64,000 nucleotides of DNA from Candidatus Marinacidobacterales bacterium. GTDB taxonomy: Bacteria > Acidobacteriota > Vicinamibacteria > Marinacidobacterales > DATDRI01. Under the pieces are notes generated by a model that had not been told where the DNA came from, ran no database searches, and was given only the letters and a program-made list of their open reading frames with translations. Location: NCBI GenBank assembly GCA_965226495.1, contig OZ245365.1, forward strand, positions 4,704,001 through 4,768,000, in the 5' to 3' direction. A program made the position numbers and the translations under genes. This document shows, piece by piece, positions 1 through 64,000 of this stretch; within the stretch, counting starts at the first letter, position 1; every line of letters begins with the position of its first letter.

Positions 1-317
1 AGGAAGTGCTCGAAGGCTCGGCGTCGATGAAGCACGTCTTGCTCGACAAGATGAGCATTGCGCTCTTCAAGGTCCCCAAAGGCAAAGGCAGCCAGATTCC
101 CGAACATTTCCACCGACACGCGGAAGAGATTGGGATCCAGTTGAAAGGAACGGCGAAGGTCTTCGCAGGCGGCGAGGAGTACGTGGTCAAGGAGGGAGAG
201 GCCATCATTATTCCGGCGGGTGTCGAGCATACGGGGGTTTTCAGTGATGATGAGGAGTGCTGGCTCCTCGCGATCGCAAGCCCGCCGCGCACCGACTACG
301 GCCCGCCCAACTGGTAA
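1..317 (+). CDS. Cupin-domain protein (probably 5'-partial)
   Basis: Cupin motifs HFHRHAEEI and GEAIIIPAGVEH; frame open to the window edge. Confidence 0.8.
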   Translation, partial: EVLEGSASMKHVLLDKMSIALFKVPKGKGSQIPEHFHRHAEEIGIQLKGTAKVFAGGEEYVVKEGEAIIIPAGVEHTGVFSDDEECWLLAIASPPRTDYGPPNW

Positions 318-324
318 GTCGGAC

Positions 325-1773
325 TCAGTTCAGCAAGGATCGATACTCTTCTCGCTTGGAATCGAGTCCCTTAGCGTTAGTCGAGAGTGAGACGACAACG
401 AAGACGGCCAACGAGACCAGGAACGCCCATGACGCCGCGCCGAGTGGCGTCGGAAAGAGCCTGCCCCAAGGAGAGAACTCCTTGACCAGCAGAACGAAAA
501 GTCCGAGGAATAGCGACCAAAAGGCCGCCACCGCGCTCGACCTCTTCCAGTAAAACATCCCCAAAACGCTGGGGACGAAGATTACGTTGACACCGATACC
601 CAACATTATTAATGACAGGACCGACCGCCACTCGAGCAAGAGGCTCCAGGAGTAGATGCCTAGAAGGAGCGCCACCGTTGCCAGCCGTGCGAACCGGAGA
701 TCCGAGCCCGCTTCTGTTTTTCGGGGAAAGAGCGGCCTCAGGTCCACGGAAATGATCGAGCCGGCGGTCAACATCTGGCTGTCCACGGTCGACATACCGC
801 CTGCAAAGGCAGCCACCAATACGAACGCGCCAAAGACCGGCGCGTGTCGATTGAAAATGGCGCCGAGCACGCTATCTCCATCGGCTAATCCATCGGGGAA
901 GATCGTAATGCCCGCCGTGCCAATGACCCAGGCCACGAAGAAAAGAACGAGGTAGATGACAGGAAGCACCACGACGATTCTCGCTACCGACAGCGCCGAC
1001 CTGGCCATGTACATACGCTGCCAGACGTAGGGGAGAAACGGAAGGCCGAGGGCGATGATTAGGTACTCGTAGTAACCGATCCCGACGCTTACGAACCCCG
1101 CCTTCTCCGGAGCGCGCGCCACGAGATTCTCCATGAGCACATCCCAACCCCCCGCCCAGTGAACTACGAGGAACCCGGATACCAAGAGGAACGTCCCGAG
1201 AATCGTGCCCTGCACCACGTCGGTCCAAATGACGGCACGGGCACCACCGAAGTAGACGTAGAGTCCGATCGCCAAACAGGCCAAGGACACGCCGACGGAA
1301 TACGGTATGGCTCCACCGGTCAGAGCTTCGAACGTTTTGCCCACCGCCACCATCTGAGCAGCGGCGTGGGGGATCATGCTGAGCAAGCCGGCGACGGCGG
1401 TGACGATCAACACCCTCTTGCTCCCGTAGAAATCTTCGAGCAGTTGTGCGGGCGTTACGAACCGCTTAACCTTTCCGAGCTTCCAGAATTTGTCGACGAC
1501 GAGCATCATTATTACTGGAACCAAAATGAAGAAAAATACCCAGAAATAACCGCTTCCCATGGTGAAGAACGCAGACGGCGAGGAAACGATCGTGCCCGTC
1601 GAGAACAAGCTCGCCATCGTGGTGAACACGAGCGCCAGCATCGGCACCTCGCGCTTCGATAGGAAGTAGTCCTCGGTATCGGTCCCCGAGCGTCGGTAGG
1701 CGAAGAGCCCTATGAGCCTCAAGAACGCCAGATAAACGACGAGAATGAGGATGGTGAAAGACGTGATGCTCAT
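325..1773 (-). CDS. Sodium:solute symporter (SSS) family permease
   Basis: About 13 hydrophobic segments; EDYFL, GGARAVIWTDVVQG and AGGMSTVDSQ motifs. Confidence 0.9.
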   Translation of the reverse strand: MSITSFTILILVVYLAFLRLIGLFAYRRSGTDTEDYFLSKREVPMLALVFTTMASLFSTGTIVSSPSAFFTMGSGYFWVFFFILVPVIMMLVVDKFWKLGKVKRFVTPAQLLEDFYGSKRVLIVTAVAGLLSMIPHAAAQMVAVGKTFEALTGGAIPYSVGVSLACLAIGLYVYFGGARAVIWTDVVQGTILGTFLLVSGFLVVHWAGGWDVLMENLVARAPEKAGFVSVGIGYYEYLIIALGLPFLPYVWQRMYMARSALSVARIVVVLPVIYLVLFFVAWVIGTAGITIFPDGLADGDSVLGAIFNRHAPVFGAFVLVAAFAGGMSTVDSQMLTAGSIISVDLRPLFPRKTEAGSDLRFARLATVALLLGIYSWSLLLEWRSVLSLIMLGIGVNVIFVPSVLGMFYWKRSSAVAAFWSLFLGLFVLLVKEFSPWGRLFPTPLGAASWAFLVSLAVFVVVSLSTNAKGLDSKREEYRSLLN

Positions 1774-2021
1774 CGAGGCCCCTCGGGCCTATCGAGACTG
1801 TCGAGCCTGTCGAGATTGACAGCGCGATTCTTGTACCAGAAAAGGTAGATGAAGAGGATTCCGGCGACCATCGCAACCGAAGCGAACAGAATCCCCAGCA
1901 GGGGGGCCGGGATCCCCCAGAGCGCCCACCCGTTGAGCCCGCTTAGATCGACGACGTTGAGGGGTATCAGGAGCTGGAGCAGAAAGCCGACCCCAACGAG
2001 AGTCCATCCCAGTCTCGTCAT
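1770..2021 (-). CDS. Small two-TM membrane protein, probable SSS partner subunit
   Basis: 83 aa, two hydrophobic helices, ATGA overlap with the SSS gene. Confidence 0.7.
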   Translation of the reverse strand: MTRLGWTLVGVGFLLQLLIPLNVVDLSGLNGWALWGIPAPLLGILFASVAMVAGILFIYLFWYKNRAVNLDRLDSLDRPEGPR

Positions 2022-2056
2022 ACCGGAAGTCTAATAGCGGGGGGTGGTCGCCGGCG

Positions 2057-3964
2057 TCAAAGAATCACTCGCTCGCTTCCCACTCTCCGCGTCACGTGCT
2101 CTCGATCCAGCCACTCCAAGAGTGGAATGGCGTGCTTTCGAGTGACGCCGGCCAGATCCTTGAAGAAGGCGACGTCGATCTTGGGTCTCTTTTCTTTCTG
2201 CTGCCGCACAGATTGCTTCAACTCGTCGAGGGCATCGCGATGAAACACCATGCCTTCGGTCAACTTGACCAGAGTTCCCTCCTGGATGAGCAGGCGCTCG
2301 ATACGCTGCAGAAGTTTCAGATCGCGGCGGTTCTTGGTGGCGATCTCGGCCAGCGCGGCCGGTTGATAGCGGGCCTTCAGAAACGTCTCGCCGAGAAACG
2401 AGCGGGCGTCCGCTTCCTCCGATGACAGCTCGATACGGTGGTCGCTCGTTGCCACCCAATCCTTGACGGTCCGGAGCCTTCCGTCTTGGACCAGACGACC
2501 GAGCGACCATTCGAATATCTCCAATGGTGCGCGGGCGGTCGCCTTTTCTCGGAGCTCGCCGCGAGGCATGCCCTCGCGCAGTGGGTTCGCCGTTTGAAAC
2601 GACTTCAGCTCCAGCAGTATTTGCTCCGAGACTTGCTCAGCCGTCTCCGGTGCTAGGAGCAACAGCGGTTTCTCCGAGATCCGAAAGACACGTTCGTTCG
2701 AAAGCAGAACCTCGACGAGCTTCGCGAGGGTGGCGCCGTCGATACCGAGCCGTCGCGCCAACTCGGAACCCTCGAGACCGCCGAGACCCGCCTCGGCTAC
2801 AAACGATGCGGCGGTTTCGACTCGATCGCCCGACCGCAGCGCGGCGAGTCGTTCTACCACTTCGCGGCTGGTCACAGAGTGCTTCGGAGGAGACGGGTCG
2901 AGAACTCTACCTCCCCCCAACGTCTCGAGGGGTGAGTAGCGTCGAATGATGAATCGATCCGAAGCGGTGGCGACCACTGGCGTCTCGAGACGGAATTGAA
3001 CGAGTCCGCGCATCCCTGGAGCGACGGCACCTTGGTTCCCCAAGACCCTGACCCGGGCGACGGCGACGGCGGTCCCGATGTGGAGATGTACCCGCGCTAG
3101 ATCTTTGATGGGGGTCGGAGACGATACCAAGACCTCGAGCTCCGCATCCAGCATCATGCTGGGGAGCAGGGTGCTCGAACGCGCTAAGGTGTCCCCTCGA
3201 ACAACCTCACTCATCTCGATGCCCTGTAGATTGACGGCGGTTCGTTGACCGGCGAGCGCGCGTTCTACGGCTTCACCGTGAACCTGCAACCCGCGCACGC
3301 GAGCCTTGGCACCACGGGGCAAAACTTCCACTTCCTCATCCACCGCGATGGTGCCCGACGTCAACGTCCCGGTAACGACCGCCCCGAATCCCTTCATCGT
3401 GAAGACCCTATCCACCGGTAGACGGAAGAGACCGTCGCTGGGTCGGGCGTCGACTCCGGCGGCGATGTCCAACAAGATCCGTTTCAGCTCGTCGACGCCC
3501 TCACCGGTTTTCGAAGAGACGTAAACCGTCTGGGCTCCCTCGAGGAAGCTACCCTTGGTCAGCTCACTCACCTCCATCGCCGCAATCTCCCGAAGCTCCG
3601 GTTCAACCAAGTCCGCCTTGGTAATCACCACCACGCCCTGTTTCACACGTAGGAGACGGCAAATCTCGAAGTGCTCGCGAGTCTGAGGCATTACCGACTC
3701 GTCGGCCGCCACGATGAGCATCACCATGTCGATGCCCCCGGCGCCCGCCAACATGTTTTTCACGAATCGCTCATGCCCCGGAACATCGACGAACCCCAGG
3801 GTAAGCCGCTCGGGGTAGGTCAAGAACGCGAACCCCAAGTCGATAGTGATTCCCCTTTCCTTTTCCTCCTTCAGCCGATCGGGATCGGTGCCGGTGAGAG
3901 CGCGTACCAAGGCGCTCTTCCCGTGATCGATGTGTCCGGCTGTACCGACGATGACATGCTTCAT
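2057..3964 (-). CDS. selB: Selenocysteine-specific elongation factor SelB
   Basis: [28 protein letters not shown]; C-terminal winged helix [13 protein letters not shown]; start taken at MKHVIV. Confidence 0.95.
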
Positions 3965-4041
3965 GGCGAGTCCCCGATATGATAGCCGACCGGAAGAAGC
4001 GGTAAAACCGTGTGCTATCATGGAATCACAAAGAGGTGTTC

Positions 4042-4845
4042 ATGACCCGATCCAATCTCCTGTTCGTGCTTCTGTTCGCTTTCTCCACTTCCGCGGCTGC
4101 GACAACCGGCGCGGGAACCGTTCAAAACACCAGCAGCGAAAAAGAAGAATCGGAAGAGAGCACGATCCTTAGAGAGCTCCTCGAGATTCGCAAGGAGATC
4201 GAAACCTTGCGGAGAGAAATAGGAGATTTGCGGAGCAAGGTAGGCGATATCCACCGGGTTGCGGTGCGCCCGGCCCCGACCGCCCCACCGCCGCCGGAAA
4301 AGGTTAGCCTGGACGAGAGCCGCGCCCTCGGGAGTGCGGACGCGCAGATCGCGATCGTGGAGTTCTCCGATTACCAGTGTCCCTATTGCGCGCGTTTCTT
4401 CCAGCAAACGTTCCCCGCACTCAAGAAAAACTATATCGAGACGGGTAAGGTGCGCTTTTACTTTCGAGACTTCCCTCTCGAAAAGATCCACCCTCAGGCA
4501 AAGCCGTCGGCCATCGCCGCCAATTGCGCGGCGCGGCAAGGCGCCTACTGGGACATGCACCATGGATTGTTCGAGAATCAAAAGAGACTGGGCCCTGAGC
4601 TCTACCAGGAGTTAGCGAAGGAAATGGGGCTGGACGTCGCCGCCTTCGAAGCTTGTCTCGAAGAGCCGGCCGAGGACAAGCGAGTCGATCAGGAGCTCGC
4701 CTACGGCCAAAGCCTTACTGTTCAGGGAACGCCACATTATTTCGTGGGCCGTATCGAGGACGGTCAATTGATCGACGTGAAGCGCTTGAACGGCGCACAA
4801 CCGTTCGAGGCTTTTTCGCAAATCATCGAGCCGTATCTCAAGTAA
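4042..4845 (+). CDS. DsbA-family thiol-disulfide oxidoreductase with N-terminal coiled coil
   Basis: Signal peptide, EFSDYQCPYC active site, GTP cis-Pro motif, GAGG SD. Confidence 0.88.
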   Translation: MTRSNLLFVLLFAFSTSAAATTGAGTVQNTSSEKEESEESTILRELLEIRKEIETLRREIGDLRSKVGDIHRVAVRPAPTAPPPPEKVSLDESRALGSADAQIAIVEFSDYQCPYCARFFQQTFPALKKNYIETGKVRFYFRDFPLEKIHPQAKPSAIAANCAARQGAYWDMHHGLFENQKRLGPELYQELAKEMGLDVAAFEACLEEPAEDKRVDQELAYGQSLTVQGTPHYFVGRIEDGQLIDVKRLNGAQPFEAFSQIIEPYLK

Positions 4846-4850
4846 ACCGA

Positions 4851-5807
4851 GTGCACCACCGCACGAAATCCTCCACCATCGACCGCAGAACGTTTCTAAC
4901 CGTTACCGCTGGCGTCGCCCTTACCGGTGCCACGAAGCGAGAGGTCGGCGTCGAAGTAGAAGTTCTGGGTACGGCGCAGGACGCGGGACTCCCCCATCTT
5001 GGCTGTCAAGAGGATCGCTGCCGGCGCGCTTTTGCCGATCCTTCTTTGCGCAAGCGCGTCGCGTCGATCGGGATCCGGGCTGGCGGAATCCCAGGCGATT
5101 CCTTGTTCTTGGTAGACGCCACCCCCGACATCGTCTCGCAGATAACGGATTTGCAAAGAGGCGTGGACCGTGGACGGAGACCGGTGGATGGGATTCTGCT
5201 CACCCACGCCCACATCGGGCATTACTTGGGTCTGGCCTTACTCGGCAAAGAGTCGATCGCCGCCGATCGGGTCCCTGTTTATTGCACGCAGTCCATGGCC
5301 GACTATTTGTCGAAGAATGGCCCATGGAGTCTTTTGGTGCCCTCGGAGCAGATCGTGCTCCGACCGATTGGCGAACGTAAGCTGCAGCTCACGGACCACC
5401 TCGAGGTCGAGGCCCTGGAGGTTCCTCACCGAGAAGAATTCACCGACACCATCGGTTTCATCTTCACTGGCCCCAAGGAGAGTCTTCTCTACATTCCAGA
5501 CATCGATCGGTGGGAAGAGCTCGAGCCGTCGATCGAGGAGCTGGCCGAGCGAGTGGATATTCTGCTCTTGGATGGTTCTTTTTGGGATCCGGGTCGGGAA
5601 TTATCGGCCCGAGATCCTTCCAAGATCCCGCACCCGCCCATGCCGGAGACGATGCGACGCTTGGGTTCCTACTCCAATACGCGAAAGATCTTCTTCACCC
5701 ACCTCAACCACACCAACCCGGCCTGGGATAAAGACTCTCCGGAACGCGCAAAGATCGAAGCATCGGGATTCGGAATCGCTGAGGAGGGCGACCGATTCGA
5801 GCTCTAG
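4851..5807 (+). CDS. PqqB-like MBL-fold metallo-hydrolase with Tat-like leader
   Basis: DRRTFL; GTAQDAGLPHLGC; THAHIGH; HLNHTNP; GTG start inferred. Confidence 0.8.
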   Translation: MHHRTKSSTIDRRTFLTVTAGVALTGATKREVGVEVEVLGTAQDAGLPHLGCQEDRCRRAFADPSLRKRVASIGIRAGGIPGDSLFLVDATPDIVSQITDLQRGVDRGRRPVDGILLTHAHIGHYLGLALLGKESIAADRVPVYCTQSMADYLSKNGPWSLLVPSEQIVLRPIGERKLQLTDHLEVEALEVPHREEFTDTIGFIFTGPKESLLYIPDIDRWEELEPSIEELAERVDILLLDGSFWDPGRELSARDPSKIPHPPMPETMRRLGSYSNTRKIFFTHLNHTNPAWDKDSPERAKIEASGFGIAEEGDRFEL

Positions 5808-5837
5808 CCCCGATCCGATAACGATCGTGCGCTGCCG

Positions 5838-8135
5838 CTAGCGACGCCTTCTCTTCTTTCCCCGCGGGCCGCGCGGAGGTCTCGAGCTCGGCGCCTTCAC
5901 GTGGCTAGATCGAGAACTGCCGCGCACAGGTTTCGGCCTCAATCCTTCAATGGCTAGATCGATCTTTCGCTTCTCCTGATCGACCCGCACGACTTGCACC
6001 TCTAATTGATCACCAAGGCGGTACATTTTGCCCGTGGACTCGCCTCGCAGCGTATGGGTTTTTTCGTTGAATCGGTAATAGTCATCGGCCAGCGTGCTGA
6101 TATGAACCAACCCTTCGACGAAAAACTCTTCCAGCTCGACGAAGAGACCGAAGTTCAACACCCCGGTGACATAACCGACGAAAACATCCCCCAACTTGTC
6201 GGCCATGAAGCGTACCTTTTTCCATTCCACGAGCTCGCGCCCGGCATTCTCCGCCCTCCGCTCGGTACGCGAGGAGTGCTCGGCGATCTCGGGAAGACTC
6301 CCCTCTCTCTTCGCTTGCGTGGCGGCAGAGGGTACGCCCTTGGTTCGCACCTCGCGAAGCAGACGATGGATCACCAGGTCGGGATAACGTCGAATGGGCG
6401 ACGTGAAGTGCGTGTAGATGGGGGCCGCCAAGGCGTAGTGGCCCGTGTTCTCCATGGCATAGCGAGCTTTCTTCATCGTTCTCAGCATCAAGAAAGAAAT
6501 GAGACGCTCCTCCGGCTTTCCATCGATTCTCTTGAGCAGCGCCTGAAAACTCTTGGGCTTCAATGCCTCGGAGCTCGCCCGCAACCGATAGCCCAATCCG
6601 GAGATGAAATTCTCGAAATCCTCAACTCTATCTTCCTCGGGTTTGTCGTGGACCCGGTACAAGCTCGGCACATCGAGTCCCGACAGGTGCCCCGCCACAA
6701 CATCGTTCGCCAGCAACATGAACTCTTCAATGATGTGGTGGGCGACGTTTCGCTCCGCGGCCACGATCCCGGTGACCAACCCCTCTACGTCGAGGAGGAC
6801 CAACGGCTCCGGGAGATCGAAATCGATGGAGCCTCGCTTCTCGCGACGAGCACGAAGGACCTGATAGAGGCCAAGCATCCGTTCGATGAGAGGAACGAGC
6901 TTGTTGTAGCGCCGTGTGACCTCGGGATCTCGGTCGACCAAGATCTGCCGTACCTCGGTGTATGTCATACGGGCGGCGCTCCGAATCACACCGTCATAGA
7001 GCTCGTAATTCTCGACGCGGCCCTTGGGACTCACCTCGATACGCACCGACTGCACCAGACGGTCCACGCCGGGATTGAGACTGCAGATCCCGTTCGAGAG
7101 CCGCTCCGGGAGCATGGGCACGGCGCGCTCGGGGAAGTAAACGGAGGTGCCGCGCTCGAAGGCTTCTCGGTCGAGGGGGCTCTTCTCGACAACGTAGTGA
7201 GCCACGTCGGCGATATGGACTCCCAAGAGAAAATTCCCGTTGTCGAGAATCTCAACTTGCACCGCATCGTCGAAGTCACGGGCCGTCTCGCCGTCGATGG
7301 TGACGATGTCTTCGTTTCGGAAATCGGTACGGCCCACGATCGCTTGCTCGGGCACCTCGGTTGGAGTGTTCTTTGCTTCTCGCAGAACGTCTTCGGGAAA
7401 AGAATCAGGGATTTGGTACTTGGCGATAATGACCTGCACGTCGACACCGGGAGCATTCGCGGGCCCCAGAACCTCGGTCACTTTTCCCAAAGGCGCACGA
7501 AAGGGACTCGGATAACGAACGATCTCGACGACCACCATTTCCCCTGGTTGAGCTCCCGCCTCGTCTCCGTGGGTCACGAACACTTCGTAATGAAAGTTCG
7601 GGTCGAACGGAACGACGCGGGCCCCCTCGTGGTCTTTTTCGAAGCGGCCCACGACACGCGTCGACGCCCGTTCGAGCACCTCGACGATGCGACCCTCCGG
7701 CTTCCCGAAACGCCCCTGTCGCTCGATATGGACCAACACACGATCGCCGTGCAACGCATCAGCAAGCGCGGCGCCGGCGACATAAATGTCCGGCTCCGGC
7801 TTTTTACTCTTGGTCTTTGCAGTCTTTTCGGACGGATCGGGCGGGCGGTCCGGGCGCACGAAACCGAAGCCGCCCGGCTTGCACTCAAGCCGTCCCGCCA
7901 CCAAATCCATTTTCTCGGGCAGTCCAAGACGATCGGCGCGCGTTCGCGCCAACTTTCCGTCGGCCAGCATTTGACCAAGAACGCGTTTGGCGGCGAGGCG
8001 AGCGTCTCCCTTGACCCGGAGCATCTTGAGAATGTCTTTTTCGGTGGTGGGACGGCCGAGCCGGGTCAGAACCTCCAGGACCCGGGTTCGAATACCGTGA
8101 TCGGTCTTTTCTGTAGAGGGGGGCACCGGCGGCAT
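5838..8135 (-). CDS. rnr: Ribonuclease R
   Basis: TIDGETARDFDDA, HFTSPIRRYPD, S1 domain, basic tail. Confidence 0.95.
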   Translation of the reverse strand: MPPVPPSTEKTDHGIRTRVLEVLTRLGRPTTEKDILKMLRVKGDARLAAKRVLGQMLADGKLARTRADRLGLPEKMDLVAGRLECKPGGFGFVRPDRPPDPSEKTAKTKSKKPEPDIYVAGAALADALHGDRVLVHIERQGRFGKPEGRIVEVLERASTRVVGRFEKDHEGARVVPFDPNFHYEVFVTHGDEAGAQPGEMVVVEIVRYPSPFRAPLGKVTEVLGPANAPGVDVQVIIAKYQIPDSFPEDVLREAKNTPTEVPEQAIVGRTDFRNEDIVTIDGETARDFDDAVQVEILDNGNFLLGVHIADVAHYVVEKSPLDREAFERGTSVYFPERAVPMLPERLSNGICSLNPGVDRLVQSVRIEVSPKGRVENYELYDGVIRSAARMTYTEVRQILVDRDPEVTRRYNKLVPLIERMLGLYQVLRARREKRGSIDFDLPEPLVLLDVEGLVTGIVAAERNVAHHIIEEFMLLANDVVAGHLSGLDVPSLYRVHDKPEEDRVEDFENFISGLGYRLRASSEALKPKSFQALLKRIDGKPEERLISFLMLRTMKKARYAMENTGHYALAAPIYTHFTSPIRRYPDLVIHRLLREVRTKGVPSAATQAKREGSLPEIAEHSSRTERRAENAGRELVEWKKVRFMADKLGDVFVGYVTGVLNFGLFVELEEFFVEGLVHISTLADDYYRFNEKTHTLRGESTGKMYRLGDQLEVQVVRVDQEKRKIDLAIEGLRPKPVRGSSRSSHVKAPSSRPPRGPRGKKRRRR

Positions 8136-8180
8136 CTTAGCCCTGTTCTAATTCGAAATCGACTCGTATTTACGATCACA

Positions 8181-8209
8181 TTGACAGGGCCAGACCGCCC
8201 TCCTATCAT
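8181..8209 (+). promoter_or_regulatory. Sigma70 promoter of tRNA-Leu(CAG)
   Basis: TTGACA-17 nt-TATCAT. Confidence 0.7.
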
Positions 8210-8236
8210 GGGCCTTCAAATATTGCCTTCCCATGT

Positions 8237-8322
8237 GCCGAAGTGGCGGAACGGCAGACGCGCTGCGTTCAGGGCGCAGTTCTCTTCGGGGAGTGGGGGT
8301 TCGAATCCCCCCTTCGGCACCA
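8237..8322 (+). tRNA. tRNA-Leu(CAG)
   Basis: GCCGAAG/CTTCGGC acceptor stem, CTGCG-TTCAGGG-CGCAG anticodon arm, long variable arm, GTTCGAATC, encoded CCA. Confidence 0.95.
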
Positions 8323-8361
8323 AAGGATTCTATATGTAACCGAGTCAGTTATTTACGACGA

Positions 8362-9615
8362 ATGGGGACACCCATGACCAACGGACAGCCAACTGGAGTG
8401 CGACCTTTGCCAGATCTGGCGGGCCGGATCGCTTTCCTCGGAACTTGCGACAATGCTGCTCACGTCCTCGATCGGGCGGGCGTCCCGGTCGTTAACATCC
8501 TCGGCCTGAAGTTAGAAGTGGTGTCGTGTGTTTATCCTCTCCCTCTCAACAAATTCTCGTTCTGCGTCGCGTTTCGCGACGCTGCTTCGCTTCCCAAACT
8601 GCGTATCGCGCTCAAAGACAGGAACGACGTGCAGCTCCTAGGCTTCGATGTCAGCTTTGAATCGAAGGACAGGGCGACAGTCACACCAGGAGACGTGCAC
8701 CTCCGCGGCTACCTACCAGTCAGTTCGTCCTGGATGGTCGCGATCTTGCGCCCGGAGGAACTCAAGAAGAACGTACTGTCATTGATGTCGGAACCGGGCG
8801 TTTTGCGAGTGACTGCGATTTCGGAAGGTTTCAGTGAAGAAATTGGATCGCTGAACTTCTCTTACGAGAAGGCCCTACCCTTAACGCAAGAGCGCATTGC
8901 TGCAATAAGGAGTCAGCCTCAAGCGAGCCGTTTCATTCGGTTCGTAATGAAGTGCCAAACTTGCGGAGATGGCATCACGCCTTACGCAGCTCTTGAGAGA
9001 AACTCTAAGATGGAGAGCGAAGGGCACCATTGGTACAGCGACGTGCCGGACTTCTTCACGTGTAAGTGCGGAAAGAAAATCGACTTGAAATACGTAAGGG
9101 AGAGCCTTCATGGGCTGCTGGGCCAGCCGACGGGTATCTTCGAGGAAGAAGCCTCCTTTGGGCAGCTATACACTGTTGAATCGCTGGCCGCTACGGTTCA
9201 GCGGTTTCAGGTCTTCTTGGACGAATCACCAGAGGAACCGGAGGTTCAACAGTTCTTGGGAGCGAATCCAATCTTCTGGACTGTTCTCGCCCCCGAGCTC
9301 ATTCTTGAGAAAGCGCCAGTTCTTCACAAATACCAGACGGATTTCGCGATCCTGAGCAAGACGGGCACGCTTTACCTTGTTGAGATCGAAAAGCCAGAAA
9401 AGAAACTGCTAAAGAAAGACGGCGCGCCCACACAGCTCTTTCACCATCCTTTCCATCAGGTCACTGACTGGCTACGTGAGTTCGACAAGAACAGGCCCGC
9501 GTGCATCGATGGAATGAAACTGAAGCCCGAAAGCGTCAGCGCAGTCAAGGGCGTCGTCATCATCGGCAGAGATAAGGGTTACGACCCGGATGCCCTTGTC
9601 ATTCATCATTATTGA
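8362..9615 (+). pseudogene. Shedu (SduA/DUF4263)-domain anti-phage nuclease, C-terminus cut by IS
   Basis: EPEVQQFLGANP, TDFAIL, VEIEKP, FHQVTDW, GVVIIGR; the last codons and the stop come from the IS end at 9597. Confidence 0.75.
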
Positions 9616-10922
9616 TCCGGACGGGACTGCAGGCCCACGCGGCCCGGCGACGAACGACGAAAGCGGGGTCGACGCGCGCGAGCAGTTGGCGGAATCACGC
9701 GATCGGCGGGTTCAGGCGGTTGAGAACGCAATTGTCGAGGGCTCCAGCCAAGCGACGCGCGGCGACGAAAACCGTCTTAGGCAGCCTCACGCCATTCGTA
9801 CCGGTGGTGAAGCCCACGCACCCGCGGCAGTGCAACGACCTTCGCCGTGGGTGACGGTCTCGGCGTGATTGCTCTTGCGCTCGGGGTGTCTTTGCTGAGC
9901 CCCAAGTGGCAGCGATCCTCGTGATAGTAGCTGATGTAAGAACGAACGAGTCGGACGAGATGGCGCTCGCCGAGGACGACGACGTGCTCAAGGAGCTCTC
10001 GACGGCAGCTGCCGATCCAGCGCTCGGCCGTCCCGTTCTGCCAAGGGCTGCGAAAAGAAATGCGAACAGGCTTCGTGCCCATCGCCTTGATGAACTCGAC
10101 CACGGCGAAGCTGAATATAGAGTCGCGGTCAAAGATCAGGTATCTCGGCGCGCTGTCGTAGGGAAACGCCTCGCGTAATTGCTGAATCACCCACGCCGCC
10201 GTCGGGTGGAACGTGGCGCGAAAGTGCAAGATATGGCGACGGCCGTGCTCGATGACGAACAAGCCGTACAGGAGCCGCAGCGACGCCGTCGGCACTGTGA
10301 ACAAATCCATCGCGGCGATTTCGTCCTTGTGGTTACGCAAGAAAGCGACCCAGCGCTTTATCTGATCGGGTTCGGCAGGCCGGCGCGGCAGGTAACGCGA
10401 CACCGTCATCTCCGAGACCAAGAATCCGAGCTTCGTGAGTTCCGCGTGGATACGCGGTGCACCCCAGCCGTCTTGCGCCATCATCCGGATGAGCCGACGA
10501 ATCTCGGCGTCGACGCGAGGCCGCCCCGGATGACGTCGCTGCGAGATCTTTGCCCAGTAACGTCGGAATCGATCCCGATTCCACCGCGCGACCGTGTCGG
10601 CGTTAACGATGAGTAAGCGGCTCGCCCACCCGGGCCACGATTTGCGAAGTGCCACCCAGAATGCTCGGTCCGTGTCCTCGAGCGGTGGCCGGGGGCGCTC
10701 CTTCTTGAGCGCCGTAACTTGCTGCCGCAAGGCAAGGTTTTCAATCACGAGATCGGCTCGGCGCCGACACATCGCCCGGATCGCACGGGCGCCGAGAGAG
10801 ACGAGGAAGATGAGAGCACGGAGCATAGCCGCGCAGTTTGGCGATCTTCCTCCGTAATCTCAAGCGGCGGAACGCGCAGTAAGTCTCTGATTTCACACGC
10901 GGACCGATTTTGATGAGGCACA
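9597..10922 (-). mobile_element. Insertion sequence, IS481/IS3-like
   Basis: Ends TGT...ACA with imperfect IRs (TGTCATTCATCATTAT vs TGTGCCTCATCAAAAT); truncates genes on both sides; no target duplication seen. Confidence 0.75.
9777..10826 (-). CDS. DDE transposase (integrase core domain)
   Basis: WGAPRIHAEL HTH, AMDLF, FDRDS, PWQNGTAERW. Confidence 0.9.
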   Translation of the reverse strand: MLRALIFLVSLGARAIRAMCRRRADLVIENLALRQQVTALKKERPRPPLEDTDRAFWVALRKSWPGWASRLLIVNADTVARWNRDRFRRYWAKISQRRHPGRPRVDAEIRRLIRMMAQDGWGAPRIHAELTKLGFLVSEMTVSRYLPRRPAEPDQIKRWVAFLRNHKDEIAAMDLFTVPTASLRLLYGLFVIEHGRRHILHFRATFHPTAAWVIQQLREAFPYDSAPRYLIFDRDSIFSFAVVEFIKAMGTKPVRISFRSPWQNGTAERWIGSCRRELLEHVVVLGERHLVRLVRSYISYYHEDRCHLGLSKDTPSARAITPRPSPTAKVVALPRVRGLHHRYEWREAA

Positions 10923-10923
10923 A

Positions 10924-12111
10924 CTCAACCTCCAGGCTCTCGGCGACCGCAACAACACCGAAGCCAATGGCTCGAGCATTCGCGGCGGCGCGGGGCTCCC
11001 CGACTCTCTCGACTCAGTGCTTCCGGCCAACCGTGTCGGCGTCTGGCTTCAGGACCAAGTGCTCCTCAACCCGTCATGGACTCTGGAGCCCGGTATTCGA
11101 TTCGACTGGAGTGAGGCGAACGGACGGGGAACGGTGTCGCCGCGTTTTACCGCACTCTACCGCATCAAACCGTCGACGCTGCTGAAGGGTGCTTTCGGCC
11201 TGTACACCCAGAGCCCGGGGTATGAGAAGTTGATCCAATCGGACTTCTTCATTGACCTCACCGACGCCAGCGCCCTCGACCTCGCGCACCAGCGATCGAC
11301 GCACTTTATCGCGGGGCTCGAGCGCGAGGTGACTGCGGGCGTGACCGCTCGCGTCGAGGGTTTTTACAAAATGTACGGCGACCTCATCGTCGGCCGGCTC
11401 GAAACCAATGAGGAACGGCTCCAGCGCGTCTCTCGGTACGACTTCCCCCCCGATCTCCGGGACAGCATTCCGACGGCGCCGATCATCACCAGCAATCCCT
11501 CGAACGGCGCGCGCGGAAACGCGTACGGTTTCGACTTCTATCTCTCAAAGACCGCGACCACTCGCGAGTCGCGGCTCGCCGGCTGGCTCTCCTACACGTG
11601 GACTCGTGCCGAACGCGACGCGTATTCGCGCCTGTATCCATTCGACTACGACCGCCGTCACTCGCTGAACCTTGTCGCAAGTTACCAATTGAGCCGCAAG
11701 TGGACGCTGGCGTTGACCGGTCGTGTAGCGTCCGGGTTCCCCTACACGCCGCCTCTAGGTGTGCGGGTGGCCGCGATCGAGGATCCGGACGATCCTGAAC
11801 GGTTGATCCCAGAAACCGATATCAATGGTTTGCTCGTTTACGAAGCGGACCTCGGTGATACGCAAAACCTCAATACGGGGCGGCTTCCGTTCTACGCGCG
11901 CTTCGACGTGCGAGCGAGTTGGCGGCCCGGAGGCGACACCGGCAACTTCGAGCTCTTCTTCGAAGTGATCAACATGCTGAACCGCGATAACGCGGTGTCC
12001 CTCGAACCACGACTCGAGTTCGATCCGACCTCGGACGTTCCCAGCATCAACGAAACCCCTTCGGAGGGCTTTCCGCTTCTGCCGTCGTTCGGCATCCGCT
12101 GGCGATTCTAG
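10924..12111 (+). pseudogene. C-terminal fragment of TonB-dependent receptor
   Basis: LEPGIRFD, VSPRF, GWLSYTW, DRRHSLN, terminal GIRWRF; frame open back to the IS end; plug domain and signal peptide missing. Confidence 0.8.
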
Positions 12112-12117
12112 ACGCCG

Positions 12118-13824
12118 TCACGCCGATAGCTCGTGGCCGGTTCCGGCTCTGCGCGGAATCCGAATGTCTTCGACGAGCTGCTGCACCTCAGGAGGGGGAG
12201 GGGGAGTGAAGCGAGCCACGCTTCCTGCGACCACGAAGTTGATGACCATTCCAAGGGTTCCAATCCCTTCCGGCGACACACCGAACCACCAGTGGTCCAC
12301 GTTGTTGAGCTCGGGGTAGAGGAACTTGAAGTAAATGATATAGCCAAGCGTGAAACCGATCCCGGCAATCATGCCGGACACCGCCCCATAATGGTTCATG
12401 CGCTTCGTGAAGATGCCGAGCAGAATAGCCGGAAAGAACGACGCGGCAGCCAACCCAAAGGCAAGAGCAACCACCTGGGCCACAAAGCCGGGCGGGTTGA
12501 TGCCGAAGTAACCGGCGACGACCACCGCGAGTCCGGCGGCGATGCGGGCCGCACGGAGCTCACCTTTCTCGGTGATCGAAGGGCGAATGCATTTTTTCAG
12601 CAGGTCGTGGGCGACCGAGCTCGAGATCACGAGCAACAGCCCCGCTGCCGTCGAAAGCGCGGCGGCGAGCCCCCCCGCCGCCACCAGACCCACGACCCAG
12701 TTCGGTAGCTGGGCAATTTCGGGATTGGCGAGCACCATGATGTCTCGGTCGATCACCAGCTCGTTAGGAACGGACGATTGAGGCCCGGTGTATTGAATGA
12801 GACCATCGCCGTTTTTGTCCTCGAAGCGAATGAGGCCGGTCGCTTCCCAGTTGCGAAACCATTCGGGCGCATCGGCATAAGGTTGATTCGACAGAGTGGT
12901 CAGTAGGTTGGTGCGGGCGAACGCCGCCACCGCTGGCGCCGTAGTGTAGAGAAACGCAATAAACAGGAGCGCCCATCCAGCCGAGCTGCGGGCTTGCCGG
13001 ACCAGGGGCACGGTGTAAAAGCGTACGATCACGTGAGGCAATCCCGCGGTGCCCACCATGAGCGCGGCGGTGATGAAGAAAACGTCGAGTGTCTCCTTCC
13101 GTCCCGCGGTATAGACTCCGAAACCCAACTCCTGGGTGAGACCGTCGAGTCTGTCGAGCAGGAAAACACCGGAGCCGTCCGCCATTGTCGAGCCGAAACC
13201 AAGCTGAGGGATGACGGTGCCGGTCATCAAAATGGAAATAAAGATGGCCGGGACCAGGTAGGCGAAGATGAGTACGCAATACTGAGCGACCTGGGTATAG
13301 GTGATTCCTTTCATCCCGCCCAACACTGCGTACGAGAACACGATCATCATCCCGATCAAGACACCGATGTTTATGTCCACTCCGAGGAAACGAGAGAAAA
13401 CGATCCCAACGCCCCGCATCTGGCCGGCCACGTAAGTAAAGGAGATGAACAGAGCGCAGACGACCGCGACGACCCTAGCCGTTTGCGAGTAGTAACGATC
13501 TCCAACGAAGTCGGGCACGGTGTACTTACCGAACTTCCTTAGGTAGGGGGCGAGCAAAAGCGCTAATAGAACGTAGCCGCCGGTCCATCCCATGAGGTAC
13601 ACCGAACCGTCACGGCCCATGAACGCAATGAGACCCGCCATGGAGATGAATGAGGCGGCGCTCATCCAGTCAGCGGCGGTGGCCATTCCATTGAGAACCG
13701 GGGGCACTTGGGCCGCGGCCACGTAGAACTCGCCCGTCGAACGGGCACGCGACCAGATGGCGACGCCGATGTAGATGGCGAACGACAGGGCCACCAAGAC
13801 AAACGTCCACGCCTGGACGGTCAT
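12118..13824 (-). CDS. Cation/acetate symporter ActP-like SSS permease
   Basis: NGMATAADWMSAASF, GTAGLPHVIVRFYTV. Confidence 0.9.
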   Translation of the reverse strand: MTVQAWTFVLVALSFAIYIGVAIWSRARSTGEFYVAAAQVPPVLNGMATAADWMSAASFISMAGLIAFMGRDGSVYLMGWTGGYVLLALLLAPYLRKFGKYTVPDFVGDRYYSQTARVVAVVCALFISFTYVAGQMRGVGIVFSRFLGVDINIGVLIGMMIVFSYAVLGGMKGITYTQVAQYCVLIFAYLVPAIFISILMTGTVIPQLGFGSTMADGSGVFLLDRLDGLTQELGFGVYTAGRKETLDVFFITAALMVGTAGLPHVIVRFYTVPLVRQARSSAGWALLFIAFLYTTAPAVAAFARTNLLTTLSNQPYADAPEWFRNWEATGLIRFEDKNGDGLIQYTGPQSSVPNELVIDRDIMVLANPEIAQLPNWVVGLVAAGGLAAALSTAAGLLLVISSSVAHDLLKKCIRPSITEKGELRAARIAAGLAVVVAGYFGINPPGFVAQVVALAFGLAAASFFPAILLGIFTKRMNHYGAVSGMIAGIGFTLGYIIYFKFLYPELNNVDHWWFGVSPEGIGTLGMVINFVVAGSVARFTPPPPPEVQQLVEDIRIPRRAGTGHELSA

Positions 13825-14090
13825 CGGTCTTCCCTTTCATGCATGTTGAACTTGTGATCCAGGCGGTTCATGAGCCGGACGTAAACGAAGATGAGAACCA
13901 CGAAGACGTAAATCGATCCCTGTTGGGCAAACCAAAAACCCAACTGGAATCCCCCGACCCGGATTCGATTGAGCGGCTCGACGAGAAGGATCCCGAACCC
14001 GTAGGACACCGTAAACCAGATCGCCAACAACACGAACACGTAACGGAGGTTGCTTCGCCAGTACTTGGTTTTGTCGCTCAGCTCGGTCAT
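13821..14090 (-). CDS. DUF4212 small membrane partner of ActP-like symporter
   Basis: YWRSNL, GFWFAQQGSIYVF; ATGA overlap. Confidence 0.88.
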   Translation of the reverse strand: MTELSDKTKYWRSNLRYVFVLLAIWFTVSYGFGILLVEPLNRIRVGGFQLGFWFAQQGSIYVFVVLIFVYVRLMNRLDHKFNMHEREDR

Positions 14091-14343
14091 CTTTTCCTCG
14101 TTAGCCCTCAACTTCCTTTCAATCCGGAACGCGGCCATAAAAACTTACTCGCGCCCCAAGCGCGTCGAAACATAGCAGATCCTCGCAATCGTGTCGCCCC
14201 CTCCGACCCGAAGTGTTCGCCTTGCCCGGAAAGAGTGGGAGTGGAGATGCGGACACATCATCTCTTGATATCAAATATATATGATGTATTATCTCTATTA
14301 TATGACTATCAGAGATGAACCGTTCACATCCATCTCGCTACTG

Positions 14344-14673
14344 GCCTTAGTCGGCGTGCGTCGAACGGGCCAAGAGGGAGCGCCCGCCGCCGCGAGGGAT
14401 GCGTTGCTTCATCTGGAGAGCCGATCGGACGCGATCCTCGTCCACTTCGACGTCGACGTGATGGACTTCCCCGCCGCCGACGTGCCACACGCTAACGGGC
14501 TCGACCTCGAATCGACATTTGCAGCGCTCCGGGTCTTCGTCACAGCTCCGACGTGCCTTGGCGTCGTGGTGACGGAGTTCAACCCGGAGCAGGATCCGGA
14601 CGGCTCCCATGCCGAGCGCCTGGTCGACAGCCTTGTAGAAGCCCTCGGCGCACGAAAGGAACAAGCGGCATGA
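14344..14673 (+). pseudogene. Arginase/ureohydrolase C-terminal fragment
   Basis: VHFDVDV, VTEFNPEQD; N-terminal two thirds absent; 5' boundary approximate. Confidence 0.7.
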
Positions 14674-15164
14674 AGACCGCCGCCGTGCCGTCGCTGGACC
14701 CGGTCGACCTGCAGATCCTGGCTGTGCTCCAGAAGAACGCCCGGACCCCGAACGCAGAGATCGGCCGGCGCGTTGGGCTCGTCGCCTCGGCCATCTTCCA
14801 GCGCCTGCGCAAGTTGGAGAAACTGGGTGTCATCCAGGGACACGAAACTCGGATCGACCCGCGTGCGGTCGGCCTGGACCTGGCCGCTTTCATCTTCGTG
14901 AAGGCGGACGAGCGGGTCGGGAGTCTCGAAACGGCTCTCCTCCTCGCCAAGCTGCCCGAGGTGCAGGAGCTGCACCATGTCGCCGGCGAAGATTGCTACC
15001 TTGTTAAGGTCCGGGTGGCGGACGCGGCGGAGCTAGGGCGACTCCTTCGGGAAAAAGTCGGCGTCATCGGGTCGGTGCAGTCGACTCGGACTACGATCGT
15101 GCTCGAGACGATCAAGGAAACCGGCACCCTGCCACTCCGCCCGGCAGAACCGCAAGAAGCTTAG
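14670..15164 (+). CDS. Lrp/AsnC transcriptional regulator
   Basis: LDPVDLQILAVLQKNAR HTH, VAGEDCYLVKV. Confidence 0.9.
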   Translation: MKTAAVPSLDPVDLQILAVLQKNARTPNAEIGRRVGLVASAIFQRLRKLEKLGVIQGHETRIDPRAVGLDLAAFIFVKADERVGSLETALLLAKLPEVQELHHVAGEDCYLVKVRVADAAELGRLLREKVGVIGSVQSTRTTIVLETIKETGTLPLRPAEPQEA

Positions 15165-15179
15165 GAGCTAGGAGGCGGC

Positions 15180-15806
15180 GTGGACTGGACGGTGTGGACG
15201 ATGTTCGCCCTCACGGAAGTGACCTTGTCCGCGACTCCCGGTGTCGCGGTCATGTTCGTTGACTCGCAAGGGCTGCGCTCTCGATCGACCGACCCGCTTT
15301 GGGCAGCGGCGGGCATCCTCGCGGCCAACGCTCTGTATTTCGCGGCCTCGGGAACAGGGGTCGGAACGTTGTTGTTCGCCTCCAGCCCCCTCTTCACGGG
15401 CATCAAGTGGGCCGGTGCCGCGTACCTGCTTTACCTAGGAGCGGGGACTCTGCTTCGAACACCGCCGAAAACGGGAGGCGCAGGGACCGGCGGCGACGTC
15501 AACCTCGGACGCCGGGCCCTTTTCCTCAGGGGCTTCGTCGTGCAGCTCTCGAATCCCAAGGCGCTGCTTTTCTTCGTGGCCATCTTGCCCCAATTCATCG
15601 ATCGGAGCCGGCCGATCGTCTTTCAGATCCTCGTCCTCGGAGTCACCTCGATCGTGCTGGAGTTCGGTGTGCTCGCCGCTTACGCCACCGCCGCATGCCG
15701 AACCGGGCGGATCGCGATGCAGCCACGCTTCGCGACGTTAACAAGGCGGCTCAGTGGCGCCCTGCTCGTGGGTGCGGCCCTCGGCTTGGCGCGCCTCGAG
15801 CGCTAG
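15180..15806 (+). CDS. LysE/RhtB amino-acid exporter
   Basis: KWAGAAYLLYLG, SNPKALLFF, GGAGG SD. Confidence 0.88.
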   Translation: MDWTVWTMFALTEVTLSATPGVAVMFVDSQGLRSRSTDPLWAAAGILAANALYFAASGTGVGTLLFASSPLFTGIKWAGAAYLLYLGAGTLLRTPPKTGGAGTGGDVNLGRRALFLRGFVVQLSNPKALLFFVAILPQFIDRSRPIVFQILVLGVTSIVLEFGVLAAYATAACRTGRIAMQPRFATLTRRLSGALLVGAALGLARLER

Positions 15807-15842
15807 GTGGGAGTCCAAGACAAAGGTCGCGACAGCTCCGAT

Positions 15843-16165
15843 CTACCAGCGGCTCATGGAGCCAAGCTCATGGACATCCCCGATGCCGGCTCGCCGTAGG
15901 ATCTCGGCCGCCTTGTGACACCGCGCTCCCGCACTGCAGCAAATCACCAGCGGGTGGTCGATCTGTCGTAGCTCCTCTGTCGTTTGTTCCACTTCATCCA
16001 CCGGGACGTTGAGAGGGCAGCGGGCAGATGGTCGCCAGCAAACTCTTGGGGCGAGCGAAGTCCTCGCTTATTCCGTAGATGTTCAACTCACGGGTGGAAG
16101 CGCCACGTTAAGAAGATCGCGACCGCCACGGCGAGGAGAATGACTTTGCGCCGCAAACGAAGATG
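15843..16165 (-). pseudogene. Rhodanese (PspE-like) pseudogene
   Basis: Manual translation: RSPQEFAGDHLPAAL, frameshift near 16012, then LNVPVDEV...VICCSAGARCHKAAEILRRAG...LGSMSRW*; extra upstream TGA. Confidence 0.7.
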
Positions 16166-16397
16166 CCTTTCACGCGGACCCGCCCCATCGTAAGGAAAAA
16201 AGCAGTTCGAGTAAAGTTAACGGGTGACGGACCAGCAACTCGGCCCGGAACGAGTTGTGCCCACCCAGAAGGCTGCGCAGTCTGCTATCCTGAAGGCCTC
16301 CCCAGTCCAATTGAAATAGTAGTCCCGCCGTAACGAAGACGGCCGGCGAGGAAACGCAGCGCGTCCATTGACATACCACGCGCCAGGAGGTTCTTAG

Positions 16398-16617
16398 ATG
16401 GACGAAAAGAACAAGATCGGGTTCACCGTCGGGTTTTTCATCCTCATCGCCATAGGGCTCTATGCCGTTTTGGATCACGGCCACCGAGGGCTATACCGCC
16501 TTCGGGGCACGAAGTGGCCTCAAGCAACTCGTCGCCGACTACTGGGGCCGCAATTTGGGGATAGGCATGATGGTTCTCGGGGCACTGGCGTTGGTCGGCC
16601 TGCACACCGCCGAGTGA
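16398..16617 (+). pseudogene. Small two-TM membrane protein, apparent +1 frameshift
   Basis: GGAGG SD; removing one T at 16468-16471 joins TM1 to ...YWGRNLGIGMMVLGALALVGLHTAE*. Confidence 0.45.
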
Positions 16618-16679
16618 CAGATTAGTAGTTGCTGACCCGCAGAATCCGGTCCCTGGCTCGACTCAGCGAGCAAGACCCG

Positions 16680-16708
16680 TTGACGCGGCTCTTCCCCCTC
16701 GCTAGAAT
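16680..16708 (+). promoter_or_regulatory. Sigma70 promoter upstream of tRNA-Leu(TAG)/tig
   Basis: TTGACG-17 nt-TAGAAT. Confidence 0.7.
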
Positions 16709-16791
16709 GGCTCTTCTGTTCAATGATTTACTTAAGACTGGCCCTTTCGGGAGGTAACCGAGCTACCAGCGATAGCGCTGACTCGTCACAC

Positions 16792-16875
16792 GCGAAAGTG
16801 GCGGAACGGCAGACGCGCTGGACTTAGGATCCAGTGGGGCAACCCGTGGGGGTTCGAATCCCCCCTTTCGCACCA
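16792..16875 (+). tRNA. tRNA-Leu(TAG)
   Basis: GCGAAAG/CTTTCGC acceptor stem, CTGGA-CTTAGGA-TCCAG anticodon arm, T loop, CCA. Confidence 0.95.
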
Positions 16876-17025
16876 CCGCCTGGCGAGGTTTGGTCGAAGC
16901 AACGCGACGGTTTGGCGGTCGCTAATAAAGTCCCGGGCCAGCCCCGGGAGGCGCCTGGCCAGCTGGTTACTGGTACCGCGGTGGTTTGGCGCCGACTAAC
17001 ATAGAACCCGAAGGAGTTTCGTTCC

Positions 17026-18306
17026 TTGAAAGTCGAATGTACTGAAGAGAGTCTGTCCCGCCGTCGATTGGACGTCGAGGTTCCCGCGGAGACGCTCTCC
17101 GAAGCCTTCGAACAGAAGGTGACTCGGTTCAGCCGTACCTTGAAGCTGCCAGGCTTCCGAAAAGGCAAGATTCCAAAGAACCTGGTGAAGACCCGCTTCC
17201 ACTCCGAGATCCTCAATCAAGTTCTTCAAGATCTGCTCCCGAATGTGCTGAACCAAGCCTTGAACCAGCATGCGCTGAACCCAGTAGGCGACCCGAAGAT
17301 CGAAGACTTGAAGGCGGAGTTGGGCGAGCCGCTTCGATTCAAGGCGACCGTCGAGGTCATGCCCGAGATCGAAGTCAAGAAGTTCAAGGGCCTCAAAGTC
17401 ACCGCCAAGAGTGCCGATGTAGCAGATAAAGAGATCGAAGAACGTCTAGACTCCTTGCGCGAGCGCGCGGCGCGATTCGATCCGGTCGAAGGACGAAGCG
17501 CCAAGGATGGAGACTTCGTTACCGGAACACTCCACGAAACTGCAGCCGACGGAAAGGGACCGACCAACAAACAGGAAGGCGTCACGATAGAGGTCGGATC
17601 CGATATCTACCTCCCGGCACTTCACGAGAAGCTTCAAGGTGCCAAGTCGGGCGACTCGATCTCTTTCGAGGCCGACTTTCCCAAGGAGCATGCGGACCCC
17701 GTTCGCGCCGGTAAGAAGCTAGCCGTCCGGTTCGATCAGATCGAGGTCAAGGAGAAGATCGTTCCAGACCTAGACGATGAGTTCGCGAAAGACCTAGGTG
17801 ACTTCGAGGACCTCAAGGAGCTCCGAGATCAGGTTCAGAAACAGGCCGAAGAGGAAGCAAAGCATCATGCCGAGCAAGATCTCCGCAACCAGCTCCTCGA
17901 GAAGGTGATCGAGGCGAACCCCGTCGAGCCACCACAGGCCCTGATCGAGCACGAGCTCGACCAACGGGTGGAGGATATGGCTCGCAGCCTCATCGACCGG
18001 GGGATCGATCCCTCTCAAGCAAACGTGGATTGGCGCGGTCTGCGTGAAGGACAGACGGAGGCGGTCACTCGAAGCGTCGGTGCTACGATCCTGCTCGACC
18101 GGATCGTCACTCAAGAAGGGTTGCAAGAGACCGAGGAAGCGGTGAACCAGGAGATCGAACGGGGGGCGGCCGCGGTCAAAAAGAGTCCTGAGGCGGTGCG
18201 CGCCCAACTGATGAAAGACGGAGGCCTAGAACGCCTTAAACAACGCTTGCGGAGGGAGTTGGCGGTTGACTTACTTCGCGAAAATGCTAGAATCAAAGGG
18301 GGTTAA
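17026..18306 (+). CDS. tig: Trigger factor
   Basis: PGFRKGKIP signature; precedes clpP-clpX. Confidence 0.93.
18266..18293 (+). promoter_or_regulatory. Putative internal promoter for clpP within the tig 3' end
   Basis: TTGACT-16 nt-TAGAAT with TG extension. Confidence 0.5.
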
Positions 18307-18311
18307 AGTCT

Positions 18312-18893
18312 ATGTTGGTCCCGATGGTGGTCGAGCAGACCAACCGAGGCGAGCGTGCCTACGACATCTATTCGCGCTTACTCAAAGACAACATCATCTT
18401 CATTGGCACTCCTATTGAGGACAATCTCGCCAACCTGGTGGTCGCCCAACTCCTCTTCCTCGAGGCCGAGGATCCGGAGAAGGAAATCTCGATCTACATC
18501 AATAGTCCGGGGGGATCGGTGACGGCGGGTCTAGCCATCTACGACACGATCCAATTCATTCGCCCGGACGTGACTACCTACTGTCTCGGCCAGGCGGCCA
18601 GCATGGCCGCGGTGCTGCTTGCGGCCGGCACGCCGGGCAAACGTTTCGCGCTTCCTAATGCTCGAGTCATCATCCACCAACCGTCGGGCGGCTTTTCTGG
18701 GCAAGCCACCGACATCAATATTCAGGCGAAAGAGATCTTACGGACTCGGCAGCGGCTCAACGAAATCCTCTCGATGCACACCGGCCAAAGCCTTTCCAAA
18801 ATCGAGCAAGACGTCGAACGTGACTTCATCTTGACCGCCGAGTCGGCCAAGGAATACGGAATCATCGACCAAGTCATTTCGAGGCGGGTCTAA
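18312..18893 (+). CDS. clpP: Clp protease proteolytic subunit
   Basis: [25 protein letters not shown]. Confidence 0.97.
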
Positions 18894-18914
18894 ACTTCCA
18901 TAACCGGGGGGAGC

Positions 18915-20156
18915 GTGTCCAAGAAAAACGGCGATCCTGAGGTCCTACGCTGTTCGTTCTGCAACAAAGACCAGAGCGACGTGCGTAAGCTAATCGCGGG
19001 GCCTACTGTCTTCATCTGCGACGAGTGCGTCGAGGTCTGCAACGACATCATCGCCGACGATAATCGGTTCGAGACGCGCTCACAGCGGTCCACCCTTCCC
19101 ATCCCGATGGAGATCAAGGAGTTCCTGGAAGAGTTCGTCATCGGTCAAGAGCAAGCCAAGAAGAAACTAGCGGTCGCCGTCTACAACCACTACAAGCGGG
19201 TTCAGATAATGAAGTCCAAGACCCGCCAGGACGTCGAGCTCACCAAGAGCAACATCCTGCTCGTCGGTGCCACCGGAACCGGCAAGACGCTCATGGCTCA
19301 AACGCTGGCCAAGTTGCTATCGGTTCCTTTCTCGATCGTCGACGCCACGACTCTCACCGAAGCGGGCTACGTCGGCGAGGACGTAGAGAACATCATCTTA
19401 AAGCTCTTGCAGGCGGCGGGTGGCGACATCGAGAAGTGCCAGGAAGGCATCATCTATATAGACGAGATCGACAAGATTTGCCGCAAGGACGAAAACCCCT
19501 CCATCACCAGGGACGTTTCGGGTGAAGGGGTGCAACAAGCGTTGCTCAAGATCCTCGAGGGGACGGTAGCCAACGTGCCGCCGCAGGGAGGCCGCAAGCA
19601 TCCCCACCAGGAGTTCTACCAGATCGACACCACCAACATTTTGTTCATCTGTGGTGGGGCGTTCGTGGGGCTGGACAAAGTGATCGAGCGCCGGATCGGA
19701 AAGAAGTCCCTCGGTTTCCGGGCCGACCTCGGTAGCCAGAAGGAACGCGCGGATGACATCATGACCCTCGTTCAGCCCACGGACTTGATCAAGTACGGGC
19801 TCATACCCGAGTTCGTGGGAAGACTACCGGTCATTGGTACACTGCACGAGTTGGACCGGGCGGCTTTGATTCGGATCATGACCGAGCCGCGCAATGCCAT
19901 TGTTAAGCAGTATCAGCGACTCTTCGAGTACGAGAACGTGAAGTTGAGATTCACTGATGATGCTTTAGAGGCAATTGCCGACTTGGCCTGCGAACGCAAG
20001 ATCGGGGCTCGCGGCCTACGTATGATTATCGAAGACCTCATGCTCGACCTTATGTACCATCTACCCTCGCAAAAGAAGGTCCGAGAATGCGTCGTCACCA
20101 AGGAGGTCGTCGAGAACCGTGAGAAACCAGTAACGCTGATCGAGAAGGCAGGCTAG
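18915..20156 (+). CDS. clpX: Clp ATPase ClpX
   Basis: CSFC zinc finger, [20 protein letters not shown]. Confidence 0.97.
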
Positions 20157-20315
20157 CTCACTTTTCCCGAGGGTTCCGCACCACCCGCGGGGTCGTTTTC
20201 CCAAAAATTCAAACTTCGAACGGGTCCTGGACCGTAGAATGCGCCGTTGAATGAACGGTTCTGGCCGAAGCCGAGCGAACGGACAGTCAATTGGCGGAAG
20301 GACGAAGCGATAACG

Positions 20316-22745
20316 ATGTTCGGAAACAAACCTAGAGAGAGAGCCGAAATCTACGAAACGCTGGCCATGGTCCCGCTACGGGACGTGGTGATCTTTCCTT
20401 ACATGATGATGCCCTTCGTCATCGGGCGCGCTTCCTCGGTGAGGGCCTTGGAGTACTCGCTCGCCCACGACCGTCGTATCTTCCTGGCCGCCCAGCACGA
20501 CGCCACCACCGACGATCCGCAAGCCTCCGACATCTATACCGTAGGGACGATCTCGAACATCGTGCAGTCGGTCAAGCTACCCGATGGCAACATCAAGGTT
20601 CTCGTGGAGGGGCTAGACCGAGGCCGCACGATCGAATGTCGAGAGGAAGAGGGCTTCTTCCAAATCGTCGCCAAGACGATCCCGAAAGTCTCGAAGACCT
20701 CGCCGGAGCTCGAAAGCCTAATGGGCAAGGTGGTCTCGCTCTTCGAGCAATACGTCAAGCTGGCGAATACGGTGCAGGCGGAGGTGAAAAACGCTGCCGT
20801 TCAGGTCGACGACGCCGGCAAGCTCGCCGATACGATCGCCAGCCATCTCCTCCTACCGGTCGAGGAAAAACAGAACCTCCTCGAGACTTGGAACCCGCTC
20901 GAGCGACTGACCCGTATCGCAGGAGTCCTCGAGCAAGAGGTGGACAAGCTTCAGGTGGAACGTCGGCTACAAGGCCGAGTCCGCAAACAAATGGAGCGGG
21001 CGCAAAAAGAGTACTACCTCAACGAGAAAATGAAGGCCATCCAAAAAGAGCTCGGGCGAAAGGACGACAAGTCCAACGAGCTCGACGAGCTCCGCAAGAA
21101 GCTGGCCGCCGCGAAAATGAGCAAGGAGGCCGAGGAGAAGGCGCTTCAGGAGCTCAAGCGGCTCGAGGCAATGCCTCCGATGTCGGCGGAGGCAACCGTA
21201 TCCCGCAACTACCTGGATTGGATGCTCGCCGTTCCCTGGTACAAGCGAACGAGGGAGAGCCGCGATCTGCAGCGGGCAGAGCGAATCCTTGACGAAGACC
21301 ATTACGGGCTGGAGAAGGTCAAGGAACGTGTACTGGAGTTTCTCGCCGTCAGGCAACTGGTACGCAAGCAGAAGGGGCCCATAGTCTGTTTCGTAGGGCC
21401 GCCAGGAGTCGGGAAAACCTCTCTCGCTAAATCGATTGCGAGGGCGACCAATCGCAAGTTCGTTCGACTGTCGCTCGGCGGGGTACGCGACGAGGCGGAA
21501 GTCCGTGGTCACAGGCGCACCTACATCGGAGCCTTCCCCGGCCAGATCATTCAGATGATGAAGAAGGCCGGCACCGTGAACCCACTCATCTTGTTGGATG
21601 AGGTCGACAAGATGAGCATGGATTTCCGCGGTGACCCATCGGCGGCGCTGCTGGAGGTTCTGGACCCAGAACAAAACCACTGCTTCCAAGATCACTATCT
21701 GGACGTCGAGTACGACCTCTCGAACGTGATGTTCATCGCCACCGCCAACGTCCTACACACGATGCCGCAGGCGCTCCACGACCGACTGGAAGTGCTCCGA
21801 CTACCTGGGTACACCGAGGAAGAGAAAGTCGAAATTGCCACGCGGTTTTTGGTGCCCAAACAAATCGAATCCAACGGGCTCAAGAAGAAGGCGGTCACCT
21901 TCCAGGTCGACGCCCTGAAGGAAGTCCTGTCGCGTTACACCCGCGAGGCAGGAGTCCGCAATCTGGAAAGGGAGATCGCATCTATCTGCCGCAAGATCGC
22001 TCGCAAACTGGTCACCGGGGGGACGGATCATCAGCTCGACGTGACTGAAAAATCCATCGCCAACTACCTGGGAATTCCGAAGTTCCGACACCGCAAAAGG
22101 GATGGAAAGAGCGAAATCGGGACGGCTACCGGACTGGCTTGGACCGAGGTCGGAGGAGAGCTCCTCGTCACCGAGGCCTCGCTCATGTTCGGGAAGGGTA
22201 GCTTGACCTTGACTGGCAAGTTGGGCGACGTTATGCAAGAATCTGCTCAAACGGCCCTGTCGTTCATCCGCTCCCGAGCAGAGGAGCTTGGCATTGCAAG
22301 AGATTTCAATCGACGCATCGACGTGCATATCCACGTGCCCGAGGGCGCTATCCCCAAGGATGGCCCCTCGGCGGGAATCACCATGTGCACGGCGCTGGTT
22401 TCTGCTTTGACGAACATCAAGGTTCGGAGTGATGTAGCCATGACCGGCGAGATCACCCTCCGTGGAAAGATCCTCCCGATTGGAGGAGTGAAGGAAAAGC
22501 TCCTCGCTGCGCACCGCGCGGGCATCAACAACATAATCCTCCCCCGGGACAACGAAAAGGACCTGGCCGATATTCCGGAGAACGTACTCAGCCAGTTGAG
22601 TGTAAAGATGGTCGATTCGATGAACGAGGTTTTCGAGACGGCTTTGACGGCTCCGCTTCCGAAACTCGAGGCGGAGGAGGATTCATCTGAACCCGAGCCC
22701 GACAAGCTGGACGAGGGTATCCAAGGCGAATCGATTACGCATTAG
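20316..22745 (+). CDS. lon: Lon protease
   Basis: [17 protein letters not shown]; start inferred. Confidence 0.97.
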
Positions 22746-22969
22746 GATTAGCTGGGGGTGCCCAGACAACGCCAGACAACAGGCGGCAAGGGTACTTCCT
22801 GCAAGACGCTTCCGAAAGAAATTCTTCCCCAGAGGGAAACCAGTAGTGGGCGTAACGAGGCTCCCCGCGCAATGTGAACGCGGGCCTCACCACTGTCGAA
22901 GTAACCAATCATATTAGGAGTCAATCAGCTGGCAACGGTGAGAGTCGCACCGGAGAGAACTTATGCATC

Positions 22970-23584
22970 ATGACCAAGCTGCCGCGTGCCGAGTTTATTC
23001 TGAGTGCCGCGGCGCCCTCCGATTTCCCCGCCGATGGGCTTCCGGAAGTAGCCGTGGTCGGAAGGTCGAATGTAGGAAAGTCGAGTCTGCTCAATCAGCT
23101 CGCAGGCATCAAGAAACTGGCGGCGGTATCGCGGACTCCCGGCCGGACCCAGCTCATCAATTTTTTTCGCGTCGAGGAGCGTTTCTATCTGGTCGACCTG
23201 CCCGGCTATGGTTTTGCGCGCGTCCCAGTCGCCGTGCGACGTCGCTGGGAGGCTCTCGTCAGCGAGTACCTCTTCGAGCGGAGCGAGCTTCGACTGGTCC
23301 TGCTCCTCGTCGACGCCCGCCGGGAGCCGATGGCCAACGACCAGCAGGTATTGGAGCTCCTAAATAACAGCGGAATGTCCTATGCTCTCATTGCAACCAA
23401 GTCAGACAAACTCTCCCGAGCGGCAATGGCTAGACAAAGGGCCCGGCTCCATTCGGCCTTTGTTGCGAACGGGGAGATTCCCTTCATCACCTTTTCCGCT
23501 GTTACGGGGGAAGGAAGGAAACAAATATGGAACGTGATCGAGAAACAAGCACAAGCGCCGAAACGCCGACCGAGAACGAAGTAA
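22970..23584 (+). CDS. engB: GTPase EngB/YihA
   Basis: [19 protein letters not shown]. Confidence 0.93.
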
Positions 23585-24903
23585 CCGAGAAGGCGCCGCG
23601 TAGCGAAACAGCTGAAAAACCCTCGCGGAGCGATGGGAAGGCAAAAACCCTCAACATCGCCGAGCTGAAGGATATGAATATTTCAACTCTAACGAAGGTG
23701 GCCAAGGACCTCAGCGTCGCCGGTGCGACCGGGATGCGCAAGCAAGAACTCATCTTCAAAATCCTGCAAGCGCAAACCGAGCAAAGCGGACTCATATTCT
23801 CCGAGGGCGTATTGGAATGCTTACCCGACGGCTTTGGGTTCCTGCGCGCCCCTGAGTACAACTATCTGCCTGGTCCTGATGACATCTACGTCTCGCCATC
23901 GCAGATACGAAAATTCGATCTACGTACTGGAGATACGATTTCGGGTCAGATCCGACCACCGAAGGAAGGCGAGCGCTACTTCGCGCTCATCAAGGTGGAG
24001 GCGGTCAATTTCGAGTCGCCCGAAGCCTCCCGTGAGCGGATCTTCTTCGACAACCTGACTCCTCTCTATCCGCAGGAGCGGATCCAGTTGGAGACATCGA
24101 AGGACAACCTGTCCGCGCGGGTGATGGACCTGATGACCCCGGTCGGAAAGGGACAACGCGGACTCATCGTCGCGGCCCCGCGTACCGGCAAGACGATGCT
24201 GCTGCAGAACATGGCCAACAGCATTACCACCAACCAGCCGGAAGTCATCCTCATCGTCCTGCTGATCGACGAGCGCCCGGAAGAAGTCACCGACATGCAG
24301 CGTTCGGTGCAGGGCGAGGTCATCAGCTCGACTTTCGACGAGCCGGCCTCTCGCCACGTGCAGGTCGCGGAAATGGTTATGGAGAAGGCGAAACGACTGA
24401 TCGAGCACAAACGGGACGTCGTTATATTGCTCGACTCGATAACGCGCCTCGCCCGCGCCTACAACACCGTGGTGCCACCCTCCGGAAAGGTGCTCTCCGG
24501 CGGTGTGGACAGTAACGCCTTGCAACGACCGAAGCGGTTCTTCGGCGCGGCCCGAAATATAGAAGAGGGCGGTTCGCTCACCATTATCGCCACCGCTCTC
24601 ATCGAGACCGGCAGCAGGATGGACGACGTCATCTTCGAGGAATTCAAGGGTACCGGCAACATGGAGATCCACCTCGACCGCAAGCTGGTCGACAAACGCG
24701 TTTTCCCGTCGATAGACATCAACAAGAGCGGCACTCGGAAGGAAGAGTTGCTCCTGGCCAAGGACGAGATCAACCGTGTTTTGATCTTGCGCAAAGTGCT
24801 CTCGCCCCTATCACCGGTGGAGGCCATGGAGCTGCTGTTGGACAAGATGAACAAGACAAAGAGCAACTCCGAGTTCCTCGCCTCGATGTCGGGCCAGCCT
24901 TAG
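23527..24903 (+). CDS. rho: Transcription termination factor Rho
   Basis: DGFGFLR, GKGQR, DERPEE. Confidence 0.97.
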
Positions 24904-25010
24904 TGCCGTAGCCAAAATCACCGCTGTGGCCGCTCTGACGGTCCCGTCACGCTGTAGCCGGCGGACAAGCTGAGCTATAATAGCTTCCCCAGTTTCACTA
25001 CCGAGGAGTA

Positions 25011-25310
25011 ATGGATATGAAAGAAGGGATTCATCCGAAGTACGAAACAGTGACAGTAAATTGTGCTTGCGGAGAGACTTTTCAGACCCGCACTACCAAG
25101 GGCAGCGCCATCAAGCTGGAGATCTGCTCCAAATGCCATCCTTTTTTCACTGGCAAGCAGAAGCTGATCGACTCGGCCGGGCGCATCGAGCGGTTCAACC
25201 GAAAGTTCGGAAAGCGGAAGCCCGCTGCGCAGGCGACGCCTCCGACGGAGTCAGAACCCGCCCCTGATACAACCGACACCCCGACTACTTCTGAGTCCGC
25301 TGGATCCTAA
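25011..25310 (+). CDS. rpmE: 50S ribosomal protein L31 (Zn-binding type)
   Basis: [21 protein letters not shown]. Confidence 0.95.
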
Positions 25311-25332
25311 AGCCCCAGACCCCCGCAGTCCC

Positions 25333-26427
25333 ATGCTTGATCTTCAATCCAAGCTCGATTCGCTGGAGGAGCGGTACGAACAGATAACCGCTGAACTCGG
25401 AAAACCCGAGGTCGCATCCGACCCCGCGGTCTATCAGAAAACGGCGAAAGCGAGAGCGGAGCTCGAGCCCGTAGTGAGCAAGTACCGAGAGCTGAAATCG
25501 GTACTGAACCAACTCAACGGCGCCCGGGAGATGATCAATGAAGGCGAGGACCAAGAGCTCAAGGCTTTGGCCCAGGAAGAGTTGGAACAGCTCGAGACCG
25601 AAAGGGAGCGTTTGACGGAGGAGGTGAAGCTCCTGCTTCTTCCGAAGGATCCCAACGACGATCGCAACGTCATCGTCGAGATCCGAGCCGGAACGGGAGG
25701 CAATGAAGCTGCACTCTTCGCTCAGGAAATCTACCGGATGTACTCGCGCTACGCAGAGCAAAAGGGTTGGCGAGTGGAAGTGATCAACGCGAACCCCACC
25801 GGCATCGGCGGATTGAAAGAGATCGTGGCAGTCATCGAAGGCAAGGGCGCCTATAGCCGACTCAAGTACGAAAGCGGCGTGCACCGCGTGCAGCGGGTAC
25901 CGGTGACGGAGGCTTCTGGTCGCATTCACACCTCCGCGATCACAGTTGCTGTATTGCCGGAAGCCAAGGACGTCGAGGTCCAGATCGAGCCCAAGGATAT
26001 TCGTATCGACACTTTTTGTTCCTCCGGTCCCGGAGGACAGAGCGTCAATACCACCTATTCGGCGGTCCGGATCACTCACATCGCGACCGGCCTCGTCGTG
26101 TCGTGCCAGGACGAAAAATCGCAAATCAAGAACAAAGCGAAGGCGATGCGCGTTCTTCGCTCGCGGCTGTACGATTTGGCTCTCCACGAGCAGCAAGAGA
26201 AAATCGCCCGCGAGAGGAAGGGGCAGATCGGCTCCGGCGATCGAAGCGAGAAGATCCGGACCTACAATTTCCATCAGACACGGGTCACGGACCACCGCAT
26301 CAACTTGACGCTGCATCGCCTGGACGTGATTCTCGATGGTGATCTAGAAGAGATCATCGACAGGCTCGCCACGCACTTCCAAGCCGAAAAACTCAAGGAG
26401 GCGGAGGCCACTCCCGTACAACCGTGA
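25333..26427 (+). CDS. prfA: Peptide chain release factor 1
   Basis: PVT specificity motif, GGQ. Confidence 0.97.
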
Positions 26428-27296
26428 GCACGGCTTCTCCTAGTGCGCGGAGGCTTCTCGAGCGGGGAACGCAGGAGCTGGAACAGGCCGGCGTAGACCG
26501 GAGCCGCTGGGAGGCCGAGGTTCTCCTTCGACAAGCGATCGGTTGCTCTCGCGAAGCTCTTCTCGCCGATCTCGCCGAGCCGGTAGAAGCGGAAGCGGCG
26601 GGTTACTTCTTTCAACTCGTCGACCGGCGGCGGGGGCGCGTTCCCCTGCAATACCTCCTGGGCACCCAGGAGTTTTGGGGTCTCGAGTTCCTGGTAACGC
26701 CTGCCGTCTTCATTCCCCGTCCGGAAACCGAAGGCCTGGTCGAGGAAACTATCGCTCGACTCGGTGACCGCTCCGCACGGGTGGCCGACGTAGGATGTGG
26801 AAGTGGCTGTGTGGCTGTTTCGATCGCATCTGCTCTTCCCAACAGTCGGGTCTACGCGACCGAAATCTCCCCCGCCGCACTTGCGGTGGCCCGAGAGAAC
26901 GCAAACCGACACGGAGTGAATTCACGCATCGATTTCCTCCAAGGCGATTTCTTGGCTCCGCTCCTGGACGAGTCGACACCGCCCGTCTTGGACATGGTCG
27001 TTTCGAATCCACCGTACGTTCCGGAGGTCGACCTAGCCGGGCTTCAACCCGAGGTCAAAGAGCACGAGCCTCGAGTCGCACTGGCGGCAGGACCGGACGG
27101 ACTCGACGCGATGCGTCGCCTGCTGCCTCAGGCAAAATCGCTTCTGGCTCCGGGAGGCCTCGTGCTGCTCGAAATCGGGATGGGTATGGAGCAACGGGTC
27201 AAAAACCTCATTGCCGAGACCGGTCTGGTCTGGGAAAAGACGGTTCCGGATCTGCAGGGGTTTCCGCGCATTGTGGTTGCCGTGAAAGAACATTGA
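26424..27296 (+). CDS. prmC: Release factor Gln methyltransferase
   Basis: [20 protein letters not shown]; follows prfA. Confidence 0.95.
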
Positions 27297-27329
27297 GGGA
27301 CCCCTCAGGCTTCACTCAGCGCTCGCGGG

Positions 27330-27465
27330 GACGCAATTCCTCAGTCGCACGGGGCCCCACCCCCATGCTCGTCGCTTCGGCAGCCAGCGCCTGCGCGACG
27401 GCTGAAGGCTCCCCCCACTCGCTGCTCGCTTCGCGACTCACTTCGTTCGCGCTCCGCTCGGGCTC
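27330..27465 (-). repeat. Dispersed GC-rich REP-like element, copy 1
   Basis: Reverse complement contains CCCGAGCG, GAGCCTTCAGCCGTCGCGCAG and GGGGGTGGGGCCCC modules shared with the 40 kb and 58 kb copies. Confidence 0.65.
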
Positions 27466-27511
27466 AGGGCTGTCCCTCTCCGCGCAGGACGGCAAGCATA
27501 GACTCTAATCT

Positions 27512-28765
27512 ATGGATAAGCTGCGGATCACGGGGGGGCGTAAGCTCTCCGGTCGCGTCGAAATAAGCGGCGCCAAGAACGCTTCGCTTCCCGCCATGGC
27601 GGCGAGCCTACTCACCGACCAAACCGTGGAGCTCGAGAACGTGCCGGAGGTCTGGGACGCATCCACCATGCGGCGTCTACTTTCCGAACTGGGGGCCGAG
27701 GCTGACCACAGCTCACCCCATCGAATGAAGATATCTGTTCCTTCCGTTAGGTCGTTCGAAGCTCCGTACGAATTGGTCAAGACCATGCGGGCCTCCGTGT
27801 TGGTTCTCGGGCCTCTGGTGGCCCGCCACGGGCGTGCACGCGTATCTCTTCCGGGAGGGTGTGCGATCGGTGCGCGGCCTATCGACTTACACCTTAAGGC
27901 CCTCGAGAAGCTCGGAGCGGAAGTCAGGATCGAGCACGGATTCGTCGACGTCACAACGGATGGTCTCCGTGGCGCCGAGATTTACTTCGATAACGTAACG
28001 GTGACCGGGACGGAGAACATTCTCATGGCCGCGTGTTTGGCGAGAGGAGAGACGACCCTCGCCAACTGTGCGCAAGAGCCCGAGGTCGTCGACCTAGCTA
28101 AGCTCCTCGTTGAAATGGGCGCTCGCATCGACGGCGCAGGCACCCAAACGATCCGAGTGTCGGGCGTGGAACGTCTCACGGGAGCGAAGCATCGCATCAT
28201 TCCCGATCGAATCGAAGCCGGGACGTTTCTCACCGCCGGAGCTTTGGTTGGTGGCGAAATGGAGATCGCCCACTGCGAGCCCAATCACTTGACGGCAATT
28301 CTGGAAAAACTGGACGAGATCGGAACCGAGATCGAAGTAGAAGAGGATCTCATTCGATTGCGATCGGGCAGCTTGAAGGCCGCCAATCTGCGAACACTTC
28401 CCTACCCGGGTTTCCCTACCGACATGCAGGCCCAATTCATGACCTTGCTCACGCATGCCGAAGGGACGAGTTTCATCGCTGAAACTATCTTCGAGAACCG
28501 ATTCATGCACGTTGCAGAGCTGATTCGAATGGGCGCCGACATCCGACTGGATGGCCACACCGCGGTCGTCAGGGGTTCCACACCACTTTCCGGTGCTCGA
28601 GTCATGGCAACCGATCTAAGAGCCAGCGCTTGTTTGGTCCTAGCGGGGTTGGCCGCTCACGGTCAAACGGTCATCGATCGTGTTTACCACTTGGACCGTG
28701 GTTACGAGCACATCGAAGCGAAGCTCCTCGGACTGGGCGCTGAGATCGAACGCTTGAAGAAGTAG
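27512..28765 (+). CDS. murA: UDP-GlcNAc enolpyruvyl transferase
   Basis: GAKNA, LPGGCAIGARP, PGFPTDMQ. Confidence 0.97.
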   Translation: MDKLRITGGRKLSGRVEISGAKNASLPAMAASLLTDQTVELENVPEVWDASTMRRLLSELGAEADHSSPHRMKISVPSVRSFEAPYELVKTMRASVLVLGPLVARHGRARVSLPGGCAIGARPIDLHLKALEKLGAEVRIEHGFVDVTTDGLRGAEIYFDNVTVTGTENILMAACLARGETTLANCAQEPEVVDLAKLLVEMGARIDGAGTQTIRVSGVERLTGAKHRIIPDRIEAGTFLTAGALVGGEMEIAHCEPNHLTAILEKLDEIGTEIEVEEDLIRLRSGSLKAANLRTLPYPGFPTDMQAQFMTLLTHAEGTSFIAETIFENRFMHVAELIRMGADIRLDGHTAVVRGSTPLSGARVMATDLRASACLVLAGLAAHGQTVIDRVYHLDRGYEHIEAKLLGLGAEIERLKK

Positions 28766-28881
28766 GCCGCCTTGCCACATCCGGCTAATGCAACCACGTG
28801 CTCTTCATCTTGGGCTCTCAGCAGCGCTGCGTCCACGACTACATCTCAAGGTGGTCCAAGCCTAGGACCTCAGGAAGCCAA

Positions 28882-29750
28882 CTAGTTCCGCTTGTCCGGC
28901 ACCGGAGGGACCGGTGGTGTTGGCTCGAGAAGATCGAAAGGCTCCACGGGCTCGACAGGCTCGACAGGCTGCATGGGGAGGACGGGGCGAGCCATGAAAT
29001 CGTGCACGCTTCCCAGATGCGCCAGGCTACGGACGGCTTCGAGCCTGAGGCTTGCTTCGGGATCCGACCCCGCAATCTCCTTCAGCGAAATCCCTCCTTC
29101 AGCTTTGGCGGTGTTCGGACTCACTGTCTTTGCGCCAGTTTCTTGGCCTTGGAATGGAAGAGCGAACGCCGAACGCGCCGGCTGTTCCCGCTCATCCCTA
29201 GCGCATGGATAACAGACTTCTTGAGATCCGTCTCATCAATCTCAATAGAGGCGTCATAGATGTCCAGCAAAGCGTCGACCCCTCGATCGCCGGCGGTGTT
29301 AGCCAAGGTGCCGACCGCCGCCTGCTGCAGCTCCGGATTCCCACTGGTGATCGCGATCTCCCGCAGTTTGGTGATGGCTCCATCTGTGGGCTCCGAGAAG
29401 ATGCCGATGCTCGCGATCAGCGCCCTTTGGAGTCGTGGATCCTGCAAGGAGTCGTAGAGGGCGATCAAGGCGTCCATGGCTTTATCGCTTCCCATTAGTC
29501 CAATAGCACCGAACGCAGCTTCTCGAACTTCCGGATCCGAATCATTCTGAGCAATCTCGAGCATCAGCTCGATGAGCTCGTCTTCACTGATAGGTGGTTG
29601 CTCGGGTTGAGGTCTTCCGCGCATGGCCATGGCATGGGCACGCTCGACCTGGTGGGCTTGCCGCTCGAGCTCCCGCTGTTGTTGCGCGAGGGCCTGCTGT
29701 TGTCTTGTCACCTGGCGCTCGATCGCTTGCGATCGCCGAGACGCTGAATT
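28882..29750 (-). pseudogene. HEAT-repeat protein remnant (5'-truncated, frameshifted)
   Basis: DSDPEVREAAFGAIG-type repeats split over ORFs 29121-29711 and 28882-29124; Pro-rich PVE tail. Confidence 0.65.
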
Positions 29751-29777
29751 GTTATGACGAGAATGCTGTGATACGGG

Positions 29778-30065
29778 TCATGTTTTCACTGGCAGACCCT
29801 TGGCCTGAAGTAGTCGTGTGAGCTTCTCACGAACGTCCACTGGTTTCCCAACGGTTCCGCTGGGGCTGAGTCCCATAGGGTTGATCGCTGAGCTGACCCG
29901 CCAGCCGTCTGCCTCCCATGTGAGCACGACTCGCCCCAGTAACTCCAAACCGACCTCCACAAATGCCTCATACCAAACGGATGTGTCGGCAGGCTTTCTG
30001 TCTGGAGGCATCCACTTGACGACTAGGCCAAAGGGGAATGGGGCTTCTCCGGAACGCTCGGACAT
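29778..30065 (-). CDS. Hypothetical protein
   Basis: About 95 aa ORF with protein-like composition; no family recognised. Confidence 0.4.
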   Translation of the reverse strand: MSERSGEAPFPFGLVVKWMPPDRKPADTSVWYEAFVEVGLELLGRVVLTWEADGWRVSSAINPMGLSPSGTVGKPVDVREKLTRLLQAKGLPVKT

Positions 30066-30654
30066 TATCGAACTCAGTGCAAGCCCCAACTGTCCTGCAT
30101 CATGCTAGTGGTCCATATAGTAGGACTGCCTCATCCCTACCTCAAGTATCAATGCGGGTCGCGCTAGGTAGGATCACGTTTGCGCCTCACCTAGCGGGGC
30201 TAGAATCGGTCTCCGGGGCGGAGATGAGCGCGTAGAGCTGTCGCGGCAACGCTTATGGTGCTCATTGGTAAACAATGAGCCCACTTCTTTGACATGAAGC
30301 TCATCCAACGCGCGGCCAGTACATAACTCGGGCGGTGCGAGAAGTCTCTTCTGGATTGGCTAAGCGGATGGCGAGCAGGCTTTCGCAAGTGCTTCGCAAG
30401 GTCATCAAGTAATCCGTTCGGCGATATTAATGATGCCGGCCCCTTCCGAACTGTTTCCCCTCTGCTTCCCCAAGCGACGTAGAGTCAGACAAGCCTTTTG
30501 AATCCACAAACTTAAGGACTCTGTCAACTATAAATTTAATACTTCGAGGGGTCCGAGCCCGGTCTCGGTGGCGCTTGAGACATGGTAGGATGCGAACGGC
30601 CTCCACGGGTTGACTCGCGCGGAGAGCCAAAACCTGTAGGGACAAGGGATTGCC

Positions 30655-32112
30655 ATGATCTACCTTTGGGTCGTTGGCCTGTATCTGGTTTTCCTGATTG
30701 CGGTTAGTGTATTCCGGAGTCGCGCCGTCAAGACGCAGGACGACTTCATGGTGGCGGGGCGCAACGTGCCCTGGCACCTCTTGGTGGGAACGCTGGTCTG
30801 CACCTGGATCGGATCGGGAAGCCTGTTCGGAGGAGCCGGACGCGCGTTTCGTGAAGGCTTTTCCGCGCTCTGGATAAGCGCAGGCGCCTGGGTCGGGATC
30901 GTCATCGTCTATTTCCTCGCAGGACGGGTTAGACGGATCGCCCAATACACCGTGCCCGACATCTTGGAAATGCGCTACCACCCAGCGGCGCGGCTTCTGG
31001 GAACCTTGGCCATCATCATCGCCTACCTGACCATCGCCAGTTATCAGTTCATCGGCGGGGGAAGACTCCTCAGCATTTTGAATCCCGACATCGATCCGGC
31101 GGCCGGGAAGGCGATCATCTGCCTCCTCGTCGTCCTCTACACGGTCATGGCGGGAATGATGTCGATCGTGGCCGTCGACGTCTTCAACGGGGTCATCATT
31201 CTCGTGAGCATCCTCATCGCTGCGCCGCTCGCGTTGGAGGGGGCCGGTGGATGGACCCAGCTTACCAACACCTTGCCGGATACCCACTTCACGACTTTCG
31301 GTAGGCTCGGCATTCTTCCCGCGTTCGGGCTCTTCCTCCCTGCGATGCTGCTCTTGTTGGGCGAGAGCAGCATGTATCAGAAGTTCTTCTCTGCGAAGAA
31401 CGAAGCTTCCGCGCGCAAGGCAGTCATCGGCATGATCCTGGGCGTCGTCTTGGTGGAAGTCTTGCTCGTCAGCACTGCCGTTTTCGGCGCCGGGATGTAC
31501 TGGAACGATCCCGCGATGGTCGGAGCGGGAGCAACCTTTTCTCCCGCACAGCAGAAGGCGTCCGAGACCATTCTCTTGACGTTGGCTCGCTTCAATCTGC
31601 CACTCATCGCCGGTTGTCTGCTGCTAGCGGGGGCCGTCGCTATCGTGTTCTCGACCGCCAACACCTTTCTCATGGTGCCTTCGACGAATCTGGCTCGCGA
31701 TGTCTATCAGCGTTTCGTGAATCCCAACGTGAGTGAAAAACGCATCATCCTGTTCCAGCGGGTGATGATCGTCGCTTTGGCATTAGTTGCCTATGTCGTG
31801 TCTTCGTTCTTCGTGAGCATTCTGGACATGGCCCTTTACGCCTACACCATGGTGGGAGCCGCCGTGACACCGGCGCTACTTGCCGCCTTCCTATGGAAGC
31901 GCGTGACGCCGGCCGGCGGCGTGGCGTCCATCGCCGCGGGTATGCTGGTAACGATCGTTTTCGGGCTATTGAATACGCTCGGCGTAACAGAATTAGATTA
32001 CGACTACATTATTTACCCGGCAGGAGGGGCGTCCCTCTTTTTCCTGATCGGGGTGAGCCTGCTCACACCACCCTCACCCGAAGAGAAGTGGAAGCCGTTC
32101 ATGAACCAATAG
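30655..32112 (+). CDS. Sodium:solute symporter family permease
   Basis: DDFMVAGR, TWIGSGS, about 13 TM segments. Confidence 0.9.
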   Translation: MIYLWVVGLYLVFLIAVSVFRSRAVKTQDDFMVAGRNVPWHLLVGTLVCTWIGSGSLFGGAGRAFREGFSALWISAGAWVGIVIVYFLAGRVRRIAQYTVPDILEMRYHPAARLLGTLAIIIAYLTIASYQFIGGGRLLSILNPDIDPAAGKAIICLLVVLYTVMAGMMSIVAVDVFNGVIILVSILIAAPLALEGAGGWTQLTNTLPDTHFTTFGRLGILPAFGLFLPAMLLLLGESSMYQKFFSAKNEASARKAVIGMILGVVLVEVLLVSTAVFGAGMYWNDPAMVGAGATFSPAQQKASETILLTLARFNLPLIAGCLLLAGAVAIVFSTANTFLMVPSTNLARDVYQRFVNPNVSEKRIILFQRVMIVALALVAYVVSSFFVSILDMALYAYTMVGAAVTPALLAAFLWKRVTPAGGVASIAAGMLVTIVFGLLNTLGVTELDYDYIIYPAGGASLFFLIGVSLLTPPSPEEKWKPFMNQ

Positions 32113-32132
32113 AAGATTCTTAGTCCTTTAAC

Positions 32133-32166
32133 CCCTCTCCCTCTGGGAGAGGGCCTGCGTGAGGGT
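32133..32166 (+). repeat. REP-type palindrome
   Basis: CCCTCTCCC-TCT-GGGAGAGGG followed by GTGAGGGT. Confidence 0.6.
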
Positions 32167-32192
32167 ATGAGGCTAAGGGTAGGAGGACAATC

Positions 32193-32969
32193 ATGACATA
32201 CGAAAAGATTCGCGTCGAAGCAACGGCGCCTATAGCCCGCGTCACCATGGCTTGGCCCGAAAAGCGCAACGCCCTTTCTATCCAAATGATGAGCGAGCTG
32301 ACCGACGCCCTGTCCAAGGTCGGTGCCGACTCGAGCTTTCGCACCGTGATCCTGGCGGCCGAGGGCACAGTGTTCTCCGCGGGGCACTTCCTGAGTGAAA
32401 TGATCGGGAAGGACATCTCCCATCAACGTCGGATCTTCCAGGCTTGCGTGGACTTGATGCAAGCGGTGCAGAAGATCCCGCAGCCGGTGATCGCCGAAGT
32501 TCATGGAACCGCCACTGCCGCAGGCTGCCAGCTCGTGGCGACGTGCGACTTAGCGGTGGCCTCTGAGCAAGCGAGTTTCGCCACTCCGGGCGTGAAGATC
32601 GGGCTCTTCTGTACGACGCCTATGGTTGCTCTCACGCGCGCCATCGGCAGGAAGCGCGCCCTGGAGATGCTCCTAACTGGTGAGCGTATCGACGCTCGGA
32701 CGGCTGTCGAATGGGGGCTCATCAACCGAGCCGTGCCCGCGGAGCAGCTCAGAAAAGAGACCGAGGAACTGGCCCGCAAGACAACGGATGCCAGCTCTCT
32801 GGTCCTATCACTCGGGAAACAGGCCTTCTACAGTCAGATCGAGCTGGAACAACCCAAAGCCTACGACTACGCCAAGGAGGTCATGAGCCTCAACGCTATG
32901 GCAGCCGACGCGCAAGAAGGAATGTCGGCGTTCCTCGAAAAGAGGAAGCCGGCCTGGACGGGAAAGTAA
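32193..32969 (+). CDS. Enoyl-CoA hydratase/crotonase family (ECHDC3-like)
   Basis: FSAGH, AAGCQLVATCD, TPGVKIGLFC, AFLEKRKPAW. Confidence 0.9.
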   Translation: MTYEKIRVEATAPIARVTMAWPEKRNALSIQMMSELTDALSKVGADSSFRTVILAAEGTVFSAGHFLSEMIGKDISHQRRIFQACVDLMQAVQKIPQPVIAEVHGTATAAGCQLVATCDLAVASEQASFATPGVKIGLFCTTPMVALTRAIGRKRALEMLLTGERIDARTAVEWGLINRAVPAEQLRKETEELARKTTDASSLVLSLGKQAFYSQIELEQPKAYDYAKEVMSLNAMAADAQEGMSAFLEKRKPAWTGK

Positions 32970-32980
32970 CTCGTGCTAGC

Positions 32981-33057
32981 AATCAGTCATCAGTAAGCAG
33001 TAATCAGTACATCCTTACTAAGTTGTACTGTTCACCGGTTACTGTTTACTGATCACT
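32981..33057. repeat. Heptamer-array hairpin (NNNCAGT)n / (ACTGNNN)n, copy 1
   Basis: AATCAGT CATCAGT AAGCAGT AATCAGT ... ACTGTTC ACCGGTT ACTGTTT ACTGATC. Confidence 0.75.
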
Positions 33058-33909
33058 AGCATCATCTGACAGTAGATTCTCCGCCGTAGTCGGCGCCTTC
33101 TCCAGCCGATAGAAGTACCGCCCCTCGGATTCGTGAAAATCAACGACCGCGTAGCGGCGCTCGAAGTAGCCTTGGAACAGCTGCCGCGTCTTCATCCGCC
33201 AGTCGATAGCCAAGTCACGGGCACGGGCCATCATCAACGTGGTATCGGCCGGGTTTTCCACCAGGATCTCGTCTTCTTCCAGATCCAGGCGGAGATCATC
33301 TTCGCAGTGGCGGAATCCGCCGCCACCCTCGCGTGTGCTATTGGCGCGAGGGAGTTCCTCCCAGCCTGAGCGCTCTGGGCGTTGCCCGTTCCTCACCGCA
33401 ACCACCCGGGGGCTATCGATCCACCATTGCACTTCGAAACGGTCGGTCGGAATCCCTCCATGGAGTGGACTCACGCTCTCCCCGTACAGATTCACGATGT
33501 ATTGGCTCGCGACCACTCCTAGTTTGACGATATTGAGCTTCGCATTCAGTGATTGAAGCGGATCGAACGTCCAGTTGATGAGTTCCATCCCCTGAGCCAG
33601 CACCCTGTCCCGTTGGGTCCACTTCAACGTCTCGCCAATCCGTTGGCCTCGATACTCGGGAAGCACTCCCATCATGTGCGAATGGTGGAAAACCTCGCCA
33701 TCCCTCCAACTTACGAGACCGCACACGAACCCGACCATTTTGTTCCCATCGAAGGCACCGATGCAGGTTCCACCGGTGTGGTGCATCACTATCAGATGCA
33801 TGGCGGGCACGAGCTCGCGATCTGGAAATTCCCAAACCTCTCGTTGCAACTCGACGCACGAGTCGTATTCGGAGAGGCTCTTGAAGTCCCGGATCTCGAT
33901 CTTCCCCAT
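33046..33909 (-). CDS. GNAT acyltransferase, COG3375 / D-amino-acid N-succinyltransferase-like
   Basis: SHMMGV, WTFDPL, NAKLNIVKLG, NLYG, PTDRF. Confidence 0.85.
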   Translation of the reverse strand: MGKIEIRDFKSLSEYDSCVELQREVWEFPDRELVPAMHLIVMHHTGGTCIGAFDGNKMVGFVCGLVSWRDGEVFHHSHMMGVLPEYRGQRIGETLKWTQRDRVLAQGMELINWTFDPLQSLNAKLNIVKLGVVASQYIVNLYGESVSPLHGGIPTDRFEVQWWIDSPRVVAVRNGQRPERSGWEELPRANSTREGGGGFRHCEDDLRLDLEEDEILVENPADTTLMMARARDLAIDWRMKTRQLFQGYFERRYAVVDFHESEGRYFYRLEKAPTTAENLLSDDASDQ

Positions 33910-33932
33910 AGTTCGCTCTTACTAGTGAATCC

Positions 33933-35411
33933 CTAAGAGGCTAGCTCTTGGCGGGCGAGTTCCATCAGTGCATCGATGTCTTTCGCCTCCCTCGGGAAAG
34001 CGGCGATACCGAAGCGAAGGGCGGGAACTATGGCGGGAAGCCCCTCGCCAACTCTAAACGGCTGACGCGCGACCGCCCGTTTGACTCGAGAAACGATCCG
34101 CCGCCCCCCGTAACGGCCGGATGCGAAGGCGATGAGCCCTACAAGCTCCTGGGAGGCTAACTCGCCCGCCACATCGACGTCCCGGAGGCTTTCCAAAGCC
34201 TGCTCCGCAACGTGCCAGAGAACTTGACGACGGAAACCGGCGCCGACGAGTTCCACGATCTGGTCCAAATCCATGATCCGGATCAAAATCAACGTTAGGG
34301 GCCTCCCGAGACGCTCGCACTTGGCGACTTCGCGCCGGAGCTCGAAATGAAAGCCTTCCTCTTCGTATATGGGAACGCCCTTGTGAATCGCCTGGGGCCG
34401 CGGGGCTCCTTCAGTCCGGAGAGGCTCCGGCGGAGGCGGGCTCACCAGCTCGCCCGCGTCGACTTCCTCGATCTCCTCCATCGTCTCGACTTCCCTGATC
34501 TCGGTGACCTCGGTGACGTCGTCGACCTCTGCGGCCGCGTCAAGCTGGCCAACCTCCTCAACCGGGCCAAGTTCGTCGGCTTTGCCAATATTGTCAGCCG
34601 CCGTGGGAAGGTTCGCCAATCGGGAGTCGGTCGGCAACAGACGCAGCGTGGTTTCCTCTTCTTCTTGAGGATGCACGACTTCTTGTTTGTCCTTTCCGTC
34701 TCCTTCTGGAGACAGCTTTTCTTCCGATGCCGTGTCCACACTTACGGCGAGTTCGGCAGGCTCATCAGGTTTCGCTATGTCTGTCGGTGCCAGCTCGGGC
34801 TCGGCTTTCTCAAGTTCGGGTTTGTCTATTTTGTCTTCCGGGCCTTCCGACTCGCTCGTCGGCTCCACCGTTTCGGAAGAAGTCAACGTCAGGCTCGCGG
34901 GTCGTTCTCCCTTTAACTTTCCCCAGAGCCGCCCCAGCCAGCCTGTTTCCTCGACTAGCTCTCCCGGCGGTGGCTCCGCGACCGGTGGCTTTACTTTCCC
35001 CGCCAGAGCTGAAGGAGTCGTATCGTGTTTCTTCGCCAGCAAGCCCAATACGACACGTTGCAGCTCCACCGGCCGGCATGGCTTGGTAAGGAAGCCGTCC
35101 GCCTTAAAGGAATGGAGTGCGTCCTTCCGATACTGCTCTTTGAGATAAACGCCGGTGATGATGACAACGAGCGTATCTTGAACCTTGGAGTCAGTCTTGA
35201 TCTGTTTGCAGAGATCGAAACCAGAAATCCCTGGTAGCAAGGCATCAAGGACGATCAGATCGGGCCGCTGCGATTCGACCTCGCTCAACACCTTCTCGGG
35301 ATCGTCCAGAGTTCGAAGCCGAGTACCGAGAGGAAGAAGACTTTCCTTCAACCCGAGCAAGTCCTTCGGGTCGTCGTCCACGATCAAAACCGTCAGATCG
35401 CCTGCTCGCAT
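33933..35411 (-). CDS. Response regulator: REC + acidic linker + degenerate GGDEF-like domain
   Basis: VLIVDDD, DLIVLD, FLTKP; C-terminal RREVAKCERLGRPLTLILI...FGIAAFP. Confidence 0.8.
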   Translation of the reverse strand: MRAGDLTVLIVDDDPKDLLGLKESLLPLGTRLRTLDDPEKVLSEVESQRPDLIVLDALLPGISGFDLCKQIKTDSKVQDTLVVIITGVYLKEQYRKDALHSFKADGFLTKPCRPVELQRVVLGLLAKKHDTTPSALAGKVKPPVAEPPPGELVEETGWLGRLWGKLKGERPASLTLTSSETVEPTSESEGPEDKIDKPELEKAEPELAPTDIAKPDEPAELAVSVDTASEEKLSPEGDGKDKQEVVHPQEEEETTLRLLPTDSRLANLPTAADNIGKADELGPVEEVGQLDAAAEVDDVTEVTEIREVETMEEIEEVDAGELVSPPPPEPLRTEGAPRPQAIHKGVPIYEEEGFHFELRREVAKCERLGRPLTLILIRIMDLDQIVELVGAGFRRQVLWHVAEQALESLRDVDVAGELASQELVGLIAFASGRYGGRRIVSRVKRAVARQPFRVGEGLPAIVPALRFGIAAFPREAKDIDALMELARQELAS

Positions 35412-35792
35412 TCACTCCCTCACGTGGAACGCTCGAGGCAATCCGAGAGAATCTGGCCTCGTGGGTCGCCGTCGGACCCGAGCCTAGCCAACACGCCCGC
35501 ACCCCGAATCCAGTGTTGTGTGTCAAGCAGATCGGCGGGAGTGATCGACATTAGCGGAAGATCTTCTAGGATGGTTCCGGCTCGGACGGCACAAACAGTG
35601 CAACTCGAGGTGGCTAATATAGATCACGGCTGGCACCCATGGCAAGACGGGTGGATGAAACGGCCAAGGCGTCAGGTCTGCGAGCAGATTTTGAATCTGC
35701 TGCGGGTGGTGCTAGTGTACCAAGCTGAGGGGGGTCTATCCCCCCATTAGGGTGTATCTTACAGACGGATCGACGATAGGGATTTTGACTAT

Positions 35793-36305
35793 ATGTCCAC
35801 TCGACTCGGATTGGCTACGATCATTTTGATCGTCCTCGCGCTGGATCAGGCCAGCAAGCTCCTGGTGAGCTCGAACATGGGTTTAGGGGAATCCATTCCC
35901 GTCATCCCCGGGCTCTTCCACCTCACCCTGGTGCGCAACAGTGGGATGGCGTTCGGTCTGTTGTCGGCCCACGCTATACCTTATAAACCGATCCTGGTGA
36001 CTCTCCTCTCCGTCGTCGCATTGGGTGCGGTGGCGGTTTACGCGATTCGGACTCCCTCCTACGAAAGGCTCAGCCACTTTGGCCTCGCCTTCATCCTGGG
36101 AGGGGCGGCGGGCAATATCATCGACCGCATCCGGCTAGGCCACGTCGTGGACTTCCTCGACGTTTTCTACCGAGGAACTCACTGGCCGGCTTTCAACGTA
36201 GCCGACGCCTCCATTTGCACGGGTGTGGGGTTGCTCTTGCTGGATACGTTGTTGCACCGTGAGCCGAAAGAGGCAGTCGCGCCATCCCGCGCACACGAGA
36301 GTTGA
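35793..36305 (+). CDS. lspA: Lipoprotein signal peptidase
   Basis: DQASK, NSGMAFG, GNIIDR, VVDF, FNVAD. Confidence 0.95.
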   Translation: MSTRLGLATIILIVLALDQASKLLVSSNMGLGESIPVIPGLFHLTLVRNSGMAFGLLSAHAIPYKPILVTLLSVVALGAVAVYAIRTPSYERLSHFGLAFILGGAAGNIIDRIRLGHVVDFLDVFYRGTHWPAFNVADASICTGVGLLLLDTLLHREPKEAVAPSRAHES

Positions 36306-36339
36306 TGACCCTGATATTGCCTCCTAGACCGCAATAAAA

Positions 36340-37146
36340 ATGTATCCAAAACTCATCGATTTCGGTCAGCTCAAGCTATTCGGCCAGACATTCCAGCCGA
36401 TTCTTCATACCTACGGCTTTCTCCTCGCCGCAGGGTTTCTCATCGCGCTCCGGCTCGCGGCAACGAGAGCAAAGAAGATCGGTGTCGAGACCCGAATGAC
36501 GATGGATCTCGGCCTTTATATTCTCGTCGCGGCGCTGGTGGGAGCCAAGCTTCTCTTGCTCATTGTCGACTGGGATCATTATCGGCACGATCCATGGAGT
36601 CTTCTGCGCTCGGGCGGGATCTTCTACGGTGGTTTGGTCGCCGCGATCCTCACGGCTCTTTGGTACCTTCGCAAGCACCGCCTGCCCCCCTGGAAAATGG
36701 GAGATATCCTAGCTCCGTCCATCCCTCTCGGACACGGCATCGGAAGGTTGGGGTGTTTCGCCGCCGGTTGTTGCTACGGCAAACCCACGACGTCGTTGCT
36801 AGGAGTTACGTTCACCAACGACTATGCCCATCAAGTCGTGGGCGTGCCGCTAGGCGTTGCACTTCACCCCACCCAGCTCTATGAAGCCGGTGCCGAATTT
36901 GCGATTGCCGCTTTTCTGATGTGGCTGTCTACTAGGAAACGTTTCGACGGTCAGATATTCTGGACCTACGTTGCCCTCTATTCGGTAGCACGTTTCATCA
37001 TCGAGATGTTCCGAGGTGACCTAGGTCGAGGCTCGGTCCTCTCCGGGGCACTGTCGACATCACAGTTCATCGCCTTGATCATGTTCGGAGTCTCTCTCCT
37101 CGCCCTGTTCTTTCTCCGAAAGAGGCCTCGAGCAAAACTGGCCTAG
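36340..37146 (+). CDS. lgt: Prolipoprotein diacylglyceryl transferase
   Basis: FYGG, GRLGCFAAGCCYG, HPTQLYE. Confidence 0.95.
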   Translation: MYPKLIDFGQLKLFGQTFQPILHTYGFLLAAGFLIALRLAATRAKKIGVETRMTMDLGLYILVAALVGAKLLLLIVDWDHYRHDPWSLLRSGGIFYGGLVAAILTALWYLRKHRLPPWKMGDILAPSIPLGHGIGRLGCFAAGCCYGKPTTSLLGVTFTNDYAHQVVGVPLGVALHPTQLYEAGAEFAIAAFLMWLSTRKRFDGQIFWTYVALYSVARFIIEMFRGDLGRGSVLSGALSTSQFIALIMFGVSLLALFFLRKRPRAKLA

Positions 37147-37147
37147 T

Positions 37148-38131
37148 TTGACCCCTGACAACTCGACCACCGCCCCCGACCGAACAATACGCTGGACGGT
37201 TGTCGCCGAAGAGGAAAACGAACGCCTCGATCGAGCCCTGCCCGCCCACGTCCGCAACGCAAGCCGGGCCCAGGCCAAGCGATGGATCGAAGACGGCTTG
37301 GTGAGTGTGGGGGGCAAACGGGTTCGTCCGTCGCACATCCTTCACAAGGGAGAAGAAGTGGTCGTCGAGTTGTTGCCACCGCGGCCCGCGGAGGCAATGC
37401 CCGAGCCGATTCCCCTTGACGTCGTATACGAGGACGACGACTTTCTCGTGGTCAACAAACCTCCCTTCTTGGTCGTTCATCCGGCACCTGGACACCGTAC
37501 AGGTACACTGGTGAATGCCTTGCTGCACCACTGTCCCAACTTGAGCGGGGTCGGGGGTGTCGCACGTCCGGGGATCGTCCATCGATTGGACCGCGGTACT
37601 TCGGGATTACTGGTAGTGGCCAAGAACGACTTCTCTCACCAGGACATTGCCCGCCAGTTCGCTCGCCGCTCGGTCGAGAAACAATACCTGGCCCTCGTCC
37701 ACGGGCGACCACCGTCTACACTTCGAATCGAAAAACCGCTCGGCCGCGACGTCCACAATCGCAAGAAGTTCTCGAGTCGCTCTCGTCGCGCCAAACCAGC
37801 CGTTACCGAGGCCACGAGGCTGGAAGTCCTCCCGCTATCGACCCTCCTGTCCGTCCGCATCGAGACCGGCCGAACACACCAGATCCGCGTCCACCTCTCG
37901 GAAGCAGGATTCTCGATCGTAGGAGACCAGGACTACGGCCGCGCGCGTCGCCCGCCCGCCGGCGCTCAGGCTGTATTCCAGATCCTCAAGGCGTTCGCTC
38001 GACCGGCGCTCCACGCCGCAGTTCTGGGTTTCCAGCACCCGCGCACCGGCGAGCCCTTGCGGTTCGAGGCGCCGCTGCCACCGGACCTTGAAGCGCTCCT
38101 GGAGCGCCTGAAAGAGTCTGAGAGAGGCTGA
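37148..38131 (+). CDS. rluD: RluD-type 23S rRNA pseudouridine synthase
   Basis: S4 domain, VHRLDRGTSG, TGRTHQIRVH. Confidence 0.9.
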   Translation: MTPDNSTTAPDRTIRWTVVAEEENERLDRALPAHVRNASRAQAKRWIEDGLVSVGGKRVRPSHILHKGEEVVVELLPPRPAEAMPEPIPLDVVYEDDDFLVVNKPPFLVVHPAPGHRTGTLVNALLHHCPNLSGVGGVARPGIVHRLDRGTSGLLVVAKNDFSHQDIARQFARRSVEKQYLALVHGRPPSTLRIEKPLGRDVHNRKKFSSRSRRAKPAVTEATRLEVLPLSTLLSVRIETGRTHQIRVHLSEAGFSIVGDQDYGRARRPPAGAQAVFQILKAFARPALHAAVLGFQHPRTGEPLRFEAPLPPDLEALLERLKESERG

Positions 38132-38188
38132 GCAGGCGAGCTAAAATGTGGTTGCGGTGAGAGAGATGGAAGAGATGGACAGGCATCG

Positions 38189-40039
38189 ATGAGACGACTC
38201 ACCAATAGCTTGCTGGGCGGCTTTCTCGCTGCATTGCTCCTGACTCAAGCGCTCCTCCTCCTGAATCCCGAAGTACCACTCGGCATCACAACCGTGTGGC
38301 GAGTTTGGGGAACGCTCGCCATGACGTATGGGCTGGCGGCGGGACTTTCCTTTTGGCTCCTCTTGGTCGCGGTCGAGGCGATACGGGGTCAACCTCTGCA
38401 CGCGGCCTGGTTCTCATTCCGGCTCTTGACGTGGCTCCTGATGCTCGTCCTGGCCTTGGGCGCGCTACTGCTTTGGCACAACCTGTTCCACTTTCGCCTC
38501 TATCTCGCGGACGGAGCCATACGAGCCATTGCCGCCGCAGCAACCACACTAACCGCCGCCGCCGCCATCCTCCTCGTGCTCGGTTTGTTCCGCTACTCGT
38601 TCGGCCGACGCGGCGCCGTGATCGGTTATGCACTCGTTCTTCTTGCAATAGCAGCTTCGAGCCTCCTCCCCTTTTACTTCCGACCGCCCAGCCCGGAACG
38701 CGCCCGTGTGGTGCCGCGTCTCCCGCTCGCGGACAACCCTCTCCCTCGTCGTCTGACAGTAATCGGCATCGAGGGCGCGTCAATGTCTTACGTCCTCCCC
38801 GCGGTTGCGGCGGGGAGGCTTCCGAACTTCGCGAGACTCATCGAAGGCGGTGCGGCGGGTGCCCTCAGGACTCTCTATCCGACCGAGTCGTTGGCGATAT
38901 GGACGAGCATCGCCACCGGAAAACTGCCTCGACAGCACGGGCTCTTCGGTTTCTACCGATATCGGTTCCCCGGCGTAGAACCACTCTTCTCCCGTCTTCC
39001 GGACGGAATCTATTTGCGGTCGCTGGAACGGACCGGGCTAATGACGAGAGCGGCGGTATCATCGCAGCAACGACTCTGCCAAAGTTTCTGGAACATCCTG
39101 AGCAGCTTCGGGGTCGACTTGGGCCTCGTCCGGTGGTGGGCAACATATCCCGCCGAGAAGGTGAACGGTTTCATCGTTTCCGAGCTATTTCATCGCCAAG
39201 TGCGAGAGAGCTTCGATCCCGCGCTGCCTCGACTCACGTATCCACCGGAGCTTTTCGAAGTGTTGAAGGAATACGTCGTCTCACCGTCCGAGATCGACGA
39301 GACGCAGATCGCACGGTTCATCGACGACTCGGAGACGGTCCCCGACGACGACTTCGATTGGGAGCAGGACTTGAAGAGACGTGCGCTCGCGGACGACGCG
39401 ACGTACCACCGTATCGGTGGAATGCTCCGAGCGATGTACGACCCACAGGTTTACGGGATTTACTTTTTTGGGTTGGACGTGGTGGGACATTCCTTTATGC
39501 GCTACCACAACCCGGATGAATTCGGAGACGTCAGCGAAGCGGAGGCGAGGAAATATGGCCGAGTGGTCGACGCCTACTACAATCATCTGGACGCCATTTT
39601 GGGCGAGCACCTGCAGTCCATACGACCCAACGAGATCCTCGTCGTCATGTCCGGGCACGGAATCGAGCCGCTGCCCTTGGCACGACGCATCGTGGAGTCG
39701 GTGAAAGGGAATCCACATCGATCGGGCTACCACGATCAAGGCCCGGATGGTTTGGTTCTCTTCTACGGTCCGGGCATCGCAACCGGTGCGAAGATCCAAG
39801 GGGCTTCCGTGGTAGACATCACTCCCACTTTTCTCTACCTGATGGGGCTACCTTTAGGGCAAGACATGGATGGGGAGCTGCTGACCGGCGTTCTAGAGGA
39901 ATCGCTTGTCCGGAACCAACCGGTGGCGTTCATTTCTTCCTACCATAATTTCCTCATCGAGCCCCGGAGCAGCGAAGTGCCCTACGAATTTCCGTCTCCA
40001 CTCGACCTCCTTCCGGGAATTCTGGACGAGGGAGAATAG
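38189..40039 (+). CDS. Membrane-anchored alkaline phosphatase/NPP superfamily protein
   Basis: Five N-terminal TM segments; LPNFARL, WTSIATGKLP..HG, DVVGH, DITPTFL. Confidence 0.8.
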   Translation: MRRLTNSLLGGFLAALLLTQALLLLNPEVPLGITTVWRVWGTLAMTYGLAAGLSFWLLLVAVEAIRGQPLHAAWFSFRLLTWLLMLVLALGALLLWHNLFHFRLYLADGAIRAIAAAATTLTAAAAILLVLGLFRYSFGRRGAVIGYALVLLAIAASSLLPFYFRPPSPERARVVPRLPLADNPLPRRLTVIGIEGASMSYVLPAVAAGRLPNFARLIEGGAAGALRTLYPTESLAIWTSIATGKLPRQHGLFGFYRYRFPGVEPLFSRLPDGIYLRSLERTGLMTRAAVSSQQRLCQSFWNILSSFGVDLGLVRWWATYPAEKVNGFIVSELFHRQVRESFDPALPRLTYPPELFEVLKEYVVSPSEIDETQIARFIDDSETVPDDDFDWEQDLKRRALADDATYHRIGGMLRAMYDPQVYGIYFFGLDVVGHSFMRYHNPDEFGDVSEAEARKYGRVVDAYYNHLDAILGEHLQSIRPNEILVVMSGHGIEPLPLARRIVESVKGNPHRSGYHDQGPDGLVLFYGPGIATGAKIQGASVVDITPTFLYLMGLPLGQDMDGELLTGVLEESLVRNQPVAFISSYHNFLIEPRSSEVPYEFPSPLDLLPGILDEGE

Positions 40040-40069
40040 CGTTTGCGGCCCGGAGGGCCGCCCGGCCGT

Positions 40070-40158
40070 GCCTTTTGGCCCGAGCGCAGCCTTGAGCCCA
40101 AGCGCAGTCGCTGCGCGACTGCGCTTGGGGCGTGGGGGTGGGGTCCCCGCGCCACTGA
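40070..40158 (+). repeat. Dispersed REP-like element, copy 2
   Basis: GGCCCGAGCGCAGCCTTGAGCC identical to 58020-58041; perfect 15-bp hairpin; GGGGGTGGGGTCCCC module. Confidence 0.75.
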
Positions 40159-40197
40159 TGGCCGCCGTGCTAGAATTGCCCGGCCTCGCACCCGGAT

Positions 40198-40746
40198 ATG
40201 CCGAATAGCAAAGTCTCCACACTGATGGACCCGGACGCGATCGCCGAGGCGATCTCCCGAGTCGCCGATGAGATCATCGCACGCGCTGGAGGCGCCGAGA
40301 AACTGGCACTTGTCGGTATCCGGAGCCGCGGCGTTCCGTTAGCCAGGCGACTCTCCAAGCTCATCGGCCCCCGCGCCGGAATCGAAATCCCGGTGGGAAT
40401 CCTCGACATCACGCTCTATCGAGACGATTTGACGGACATCGGCTCTCAGCCGCTAGTAAGGGAGACCCAACTCCCCTTCCCCATCGACGGCCAGCGCATC
40501 GTACTCGTGGACGACGTGCTGTTCACGGGTCGCACGGTAAGAGCCGCCCTCGATCAACTCATCGACTTCGGTCGACCGGAAAGGATCGAGCTCATGGTGT
40601 TGGTAGACCGGGGCGGCCGTGAGCTTCCCATCCGGGCGGATTATGTGGGTAAAGAAGTCTCGACCTCGAAACGCCAAATGGTCGATGTCCTTCTCGAAGA
40701 GGAAGATGACCGCGACGAGGTCGTCCTCACGGAGGAGGGCGGATGA
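40198..40746 (+). CDS. pyrR: PyrR regulator/uracil PRTase
   Basis: [31 protein letters not shown]. Confidence 0.95.
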
Positions 40747-41732
40747 GGCTCGAGCGAAAGGACCTTCTCGGCATCGAAGAGCTTTCCCCCGAAGAAATCC
40801 TCCTTATCTTGGATACGGCATCCTCCTTCAAAGAGATCGCGAGCCGGCCTATCAAGAAGGTCCCGACCTTGAGGGGTCGGACGGTCGTCAACCTCTTCTT
40901 CGAGTCGAGCACCCGAACCCGAGCCTCCTTCGAAATCGCCGAGAAACGACTCTCCGCCGATAGCCTCAACTTCGGCTCTGCCGGCAGCTCCCTTTCCAAG
41001 GGAGAGAGTCTGCTCGACACCGTGCGTACGTTGGAAGCTATGGCACCCGACATTCTGATCATGCGACACGCGTCCTCGGGCGCACCGCACCTGGTCGCCC
41101 GTATATGCCAGTCGTCGGTAGTGAACGCCGGCGACGGAATGCACGAGCACCCAACGCAGGCACTGTTAGACGCCTTCACAATCAGGGAACGAAAAGAAAA
41201 ACTGGACGGGCTTCGGGTCGCGATGGTTGGCGACATCCTCCACAGTCGGGTGGCGAGATCCAATTTGTGGTTACTCAACAAGATGGGAGCAGAGGTGATA
41301 GTTTGCGGTCCGCCCGCTCTCATGCCGCCCGGCATCGAGAGGCTCGGCGCCCGCGTGGTCCGGACCCTGGACGAGGCGGTCGAGGGTGTCGACGTCGTGA
41401 TGATGCTGCGCATCCAAATGGAGCGAATGGCCGGGAACAACTTCCCCTCGGTACGCGAGTACTCCCGACTCTACGGGCTCACGTCGGAAAGGTTGGGGCG
41501 GGCCAAGCCAGATGTCATTTTGATGCATCCCGGCCCGATGAATCGCGGCGTCGAGATCGACTCGGATGTCGCGGATGGGCCTTACTCCGTGATTCTCGAT
41601 CAGGTCAGTAACGGCGTCGCGGTTCGCATGGCGGTGCTCTACCTTCTCACGGGCGCCGGTCCGGGGCGCAACGAGCCAAGTAAACGGAGTAAGAAAGAAG
41701 CGAGAGCTGAAGACGATGCGCCTTCTCGTTAA
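40743..41732 (+). CDS. pyrB: Aspartate carbamoyltransferase
   Basis: [21 protein letters not shown]. Confidence 0.96.
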
Positions 41733-43020
41733 AAACGGACGGGTGGTAGATCCGGTCTCCAAGGTGGACGCGGTGGTCGACGTCCTCATCGAGGAGGGTC
41801 GCGTCGCCGCTGTAGGGGCAGTGGGTTCACAGCTCGCGGCTTCCGACGCGGAGACGCTCGACGCCAGCAATCGGGTCGTCGTTCCCGGATTAATCGACAT
41901 GCATGTTCACTTCCGTGAGCCCGGATTCGAGTACAAGGAGACGATCGAAAGCGGCGCCGCGGCGGCGGCGGCCGGTGGTTTCACCTCCGTGGCAGCCATG
42001 GCAAATACCTCACCTACCAACGACACGGCTGCCGTGACCGAGTTCATACTTCGACGAGCCGCCGAAGTCGGCACGGTGAACGTTTATCCAGTGGGAGCGA
42101 TCTCGAAGGGCCTCGAAGGAAAGCGGCTCACCGAGATCGGCGAGCTCGTGTCCGCCGGAGCGGTCGCGGTATCGGATGACGGACGCCCGGTCGAAGACCC
42201 TCACCTGATGCGGCGCGCCATGGAGTACTCCACCCTCTTCGACATCCCCATCATCGAGCATTGTGAGACCCTCGCGCTTCATCCCGAGGGAACGATGCAC
42301 GAAGGCTTCTGGTCGACTTCGCTCGGTCTGAGGGGAATCCCGGCGGCATCGGAAGAGATCGCGGTGCGACGGAACATCATCCTCGCGGAGCTCACCGGCG
42401 CCAAGCTCCACATCGCCCATCTTTCCACTAGCGGCGCCCTCGACGCGGTCCGACAGGCTAAGAGTAAAGGGCTACCCATCACCTGCGAGGTGACGCCGCA
42501 TCACTTATTGTTGACGGACGAAGCGGTTCGAAGCTACGACCCCAACACGAAGATGAAGCCGCCGCTGCGCTCAGAAGAGGATCGGCAGGCGATGATTTCC
42601 GGACTCGCCGATGGGACCATCGACGCCATTGCCACCGACCATGCTCCACATCACGCCGACGACAAGTGCGTCGAGTACGACCAGGCTGACTTCGGAATCG
42701 TTGGCCTGGAGACCGCGGTGGCCTTGTGCCTGGATCGCTTGGTGAAACCAGGTATCGTGTCCCTTCTCCGGCTCATCGAGCTCCTTGCCCCGAATCCTGC
42801 CCACATACTCGGCATACCCAAGGGGAGTCTTGCGGTTGGCGCCGATGCCGACCTCACGATTCTCGATCTCGACCGATCGTTCACCGTTCGGCCAGAAACG
42901 TTTCGCTCCAAAGGCCGCAACACTCCGTTCGGCGAGTGGAATCTCATAGGGTGCCCGGTAGCCACTTTGGTCGGTGGCCGCGTCGTTTGGGAAGCTGAGA
43001 ACGAGGATGCGAGCCGATAA
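41716..43020 (+). CDS. pyrC: Dihydroorotase
   Basis: [24 protein letters not shown]. Confidence 0.95.
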
Positions 43021-43891
43021 GCTAGCGCGATGGCGTGTCGGACTCGATGCTCTACGCGCGCGTTACGACCGGCGTTACCTTTCCCCCGACCCGCTAGAGT
43101 TCCCGCGCCGTTTCACGAGAGCCGAAGATCGGGAGGTGGTGGGGCTCGTAGCCTCGAGTCTCGCCTACGGGAATGTAACGACGATTCGCCAGAGTGTGGA
43201 GAGGGTTCTCTCACGGATGGGACCCTACCCGGCTCAATTCGTGCTTGAAATCGAAGCAGGTCGTCAGCTGGAACGCTTCTCTGATTTCCGACACCGCTGG
43301 AGCAGCGGAAGAGACGTCGTTTGCTTGCTATTGTTCGCCCGTCAAATGTTGGAGCACGCCGGTTCCATCGGAGCCTTCTTCCGAGAAGCCTACGACCCGT
43401 CAGAAGAAAACGTGGGACCGTCTTTGGCTCGCTTCTGCGTGCGAGTGACCGAGCTCGACCATCAAGGTCTCTACGGAGGGAAGACCCTTCCTCGGTCCGC
43501 TGGTGTCCGCTATTTCTTCCCCAGCCCGGCAACCGGTAGTGCTTGCAAGAGACTCAACATGTACTTGCGTTGGATGGTGCGGCGGGACGACGGCCTCGAT
43601 CTAGGGCTATGGGATTTCGTATCGCCAGCCCAGCTGGTGATCCCTCTAGACACCCACATCGCGCGCATTGGGCAACATCTTGGTTGGGCACGGAGGAAAA
43701 CACCGGATTGGAAGATGGCGGTGGAGATAACGGACTTCTTGGCGCGGCTCGATCGTGACGACCCTACGAAGTACGACTTCGCCCTTTCTCGCATGGGAAT
43801 CCTAAAGCGTTGCCCTCGTCACCCGCGCACGCTCCAATGTGATCTATGCGATCTTCGACGAGCTCTTCGTCTCAGGAGACGGGCGGCTTGA
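43007..43891 (+). CDS. TIGR02757/DUF2400 family protein
   Basis: SACKRLNMYLRWMVR, IPLDTH, DPTKYDFAL. Confidence 0.9.
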   Translation: MRADKLARWRVGLDALRARYDRRYLSPDPLEFPRRFTRAEDREVVGLVASSLAYGNVTTIRQSVERVLSRMGPYPAQFVLEIEAGRQLERFSDFRHRWSSGRDVVCLLLFARQMLEHAGSIGAFFREAYDPSEENVGPSLARFCVRVTELDHQGLYGGKTLPRSAGVRYFFPSPATGSACKRLNMYLRWMVRRDDGLDLGLWDFVSPAQLVIPLDTHIARIGQHLGWARRKTPDWKMAVEITDFLARLDRDDPTKYDFALSRMGILKRCPRHPRTLQCDLCDLRRALRLRRRAA

Positions 43892-44069
43892 AGTCTAAGC
43901 GCGCGAACACAGCCATGAGCCCATGCGAAGTCGTCCACCGACGAAGCATGAGGCGTGGCAGGCAGATCGTGCCGGCCGCCAAAAAACGTGGTTGCTTTGA
44001 CCGGAGCCAGCCAGACGGCGGTGGGGCCCCGCGCTTCTAATCGAAGAGTGAGCGCGCATTGAGGAACTA

Positions 44070-44273
44070 ATGAACGACTGCTGCCTGAAAGAAGCTAAGC
44101 TCCATCTCAACAGGCACAGGGATGTAGCCCGTTGTGACGAGTGCGGCGCGCTGATCCTCGCGTACGGGAACGAGCGTGATTTCCGCAGCACGGTAGAGGA
44201 GCTCGAAGGCCAAGGCATCGGCTACCAAACGGAACGTGTCGGCGAGCTCTTCATTCTCGCGAAACTTTCCTAA
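44070..44273 (+). CDS. Small Cys-rich hypothetical protein
   Basis: GAGG SD; CC...H...CxxC; 8 nt upstream of the next gene. Confidence 0.65.
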   Translation: MNDCCLKEAKLHLNRHRDVARCDECGALILAYGNERDFRSTVEELEGQGIGYQTERVGELFILAKLS

Positions 44274-44281
44274 GTAACTTC

Positions 44282-45259
44282 TTGCGACTCTCGAAGCCTT
44301 TTCGCCCCCTGCCCCTGCTCACCGGTGGCCACAGACAAACCTTGGCCGGTCATTTCGCACGATCACGCTTGAGCTGGACTCGTTCTACCGAGGACGTGAT
44401 CGTGGACGCCCCCGATGGCGTGAAGTTACTTCTTCGCGTCAGCTGGCAAGAGGGCCCACGACACCAGAAACCGGCACTGATCTTGCTGCATGGGCTCGAA
44501 GGATGCGACACCTCAGGGTATGTCTTGAGTGCGGGCGAGTTGGCCTGCCGTGCCGGTTATCACGTGATCCGGATGAACCTTCGCGGCTGCGGCGATGCGC
44601 TGGGCGTGTGCCCAATCCTTTACAACGCGGGTGTGAGCCGAGACTTGCTAGCGGTGATGGACTGGGTGTCTTCCCAAGTAAGCCAAGCGTTCATCCTCGG
44701 TTTCTCACTAGGCGCTAACTTGACCCTTCTTTCGCTCGCACGACATCGTGCCGCTATTCCTCGGCAGGTTATTGGGGCGGTCGCCATCTCTCCTCCACTC
44801 GACCTGGCCGCGGTGGCGGACGCGCTCGATCGTCCTCGCAACACTATGTATCGACGGTACTTCCTGAGGCGACTCCGGGCTTCCTATCGACGTCGGCAGA
44901 AACTCTTGCCAGACCTTTATGAACACGGCGTGGAGCGGGATTGCCACAACCTCTGGGGGTACGACGAACTGATTACCGCAAGATACGCTGGCTACCAAGG
45001 CGCGGCCGATTATTACGCGCGCTCGAGCGCGGGGCCGGTGATGGTGGACATCGATCGCCCTACATTGATCGTGTCGGCTGGAGACGACCCACTCATTCCT
45101 GCTGAGTCCGTCACTCGATGGCCCGTCACGACACAAGTTCGCCGCGAGCTAACGCACACAGGTGGCCACGTCGGTTTCGTGGCTGGGTCGAGCGCGCCGG
45201 GTCTCTTTTGGGCCGCCGAGCGTGCGATCGATTTTTTAGATGAATGTTCGAAACAATGA
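44282..45259 (+). CDS. YheT-like alpha/beta hydrolase
   Basis: GHRQT, LHGLEG, GFSLG, DDPLI, GGHVGF. Confidence 0.88.
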   Translation: MRLSKPFRPLPLLTGGHRQTLAGHFARSRLSWTRSTEDVIVDAPDGVKLLLRVSWQEGPRHQKPALILLHGLEGCDTSGYVLSAGELACRAGYHVIRMNLRGCGDALGVCPILYNAGVSRDLLAVMDWVSSQVSQAFILGFSLGANLTLLSLARHRAAIPRQVIGAVAISPPLDLAAVADALDRPRNTMYRRYFLRRLRASYRRRQKLLPDLYEHGVERDCHNLWGYDELITARYAGYQGAADYYARSSAGPVMVDIDRPTLIVSAGDDPLIPAESVTRWPVTTQVRRELTHTGGHVGFVAGSSAPGLFWAAERAIDFLDECSKQ

Positions 45260-45348
45260 TGACGTCGTATTACTCGTGGCGATTCAGCACTTACGAGGGC
45301 GCGCGAACTGCTTATTAGTGCCAGAAACGCTCGATTGGAAACTACTTG

Positions 45349-45525
45349 TTATGCGTGGCCAGCAGGTGGCGGGGCGGGTGGTCGAAGTGAAGGTAAAAAC
45401 GCTTCACCTTGTTGCTTTTGCGGACGGGCCGCTACTTTCCTTCGCTCGGCGGCTTTTTCCATGATGGCTTTGCGTCGACTGGCTAGAAACTCTAGAGACT
45501 CCGACTTGCGGGCTTTCTCCCCCAT
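45349..45525 (-). CDS. 58-aa basic small protein (not in ORF track)
   Basis: AGGAGG-8 nt-ATG; MGEKARKSESLEFLASRRKAIMEKAAERRKV...PPAPPPAGHA*. Confidence 0.55.
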   Translation of the reverse strand: MGEKARKSESLEFLASRRKAIMEKAAERRKVAARPQKQQGEAFLPSLRPPAPPPAGHA

Positions 45526-45581
45526 TTTTGTTTCCTCCTAGGCGGGTCCTGGGTGAAAAGGATGCTAGTAAGGACGGAACA

Positions 45582-45611
45582 AAGATAAGCCCGCTAAACA
45601 CTCCGTGTCAA
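45582..45611 (-). promoter_or_regulatory. Sigma70 promoter for the small ORF
   Basis: TTGACA-18 nt-TATCTT on the minus strand. Confidence 0.5.
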
Positions 45612-45659
45612 GTTCTCCCAGGTAGAAAACAGAGTCGAGGAAGACAAGACGCCACGGTC

Positions 45660-47237
45660 TTACCTAACGTTGATTTGATGTTTGTCTAGAATGGTCCCCG
45701 TCACGCGTCGATAGGCCACGATCGATTTGTTGTAGTCGATCACCGATTGTAGATACTCGCCGGCGGCAACGGCGAGGTCACGTTGCGCTTGGACGATGAG
45801 GAAGCTGGTCGACATCCCCACTTTGAATTTCTTTTGCTCCGCCTCCATTCGCCTGAGCATGAGCTCTTGTGCCACGCGGTTAGACTCGATGCGTTTGCGG
45901 TTGGTCTGCACCAATCGCGCCGTGATACGAACTTGCTGGGCGATGACGAGCTCCTGGCTTTCGAGGACGGCTCGCTGTCGCCGGTAGTCCGCTTGTGCTT
46001 GAGCATGGGCCGCATCGGCAGAGCTGTTGCCCAATGGATAAGAAAAGACGAGGCCGAGGGACCAGTCTCGAAACTCGTTACTAAAGACTTGCTCCAAGGT
46101 ATCGTTGTAGCCTCCGGGGATCTCTTCGATAATTCCGCCTCCGAATCCTTGGTCGCGGATTATCTGATCGCCACCTAGACCATTGAGAGTATACGAGCCG
46201 ACTAGGTCCACTTGAGGCAGTTTCTGGTTTTTGGTATAGCGCACGTTGAAGTTACGCGTGTCCAGCTCGACATGAGATTCGGCAATCGTGGGCCTTCGGG
46301 CCAGCGCCGTTCGGACCGACTCGTCGAGATCGATCTCGACTTCCGACAGCTGGGGCGCGTCGGCGGGCTCTATTTGGAGACCCCAGAAATCCAAAGAGCT
46401 TGGATCGTTGATGAGGCGCCTCATCTCATCGGTGGTCCGCGCGATCGCTTCTTCCGAGATAATCACCGCATTCTCGCGGGCCGCCACTTCCGCCTGGGCC
46501 TCCAGCACATCGATGGGTGCCATCGTGCCCACCTCGACCTGAATCCGATTGTTGCGGAGTAGGTCCCTCGCCAGCTGAAGCGACTTCTGGTTCACGTCGA
46601 GATCGCGGATGCTAAAGACCCAGTCCCAATAGGCCTGCTCCACGCCGCTCACAAGATCCATCACCTCGGCTTCAAATTGGTGACGGGCGACTCGTTCGCC
46701 GTTCTGCGCAACCACGATCTGCTGCTTGATCGGGTTCAACTGTCGATTCTGCAAGATCGGTTGCGCGATCTGTGCACTGAGCCCGGTTCTGTAGCTGGGA
46801 TTGAACAAGAAAAAGATGTTGTTAGTGCTGGCGCGGACGTTGTCGAAGGCGATGAAGTAGTTCCCTCCCGTGGAAATCTCCTGCTGCCAAGAGAAGTTGT
46901 ATGCGGTATTGAAATTGGTCAGAGTCGTGGCACCGGCCAGCTGACTCCCACCCGGGGTACGGCTTCTCAAGTTGTTGAAATCGGCCCTGAAGAGTGGGTT
47001 GTACGCTCCCTTGGCACGACCGACATTCTCTCCCTGGGCCTGATAGCCGAGCCGGGCAATGACGACATCCAGGTTGTTCTCCAGAGCCATTTCAATGGCC
47101 TGCTGCATGGTGAGCTTTGTCGTACCCGCCACATCGGCTTGGGTAGGCGCCTGGGTCGAGGTTTGGGCATCTAGAGGAATGCCCATGAAGAGTAAGCTTA
47201 AGGCGACACCAAGATGTAAGAAGTGGTTCCGTTTCAT
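45660..47237 (-). CDS. TolC-family outer membrane protein
   Basis: Signal peptide; AIEMALENNL, VEQAYWD, KKFKVGMST. Confidence 0.88.
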   Translation of the reverse strand: MKRNHFLHLGVALSLLFMGIPLDAQTSTQAPTQADVAGTTKLTMQQAIEMALENNLDVVIARLGYQAQGENVGRAKGAYNPLFRADFNNLRSRTPGGSQLAGATTLTNFNTAYNFSWQQEISTGGNYFIAFDNVRASTNNIFFLFNPSYRTGLSAQIAQPILQNRQLNPIKQQIVVAQNGERVARHQFEAEVMDLVSGVEQAYWDWVFSIRDLDVNQKSLQLARDLLRNNRIQVEVGTMAPIDVLEAQAEVAARENAVIISEEAIARTTDEMRRLINDPSSLDFWGLQIEPADAPQLSEVEIDLDESVRTALARRPTIAESHVELDTRNFNVRYTKNQKLPQVDLVGSYTLNGLGGDQIIRDQGFGGGIIEEIPGGYNDTLEQVFSNEFRDWSLGLVFSYPLGNSSADAAHAQAQADYRRQRAVLESQELVIAQQVRITARLVQTNRKRIESNRVAQELMLRRMEAEQKKFKVGMSTSFLIVQAQRDLAVAAGEYLQSVIDYNKSIVAYRRVTGTILDKHQINVR

Positions 47238-47389
47238 TTCGCTTCCTCTTGAATGCAAAGTGTTAGTTGGTCATGGTCCCCACGGGTCCGGCCCCACTAA
47301 GAGAGATACGCTCCAAACATATGATTTGTTTCGGCCATTCTAGTACGGATGACCTTTCATTTGGAATGCCGAGTTGGTAGGCTCTCACC

Positions 47390-47983
47390 ATGTCGCCCGA
47401 AGAACTGATCGACCGTGCGAAGCGGGAGGGAGCCCTCTTGGAGGGGCACTTTCTGCTGTCCTCCGGCCTTCACAGCCCGTCCTACTTCCAATGTGCCCGC
47501 CTTCTCGCGCGGCCTGAGCTCGCCAGTGAGCTCGGCGGCGCGCTGGCCCAGATGATTGGACCGCGGGGCGCGGACTTCGTCATCGCTCCGGCTCTCGGTG
47601 GAATTCTGGTCGCGCACGAGGTGGCGCGAGCCCTAGGGGTGAGGGCGCTCTTCGCGGAGCGGGATGCCGCGTCCGGACGGCTGGCCCTTCGGCGCGGGTT
47701 CGCGATCGAGCCGGGCGAGACGGCCATCGTTCTCGAGGACGTCGTCACGACGGGTCGCTCCCTTCGCGAAACGATGGAGGTCGTCGAGGCCTATGGCGGG
47801 AAAGTCATCGCGACCGGCGCACTGGTGGATCGTGGCGGGGAACGAAAGGGCACCGACGGCACGCCCTTCTTTTCACTTGCCCAACTGGACTTTCCCACTT
47901 ACGAACCGACCGATTGTCCTCACTGCCGAGAAGGCTCGATCCCAATCAAACCTGGGAGCCGCCACCAGCAAGCCGGTGCCTAG
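47390..47983 (+). CDS. pyrE: Orotate phosphoribosyltransferase
   Basis: GHFLLSSGLHS, VLEDVVTTG. Confidence 0.93.
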   Translation: MSPEELIDRAKREGALLEGHFLLSSGLHSPSYFQCARLLARPELASELGGALAQMIGPRGADFVIAPALGGILVAHEVARALGVRALFAERDAASGRLALRRGFAIEPGETAIVLEDVVTTGRSLRETMEVVEAYGGKVIATGALVDRGGERKGTDGTPFFSLAQLDFPTYEPTDCPHCREGSIPIKPGSRHQQAGA

Positions 47984-48036
47984 CAGATTGACGGGCAGAT
48001 AGTCTGACATTCTGACAGGGGCCAAGCCGGATCGAT

Positions 48037-48774
48037 ATGCCTCTCTACAGGGTAACCCTCTCCTATGACGGCACCCTTTATTTAGGGTGGCAACTCCAAC
48101 CGCAGGGCGAGACTATTGCGAACCAGCTGCAGGCAGCGCTCGAAACCATGAACGGTGAGCCGGTCACGGTCGTCGGCGCCGGAAGAACCGACGCCGGCGT
48201 TCATGCACACGGGCAGGTTGCACATTTTCAGCTCGAAACAAACATTCCCCCTTCCGGTCTATTGAAAGGAATGAACTCGATCCTGCCGGCCGACATCCGA
48301 GTCCTCGAAGCCGAGCTCGCACCAGAGGACTTTCACGCGCGCTACAGCGCTCGATCGAAGGTCTATCAATACTTCATCGATCCCTCCTTGGTCGCATCGC
48401 CTTTTCGGACCCGTTACACGCTGCATCATCCTTATTCACTCGATCGAGACGCTATGTCCCGAGCCGCCGAGGCGTTTCTCGGCAGACGGGGCTTCGAAGC
48501 GTTCCGCGCGTCTTCCTGCGAAGCCAAGAGCGCGGTAAGAGAGTGCACCACATCCCGTTTCTTCGAGGACGGGACGGAGCTGGTGTACGAGATCGCGGCC
48601 AACGGATTCCTACACCATATGGTGCGAAACATCATGGGCACGCTTCTCGAGGTCGGCCGTGGAAAGCTGTCGCCCGAAGACATGGATGGACTCTTCGAGG
48701 CGCGTGACAGATCCCGATCGGGCCCCACGGCACCGGCTCGTGGCCTGCACCTGATCCGGGTCAGCTACGATTAG
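48037..48774 (+). CDS. truA: tRNA pseudouridine synthase A
   Basis: GRTDAGVHA, FLHHMVRNI, GPTAPARGL. Confidence 0.95.
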   Translation: MPLYRVTLSYDGTLYLGWQLQPQGETIANQLQAALETMNGEPVTVVGAGRTDAGVHAHGQVAHFQLETNIPPSGLLKGMNSILPADIRVLEAELAPEDFHARYSARSKVYQYFIDPSLVASPFRTRYTLHHPYSLDRDAMSRAAEAFLGRRGFEAFRASSCEAKSAVRECTTSRFFEDGTELVYEIAANGFLHHMVRNIMGTLLEVGRGKLSPEDMDGLFEARDRSRSGPTAPARGLHLIRVSYD

Positions 48775-48997
48775 CCACCGCCGATAGCGGCTCACCATCG
48801 AGGATCTGTATCGTCGTGGACGCGCGAACCTCCTCGTCACTGGCGCCGGGAGCCAAGATCGGTGTCTTTAAAACGAAGACCGTTCCCTCCGGCAGGCTCG
48901 CGGCGGCGGAGCGGATCACCCGGGCTCGCGTCTCGATAAACGGATCCTCGCCGTCGAATCGAACCCCTGACGTCACACAGACTTCTGATTGTTTCAT
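48761..48997 (-). CDS. Hypothetical 78-aa protein
   Basis: AGGAGGT SD before ATG of MKQSEV; divergent from uvrA. Confidence 0.5.
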   Translation of the reverse strand: MKQSEVCVTSGVRFDGEDPFIETRARVIRSAAASLPEGTVFVLKTPILAPGASDEEVRASTTIQILDGEPLSAVANRS

Positions 48998-49139
48998 TCT
49001 CATCACCTCCTACCGAGGAGTGACGACAAAAACGAGCCTTCACCTCCTCCACTGACGTCAGGGTCGACCGATAGTGGCAACTGCCTGTTTTGGCGTCCCG
49101 TCCTTGATCCGCTCCTAGGCACAAGGCTAGTCTGTCGGG

Positions 49140-52100
49140 ATGGGTTCTAAACCAAACAGACGTCCATTACGAAGTGAAAAGAACTCTCCCGACGCCGTGA
49201 TCAGGGTCCGCGGAGCCCGTCAGAACAACCTCAAAGGCATCGACCTAGACCTGCCGCTTGGCGCGCTCGTGGCGGTGACCGGGGTCTCCGGCTCGGGCAA
49301 GTCCTCACTGGCGTTCGACACGCTCTACGCTGAGGGCCAGCGACGCTACGTGGAGAGCTTTTCCACCTACGCTCGTCAGTTCCTCGACCGCATGGATAAG
49401 CCGGCCGTCGACCGCATCGAAGGAATCCCGCCCGCCATTGCAATCAACCAAAGCAATCCGGTGAAGAACTCTCGCTCCACCGTCGGCACGATGACCGAGA
49501 TCACCGACCACGTGAAATTGCTCTTCTCCAAGCTAGCGGAGTTGTTCTGCCGCAAATGTGGGCAAAAGGTCGAGCGGGACTCGGTAGATACGATCCTCGA
49601 AAAATTGCTCAGTGAATTCGGAGGCACTCGACTCTTCATCACCTTCCCACTTCGAGTACCGGAAAAGACAAGTACCGAGGATGTCGAGTCCAGTCTGGAG
49701 GGACTGGGCCTACGCCGTCTTCTCGTCAACGGGAAGATCGAGGAGGTCTCCCGCAAGCTGCTGGCGCGACTCCGCGAGAAACCGATAGCCGTTGTCGTTG
49801 ACCGAACGACCAGCAAACCCGAAGGCCGGGAGAGGCTAGCGGATTCCCTGGGCCAGGCGCTTCATTTCGGCAAGGGGCACGTCAGCGTTTGGATTGATGG
49901 AGGGCAAGAGCTCGAAGAAGTTCCCTTTAGCGAGCATTTCCACTGTGCAACGTGTGACATCCACTACCCCGACCCGGTTCCGAACCTCTTTTCCTTCAAC
50001 AACCCCCTGGGAGCCTGCGAAAACTGCAAGGGCTTCGGCCGGACGATTGGCATCGATCTCGAGTTGGTCATCCCCGATCCTAGAAAAACATTGCGACAAG
50101 GAGCCATAAAACCGTGGACCACCGCCTCCTACCGCGAGGGCCAAGAAGATCTGCTCGCCTATTGTCGCCGCAAACGCATTCCTGAGGACGTCCCGTGGGC
50201 AAAATTGCCCCCAAAGCAACAACGCCATGTCATCGAAGGCGACCAAAGCTTCTACGGCATCCAAGGCTTCTTCGAGTGGCTGGAAACTCGTACATACAAA
50301 ATGCACATCCGAGTGCTTCTGTCGAAGTACCGGAGTTATGTGCGTTGCGAGTCGTGCGGCGGCACTCGATTCAGGAAAGAAACGCTGCTCTATCGCGTGG
50401 AAGGAAGAACCATCGCCGAGATCTACGCGGCGGACATCGAGGAAGCACTTGATTTCTTCACTCAGTCGCCGAGTCGTCCAGGCGATCGCGTCGCGGAGAT
50501 GCTGCTCGACGAGATCGAAAACCGGCTAACTTACCTACGCGACGTCGGCCTCGGGTATCTGACGCTCGATCGTCAGTCGCGCACACTTTCCGGAGGGGAG
50601 GTCCAGAGGGTGGATTTGACTACCGCCCTCGGATCCTCCCTGGTGAACACGCTCTACGTCTTGGACGAGCCTTCGGTAGGCTTGCATCCCAGAGATACCT
50701 CGCGGTTGATGGACATCTTGAAGCGGCTGCGTGACAACGACAACACCGTCGTGGTCGTGGAGCACGAACCGGAAGTGATTCGGCGTGCCGATCGAGTCGT
50801 GGACCTTGGCCCTGGTGCCGGCGAACGAGGCGGTGAGCTGGCGTTTTTTGGAGCGCCGGCCGAGCTCGTGAAATCGGCGAACACTTTGACCGGGAAGTAC
50901 CTCTCCGGACAGCTGCGTATTCCATGGCGGGGCTCACGCCGCAAAGGGCGCGAAGGTCACGCGATTCACATCCGCGGGGCCAAACAGAACAATCTCCACA
51001 ACGTCGATGTCGAGATCCCGCTCGGTGTCATGGTGGCGGTCACCGGGGTCTCGGGCTCCGGCAAGAGCACTTTGATCGAGGACATCCTCTACCGCGGGTA
51101 CCGAAAATGGAAAGGCAAAGGGATGGGTGAGCCGGGCGCCTGTGACGGCCTCGACGGTTTGGAGCTCGTTCAAGAACTGGTCCTCGTCGATCAATCGCCT
51201 ATCGGTAGAACGCCTCGTTCGAACGCCCTCACGTATCTCAAGACGTATGCGCCCATCCGACAGCTCTTTGCCTCCACCCGTGCGGCTCACGACCGCGGCT
51301 TCTCAGCAAGCACCTTCAGCTTCAACGTGGACGGTGGTCGCTGCCCGCTGTGCTCTGGAGAGGGGTTCGAAAAAGTCGAGATGCAGTTCCTCTCCGACGT
51401 CTACGTGACCTGCGAGTCGTGCGGCGGAGCCCGATTCAAACAAGAGGTGCTCGAGGTCCGGTTTCGCGGCAAGAACATCCAAGACGTGCTCGGAATGACG
51501 GTGACGGAAGGAATTCGCTTCTTCGCCGGGTGGGAGAAGATCGTTACTCCGCTGGAAGTTCTGCGCGGTGTAGGGCTCGGGTATCTGCGCCTCGGTCAGC
51601 CGGTCAACACGCTATCCGGCGGCGAAGCCCAACGATTGAAGCTGGCCTACCACATGAGCGGTGCGGTCGCGGAAGGAACGCTTTTCTTGTTCGACGAGCC
51701 GACCACCGGACTACACTTCGACGACATCCGCGTCCTCCTGTCCGCCTTCGACAAACTTCTCGAGCAAGGCGCCAGCATCCTGATTATCGAGCACAACATG
51801 GACGTCGTGAAAAACGCCGATTGGGTAATCGATCTGGGGCCGGAGGGAGGCGAAGCCGGCGGACGGGTCGTTGCCATCGGGACTCCGGAACAAATAGTGA
51901 GATCGCGTGCGTCCCACACCGGGAAATATCTGGCGCCGTACTTGAAACAGAAACCACCTCGCATCGCATCTTCACCACTTCCTCGGCAGGAGCTCGACAC
52001 TGGCACGGTTCGCGTCATTGGCGCCCGACATCACAACCTCAAGAACGTCACCGTCGACACGCCACGCGACCAAATGGTCGTTATCACTGGCCTCTCCGGC

Positions 52101-54788
52101 TCGGGAAAAAGCACGTTGGCATTCGACATTCTGTTCGCGGAAGGCCAGCGGCGATTCATCGAAAGCCTCTCCGCCTACGCTCGCCAGTACATCCGTGTGA
52201 TGGACAAACCGGAGCTCGATTTACTCTTGGGTATCCCGCCCACTGTTTCGATCGAGCAAAGACTCACGCAGGGCGGTCGCACGTCCACCGTCGCTACCGC
52301 CACCGAGATTTACCACTATCTGCGGCTGCTGTACTCCAAGGTGGGTGTTCAGCATTGTGCGGAATGCGACACACCGATCACGCCGCAGACTGAAGATCAA
52401 ATCGCCAGTGATATAGCTCGTCGGTTCAAGAAGGGACGCGTGATGCTCCTAGCCCCATTGGTGCGTGCGCGGAAGGGTTCACATAGAGAGATCTTGGAGC
52501 GCGCCGCCAAGGAGGGCTTCGAAAAACTGCGCATCGACGGTCGGATGATCCGTACCGCGGCGGCACGCCCTCTTCGTCGCTACGTCGAACACGACATCGA
52601 AGCCGTCGTTGCGGAACTAACTATGAAAGCGGCGACTGCCGCGATCGGGCGCGACCAACTTCGGCGAGCTCTAGAATTGGGGCGGGGCGCAGTCGTGGTG
52701 GTAACCGCCAAGGAGTCCCGCTATTACAATCTGAGACGAGCTTGTCCGCGTTGCGAGACCAGTTATGAAGAGCTCGATCCAAGACTCTTCTCATTCAACA
52801 GCCGCTACGGCGGGTGCCCAAGCTGCCGCGGCATGGGTTATCGGGAAGCGTTCGATCCGGATCTCGTCATTTCAGACCGGCGCCTCTCGTTGGATGAAGG
52901 GGCGATCGTACCCCTCGCCAAAAACTCCAAGAAGTTCCCCCGAAGTGCCTCGTACAGGGCACGAGTGCTTCGCATGGCAACGAGGCTGAGAATCCATAGG
53001 CGACGCGCTTTCAATAAAGTGGCGCGCAAGCAAAGGGAACTTTTTCTTTTCGGCACCGCCGAAATAGAAGGCGTCCTTCCCTACCTAGAGCGAATCTATC
53101 GAGACGCGACGGGCGAGCTAGCCACGCACCTGGAGCAGTTTCGTTCTCAAACGCCTTGCTCCGAGTGTGAAGGTGCGCGGCTCAACCGCGTCGCCCGTGC
53201 CGTTCGCTTGGGCGGCCTCGGCATCGATCGCGTCGCAGACATGACGCCCGAAGGAGCGCTCCAGTTCTTGTCTAGTGTGGATCTTCAGGGGAGAACCGGC
53301 ATCATCGCCGAGAACATCCTGAAGGAGATTACCGCGCGCCTTTCGTTTCTCTTGCAAATTGGTCTTTCCTATCTTCAATTGTCCCGCCGGAGCGACACGC
53401 TCTCAGGAGGAGAGGCACAGCGGATTCGACTCGCGGCGCAGCTCGGTTCGAACCTTAGAGGCGTTTGCTACATTCTCGACGAACCGACCATCGGTCTTCA
53501 CGCGCGAGACAATCGGGTGCTTCTGAAGACGCTGCGTCAACTTCAACGGGCTGGCAACTCAGTGATCATCGTCGAGCACGACGAGGACACGATTCGGCAT
53601 GCGGACCATGTCATCGACCTCGGGCCCGGGGGAGGGGCTGAGGGTGGCGAAGTGGTGGCGGTGGGAAGCCCCGCCGAAATCGAGGCCAATCCCAGATCGT
53701 TGACTGGCCGATTTCTAAAACGCAAGGACAGTGGACCAACGAGGCGACCGCGGCCGCTCGACGGGTGTTCCTTCGTAACCATACGCGGAGCGAAAGAGCA
53801 CAACCTGAAGAATATCCGCGTACGATTCCCCGCCGGTCGGCTGAGCGTCGTCACCGGTGTTTCGGGATCGGGGAAGAGTACGTTGGTCCGCGACATCCTC
53901 TATCGCGCCGTTCGCCGCAAGCTGACGGGGAGCGGAGGACGGGTCGGCGAGCACCGAGAAATCACCGGGGCCAATGTCTTCACTAGGGTTCTCGAGGTCG
54001 ATCAAACCCCGATTGGAAAAACACCGCGTTCCATCCCCGCCTCTTATGTCGGGTTTTTCGATGAGATCAGAAGGCTATTCGCTTCGACTCCAGAAGCCCG
54101 CATGCTCGGATACCAGCCCAGTCGGTTCTCGTTCAACGTCAAAGGCGGCCGATGCGAGAACTGTGGGGGCCAGGGTCGGATCAAAATGGAGATGAGCTTC
54201 CTCCCCAACGTCTACGTCCACTGCGCGATCTGTGACGGACGGAGATACACGCAAGAAACCCTCTCGGTCACCTACCGCGGCAAGAACATTCACGAGGTTC
54301 TGGAGATGACGCTCGTCGAAGCCGAGGAGCTCTTCCGTCCGGTAGAACCGATACATCGGCCGCTTCGAATCCTCAACGAGATGGGGCTCGGCTACCTTAC
54401 CCTCGGGCAACCGTCCAACACCTTGTCCGGCGGCGAAGCGCAACGGATCAAGCTTGCCTACGAGCTTGCGAAATCCAACCGCGGTTCGACGCTGTATGTA
54501 CTCGATGAGCCAACCACCGGTCTTCACATGGCGGACATCGAGAAGTTAGTTGGTTCGCTACAGTCATTGGTAGATCAGGGGAACACGGTGGTCGTGATAG
54601 AGCACAATCTGGAAGTCATCCGAGAGGCCGATTGTGTCGTCGATCTGGGGCCCGAAGGGGGAGAGCAGGGAGGCCACTTGGTGGCCTGGGGACCACCGGC
54701 CGAGGTAGCCGCCTTGGGTGAGACCTCCTACACCGCTCGCTTCCTGAAGGAGTACCTCAAGGGCTTTCCTGTCTCGGTCTCCGCCTAG
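49140..54788 (+). CDS. uvrA: Excinuclease ABC subunit A, tandem double-length form
   Basis: 1882 aa; four GxSGSGKS Walker A and four LSGGE signatures; duplicated Zn fingers. Confidence 0.93.
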
Positions 54789-54968
54789 CAACGACGCTGC
54801 GTAAGTCCCTGAAACTGACGCCAAAATATCGCGTTGTTATTTGTCGAACGCAGCAGAGCGTCCAGTAGACGGTGGCTGCTTGAATCGGACTCGGCAAGAC
54901 GCCACTATCAAGTTGGCCAGGCGCTAGTCCGCGGCCTGGCATGTATGTTAAAGTTATGGATCGGGAAA

Positions 54969-55805
54969 ATGAGTCTCGCCGATATAGACAAAATCGTCCG
55001 CAAAGGCTCCGTCGAGGACGAGCTCGTCCACCGCATCGATTTCGAGCGTCTGCCCGCCCACATCGCCATCATCATGGATGGCAACGGTCGTTGGGCTCAA
55101 GGACGCAGCCTTCCCCGCGTGGAAGGCCACCGTGCGGGTATCGCGTCGGTGCGAGAAGCCGTGGAAACTTGCGCGCGGATGGATATTCAAGTCCTGACCC
55201 TCTATGCATTTTCTCAAGAGAATTGGAAACGCCCCAAGAGAGAAGTCGACACGCTGATGAAGCTACTGAAGCGTTATCTAGGGCTCGAGCTTTCCTCTCT
55301 CGAGAAAAACAACATTCGCTTCCAAGTGATCGGACGGCTCAACGAGCTCCCGGACGACGTCGTGTCGGTGCTCGAGACGGGAATGGAAAGGACACACGAC
55401 AACACGGGTCTCGTGTTTAACATCGCTCTCAACTACGGGGGGCGAGCGGAGATCGTGGACGCCTGTCGCTCGCTGATCCGCGAAGCGTTGGAGGAACACT
55501 CACGTTCCGACACGTCGCTCGACCCATCCATCAACCCATCTATCAACGTTGACGAGCAAATGCTTTCGGAGCACATGTACACCGCCGGCATGCCGGACCC
55601 GGATCTGTTGATCCGAACGAGTGGCGAGCTACGGGTATCCAACTTTCTGCTCTGGCAGATCGCCTACGCCGAAATCTGGGTTACCGATACCTTATGGCCC
55701 GACTTCCGGAAGAGGGACCTCTTCGAAGCCGTCATTGATTTCCAGAAACGCGATCGTCGCTATGGCGGACTACACGTCCTGTCTCCTAAACGAAGCTACG
55801 CCTGA
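54969..55805 (+). CDS. uppS: Undecaprenyl diphosphate synthase
   Basis: IMDGNGRWA, FSQENWKRP, RTSGELRVSNFLLWQ. Confidence 0.96.
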   Translation: MSLADIDKIVRKGSVEDELVHRIDFERLPAHIAIIMDGNGRWAQGRSLPRVEGHRAGIASVREAVETCARMDIQVLTLYAFSQENWKRPKREVDTLMKLLKRYLGLELSSLEKNNIRFQVIGRLNELPDDVVSVLETGMERTHDNTGLVFNIALNYGGRAEIVDACRSLIREALEEHSRSDTSLDPSINPSINVDEQMLSEHMYTAGMPDPDLLIRTSGELRVSNFLLWQIAYAEIWVTDTLWPDFRKRDLFEAVIDFQKRDRRYGGLHVLSPKRSYA

Positions 55806-55808
55806 CGA

Positions 55809-56612
55809 ATGAGCCGGGTTGTCACCGCGCTCGTTCTCATACCTCCTCTTGTCGCCATCATTCTCCTTGCACCCGCATGGGGACTTCTCTTGCTCGCCGA
55901 GGTCGTAGGTTTACTCGGCGTGCGCGAGCTCTTCGAGATGGCGGGAAAAAGCGGTTACCGAGTGTTTCGTGCTCCGGCATACCTCGCAACCCTTTTGCTC
56001 GTCGCAGCTTTCTATCCACAATCGCCAAGACCGGTTTGGGTCGTCATGGGGCTGGTGATCGCGGTGGGGCTGGCCGCCATTTGGCGCGGAGCTCCAAAAC
56101 GCGAGACGACCACGGAGGTGGCAATCACCATCCTCGGGCCGTTGTACGCCGGGCTACTGCTCGGAACCGTCGTCGGCTTGAGGCTGGCACCACCAGAGCC
56201 GGTGGGTCGGCACTGGGTAGTGTTCCTCCTCATCGTCATCATGTTGGGCGATACCGGCGCCTATTATGTTGGACGGTCGCTGGGGAAGAGGCGACTCGCA
56301 CCGGCGCTCAGCCCGAAAAAGACCGTCGAGGGTCTAATCGGCGGGCTGACTGCCTCGGTCGCCGCGGCGCTCGTCGCCGGCCGCCTGCTGCTTCCCCACA
56401 TCGGACTTCTCCACGCGGCACTCCTGGGAGCCGTCCTGGCGCTGCTGGGAGTGGGCGGGGATCTCTTCCAGTCGCTTTTGAAGCGAGGCGCTGGGGTCAA
56501 GGACTCCGGAAATCTGATGCCCGGGCATGGAGGGGTCCTAGACCGGCTGGACAGCCTCTATTTCAGCGCCCCTGCCCTTCTGGCCTACGTCCGCCTGACG
56601 ACGGGCGTGTGA
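55809..56612 (+). CDS. cdsA: Phosphatidate cytidylyltransferase
   Basis: SPKKTVEG, KDSGNLMPGHGGVLDRLDS. Confidence 0.95.
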   Translation: MSRVVTALVLIPPLVAIILLAPAWGLLLLAEVVGLLGVRELFEMAGKSGYRVFRAPAYLATLLLVAAFYPQSPRPVWVVMGLVIAVGLAAIWRGAPKRETTTEVAITILGPLYAGLLLGTVVGLRLAPPEPVGRHWVVFLLIVIMLGDTGAYYVGRSLGKRRLAPALSPKKTVEGLIGGLTASVAAALVAGRLLLPHIGLLHAALLGAVLALLGVGGDLFQSLLKRGAGVKDSGNLMPGHGGVLDRLDSLYFSAPALLAYVRLTTGV

Positions 56613-56776
56613 TAGACCTGTGCGACCTTGCTCGGGCAACTTCTGCCCGTTCAAAAAAGCCCAGGCAAAGAAATGGCGCGTCAGACGCCTGTCCGCTAGA
56701 ATGTTGTCTTGAGAGAGGTTTTCCTGGCCAGCTGGCCCGATCCACGCACCGACAATAATGTAGGAGTCTCTTTTCT

Positions 56777-57931
56777 TTGAAGGGCATCGCTATTCTCGGC
56801 TCCACCGGTTCCATCGGGACCAACACCCTTCGGGTCGTGGAGCGTCTCGCCGATCGGTTTTCGGTGGTAGGACTGGCCGCCGGGACTCGGGTCGATGAGC
56901 TATCCGAGCAGGTCACTCGCTTCCGCCCGAAAATCGTTTCGATCCAGAGCGAGGGCGATGCGGGCACGTTGAAAACTCGTTTCGGTGACGTCGCGGTTGG
57001 CAGCGGGATTCAGGGGATGGTGGATGTCGCCACCCATCCGGAAGTTGATATCGTCGTTTCCGGAACGGTGGGCGCGATTGGTCTGGTGCCGACCCTCCGC
57101 GCTCTCGAGGCCGGCAAAACGGTCGCCCTGGCGAACAAAGAAACGTTAGTCATCGCCGGAGAGATCATGACAAGAGCGCTTGCGAGCTCTGGTGCCAAGC
57201 TGCTCCCGGTGGACAGCGAACACAACGCGATCCATCAATGCCTAGCCGGACGCGAAGACACCGTGCAGCGCATCTGGCTTACCGCTTCCGGTGGCCCTTT
57301 CCGGCGCGCGAATCGCGAAGAGATGCGGCGAGCCCGTCCCGCGGATGCACTCAAACATCCCACGTGGGAAATGGGACCCAAGATCAGCATCGACTCTGCA
57401 ACAATGATGAACAAGGGATTCGAGGTCATCGAAGCCCGTTGGCTCTTCGGTTTGGCGCCGTCGCAAGTCCGCATCGTCGTGCATCCACAATCAACGATCC
57501 ACTCGATGGTCGAGTTCGAAGACGGATCCCTGCTCGCGCAGCTCGGGGTAACCGACATGAGGTTGCCGATCCAATACGCGCTGACATACCCGGAGCGTTT
57601 GACCAGCGATCTCCCGCCGCTCGATCTGGATCGACCCATGTCGTTGGAGTTCCATCCCCCGGACCTCGAGCGTTTCCCTTGTGTGGGGTTAGCCTACCAG
57701 GCCATCGAGACTGGTGGCACCGCTCCAGCGGTTCTCAATGCTGCCAACGAGATAGCGGTGGCAGCCTACCTCGAAGAGCGCATCGGCTTTCTTCAGATAC
57801 CCGAGATTCTGGGCGAGACCTTGAGCCGCCACGACAGCCAGGACGCGAATGATTTGGACACCGTCTTGGGTGCCGACCAATGGGCACGGGAAGAAGCCCG
57901 ACGACTGGTCGCCGCCCCAACGTTGAGTTAA
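56777..57931 (+). CDS. dxr: 1-deoxy-D-xylulose 5-phosphate reductoisomerase
   Basis: LGSTGSIG, LANKE, PVDSEH, HPTWEMG. Confidence 0.97.
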   Translation: MKGIAILGSTGSIGTNTLRVVERLADRFSVVGLAAGTRVDELSEQVTRFRPKIVSIQSEGDAGTLKTRFGDVAVGSGIQGMVDVATHPEVDIVVSGTVGAIGLVPTLRALEAGKTVALANKETLVIAGEIMTRALASSGAKLLPVDSEHNAIHQCLAGREDTVQRIWLTASGGPFRRANREEMRRARPADALKHPTWEMGPKISIDSATMMNKGFEVIEARWLFGLAPSQVRIVVHPQSTIHSMVEFEDGSLLAQLGVTDMRLPIQYALTYPERLTSDLPPLDLDRPMSLEFHPPDLERFPCVGLAYQAIETGGTAPAVLNAANEIAVAAYLEERIGFLQIPEILGETLSRHDSQDANDLDTVLGADQWAREEARRLVAAPTLS

Positions 57932-57964
57932 GAAAAGCGGCATTAGAGGATTAACACGATGGAA

Positions 57965-58149
57965 GAGCCCTCATCCGTCGCGCAGTCGCCGAAGCTCAAG
58001 GGAACCTGGCCGGGTTTTAGGCCCGAGCGCAGCCTTGAGCCGATGCGAAGTCGCCAGGTCGACGGAGCATCCAGGCTTGGGGATGGGGCCCCAAGCCACT
58101 AACAAAGTTCGAGGTCCGCTCGTGGGGGTGGGGCCCCACGAGCACTAAG
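57965..58149 (+). repeat. Dispersed REP-like element, copy 3 (composite)
   Basis: Contains modules shared with both other copies and two stem-GGGG..CCCC-stem-CACTAA units. Confidence 0.75.
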
Positions 58150-58165
58150 CAATGGAGAAAGCATC

Positions 58166-59479
58166 TTGTTTCTAAGCGCACTAGCGTTCATCTTCGTTCT
58201 CGGGGTCATGATCTTCATTCATGAGCTCGGCCACTTCCTCACCGCCAAGTGGATCGGCGTCAAGGTCCATGTCTTCTCCCTCGGCTTTCCACCCAAGCTC
58301 ATCGGTAGAAAGTGGGGCGACACCGAGTACCGAATCGGCATGCTCCCCCTGGGCGGCTACGTGAAGATGGCCGGAGAAAACCCTGATGAGGTTTCCGGCA
58401 ATAAGGACGAGTTCTACTCGAGGACGAAGCTAGAGAGAATCGCCATCCTGACGATGGGACCGGCGATGAACATCTTTCTCACCGTCTTTCTTTTCACGAT
58501 CCTTTTCATGGTCGGGATCGATCGGCCGGTAGGCCTCGAGGATCCACCGGTAGTCCGCTTCGTCTCCGCGGACTCCCCGGCGATCGCCGCGGGCGTCGAG
58601 CCCGGTGACCGGATCGTAGCTATCGACGGCGAACCGGTCGATAGCTGGATGAAGACCTTAGACACCTTCCACATCAGCCCCAACCAAACTGTGGCCCTCA
58701 CCTTGGAGCGTGCCGGTCACGCCGTCGAAACCGAGCTGGTGATCGAGGCCCGAGGCGAGGAACAGATCGGGTACACCGGGCTGTTTCCGGCGGTTCAACC
58801 GCGCGTCGAAGGGTTGAGTGAAGGCTTCCCGGCCGAGCTCGCCGGTCTCCTCGAGGGTGACCTGATCGTCAAAGTCGACGACAAAACCATCTACAGCAAC
58901 CAAGAGCTCATCGAGGCCATCGGAAAAAAAGAGGGGGCGCCCGTCACGCTCGCGATCCTGCGGAGCGGAACCCTGCAGGAGATAACCGTCACCCCCAAGA
59001 AAGAGGGGGAGCGCTTCCTCATCGGTATCGAGCTTCCCTCCCCGGTGGCGATGCAGCAGATCAGCAATCCCGTCAAGGCGTTCGGCGCCGCAGTGAGCGA
59101 ATCCGCCCGCATTACCAAGCTCACCTTCGTCGTCTTGGGTCGTTTGATTCAGAGGAAGCTCTCGATGCGGCAGATGATGGGCCCCATCGGGATCGCGCGA
59201 GCCTCGGGGCGGGCCGCAAGAAGCGGGGCACGCAACCTCTTCACCCTCATGGCCGTGATCAGCCTTCAGCTCGGTATCTTCAATCTTCTACCAATTCCCG
59301 TCTTGGACGGCGGCCACATTGCGATCATCTTAGTGGAGGGCCTCGCCCGTCGCGACTTTAGTCTGCAAATGAAAGAACGCGTGCTGCAAGTGGGCTTCGT
59401 ACTTTTGTTGCTCTTGATGGTAACGGTCATCTACATCGACCTTAGCAAAATCGAGTCCATCGGCCGCTTCCTCCCTTAG
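58166..59479 (+). CDS. rseP: Site-2 protease RseP
   Basis: HELGH, two PDZ domains, NLLPIPVLDGG. Confidence 0.95.
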   Translation: MFLSALAFIFVLGVMIFIHELGHFLTAKWIGVKVHVFSLGFPPKLIGRKWGDTEYRIGMLPLGGYVKMAGENPDEVSGNKDEFYSRTKLERIAILTMGPAMNIFLTVFLFTILFMVGIDRPVGLEDPPVVRFVSADSPAIAAGVEPGDRIVAIDGEPVDSWMKTLDTFHISPNQTVALTLERAGHAVETELVIEARGEEQIGYTGLFPAVQPRVEGLSEGFPAELAGLLEGDLIVKVDDKTIYSNQELIEAIGKKEGAPVTLAILRSGTLQEITVTPKKEGERFLIGIELPSPVAMQQISNPVKAFGAAVSESARITKLTFVVLGRLIQRKLSMRQMMGPIGIARASGRAARSGARNLFTLMAVISLQLGIFNLLPIPVLDGGHIAIILVEGLARRDFSLQMKERVLQVGFVLLLLLMVTVIYIDLSKIESIGRFLP

Positions 59480-59484
59480 TGCGA

Positions 59485-59552
59485 GTGAACAGTAAACAGT
59501 GAACAGTAATCAGTACTTCCAACTGATCACTGATGACTGCTTACTGACCACT
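59485..59552. repeat. Heptamer-array hairpin, copy 2 (inverted relative to copy 1)
   Basis: GAACAGT AAACAGT GAACAGT AATCAGT ... ACTGATC ACTGATG ACTGCTT ACTGACC. Confidence 0.75.
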
Positions 59553-59589
59553 TCTCGCTCTTCGACCGGCTCGCCCTGAGAAAGGCCCT

Positions 59590-60702
59590 GTGAAGATCGA
59601 AACGATTGAGATCCAAGAACTGAAGCTTGAGCTACTCTTCCCCTTCGAGACCAGCTTTGCTCGTGTCGACTACCAGCACTTCTTGGTCCTGAAAGTCCGG
59701 GTGGACGGGGTCGTCGGCTGGAGCGAATGCGTGGCCGACGAGGCGCCGAGTTATTCTTCCGAGACCATCCGCACCGCCTGGCACGTCATCGAAGATTTCA
59801 TCGCACCGGTGGTCTTCCAACGAGAATTCTCGCACCCGCGTGAGATCGTGTCTTCCCTAGATCTGATTCGGGGACACAATATGGCAAAGGCCGCGGTGGA
59901 GATGGCGTGCTGGGACGCTTACTCCCGCCAACAAGGAGAACCGCTTTCCAAAACGCTGGGAGGCACGAGAGCTGAGATCGAGTCAGGAGTTTCGATCGGA
60001 ATTCAAAAAAGCGTGGGGCAACTGCTGGAGAAGATAGAGACTGAATTAGCCAGTGGCTATCGACGAATTAAGATCAAGGTCAAACCGGGCTGGGATCGCG
60101 ATGTCGTCGCTGCCATCCGGAAGCGATTTCCCGACACTCCCCTTATGATCGATGCGAATTCCGCGTACAGTCTCGACGACATTCCGCTCTTCAAAGATCT
60201 CGACCAGTTCGATCTCATGATGATCGAGCAGCCTCTAGCGTACGACGACATTTGGGACCATGCGAAGCTCCAACGAGAGATACGAACTCCTATTTGTCTC
60301 GACGAGTCAATCCACTCTCCAGAAGACGCCCGGAAGGCGTTCGAAATGGGCGCCTGCCGCATCATTAACATCAAGGCCGGGCGGGTCGGGGGCCTGGTCC
60401 GAGCGAAGGCGATTCACGACGTGGCGGCTTCTCACGGTGCGGCGGTCTGGTGCGGCGGTATGCTGGAAAGTGGAATCGGCCGGGCGCACAACGTCCACCT
60501 TTCCACCCTCGAGAACTTCGCTCTGCCTGGCGACGTGTCCGACAGCAAGCGTTATTTCAAGGAGGAGGTCATCGAGCCGCGGGTGGAAGTCAGATCCGAC
60601 GGCACGATCGCCGTCCCCACCGAGGCCGGCATCGGCTACCGAGTGTTGGAGGATCGCATCCAGCGCCACTCGTTGAGTTCTGCTGTCCTGAAACGGACTT
60701 AA
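59590..60702 (+). CDS. NSAR/OSBS (N-succinylamino acid racemase / o-succinylbenzoate synthase) enolase-superfamily enzyme
   Basis: PFETSF, KIKVKPGWD, DANSAY, IEQP, LDES, WCGGMLESGIGRA. Confidence 0.9.
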   Translation: MKIETIEIQELKLELLFPFETSFARVDYQHFLVLKVRVDGVVGWSECVADEAPSYSSETIRTAWHVIEDFIAPVVFQREFSHPREIVSSLDLIRGHNMAKAAVEMACWDAYSRQQGEPLSKTLGGTRAEIESGVSIGIQKSVGQLLEKIETELASGYRRIKIKVKPGWDRDVVAAIRKRFPDTPLMIDANSAYSLDDIPLFKDLDQFDLMMIEQPLAYDDIWDHAKLQREIRTPICLDESIHSPEDARKAFEMGACRIINIKAGRVGGLVRAKAIHDVAASHGAAVWCGGMLESGIGRAHNVHLSTLENFALPGDVSDSKRYFKEEVIEPRVEVRSDGTIAVPTEAGIGYRVLEDRIQRHSLSSAVLKRT

Positions 60703-60707
60703 AACCC

Positions 60708-61800
60708 TTGCCTAGCTGTCACGCCGCGGTCATACCCGCTCCCGGTGTCGCGCCGGAGACGAGAGAAATCGCGATCCCCGATTTGGTACCAGGAGCGATT
60801 CTCCTGAGAACAATAGCCAGCGAGGTCTGCGGCACCGACGTCCACCTGTATCACGGGCGGTTGGACGGTGTTCCCTATCCCCTCATTCCCGGCCATATCT
60901 CGATCGGGCACGTCGAGGAGATGATCTCCGAAGTGCAAGACGCCGAGGGCAATCTCATCCGCCCCGGCGACACCGTCGTGTTCTATGACGTCATCGGAGC
61001 TTGTGGGGGCCTGCTATGTCTGCTCGGTCGCCGCGACACCGACACGCTGCCCACACCGCAGGGTGTATGGCATCACATTGCCGGGCGACAGGCCGTCTGG
61101 TGGTTGGGCGACCCACATCTATCTCGAGCCGGGAACGAAGACACTCAAGCTGACCGAGGGGCTCTCGGTCGAGGATTACATGGGTGGGGGATGCGGCCTC
61201 CACACCGGCTACCGAGCCGTTGAACGGGCGGACATCGAAATCGGGTCTTCGGTCTTGGTCATGGGCGCGGGACCGGTAGGGCTCTCCGCCACCGCGTTCG
61301 CACGTTTGGCCGGTGCGGGACTGGTTCTGGTCACGGGAGCGCCGGAAGCGCGACTCGAAGCAGCCCGTCACATGGAAGCGAACGCCACGATGGATATCAC
61401 CGGCTCCGAAAAAAAGGACCGGGTCGCATGGTCGCGTGAGCAAACGGAGGGACGGGGTCCCGACGTCGTGATCGAAGCGGCGGGACGACCGGAGGCGGTC
61501 GTCGAAGCGTTCGAGATTGTGCGGGAAGGCGGCACCGTCGTGATCGCAGGACAGTACACGGATGCGGGGGATGCAGTCTTCAATCCTCACCACCACCTGA
61601 ACCGCAAGCAGCTCGATGTGCGGGGCTGCTTCGGGTTCGAGTTCCGGCATTTCTATCGGGCCACGCGCTCGCTCACGACCATCGCCAAACGCTTTCCATG
61701 GCGAGAACTCATCACCCGGGAGTACACACTTGACGAAGCAGCTCAGGCTCTGGAAGACGTGGCAGCGCTCAAGGTTGTCAAGGCTTTGATACGCCCCTGA
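60708..61800 (+). pseudogene. Zn-dependent MDR dehydrogenase/reductase with single frameshift (real or sequencing error)
   Basis: VCGTDVH, PGH; removing one G at 61005-61009 restores CGACYVC-x7-C; GAGPVG. Confidence 0.8.
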
Positions 61801-61829
61801 AGGACCGCCATGCCAAGCCCTATCACGGG

Positions 61830-62636
61830 ATGACCGCCCCGCGCTTTTTGTCTCTGAAGGAGGCGGTCTCCCTCATTCCGAGTGAAGCTTCACTGAGCCT
61901 CGGGGGATTCGATATCGTCCGGGCTCCGATGGCTCTCGTTTTCGAGCTCGTCCGCCAGGGAGGCCGACGGATCGAACTGATCACCGCTCCCAACCCCTTA
62001 GCGATGGACGTCCTCATTGGGGCGAAAGTAGCCTGCAAAGTGACCGCGGGTTTTTCCGGCTTCCAATACCAGCATGGGTTCGCGGTAGGGCCGATGTGGA
62101 AGCAGGCCGTCGAGTCGAACGAGGTCGATTACCGTGAGGTCGACGTTTACGCGATCCTCAGCGGCCTTCGGGCCTCGGCCCTCGGATTGCCGTTCCTTCC
62201 TTTGACCGATATCGATGGCTCCGAACTCACCGACCCCGAGCGATGGACCCGCGTGGAACATCCATTCGATGCGAAGCAGAAAGTGACGGTGACGCGCCCC
62301 ATACGGCCCGACTTCGCACTCATCCACGCCCAAGCGGCGGACCGAACGGGGAACCTTCGCATCGACGACCCGATCGTGGACGAGCTCGTCGCCAAGGCAA
62401 GTACTCGTGTCATTGCGACGGTGGAAACGATCACGGACCAAGTGGAGCGCCCCTCGGTACCTTTCTACCGCGTCGACGCCCTGGTCGAGGCTCCGCGGGG
62501 AGCGTGGCCGTCCGCTTGCCCAGGATACTATCCCGTCGATGAGGAGCACCTTCATCTATATATAGGGATGGCGGAAGGGGGACGCTTCGCCGACTACCGA
62601 CGCCAATTCATCGACCCCAAGGAAGGCACCTCATGA
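61830..62636 (+). CDS. CoA-transferase-fold alpha subunit, AibA-like
   Basis: SLKEAV, GGF..RAPMALV.EL, PNPL, LRASALGLPF, HAQAADRTGN. Confidence 0.85.
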   Translation: MTAPRFLSLKEAVSLIPSEASLSLGGFDIVRAPMALVFELVRQGGRRIELITAPNPLAMDVLIGAKVACKVTAGFSGFQYQHGFAVGPMWKQAVESNEVDYREVDVYAILSGLRASALGLPFLPLTDIDGSELTDPERWTRVEHPFDAKQKVTVTRPIRPDFALIHAQAADRTGNLRIDDPIVDELVAKASTRVIATVETITDQVERPSVPFYRVDALVEAPRGAWPSACPGYYPVDEEHLHLYIGMAEGGRFADYRRQFIDPKEGTS

Positions 62637-63355
62637 GCTTTGCGGTCGACACCATGCTTTCGGCCATGGCTCGTCTCATCCGCAATGGTGACGTGGTAAC
62701 GACCGGCGTCGCCTCCCTTCTCCCGATGCTCGCGGTAGGGTTGGCAAAAGAGACTCATGCTCCCGAGCTCACGTATTTGAACTGCGTCGGCGCGGTGAAC
62801 CCGGAGTGGACCGAGCTCCCCCACACGTCGGTCGAGCCGACGCTCCTCCCGGGTGCCGCGTTCATCCGACTCGACGAAATCTGGGAAATGGCCAACCAAG
62901 GAAGGGTCGACTTGATGTTCTTCGGTGCTTTTCAGATCGATGCCCGAGGCCGCACGAACCTCCACCGTCTTCGGTCGGGGCGCAAACTACCCGGCATAGC
63001 TGGCGCCTCCACGATGCGGAGGAAGGTCAAGTGGCCCGTCTTGTTTACGACGCGCCACGATCGCCGGACCTTCGTGGAAGGCGTCGACGCCGTAACGACT
63101 TCTGCTCGAGGCGACGAAACGACGCAGGTGGTGACGCCGCTCGGAATCTTGTCGCTGGGCGCGATGGAGTCCCGGATCGACTCCCTTCTGGCCGGTCGCA
63201 CTCTGCAGGAGATTCGGGACCGAACGGGCTTCCCGCTCACAACGCTCGAGACCCTCCAAACACTCGCCCCACCGAGTCGGGAAGAAGTCGAGGCTCTCGA
63301 CCGTCTGGACCCGGAAGGCAAGAGGCGAGTCTTCCTCAAAAACGACGGTGAATAG
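62633..63355 (+). CDS. CoA-transferase-fold beta subunit, AibB-like
   Basis: TGVAS, THAPELTYLNCVG, GRVDLMFFGA.QID.RGRTN, PGIAGA. Confidence 0.85.
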   Translation: MSFAVDTMLSAMARLIRNGDVVTTGVASLLPMLAVGLAKETHAPELTYLNCVGAVNPEWTELPHTSVEPTLLPGAAFIRLDEIWEMANQGRVDLMFFGAFQIDARGRTNLHRLRSGRKLPGIAGASTMRRKVKWPVLFTTRHDRRTFVEGVDAVTTSARGDETTQVVTPLGILSLGAMESRIDSLLAGRTLQEIRDRTGFPLTTLETLQTLAPPSREEVEALDRLDPEGKRRVFLKNDGE

Positions 63356-63404
63356 CCTCTCTCGGAGAGGCTCCCCGCACTTCGGGATATAATCCCTCTC
63401 TACG

Positions 63405-64000
63405 ATGAGATACGGTCTCGGCATTTTGCTCAGCGCTTCGCTGGCTGGTGGTTGCGCGTCGCTCGACTACACCGAACTCCGCCCCGACCAGAAGTTCGCT
63501 CGCCTGATGATGCTCGAAGACGAGCGGTCCCTGGGCGCCGGGGAGGTCGTCACCCGACTGAGCGACCCGAGCCATCGGATTAGGCTTCGCGCCGCTCTCG
63601 CCCTCGGCCGGATCGGCTACACGGCGGGAGAACCGCATTTGGTCGCCACGCTGTCGGACTCCGATCCGGACATGCGAGCAGTAGCGGCTTTCTCCTTGGG
63701 ACTTCTCGAAGGACCTCTTTCCGACGAGGCCTTGGCGGCCCTCGAAAATGCCTTGTCCGACGTCGATGCAGAGGTCCGAGGCCGGGCGGCAGAAGCCCTC
63801 GGTCGAAAAGGAACCGACCCGGTAGCCTTTCAGATCGGTGCCGGGCTTCGAGCCCGTCTGCCTCGCGGAACGCCCCCCCGGGAATGGGGTGAGGACATAG
63901 AGCGTTCCCAACCGAAGATGCCTCATCCGGATCTCCGGCTCGGTCTATTTGCACTCGCGCGGAAGAACAATCTCCGATCGGCGTGGAGCATTTTGGCCAC
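63405..64000 (+). CDS. HEAT-repeat lipoprotein (3'-partial)
   Basis: MRYGLGILLSASLAGGC lipobox-like leader; repeats such as LSDPSHRIRLRAALALGRIG; TATAAT upstream; runs off the window. Confidence 0.75.
   Translation, partial: MRYGLGILLSASLAGGCASLDYTELRPDQKFARLMMLEDERSLGAGEVVTRLSDPSHRIRLRAALALGRIGYTAGEPHLVATLSDSDPDMRAVAAFSLGLLEGPLSDEALAALENALSDVDAEVRGRAAEALGRKGTDPVAFQIGAGLRARLPRGTPPREWGEDIERSQPKMPHPDLRLGLFALARKNNLRSAWSILA

What the first reader, a model, noticed from the sequence alone, without database searches (positions are those of the whole stretch)
61830..63355. AibA/AibB-like CoA-transferase-fold pair with Cys replacing the catalytic Glu: candidate alternative isovaleryl-CoA route outside myxobacteria
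Seen: the beta subunit reads THAPELTYLN-C-VG (Cys51, nt 62783-62785), where GctB-type family I CoA transferases carry the catalytic Glu of an ESG-like motif. Established: Myxococcus xanthus AibA/AibB has this fold with Cys at that site and decarboxylates 3-methylglutaconyl-CoA to 3,3-dimethylacrylyl-CoA. The MDR AibC then reduces this to isovaleryl-CoA, a primer for iso-fatty acids. Motifs in both subunits (RAPMALV.EL, PNPL, TGVAS, LTYL.CVG, PG.AGA) match AibA/B as I recall them. Inference: this is a decarboxylase that automatic annotation would call a CoA transferase. It could feed iso-branched lipids, which are abundant in Acidobacteria, or act on a different acyl-CoA, since no mvaS or aibR lies in this window.
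Basis: partly seen in the sequence, partly recalled or inferred. Interest (0 to 1): 0.8.

Follow-up and report, generated by a model that had tools for sequence, protein, structure and literature searches.

The report
AibA/AibB-type decarboxylase pair in Acidobacteriota
Two adjacent genes that databases name CoA-transferase subunits belong instead to the small AibA/AibB family of acyl-CoA decarboxylases known from Myxococcus, but this genome lacks the other genes of the Myxococcus isovaleryl-CoA pathway.

Summary
ORFs 61830-62636 and 62633-63355 (+) are a CoA-transferase-fold alpha/beta pair. Their best solved relatives are M. xanthus AibA (E 3e-58) and AibB (E 1e-42), far ahead of GctA/B. Cys51 (TGC, 62783-62785) aligns with the AibB cysteine and with the catalytic Glu of this genome's own ENG/ESG paralogs. 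Both subunit trees place the pair inside the Cys-type AibA/B clade, as a separate, rare acidobacterial branch.

The pathway reading is only partly supported:
- The neighbouring MDR is TM0436-like, not the type that accompanies other AibAB-like genes.
- That MDR carries a +1 frameshift in a G5 run (61005-61009). One of four sequencing runs, and a 97% identical relative, have the in-frame allele.
- The genome has no HMG-CoA synthase, AibC-type reductase or adjacent TetR regulator.
- Two species of the same genus have deleted aibAB while keeping the flanking genes.
- aibA and aibB themselves look under purifying selection (dN/dS 0.11-0.17).

Most likely this is a cofactor-independent decarboxylase for 3-methylglutaconyl-CoA or a close analogue, outside the canonical de novo route.

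By contrast, other Acidobacteriota, Binatia, a Dongiaceae MAG and DPANN archaea carry near-complete AIB-like clusters.

The parts
61830..62636 (+). aibA-like alpha subunit (268 aa), CoA-transferase fold, with RAPMALV and PNPL motifs
   Evidence: ORF. PF01144 at 68 bits. Best PDB hit 5mzw_A at E 3.1e-58, against GctA 1poi_A at 1e-21. Inside the AibA-like clade of 21 rows, SH-aLRT 100. Retains 41 of 47 positions conserved across the AIB-context groups.
62633..63355 (+). aibB-like beta subunit (240 aa); its start overlaps the aibA stop by 4 nt
   Evidence: ORF. PF01144 at 31.5 bits. Best PDB hit 5mzw_D at E 9.5e-43, against GctB 1poi_B at 4.3e-5. Inside the Cys-type clade. Retains 25 of 27 conserved positions.
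62783..62785 (+). TGC codon for Cys51, at the position of the catalytic Glu of family I CoA transferases
   Evidence: Sequence. Aligned to the AibB Cys and to the Glu of the ENG/ESG motif of this genome's own paralogs.
62834..62836 (+). Codon for Glu68 (SVEP), one residue after the column of AibB Glu72; candidate proton-relay acid
   Evidence: In the HMMER alignment, AibB Glu72 pairs with Val67 and Asp73 with Glu68. Position 68 is D or E in 114 of 121 relatives. The role of Glu72 is taken from PMC7756340.
62999..63004 (+). Codons for Ala123-Gly124 within PGIAGAS, equivalent to AibB Ala133-Gly134
   Evidence: Alignment. Both residues are invariant in alignment A1. Their roles are described in PMC7756340.
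60708..61800 (+). Zn-dependent MDR gene (TM0436-like), interrupted by a +1 frameshift; probable TTG start at 60708
   Evidence: Two overlapping frames carry ADH_N and ADH_zinc_N. Best PDB hit is 1vj0. Orthologs are intact in L013, L012, G001 and G002.
61005..61009 (+). G5 homopolymer that causes the MDR frameshift; G4 would read CGACYVC (the structural-zinc Cys motif)
   Evidence: Sequence. Contigs of runs X1, X3 and X4 match the window, while the X5 contig lacks one base at 61005. The 97% identical relative L079, and L012 and L013, are in frame.
59590..60702 (+). MenC/NSAR-like enolase-superfamily gene, 5 nt upstream of the MDR start; probable first gene of the operon
   Evidence: TIGR01928 at 374 bits against a cut-off of 200.65. 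It lies next to the MDR in G001, G002, G004 and G005. menB and menD were not found above cut-off in the genome.
63405..64000 (+). HEAT-repeat gene (691 aa, runs beyond the window; orthologs end in a cyclophilin domain); conserved downstream neighbour, probably unrelated
   Evidence: Pfam HEAT_2. Orthologs in L012 and L013 carry HEAT plus Pro_isomerase. It is retained in G001 and G002, where aibAB is gone.

Best explanation
The two genes encode a heteromeric, cofactor-independent acyl-CoA decarboxylase of the AibA/AibB family. This family has the family I CoA-transferase fold but has lost the beta-subunit glutamate needed for CoA transfer. By analogy with M. xanthus AibA/AibB, the enzyme would bind a glutaconyl-type CoA thioester and release CO2 to give an enolate. 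The most likely substrate is 3-methylglutaconyl-CoA. Cys51, with Glu68 as a probable proton relay, would then protonate the enolate, giving 3-methylcrotonyl-CoA or the corresponding enoyl-CoA.

The genes form the distal half of an operon: menC/NSAR-like, Zn-MDR, aibA, aibB. The MDR belongs to a different subfamily from the one that accompanies other AibAB-like genes. Its role, whether reducing the product or acting on another intermediate, is only inferred. In this strain the MDR is knocked out by a one-base insertion.

The genome lacks HMG-CoA synthase. The pair therefore cannot run the Myxococcus de novo route from acetyl-CoA. It acts either on 3-methylglutaconyl-CoA from another source, such as the biotin carboxylase/enoyl-CoA hydratase cluster elsewhere in the genome, or on a related substrate.

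Shown: family membership, Cys in place of Glu, operon structure, the frameshift, the absence of partner genes and purifying selection. Inferred: decarboxylase activity, the substrate and the role of the MDR.
For: Closest solved relatives:
- Alpha: 5mzw_A at E 3.1e-58, against GctA at 1e-21 and IpdA at about 1e-16.
- Beta: 5mzw_D at E 9.5e-43, against GctB at 4.3e-5 and IpdB at about 1e-4.

Active-site residues:
- Cys51 aligns with AibB Cys56 and with the Glu of YENG/YESG in the genome's two other beta subunits.
- Ala123-Gly124 match AibB Ala133-Gly134, which line the active site.

Family size and phylogeny:
- Among 1.84 billion representatives, only 23 clusters reach E <= 1e-30. Of these, 20 have Cys at this column.
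- In the beta tree of 65 rows, all 35 Cys-type rows form one clade (SH-aLRT 91; 96 with one Ser row). They are separate from the Ile/Val-, Gly- and Glu-type rows. The clade includes P0362, which matches AibB at E 8.5e-68.
- In the alpha tree of 32 rows, an AibA-like clade of 21 rows (support 100) holds the window clade together with sequences named Stigmatella and Myxococcaceae.

Conserved positions: the window clade keeps 25 of 27 beta and 41 of 47 alpha positions shared by the three AIB-context groups. Ile-type and outside controls keep 13 of 27 and 22 of 47.

Selection: against the 97% identical relatives L079/L080, dN/dS is 0.14 for aibA and 0.11-0.17 for aibB.

Pathway context in relatives: they sit in clusters with HMG-CoA synthase (NF003274 at 487-519 bits, 4 of 4 tested), a thiolase, DUF35 and an MDR that matches 5k1s at E 8.9e-114.
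Against: - No enzyme assay exists for any non-myxobacterial member, so the activity is inferred by homology.
- The window clade is not the closest sister of the myxobacterial proteins. The fused, AibC-associated clade is closer (support 95, quick tree with SH-aLRT only).
- AibB Glu72 aligns with Val67. An acid follows at position 68, but whether it is equivalent is unproven.
- The canonical partners are missing. HMG-CoA synthase models reach only 31 and 28 bits, and tblastn with sister-cluster HMGCS gives nothing better than 49 bits. The best match to the AibC-type MDR is 36% identical and lies elsewhere. The HMG-CoA lyase model reaches 52 bits against a cut-off of 246.
- The adjacent MDR is frameshifted in the window and in the contigs of 3 of 4 runs.
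- aibAB is deleted in both same-genus genomes examined.
- aibAB was not found at more than 48% identity in 400 sampled genomes of the phylum. The function is therefore dispensable and may be eroding.
Confidence: 0.6

Rival explanations
1. Full alternative isovaleryl-CoA (AIB) route. HMG-CoA would be dehydrated, decarboxylated by this pair and reduced by the neighbouring MDR to isovaleryl-CoA, which primes iso-branched lipids.
For: The pair belongs to the AibA/B family. An MDR lies directly upstream in the same operon. Related Acidobacteriota carry clusters that look like this route. An enoyl-CoA hydratase next to a biotin carboxylase pair exists at G000 5052359-5056773.
Against: No HMG-CoA synthase was found in the genome: TIGR01835 at 31 bits, TIGR00748 at 28 bits, and no tblastn match to sister-cluster HMGCS. 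The MDR is TM0436-like, not the 5k1s type, and is frameshifted here. No TetR gene is adjacent. Same-genus species lack aibAB. The lipid link was not testable.
Confidence: 0.12
2. A decarboxylase of the same family acting on a different substrate, within an undescribed pathway defined by the conserved menC/NSAR-like and TM0436-type MDR genes. Possible substrates are glutaconyl-CoA or another 3-substituted glutaconyl-CoA.
For: menC-like and MDR genes are adjacent in the own genome and in 4 of 5 relatives examined. menB and menD are not over cut-off, so the menC-like gene is probably not an o-succinylbenzoate synthase. The window clade is a separate branch (support 99 and 100) with its own MDR type. 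The genome also makes glutaconyl-type CoA esters: a glutaryl-CoA dehydrogenase-like gene and a carboxyltransferase lie at 4393303-4396239.
Against: The window clade keeps nearly all residues shared by clades with clear AIB context: 25 of 27 and 41 of 47. menC-like and MDR genes persist where aibAB is deleted, and aibAB persists here with a broken MDR, so the functional coupling is loose. MenC-family enzymes act on free acids, not CoA esters (established knowledge, recalled).
Confidence: 0.2
3. A genuine CoA transferase that uses another residue, which is what the database names imply.
For: Both subunits pass Pfam CoA_trans. Sources name relatives glutaconate CoA-transferase.
Against: The catalytic Glu is replaced by Cys in 27 of 27 Cys-type hits and in all window-clade members. 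The genome's two other pairs keep ENG/ESG. NCBIfam transferase models score far below cut-off: 35 against 128.5, and 26 against 243.6. The conserved acidic residues I checked (D93, D103, D226) are shared with AibB, so I saw no clade-specific substitute Glu in the alignments; no 3D model was available. In M. xanthus, converting Cys56 to Glu lowers activity rather than being the native state (PMC7756340).
Confidence: 0.04
4. A remnant on its way to loss, with the pair no longer serving a function in this lineage.
For: The MDR frameshift. Independent deletions of aibAB in G001 and G002, with different breakpoints. Rarity in the phylum.
Against: Both ORFs are intact. dN/dS is 0.11-0.17 against a 97% identical relative, although the counts are small: 18.5 synonymous against 8.5 non-synonymous changes in aibA. 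An in-frame MDR allele exists in run X5 and in L079. By contrast, the aibB remnant in G002 shows dN/dS 0.53 and gaps.
Confidence: 0.1

Closest known systems
Myxococcus xanthus AibA/AibB (MXAN_4264/4265), 3-methylglutaconyl-CoA decarboxylase; PDB 5MZW-5N03
   Same: Two-subunit CoA-transferase fold. Best solved match for both subunits (E 3e-58 and 1e-42). Cys at the catalytic-Glu site. PG-x-AGA loop with the Ala-Gly of the active site. RAPMALV, PNPL and TGVAS motifs. Same clade in both subunit trees.
   Different: A separate branch that is not sister to the myxobacterial proteins. Val67-Glu68 where AibB has Glu72-Asp73. No aibR, aibC-type reductase or mvaS in the operon or genome. Different neighbours: a menC-like gene and a TM0436-type MDR. 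Activity is untested.
Fused AibAB-like proteins in HMGCS / thiolase / DUF35 / MDR clusters of other Acidobacteriota, Binatia, a Dongiaceae MAG and DPANN archaea (loci L014-L028, L072-L078); uncharacterised
   Same: Cys-type beta domain, 43-48% identical in the bacterial loci and 38-39% in the archaeal ones. Same conserved positions. An MDR (or an SDR or FabK-like reductase) lies directly downstream.
   Different: There the alpha and beta parts are usually one polypeptide. The MDR matches PDB 5k1s at E 8.9e-114. The clusters include an archaeal-type HMG-CoA synthase and a second Glu-less CoA-transferase-like pair. None of these is present in the window's genome.
Glutaconate CoA-transferase GctA/GctB (Acidaminococcus fermentans, PDB 1POI) and other family I CoA transferases
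   Same: Fold and Pfam family PF01144. Subunit order alpha then beta.
   Different: Much weaker similarity (E 1e-21 and 4e-5). The beta-subunit catalytic Glu is absent here, whereas this genome's own paralog pairs keep ENG/ESG.
IpdAB (Mycobacterium tuberculosis and Rhodococcus jostii; PDB 6CO6, 6CON), a CoA-transferase-fold ring-opening hydrolase
   Same: Another CoA-transferase-fold pair that has left transferase chemistry. That function is recalled from the literature, not from any call.
   Different: Distant: E about 1e-16 for alpha and about 1e-4 for beta. Different chemistry and different context.

Membership tests
AibA/AibB decarboxylase family | Alpha and beta subunits with the family I CoA-transferase fold, encoded by adjacent genes | tested here: met
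   PF01144 in both subunits. The genes overlap by 4 nt.
AibA/AibB decarboxylase family | Closer to AibA/AibB than to any characterised CoA transferase or to IpdAB | tested here: met
   5mzw_A at 3.1e-58 against 1poi_A at 1e-21. 5mzw_D at 9.5e-43 against 1poi_B at 4.3e-5.
AibA/AibB decarboxylase family | Beta-subunit catalytic Glu replaced by Cys (AibB Cys56) | tested here: met
   Cys51 aligns with the AibB Cys and with the Glu of ENG/ESG in this genome's own paralogs. It is invariant in alignment A1.
AibA/AibB decarboxylase family | Glu72B, the hydrogen-bond partner and proton source for the Cys | tested here: inconclusive
   The aligned residue is Val67, with Glu68 adjacent. The fused clade with full AIB context likewise has Val-Asp. 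No 3D model was available.
AibA/AibB decarboxylase family | Ala133-Gly134 loop (PG-x-AG-A) next to the substrate | tested here: met
   PGIAGAS aligns with PGVAGAA. Roles of the residues are from PMC7756340.
AibA/AibB decarboxylase family | Phylogenetic placement with myxobacterial AibA and AibB | tested here: met
   Alpha: clade of 21 rows, support 100, with sequences named Stigmatella and Myxococcaceae. Beta: Cys-type clade with the P0362 anchor. These are quick trees with SH-aLRT support only, and the window clade is not the nearest sister.
AibA/AibB decarboxylase family | Decarboxylation of 3-methylglutaconyl-CoA without CoA transfer | not testable with these tools
   This needs an enzyme assay.
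AIB pathway/operon of M. xanthus (aibR-aibA-aibB-aibC-mvaS plus liuC) | HMG-CoA synthase present | tested here: not met
   TIGR01835 at 31 bits against a cut-off of 360. TIGR00748 at 28 bits against a cut-off of 353. tblastn with L015 and L019 HMGCS reaches at most 49 bits.
AIB pathway/operon of M. xanthus (aibR-aibA-aibB-aibC-mvaS plus liuC) | AibC-type MDR reductase | tested here: not met
   The window-clade MDR matches 1vj0 best and 5k1s only at 1.3e-21, whereas the sister-clade MDR matches 5k1s at 8.9e-114. The best genome match to that MDR is 36% identical. That 5k1s is AibC is recalled: the PDB title shown is generic and no paper in the library holds the code.
AIB pathway/operon of M. 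xanthus (aibR-aibA-aibB-aibC-mvaS plus liuC) | TetR-type regulator AibR next to the genes | tested here: not met
   The upstream genes are uppS, cdsA, dxr, rseP, a menC-like gene and the MDR. A HEAT-repeat gene lies downstream. One distant relative (L071) does have a TetR gene upstream.
AIB pathway/operon of M. xanthus (aibR-aibA-aibB-aibC-mvaS plus liuC) | LiuC-type HMG-CoA dehydratase / methylglutaconyl-CoA hydratase | tested here: inconclusive
   An enoyl-CoA hydratase at G000 5052359-5053162 lies between carboxyltransferase and biotin carboxylase genes. It scores NF005675 at 214 bits and NF004227 at 204 bits, both below cut-off.
Family I CoA transferases (GctAB, PcaIJ/ScoAB, AtoDA) | Catalytic Glu in the beta-subunit E(S/N)G motif | tested here: not met
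   Cys51 occupies that column. NCBIfam transferase models are far below cut-off.

The most novel reading that the evidence does not exclude
The conserved operon (enolase-superfamily MenC/NSAR-like enzyme, TM0436-type Zn-MDR, Cys-type AibAB-like decarboxylase) encodes an undescribed pathway. In it, a CoA-transferase-fold decarboxylase has been recruited to a substrate other than 3-methylglutaconyl-CoA. Together with the near-complete AIB-like clusters seen in other Acidobacteriota, Binatia, a Dongiaceae MAG and DPANN archaea, this would make the 'myxobacterial' decarboxylase an old, cross-domain enzyme family with several physiological roles.
Probability: 0.2. Interest if true: 0.65.

Novelty: new member of a known kind. 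Interest (0 to 1): 0.45.

Why it matters
Open literature treats AibA/AibB as a curiosity unique to myxobacteria. A passage of PMC5389471 seen says so. The 12 open papers that name the decarboxylase all concern M. xanthus, other myxobacteria, pathway engineering or unrelated topics, by title and abstract start.

This locus and its relatives show that the family is small but spans several phyla and DPANN archaea. They also show that public sources call its members CoA transferases. For Acidobacteriota, whose membranes are rich in iso-branched lipids (recalled, not from a call), the related complete clusters offer a testable route to isovaleryl-CoA that does not depend on leucine.

The window's own copy is a natural experiment. 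One genus holds one species with aibAB and a polymorphic broken reductase, and two species with clean deletions. Comparative lipid and acyl-CoA profiling could use this contrast.

Tried and rejected
- Sequencing runs: no RNA holder was listed, so nothing can be said about expression.
- Promoter and terminator scan of 59300-63700: 0 promoter-like sites and 3 terminator-like sites, against 3.5 expected. Uninformative.
- The listing of cluster members on 10 beta representatives gave no organism names. I anchored the myxobacterial beta group through a PDB search of P0362 instead.
- Metagenome scan returned only 2 loci, both near-identical relatives. It did not widen the synteny sample, but L079 showed the in-frame MDR allele.
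- Structure prediction of the sister-clade MDR, meant to reveal the title of entry 5k1s and, later, a model of the pair, was not accepted. No 3D test of 'another Glu in the active site' could be made.
- The primary papers (Li 2013, Bock 2017) are not held. Supplements are closed, including the supporting information of PMC7756340, which lists the active-site model residues. The pocket comparison is therefore limited to Cys56, Glu72, Ala133 and Gly134.
- A search for '5K1S' found no paper. A search for an AibC structure paper found none that describes it.
- Earlier-findings look-up was not open.
- Considered and rejected: that the frameshift is an assembly artefact. Contigs assembled separately from runs of 3 studies carry G5, though one may be the source of the genome. 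A fourth study carries G4 with no other difference over 2901 bases.
- Considered and rejected: that the menC-like gene is the menaquinone OSB synthase. menB reaches 151 bits against a cut-off of 343, and menD 54 against 244.
Full report
**Observation**

The two ORFs are present as described. The alpha subunit is 61830-62636 (268 aa) and the beta subunit is 62633-63355 (240 aa). Both lie on the + strand and overlap by 4 nt. The beta subunit reads THAPELTYLNCVGAV, and codon 51 is TGC at 62783-62785. Both proteins pass Pfam CoA_trans. They fall far below the NCBIfam cut-offs for real 3-oxoacid or acetate CoA transferases.

Against all PDB sequences, the best hits are the two chains of entry 5mzw. 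Their molecule names are 'Glutaconate CoA-transferase family, subunit A/B'. That 5MZX and 5MZZ of this series are AibA/AibB structures is stated in PMC7756340 (whole main text read). The scores are:
- Alpha: E 3.1e-58, against 1e-21 for GctA.
- Beta: E 9.5e-43, against 4.3e-5 for GctB.

Cys51 lines up with the cysteine that is Ala or Ser in the two mutant chains whose alignments were printed, 5n00 and 5n02.

**Is Cys51 at the catalytic-Glu position?**

The window's genome (G000, one contig of 6.34 Mb) has two further alpha/beta pairs. Their beta subunits read LYENG and IYESG, and this Glu aligns exactly with Cys51. So the genome keeps two apparently orthodox transferase pairs beside this Glu-less one.

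According to PMC7756340, AibB Cys56 replaces the conserved Gct glutamate. Glu72B hydrogen-bonds to it and may be the ultimate proton source. Ala133 and Gly134 flank the substrate.

In the window protein, Ala123-Gly124 (PGIAGAS) match Ala133-Gly134. Glu72 aligns with Val67, followed by Glu68. The same Val-Asp/Glu arrangement is found in the relatives that sit in full AIB-like clusters. I count this feature as inconclusive rather than failed.

**Family and phylogeny**

*Word-indexed search with the beta subunit.* It listed 120 of 165 hits at E <= 1e-10. In the 121-row alignment, which includes the query, the Cys51 column holds 28 Cys, 91 Ile and 2 Val.
- The Cys rows comprise a tight clade at 60-98% identity (24 hits), mostly short metagenome contigs, and a few at 44-47%.
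- The Ile rows, at about 40% identity, carry names such as Chloroflexota, Thermomicrobiales and Methylomirabilia.

*Exhaustive HMMER search of 1.84 billion cluster representatives.* It found 784 proteins at E <= 1e-3, 234 at <= 1e-10 and only 23 at <= 1e-30. Of those 23, 20 have Cys, 1 Gly, 1 Val and 1 Ile.

*Beta tree* (65 rows; quick IQ-TREE, SH-aLRT support only).
- All 35 Cys-type rows fall in one clade (support 91; 96 when one Ser row is added).
- The window clade is a distinct branch (4 rows, support 99).
- A group that contains P0362 is sister to the fused, MDR-associated clade (support 95). P0362 matches AibB at E 8.5e-68 and is almost identical to it over its first hundred aligned residues.

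*Alpha tree* (32 rows). An AibA-like clade of 21 rows (support 100) holds the window clade, a DPANN archaeal clade, and a clade with sequences that NCBI names Stigmatella sp. and Myxococcaceae.

*Conserved positions.* I took the positions conserved across the three groups with AIB-type context. The window clade keeps 25 of 27 (beta) and 41 of 47 (alpha). Ile-type or outside controls keep 13 of 27 and 22 of 47. These counts partly reflect relatedness, so they are not independent of the trees.

I conclude that the pair is a member of the AibA/AibB enzyme family.

**Neighbourhood**

Upstream lie uppS, cdsA, dxr and rseP. Then comes a MenC/NSAR-like enolase-superfamily gene at 59590-60702 (TIGR01928 at 374 bits). 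Five bases later a Zn-dependent MDR begins, at 60708-61800.

*The MDR frameshift.*
- The MDR is split between two frames at a run of five G (61005-61009). With four G it would read CGACYVC, the structural-zinc motif. Orthologs read CGQCYAC in one frame.
- I laid Logan contigs of four runs from four studies on 60500-63400. Three contigs are identical to the window. One (X5, depth 15.7) lacks one base at 61005 and shows no other difference. One of the identical runs may be the genome's own source.
- A 97% identical metagenome relative (L079) is also in frame.
- The frameshift is therefore real and recent, and it is polymorphic.

*The MDR type.*
- The window's C-terminal MDR piece and the intact L013 ortholog both match PDB 1vj0 best (E 3.9e-31 and 1.2e-56).
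- They match 5k1s only at 1.2e-10 and 1.3e-21.
- The MDR next to the fused AibAB-like genes of other Acidobacteria matches 5k1s at 8.9e-114.
- I recall 5k1s as the AibC structure. The PDB title shown is generic and no paper in the library holds the code.

**Partner genes in the genome**

| Partner sought | Result |
|---|---|
| HMG-CoA synthase | 31 bits (bacterial model) and 28 bits (archaeal model); cut-offs 360 and 353 |
| tblastn with sister-cluster proteins | No HMGCS, no second CoA-transferase-like pair; best MDR match 36% identical |
| HMG-CoA lyase model | 52 bits against a cut-off of 246 |
| Biotin carboxylase, carboxyltransferase and enoyl-CoA hydratase cluster | Present at G000 5052359-5056773; could make or hydrate methylglutaconyl-type CoA esters, but its family scores are below cut-off |
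| menB, menD | Not found over cut-off, so the menC-like gene is probably not an o-succinylbenzoate synthase |

**Distribution and evolution**

*Among 40 relatives of the same order.*
- 36 of 41 genomes (G000 included) have some beta-like match. This tally includes the unpublished genome G007.
- Only two have a close ortholog: G004 (67%) and G005 (62%), both in the same family.
- Both keep the order MDR, aibA, aibB, HEAT/cyclophilin gene, with the menC-like gene upstream. In G004 the menC-like gene is split between two frames.

*The two same-genus genomes.*
- Both keep the menC-like, MDR and HEAT genes at 86-89% nucleotide identity, with intact MDRs. Both lack aibAB.
- In G002 the window's 61843-63151 is missing, and the last ~200 nt of aibB remain as a decaying remnant (dN/dS 0.53, 7 gap positions).
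- In G001 61802-63345 is missing.
- Since G004 and G005 have the genes, these are most simply two independent losses.

*Across the phylum.* In an even sample of 400 other genomes, 18 have an AibB-like match at E <= 1e-30. All are at 37-48% identity, so none belongs to the window clade.

*Selection.* Against L079 and L080, dN/dS is 0.14 for aibA (18.5 synonymous and 8.5 non-synonymous differences). It is 0.11 and 0.17 for the two covered parts of aibB, and 0.16-0.21 for the MDR. The pair has been under purifying selection until recently.

**What the relatives show**

*Pattern scan of one genome per species.* It gave 28 loci. I aligned 25 of them, leaving out L032, L034 and L035. Seventeen have Cys and 8 have Val.
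- By record title, the Cys loci are Acidobacteriota, Binatia, Polarisedimenticolia, Dongiaceae, Woesearchaeota and Nanoarchaeia MAGs.
- The Val loci are Acidilobaceae and a Desulfurococcales MAG.

*The 11 bacterial sister loci scanned against Pfam*.
- 10 of 11 encode alpha and beta as one polypeptide. L021 starts inside the gene.
- 9 of 11 have an MDR directly downstream. No MDR was seen in L016, and I did not pass the downstream ORFs of L017.
- 8 of 11 have a thiolase upstream. Where the contig reaches further, there are also a DUF35 protein, an HMG-CoA synthase and a second CoA-transferase-like pair.

*Further loci.*
- Three more loci show the same order (L074, L076, L078). An MDR was found in two of them.
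- L072 has thiolase, AibA, AibB and MDR.
- L071 has TetR, AibA and AibB.
- L073 has AibA, AibB and an acyl-CoA synthetase-like gene.

*Identity of the synthases.* They are archaeal-type HMG-CoA synthases, with NF003274 at 487-519 bits against a cut-off of 244 in 4 of 4 tested.

*Archaeal loci.* These replace the MDR by an SDR. In L019 a FabK-like reductase also follows the beta gene.

These clusters look like a complete AIB-type route outside Myxococcota. The window's genome has none of the extra parts.

**Mechanism and verdict**

The best-supported reading is that the pair is a cofactor-independent decarboxylase of the AibA/AibB family. It would work as described for the Myxococcus enzyme: direct decarboxylation of a vinylogous beta-carboxy thioester, then protonation of the enolate by Cys, with a nearby acid as proton source (PMC7756340).

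The substrate is most likely 3-methylglutaconyl-CoA or a close analogue. The physiological pathway here is not the de novo route from acetyl-CoA. The operon partners differ, and the reductase is broken in this strain. The genes are also dispensable in the genus.

**Literature**

I found no open paper that describes AibA/B-type genes outside myxobacteria.
- I read listings and abstract starts for all of them.
- I read the whole main text of PMC7756340 and passages of PMC5389471.
- The primary papers of 2013 and 2017 are not held and may discuss distribution.

I rate the finding a new member of a known enzyme family in a non-canonical, partly eroded context, of moderate interest. The related complete clusters are the more striking by-product.

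Noticed in passing
L015:2683-9772, L016, L018, L023, L074, L076, L078 (Acidobacteriota MAGs or genomes); L017 (Binatia); L020 (Dongiaceae): Conserved cluster: archaeal-type HMG-CoA synthase, thiolase, DUF35, a second CoA-transferase-like pair, a fused Cys-type AibAB and an MDR that matches PDB 5k1s at E 8.9e-114. It looks like a complete AIB-type route to isovaleryl-CoA outside Myxococcota, built on the archaeal HMGCS/thiolase/DUF35 module.
   Followed up: partly
L019:5637-7267, L024:5515-7231, L026:3506-5220, L016:5298-6200: The second CoA-transferase-like pair in those clusters also lacks the beta catalytic Glu (Ala or Val at that column). It groups with Gly-type proteins in the beta tree. 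Its alpha subunit is nearest to IpdA (6con_A, E 1.1e-26). No enoyl-CoA hydratase was seen within about 5 kb, so it might stand in for LiuC. That idea is speculation.
   Followed up: partly
L019:2013-13498, L024:2901-9523, L026:896-7516 (Woesearchaeota and Nanoarchaeia MAGs by record title): DPANN archaeal contigs carry the same cluster, with the MDR replaced by an SDR. In L019 a FabK-like reductase, an acyl-CoA dehydrogenase and ETF are added.
   Followed up: partly
Proteins P0027-P0120 (named Chloroflexota, Thermomicrobiales, Methylomirabilia where a name is given): A larger sister group of beta subunits has Ile or Val at the catalytic-Glu/Cys column and a PGGAGSA loop. It is neither a transferase nor AibB-like by motif, and its function is unknown.
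   Followed up: no
L029-L039 (Acidilobaceae, Caldisphaera and Desulfurococcales MAGs): Crenarchaeal relatives at 25-34% identity have Val at the Cys column, with a Glu two or three residues later (SVAEP/SVTEA). They form a separate clade.
   Followed up: no
window 59590-60702: This MenC-family gene scores as o-succinylbenzoate synthase (TIGR01928 at 374 bits). Neither menB nor menD reaches its cut-off in the genome, so it is more likely an N-acylamino-acid racemase-type or other enolase-superfamily enzyme. It is translationally coupled to the MDR in L013.
   Followed up: partly
G004 contig C23 140046-141150 (= L012 upstream of the MDR): The menC-like ortholog is split between two frames in this MAG (73% complete). 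This is either a frameshift or an assembly error.
   Followed up: no
G000:C1:4393303-4396239 (outside the window): An acyl-CoA dehydrogenase closest to the non-decarboxylating glutaryl-CoA dehydrogenase model (NF045552 at 430 bits, cut-off 470) sits next to a 577-aa carboxyltransferase. This suggests a biotin-dependent glutaconyl-CoA decarboxylase system in the same genome.
   Followed up: no
G000:C1:791134-796407 (outside the window): One of the two orthodox (Glu-type) CoA-transferase pairs lies in the order beta then alpha. Nearby are an SDR, a PIG3/crotonyl-CoA-reductase-like MDR, an MFS transporter and a 3-hydroxyacyl-CoA dehydrogenase.
   Followed up: no
window 49140-54788: A 1882-aa ORF matches UvrA over residues 956-1874, and ATP-binding-cassette models also match around residues 458-591. 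It is about twice the length of a normal UvrA (943-position model).
   Followed up: no
window 2057-4845: The selenocysteine elongation factor selB lies next to a gene of the Rcas_1661 family of thioredoxin-like (seleno)lipoproteins, which scores below its cut-off.
   Followed up: no
window 60500-63400 in runs X1, X3, X4, X5: The same 2.9 kb is found with no base substitutions in contigs of four runs from four studies, and 20 of the 24 listed runs, from 7 studies, hold at least half of its sampled words. The strain or a near-clone is therefore widely sampled.
   Followed up: no
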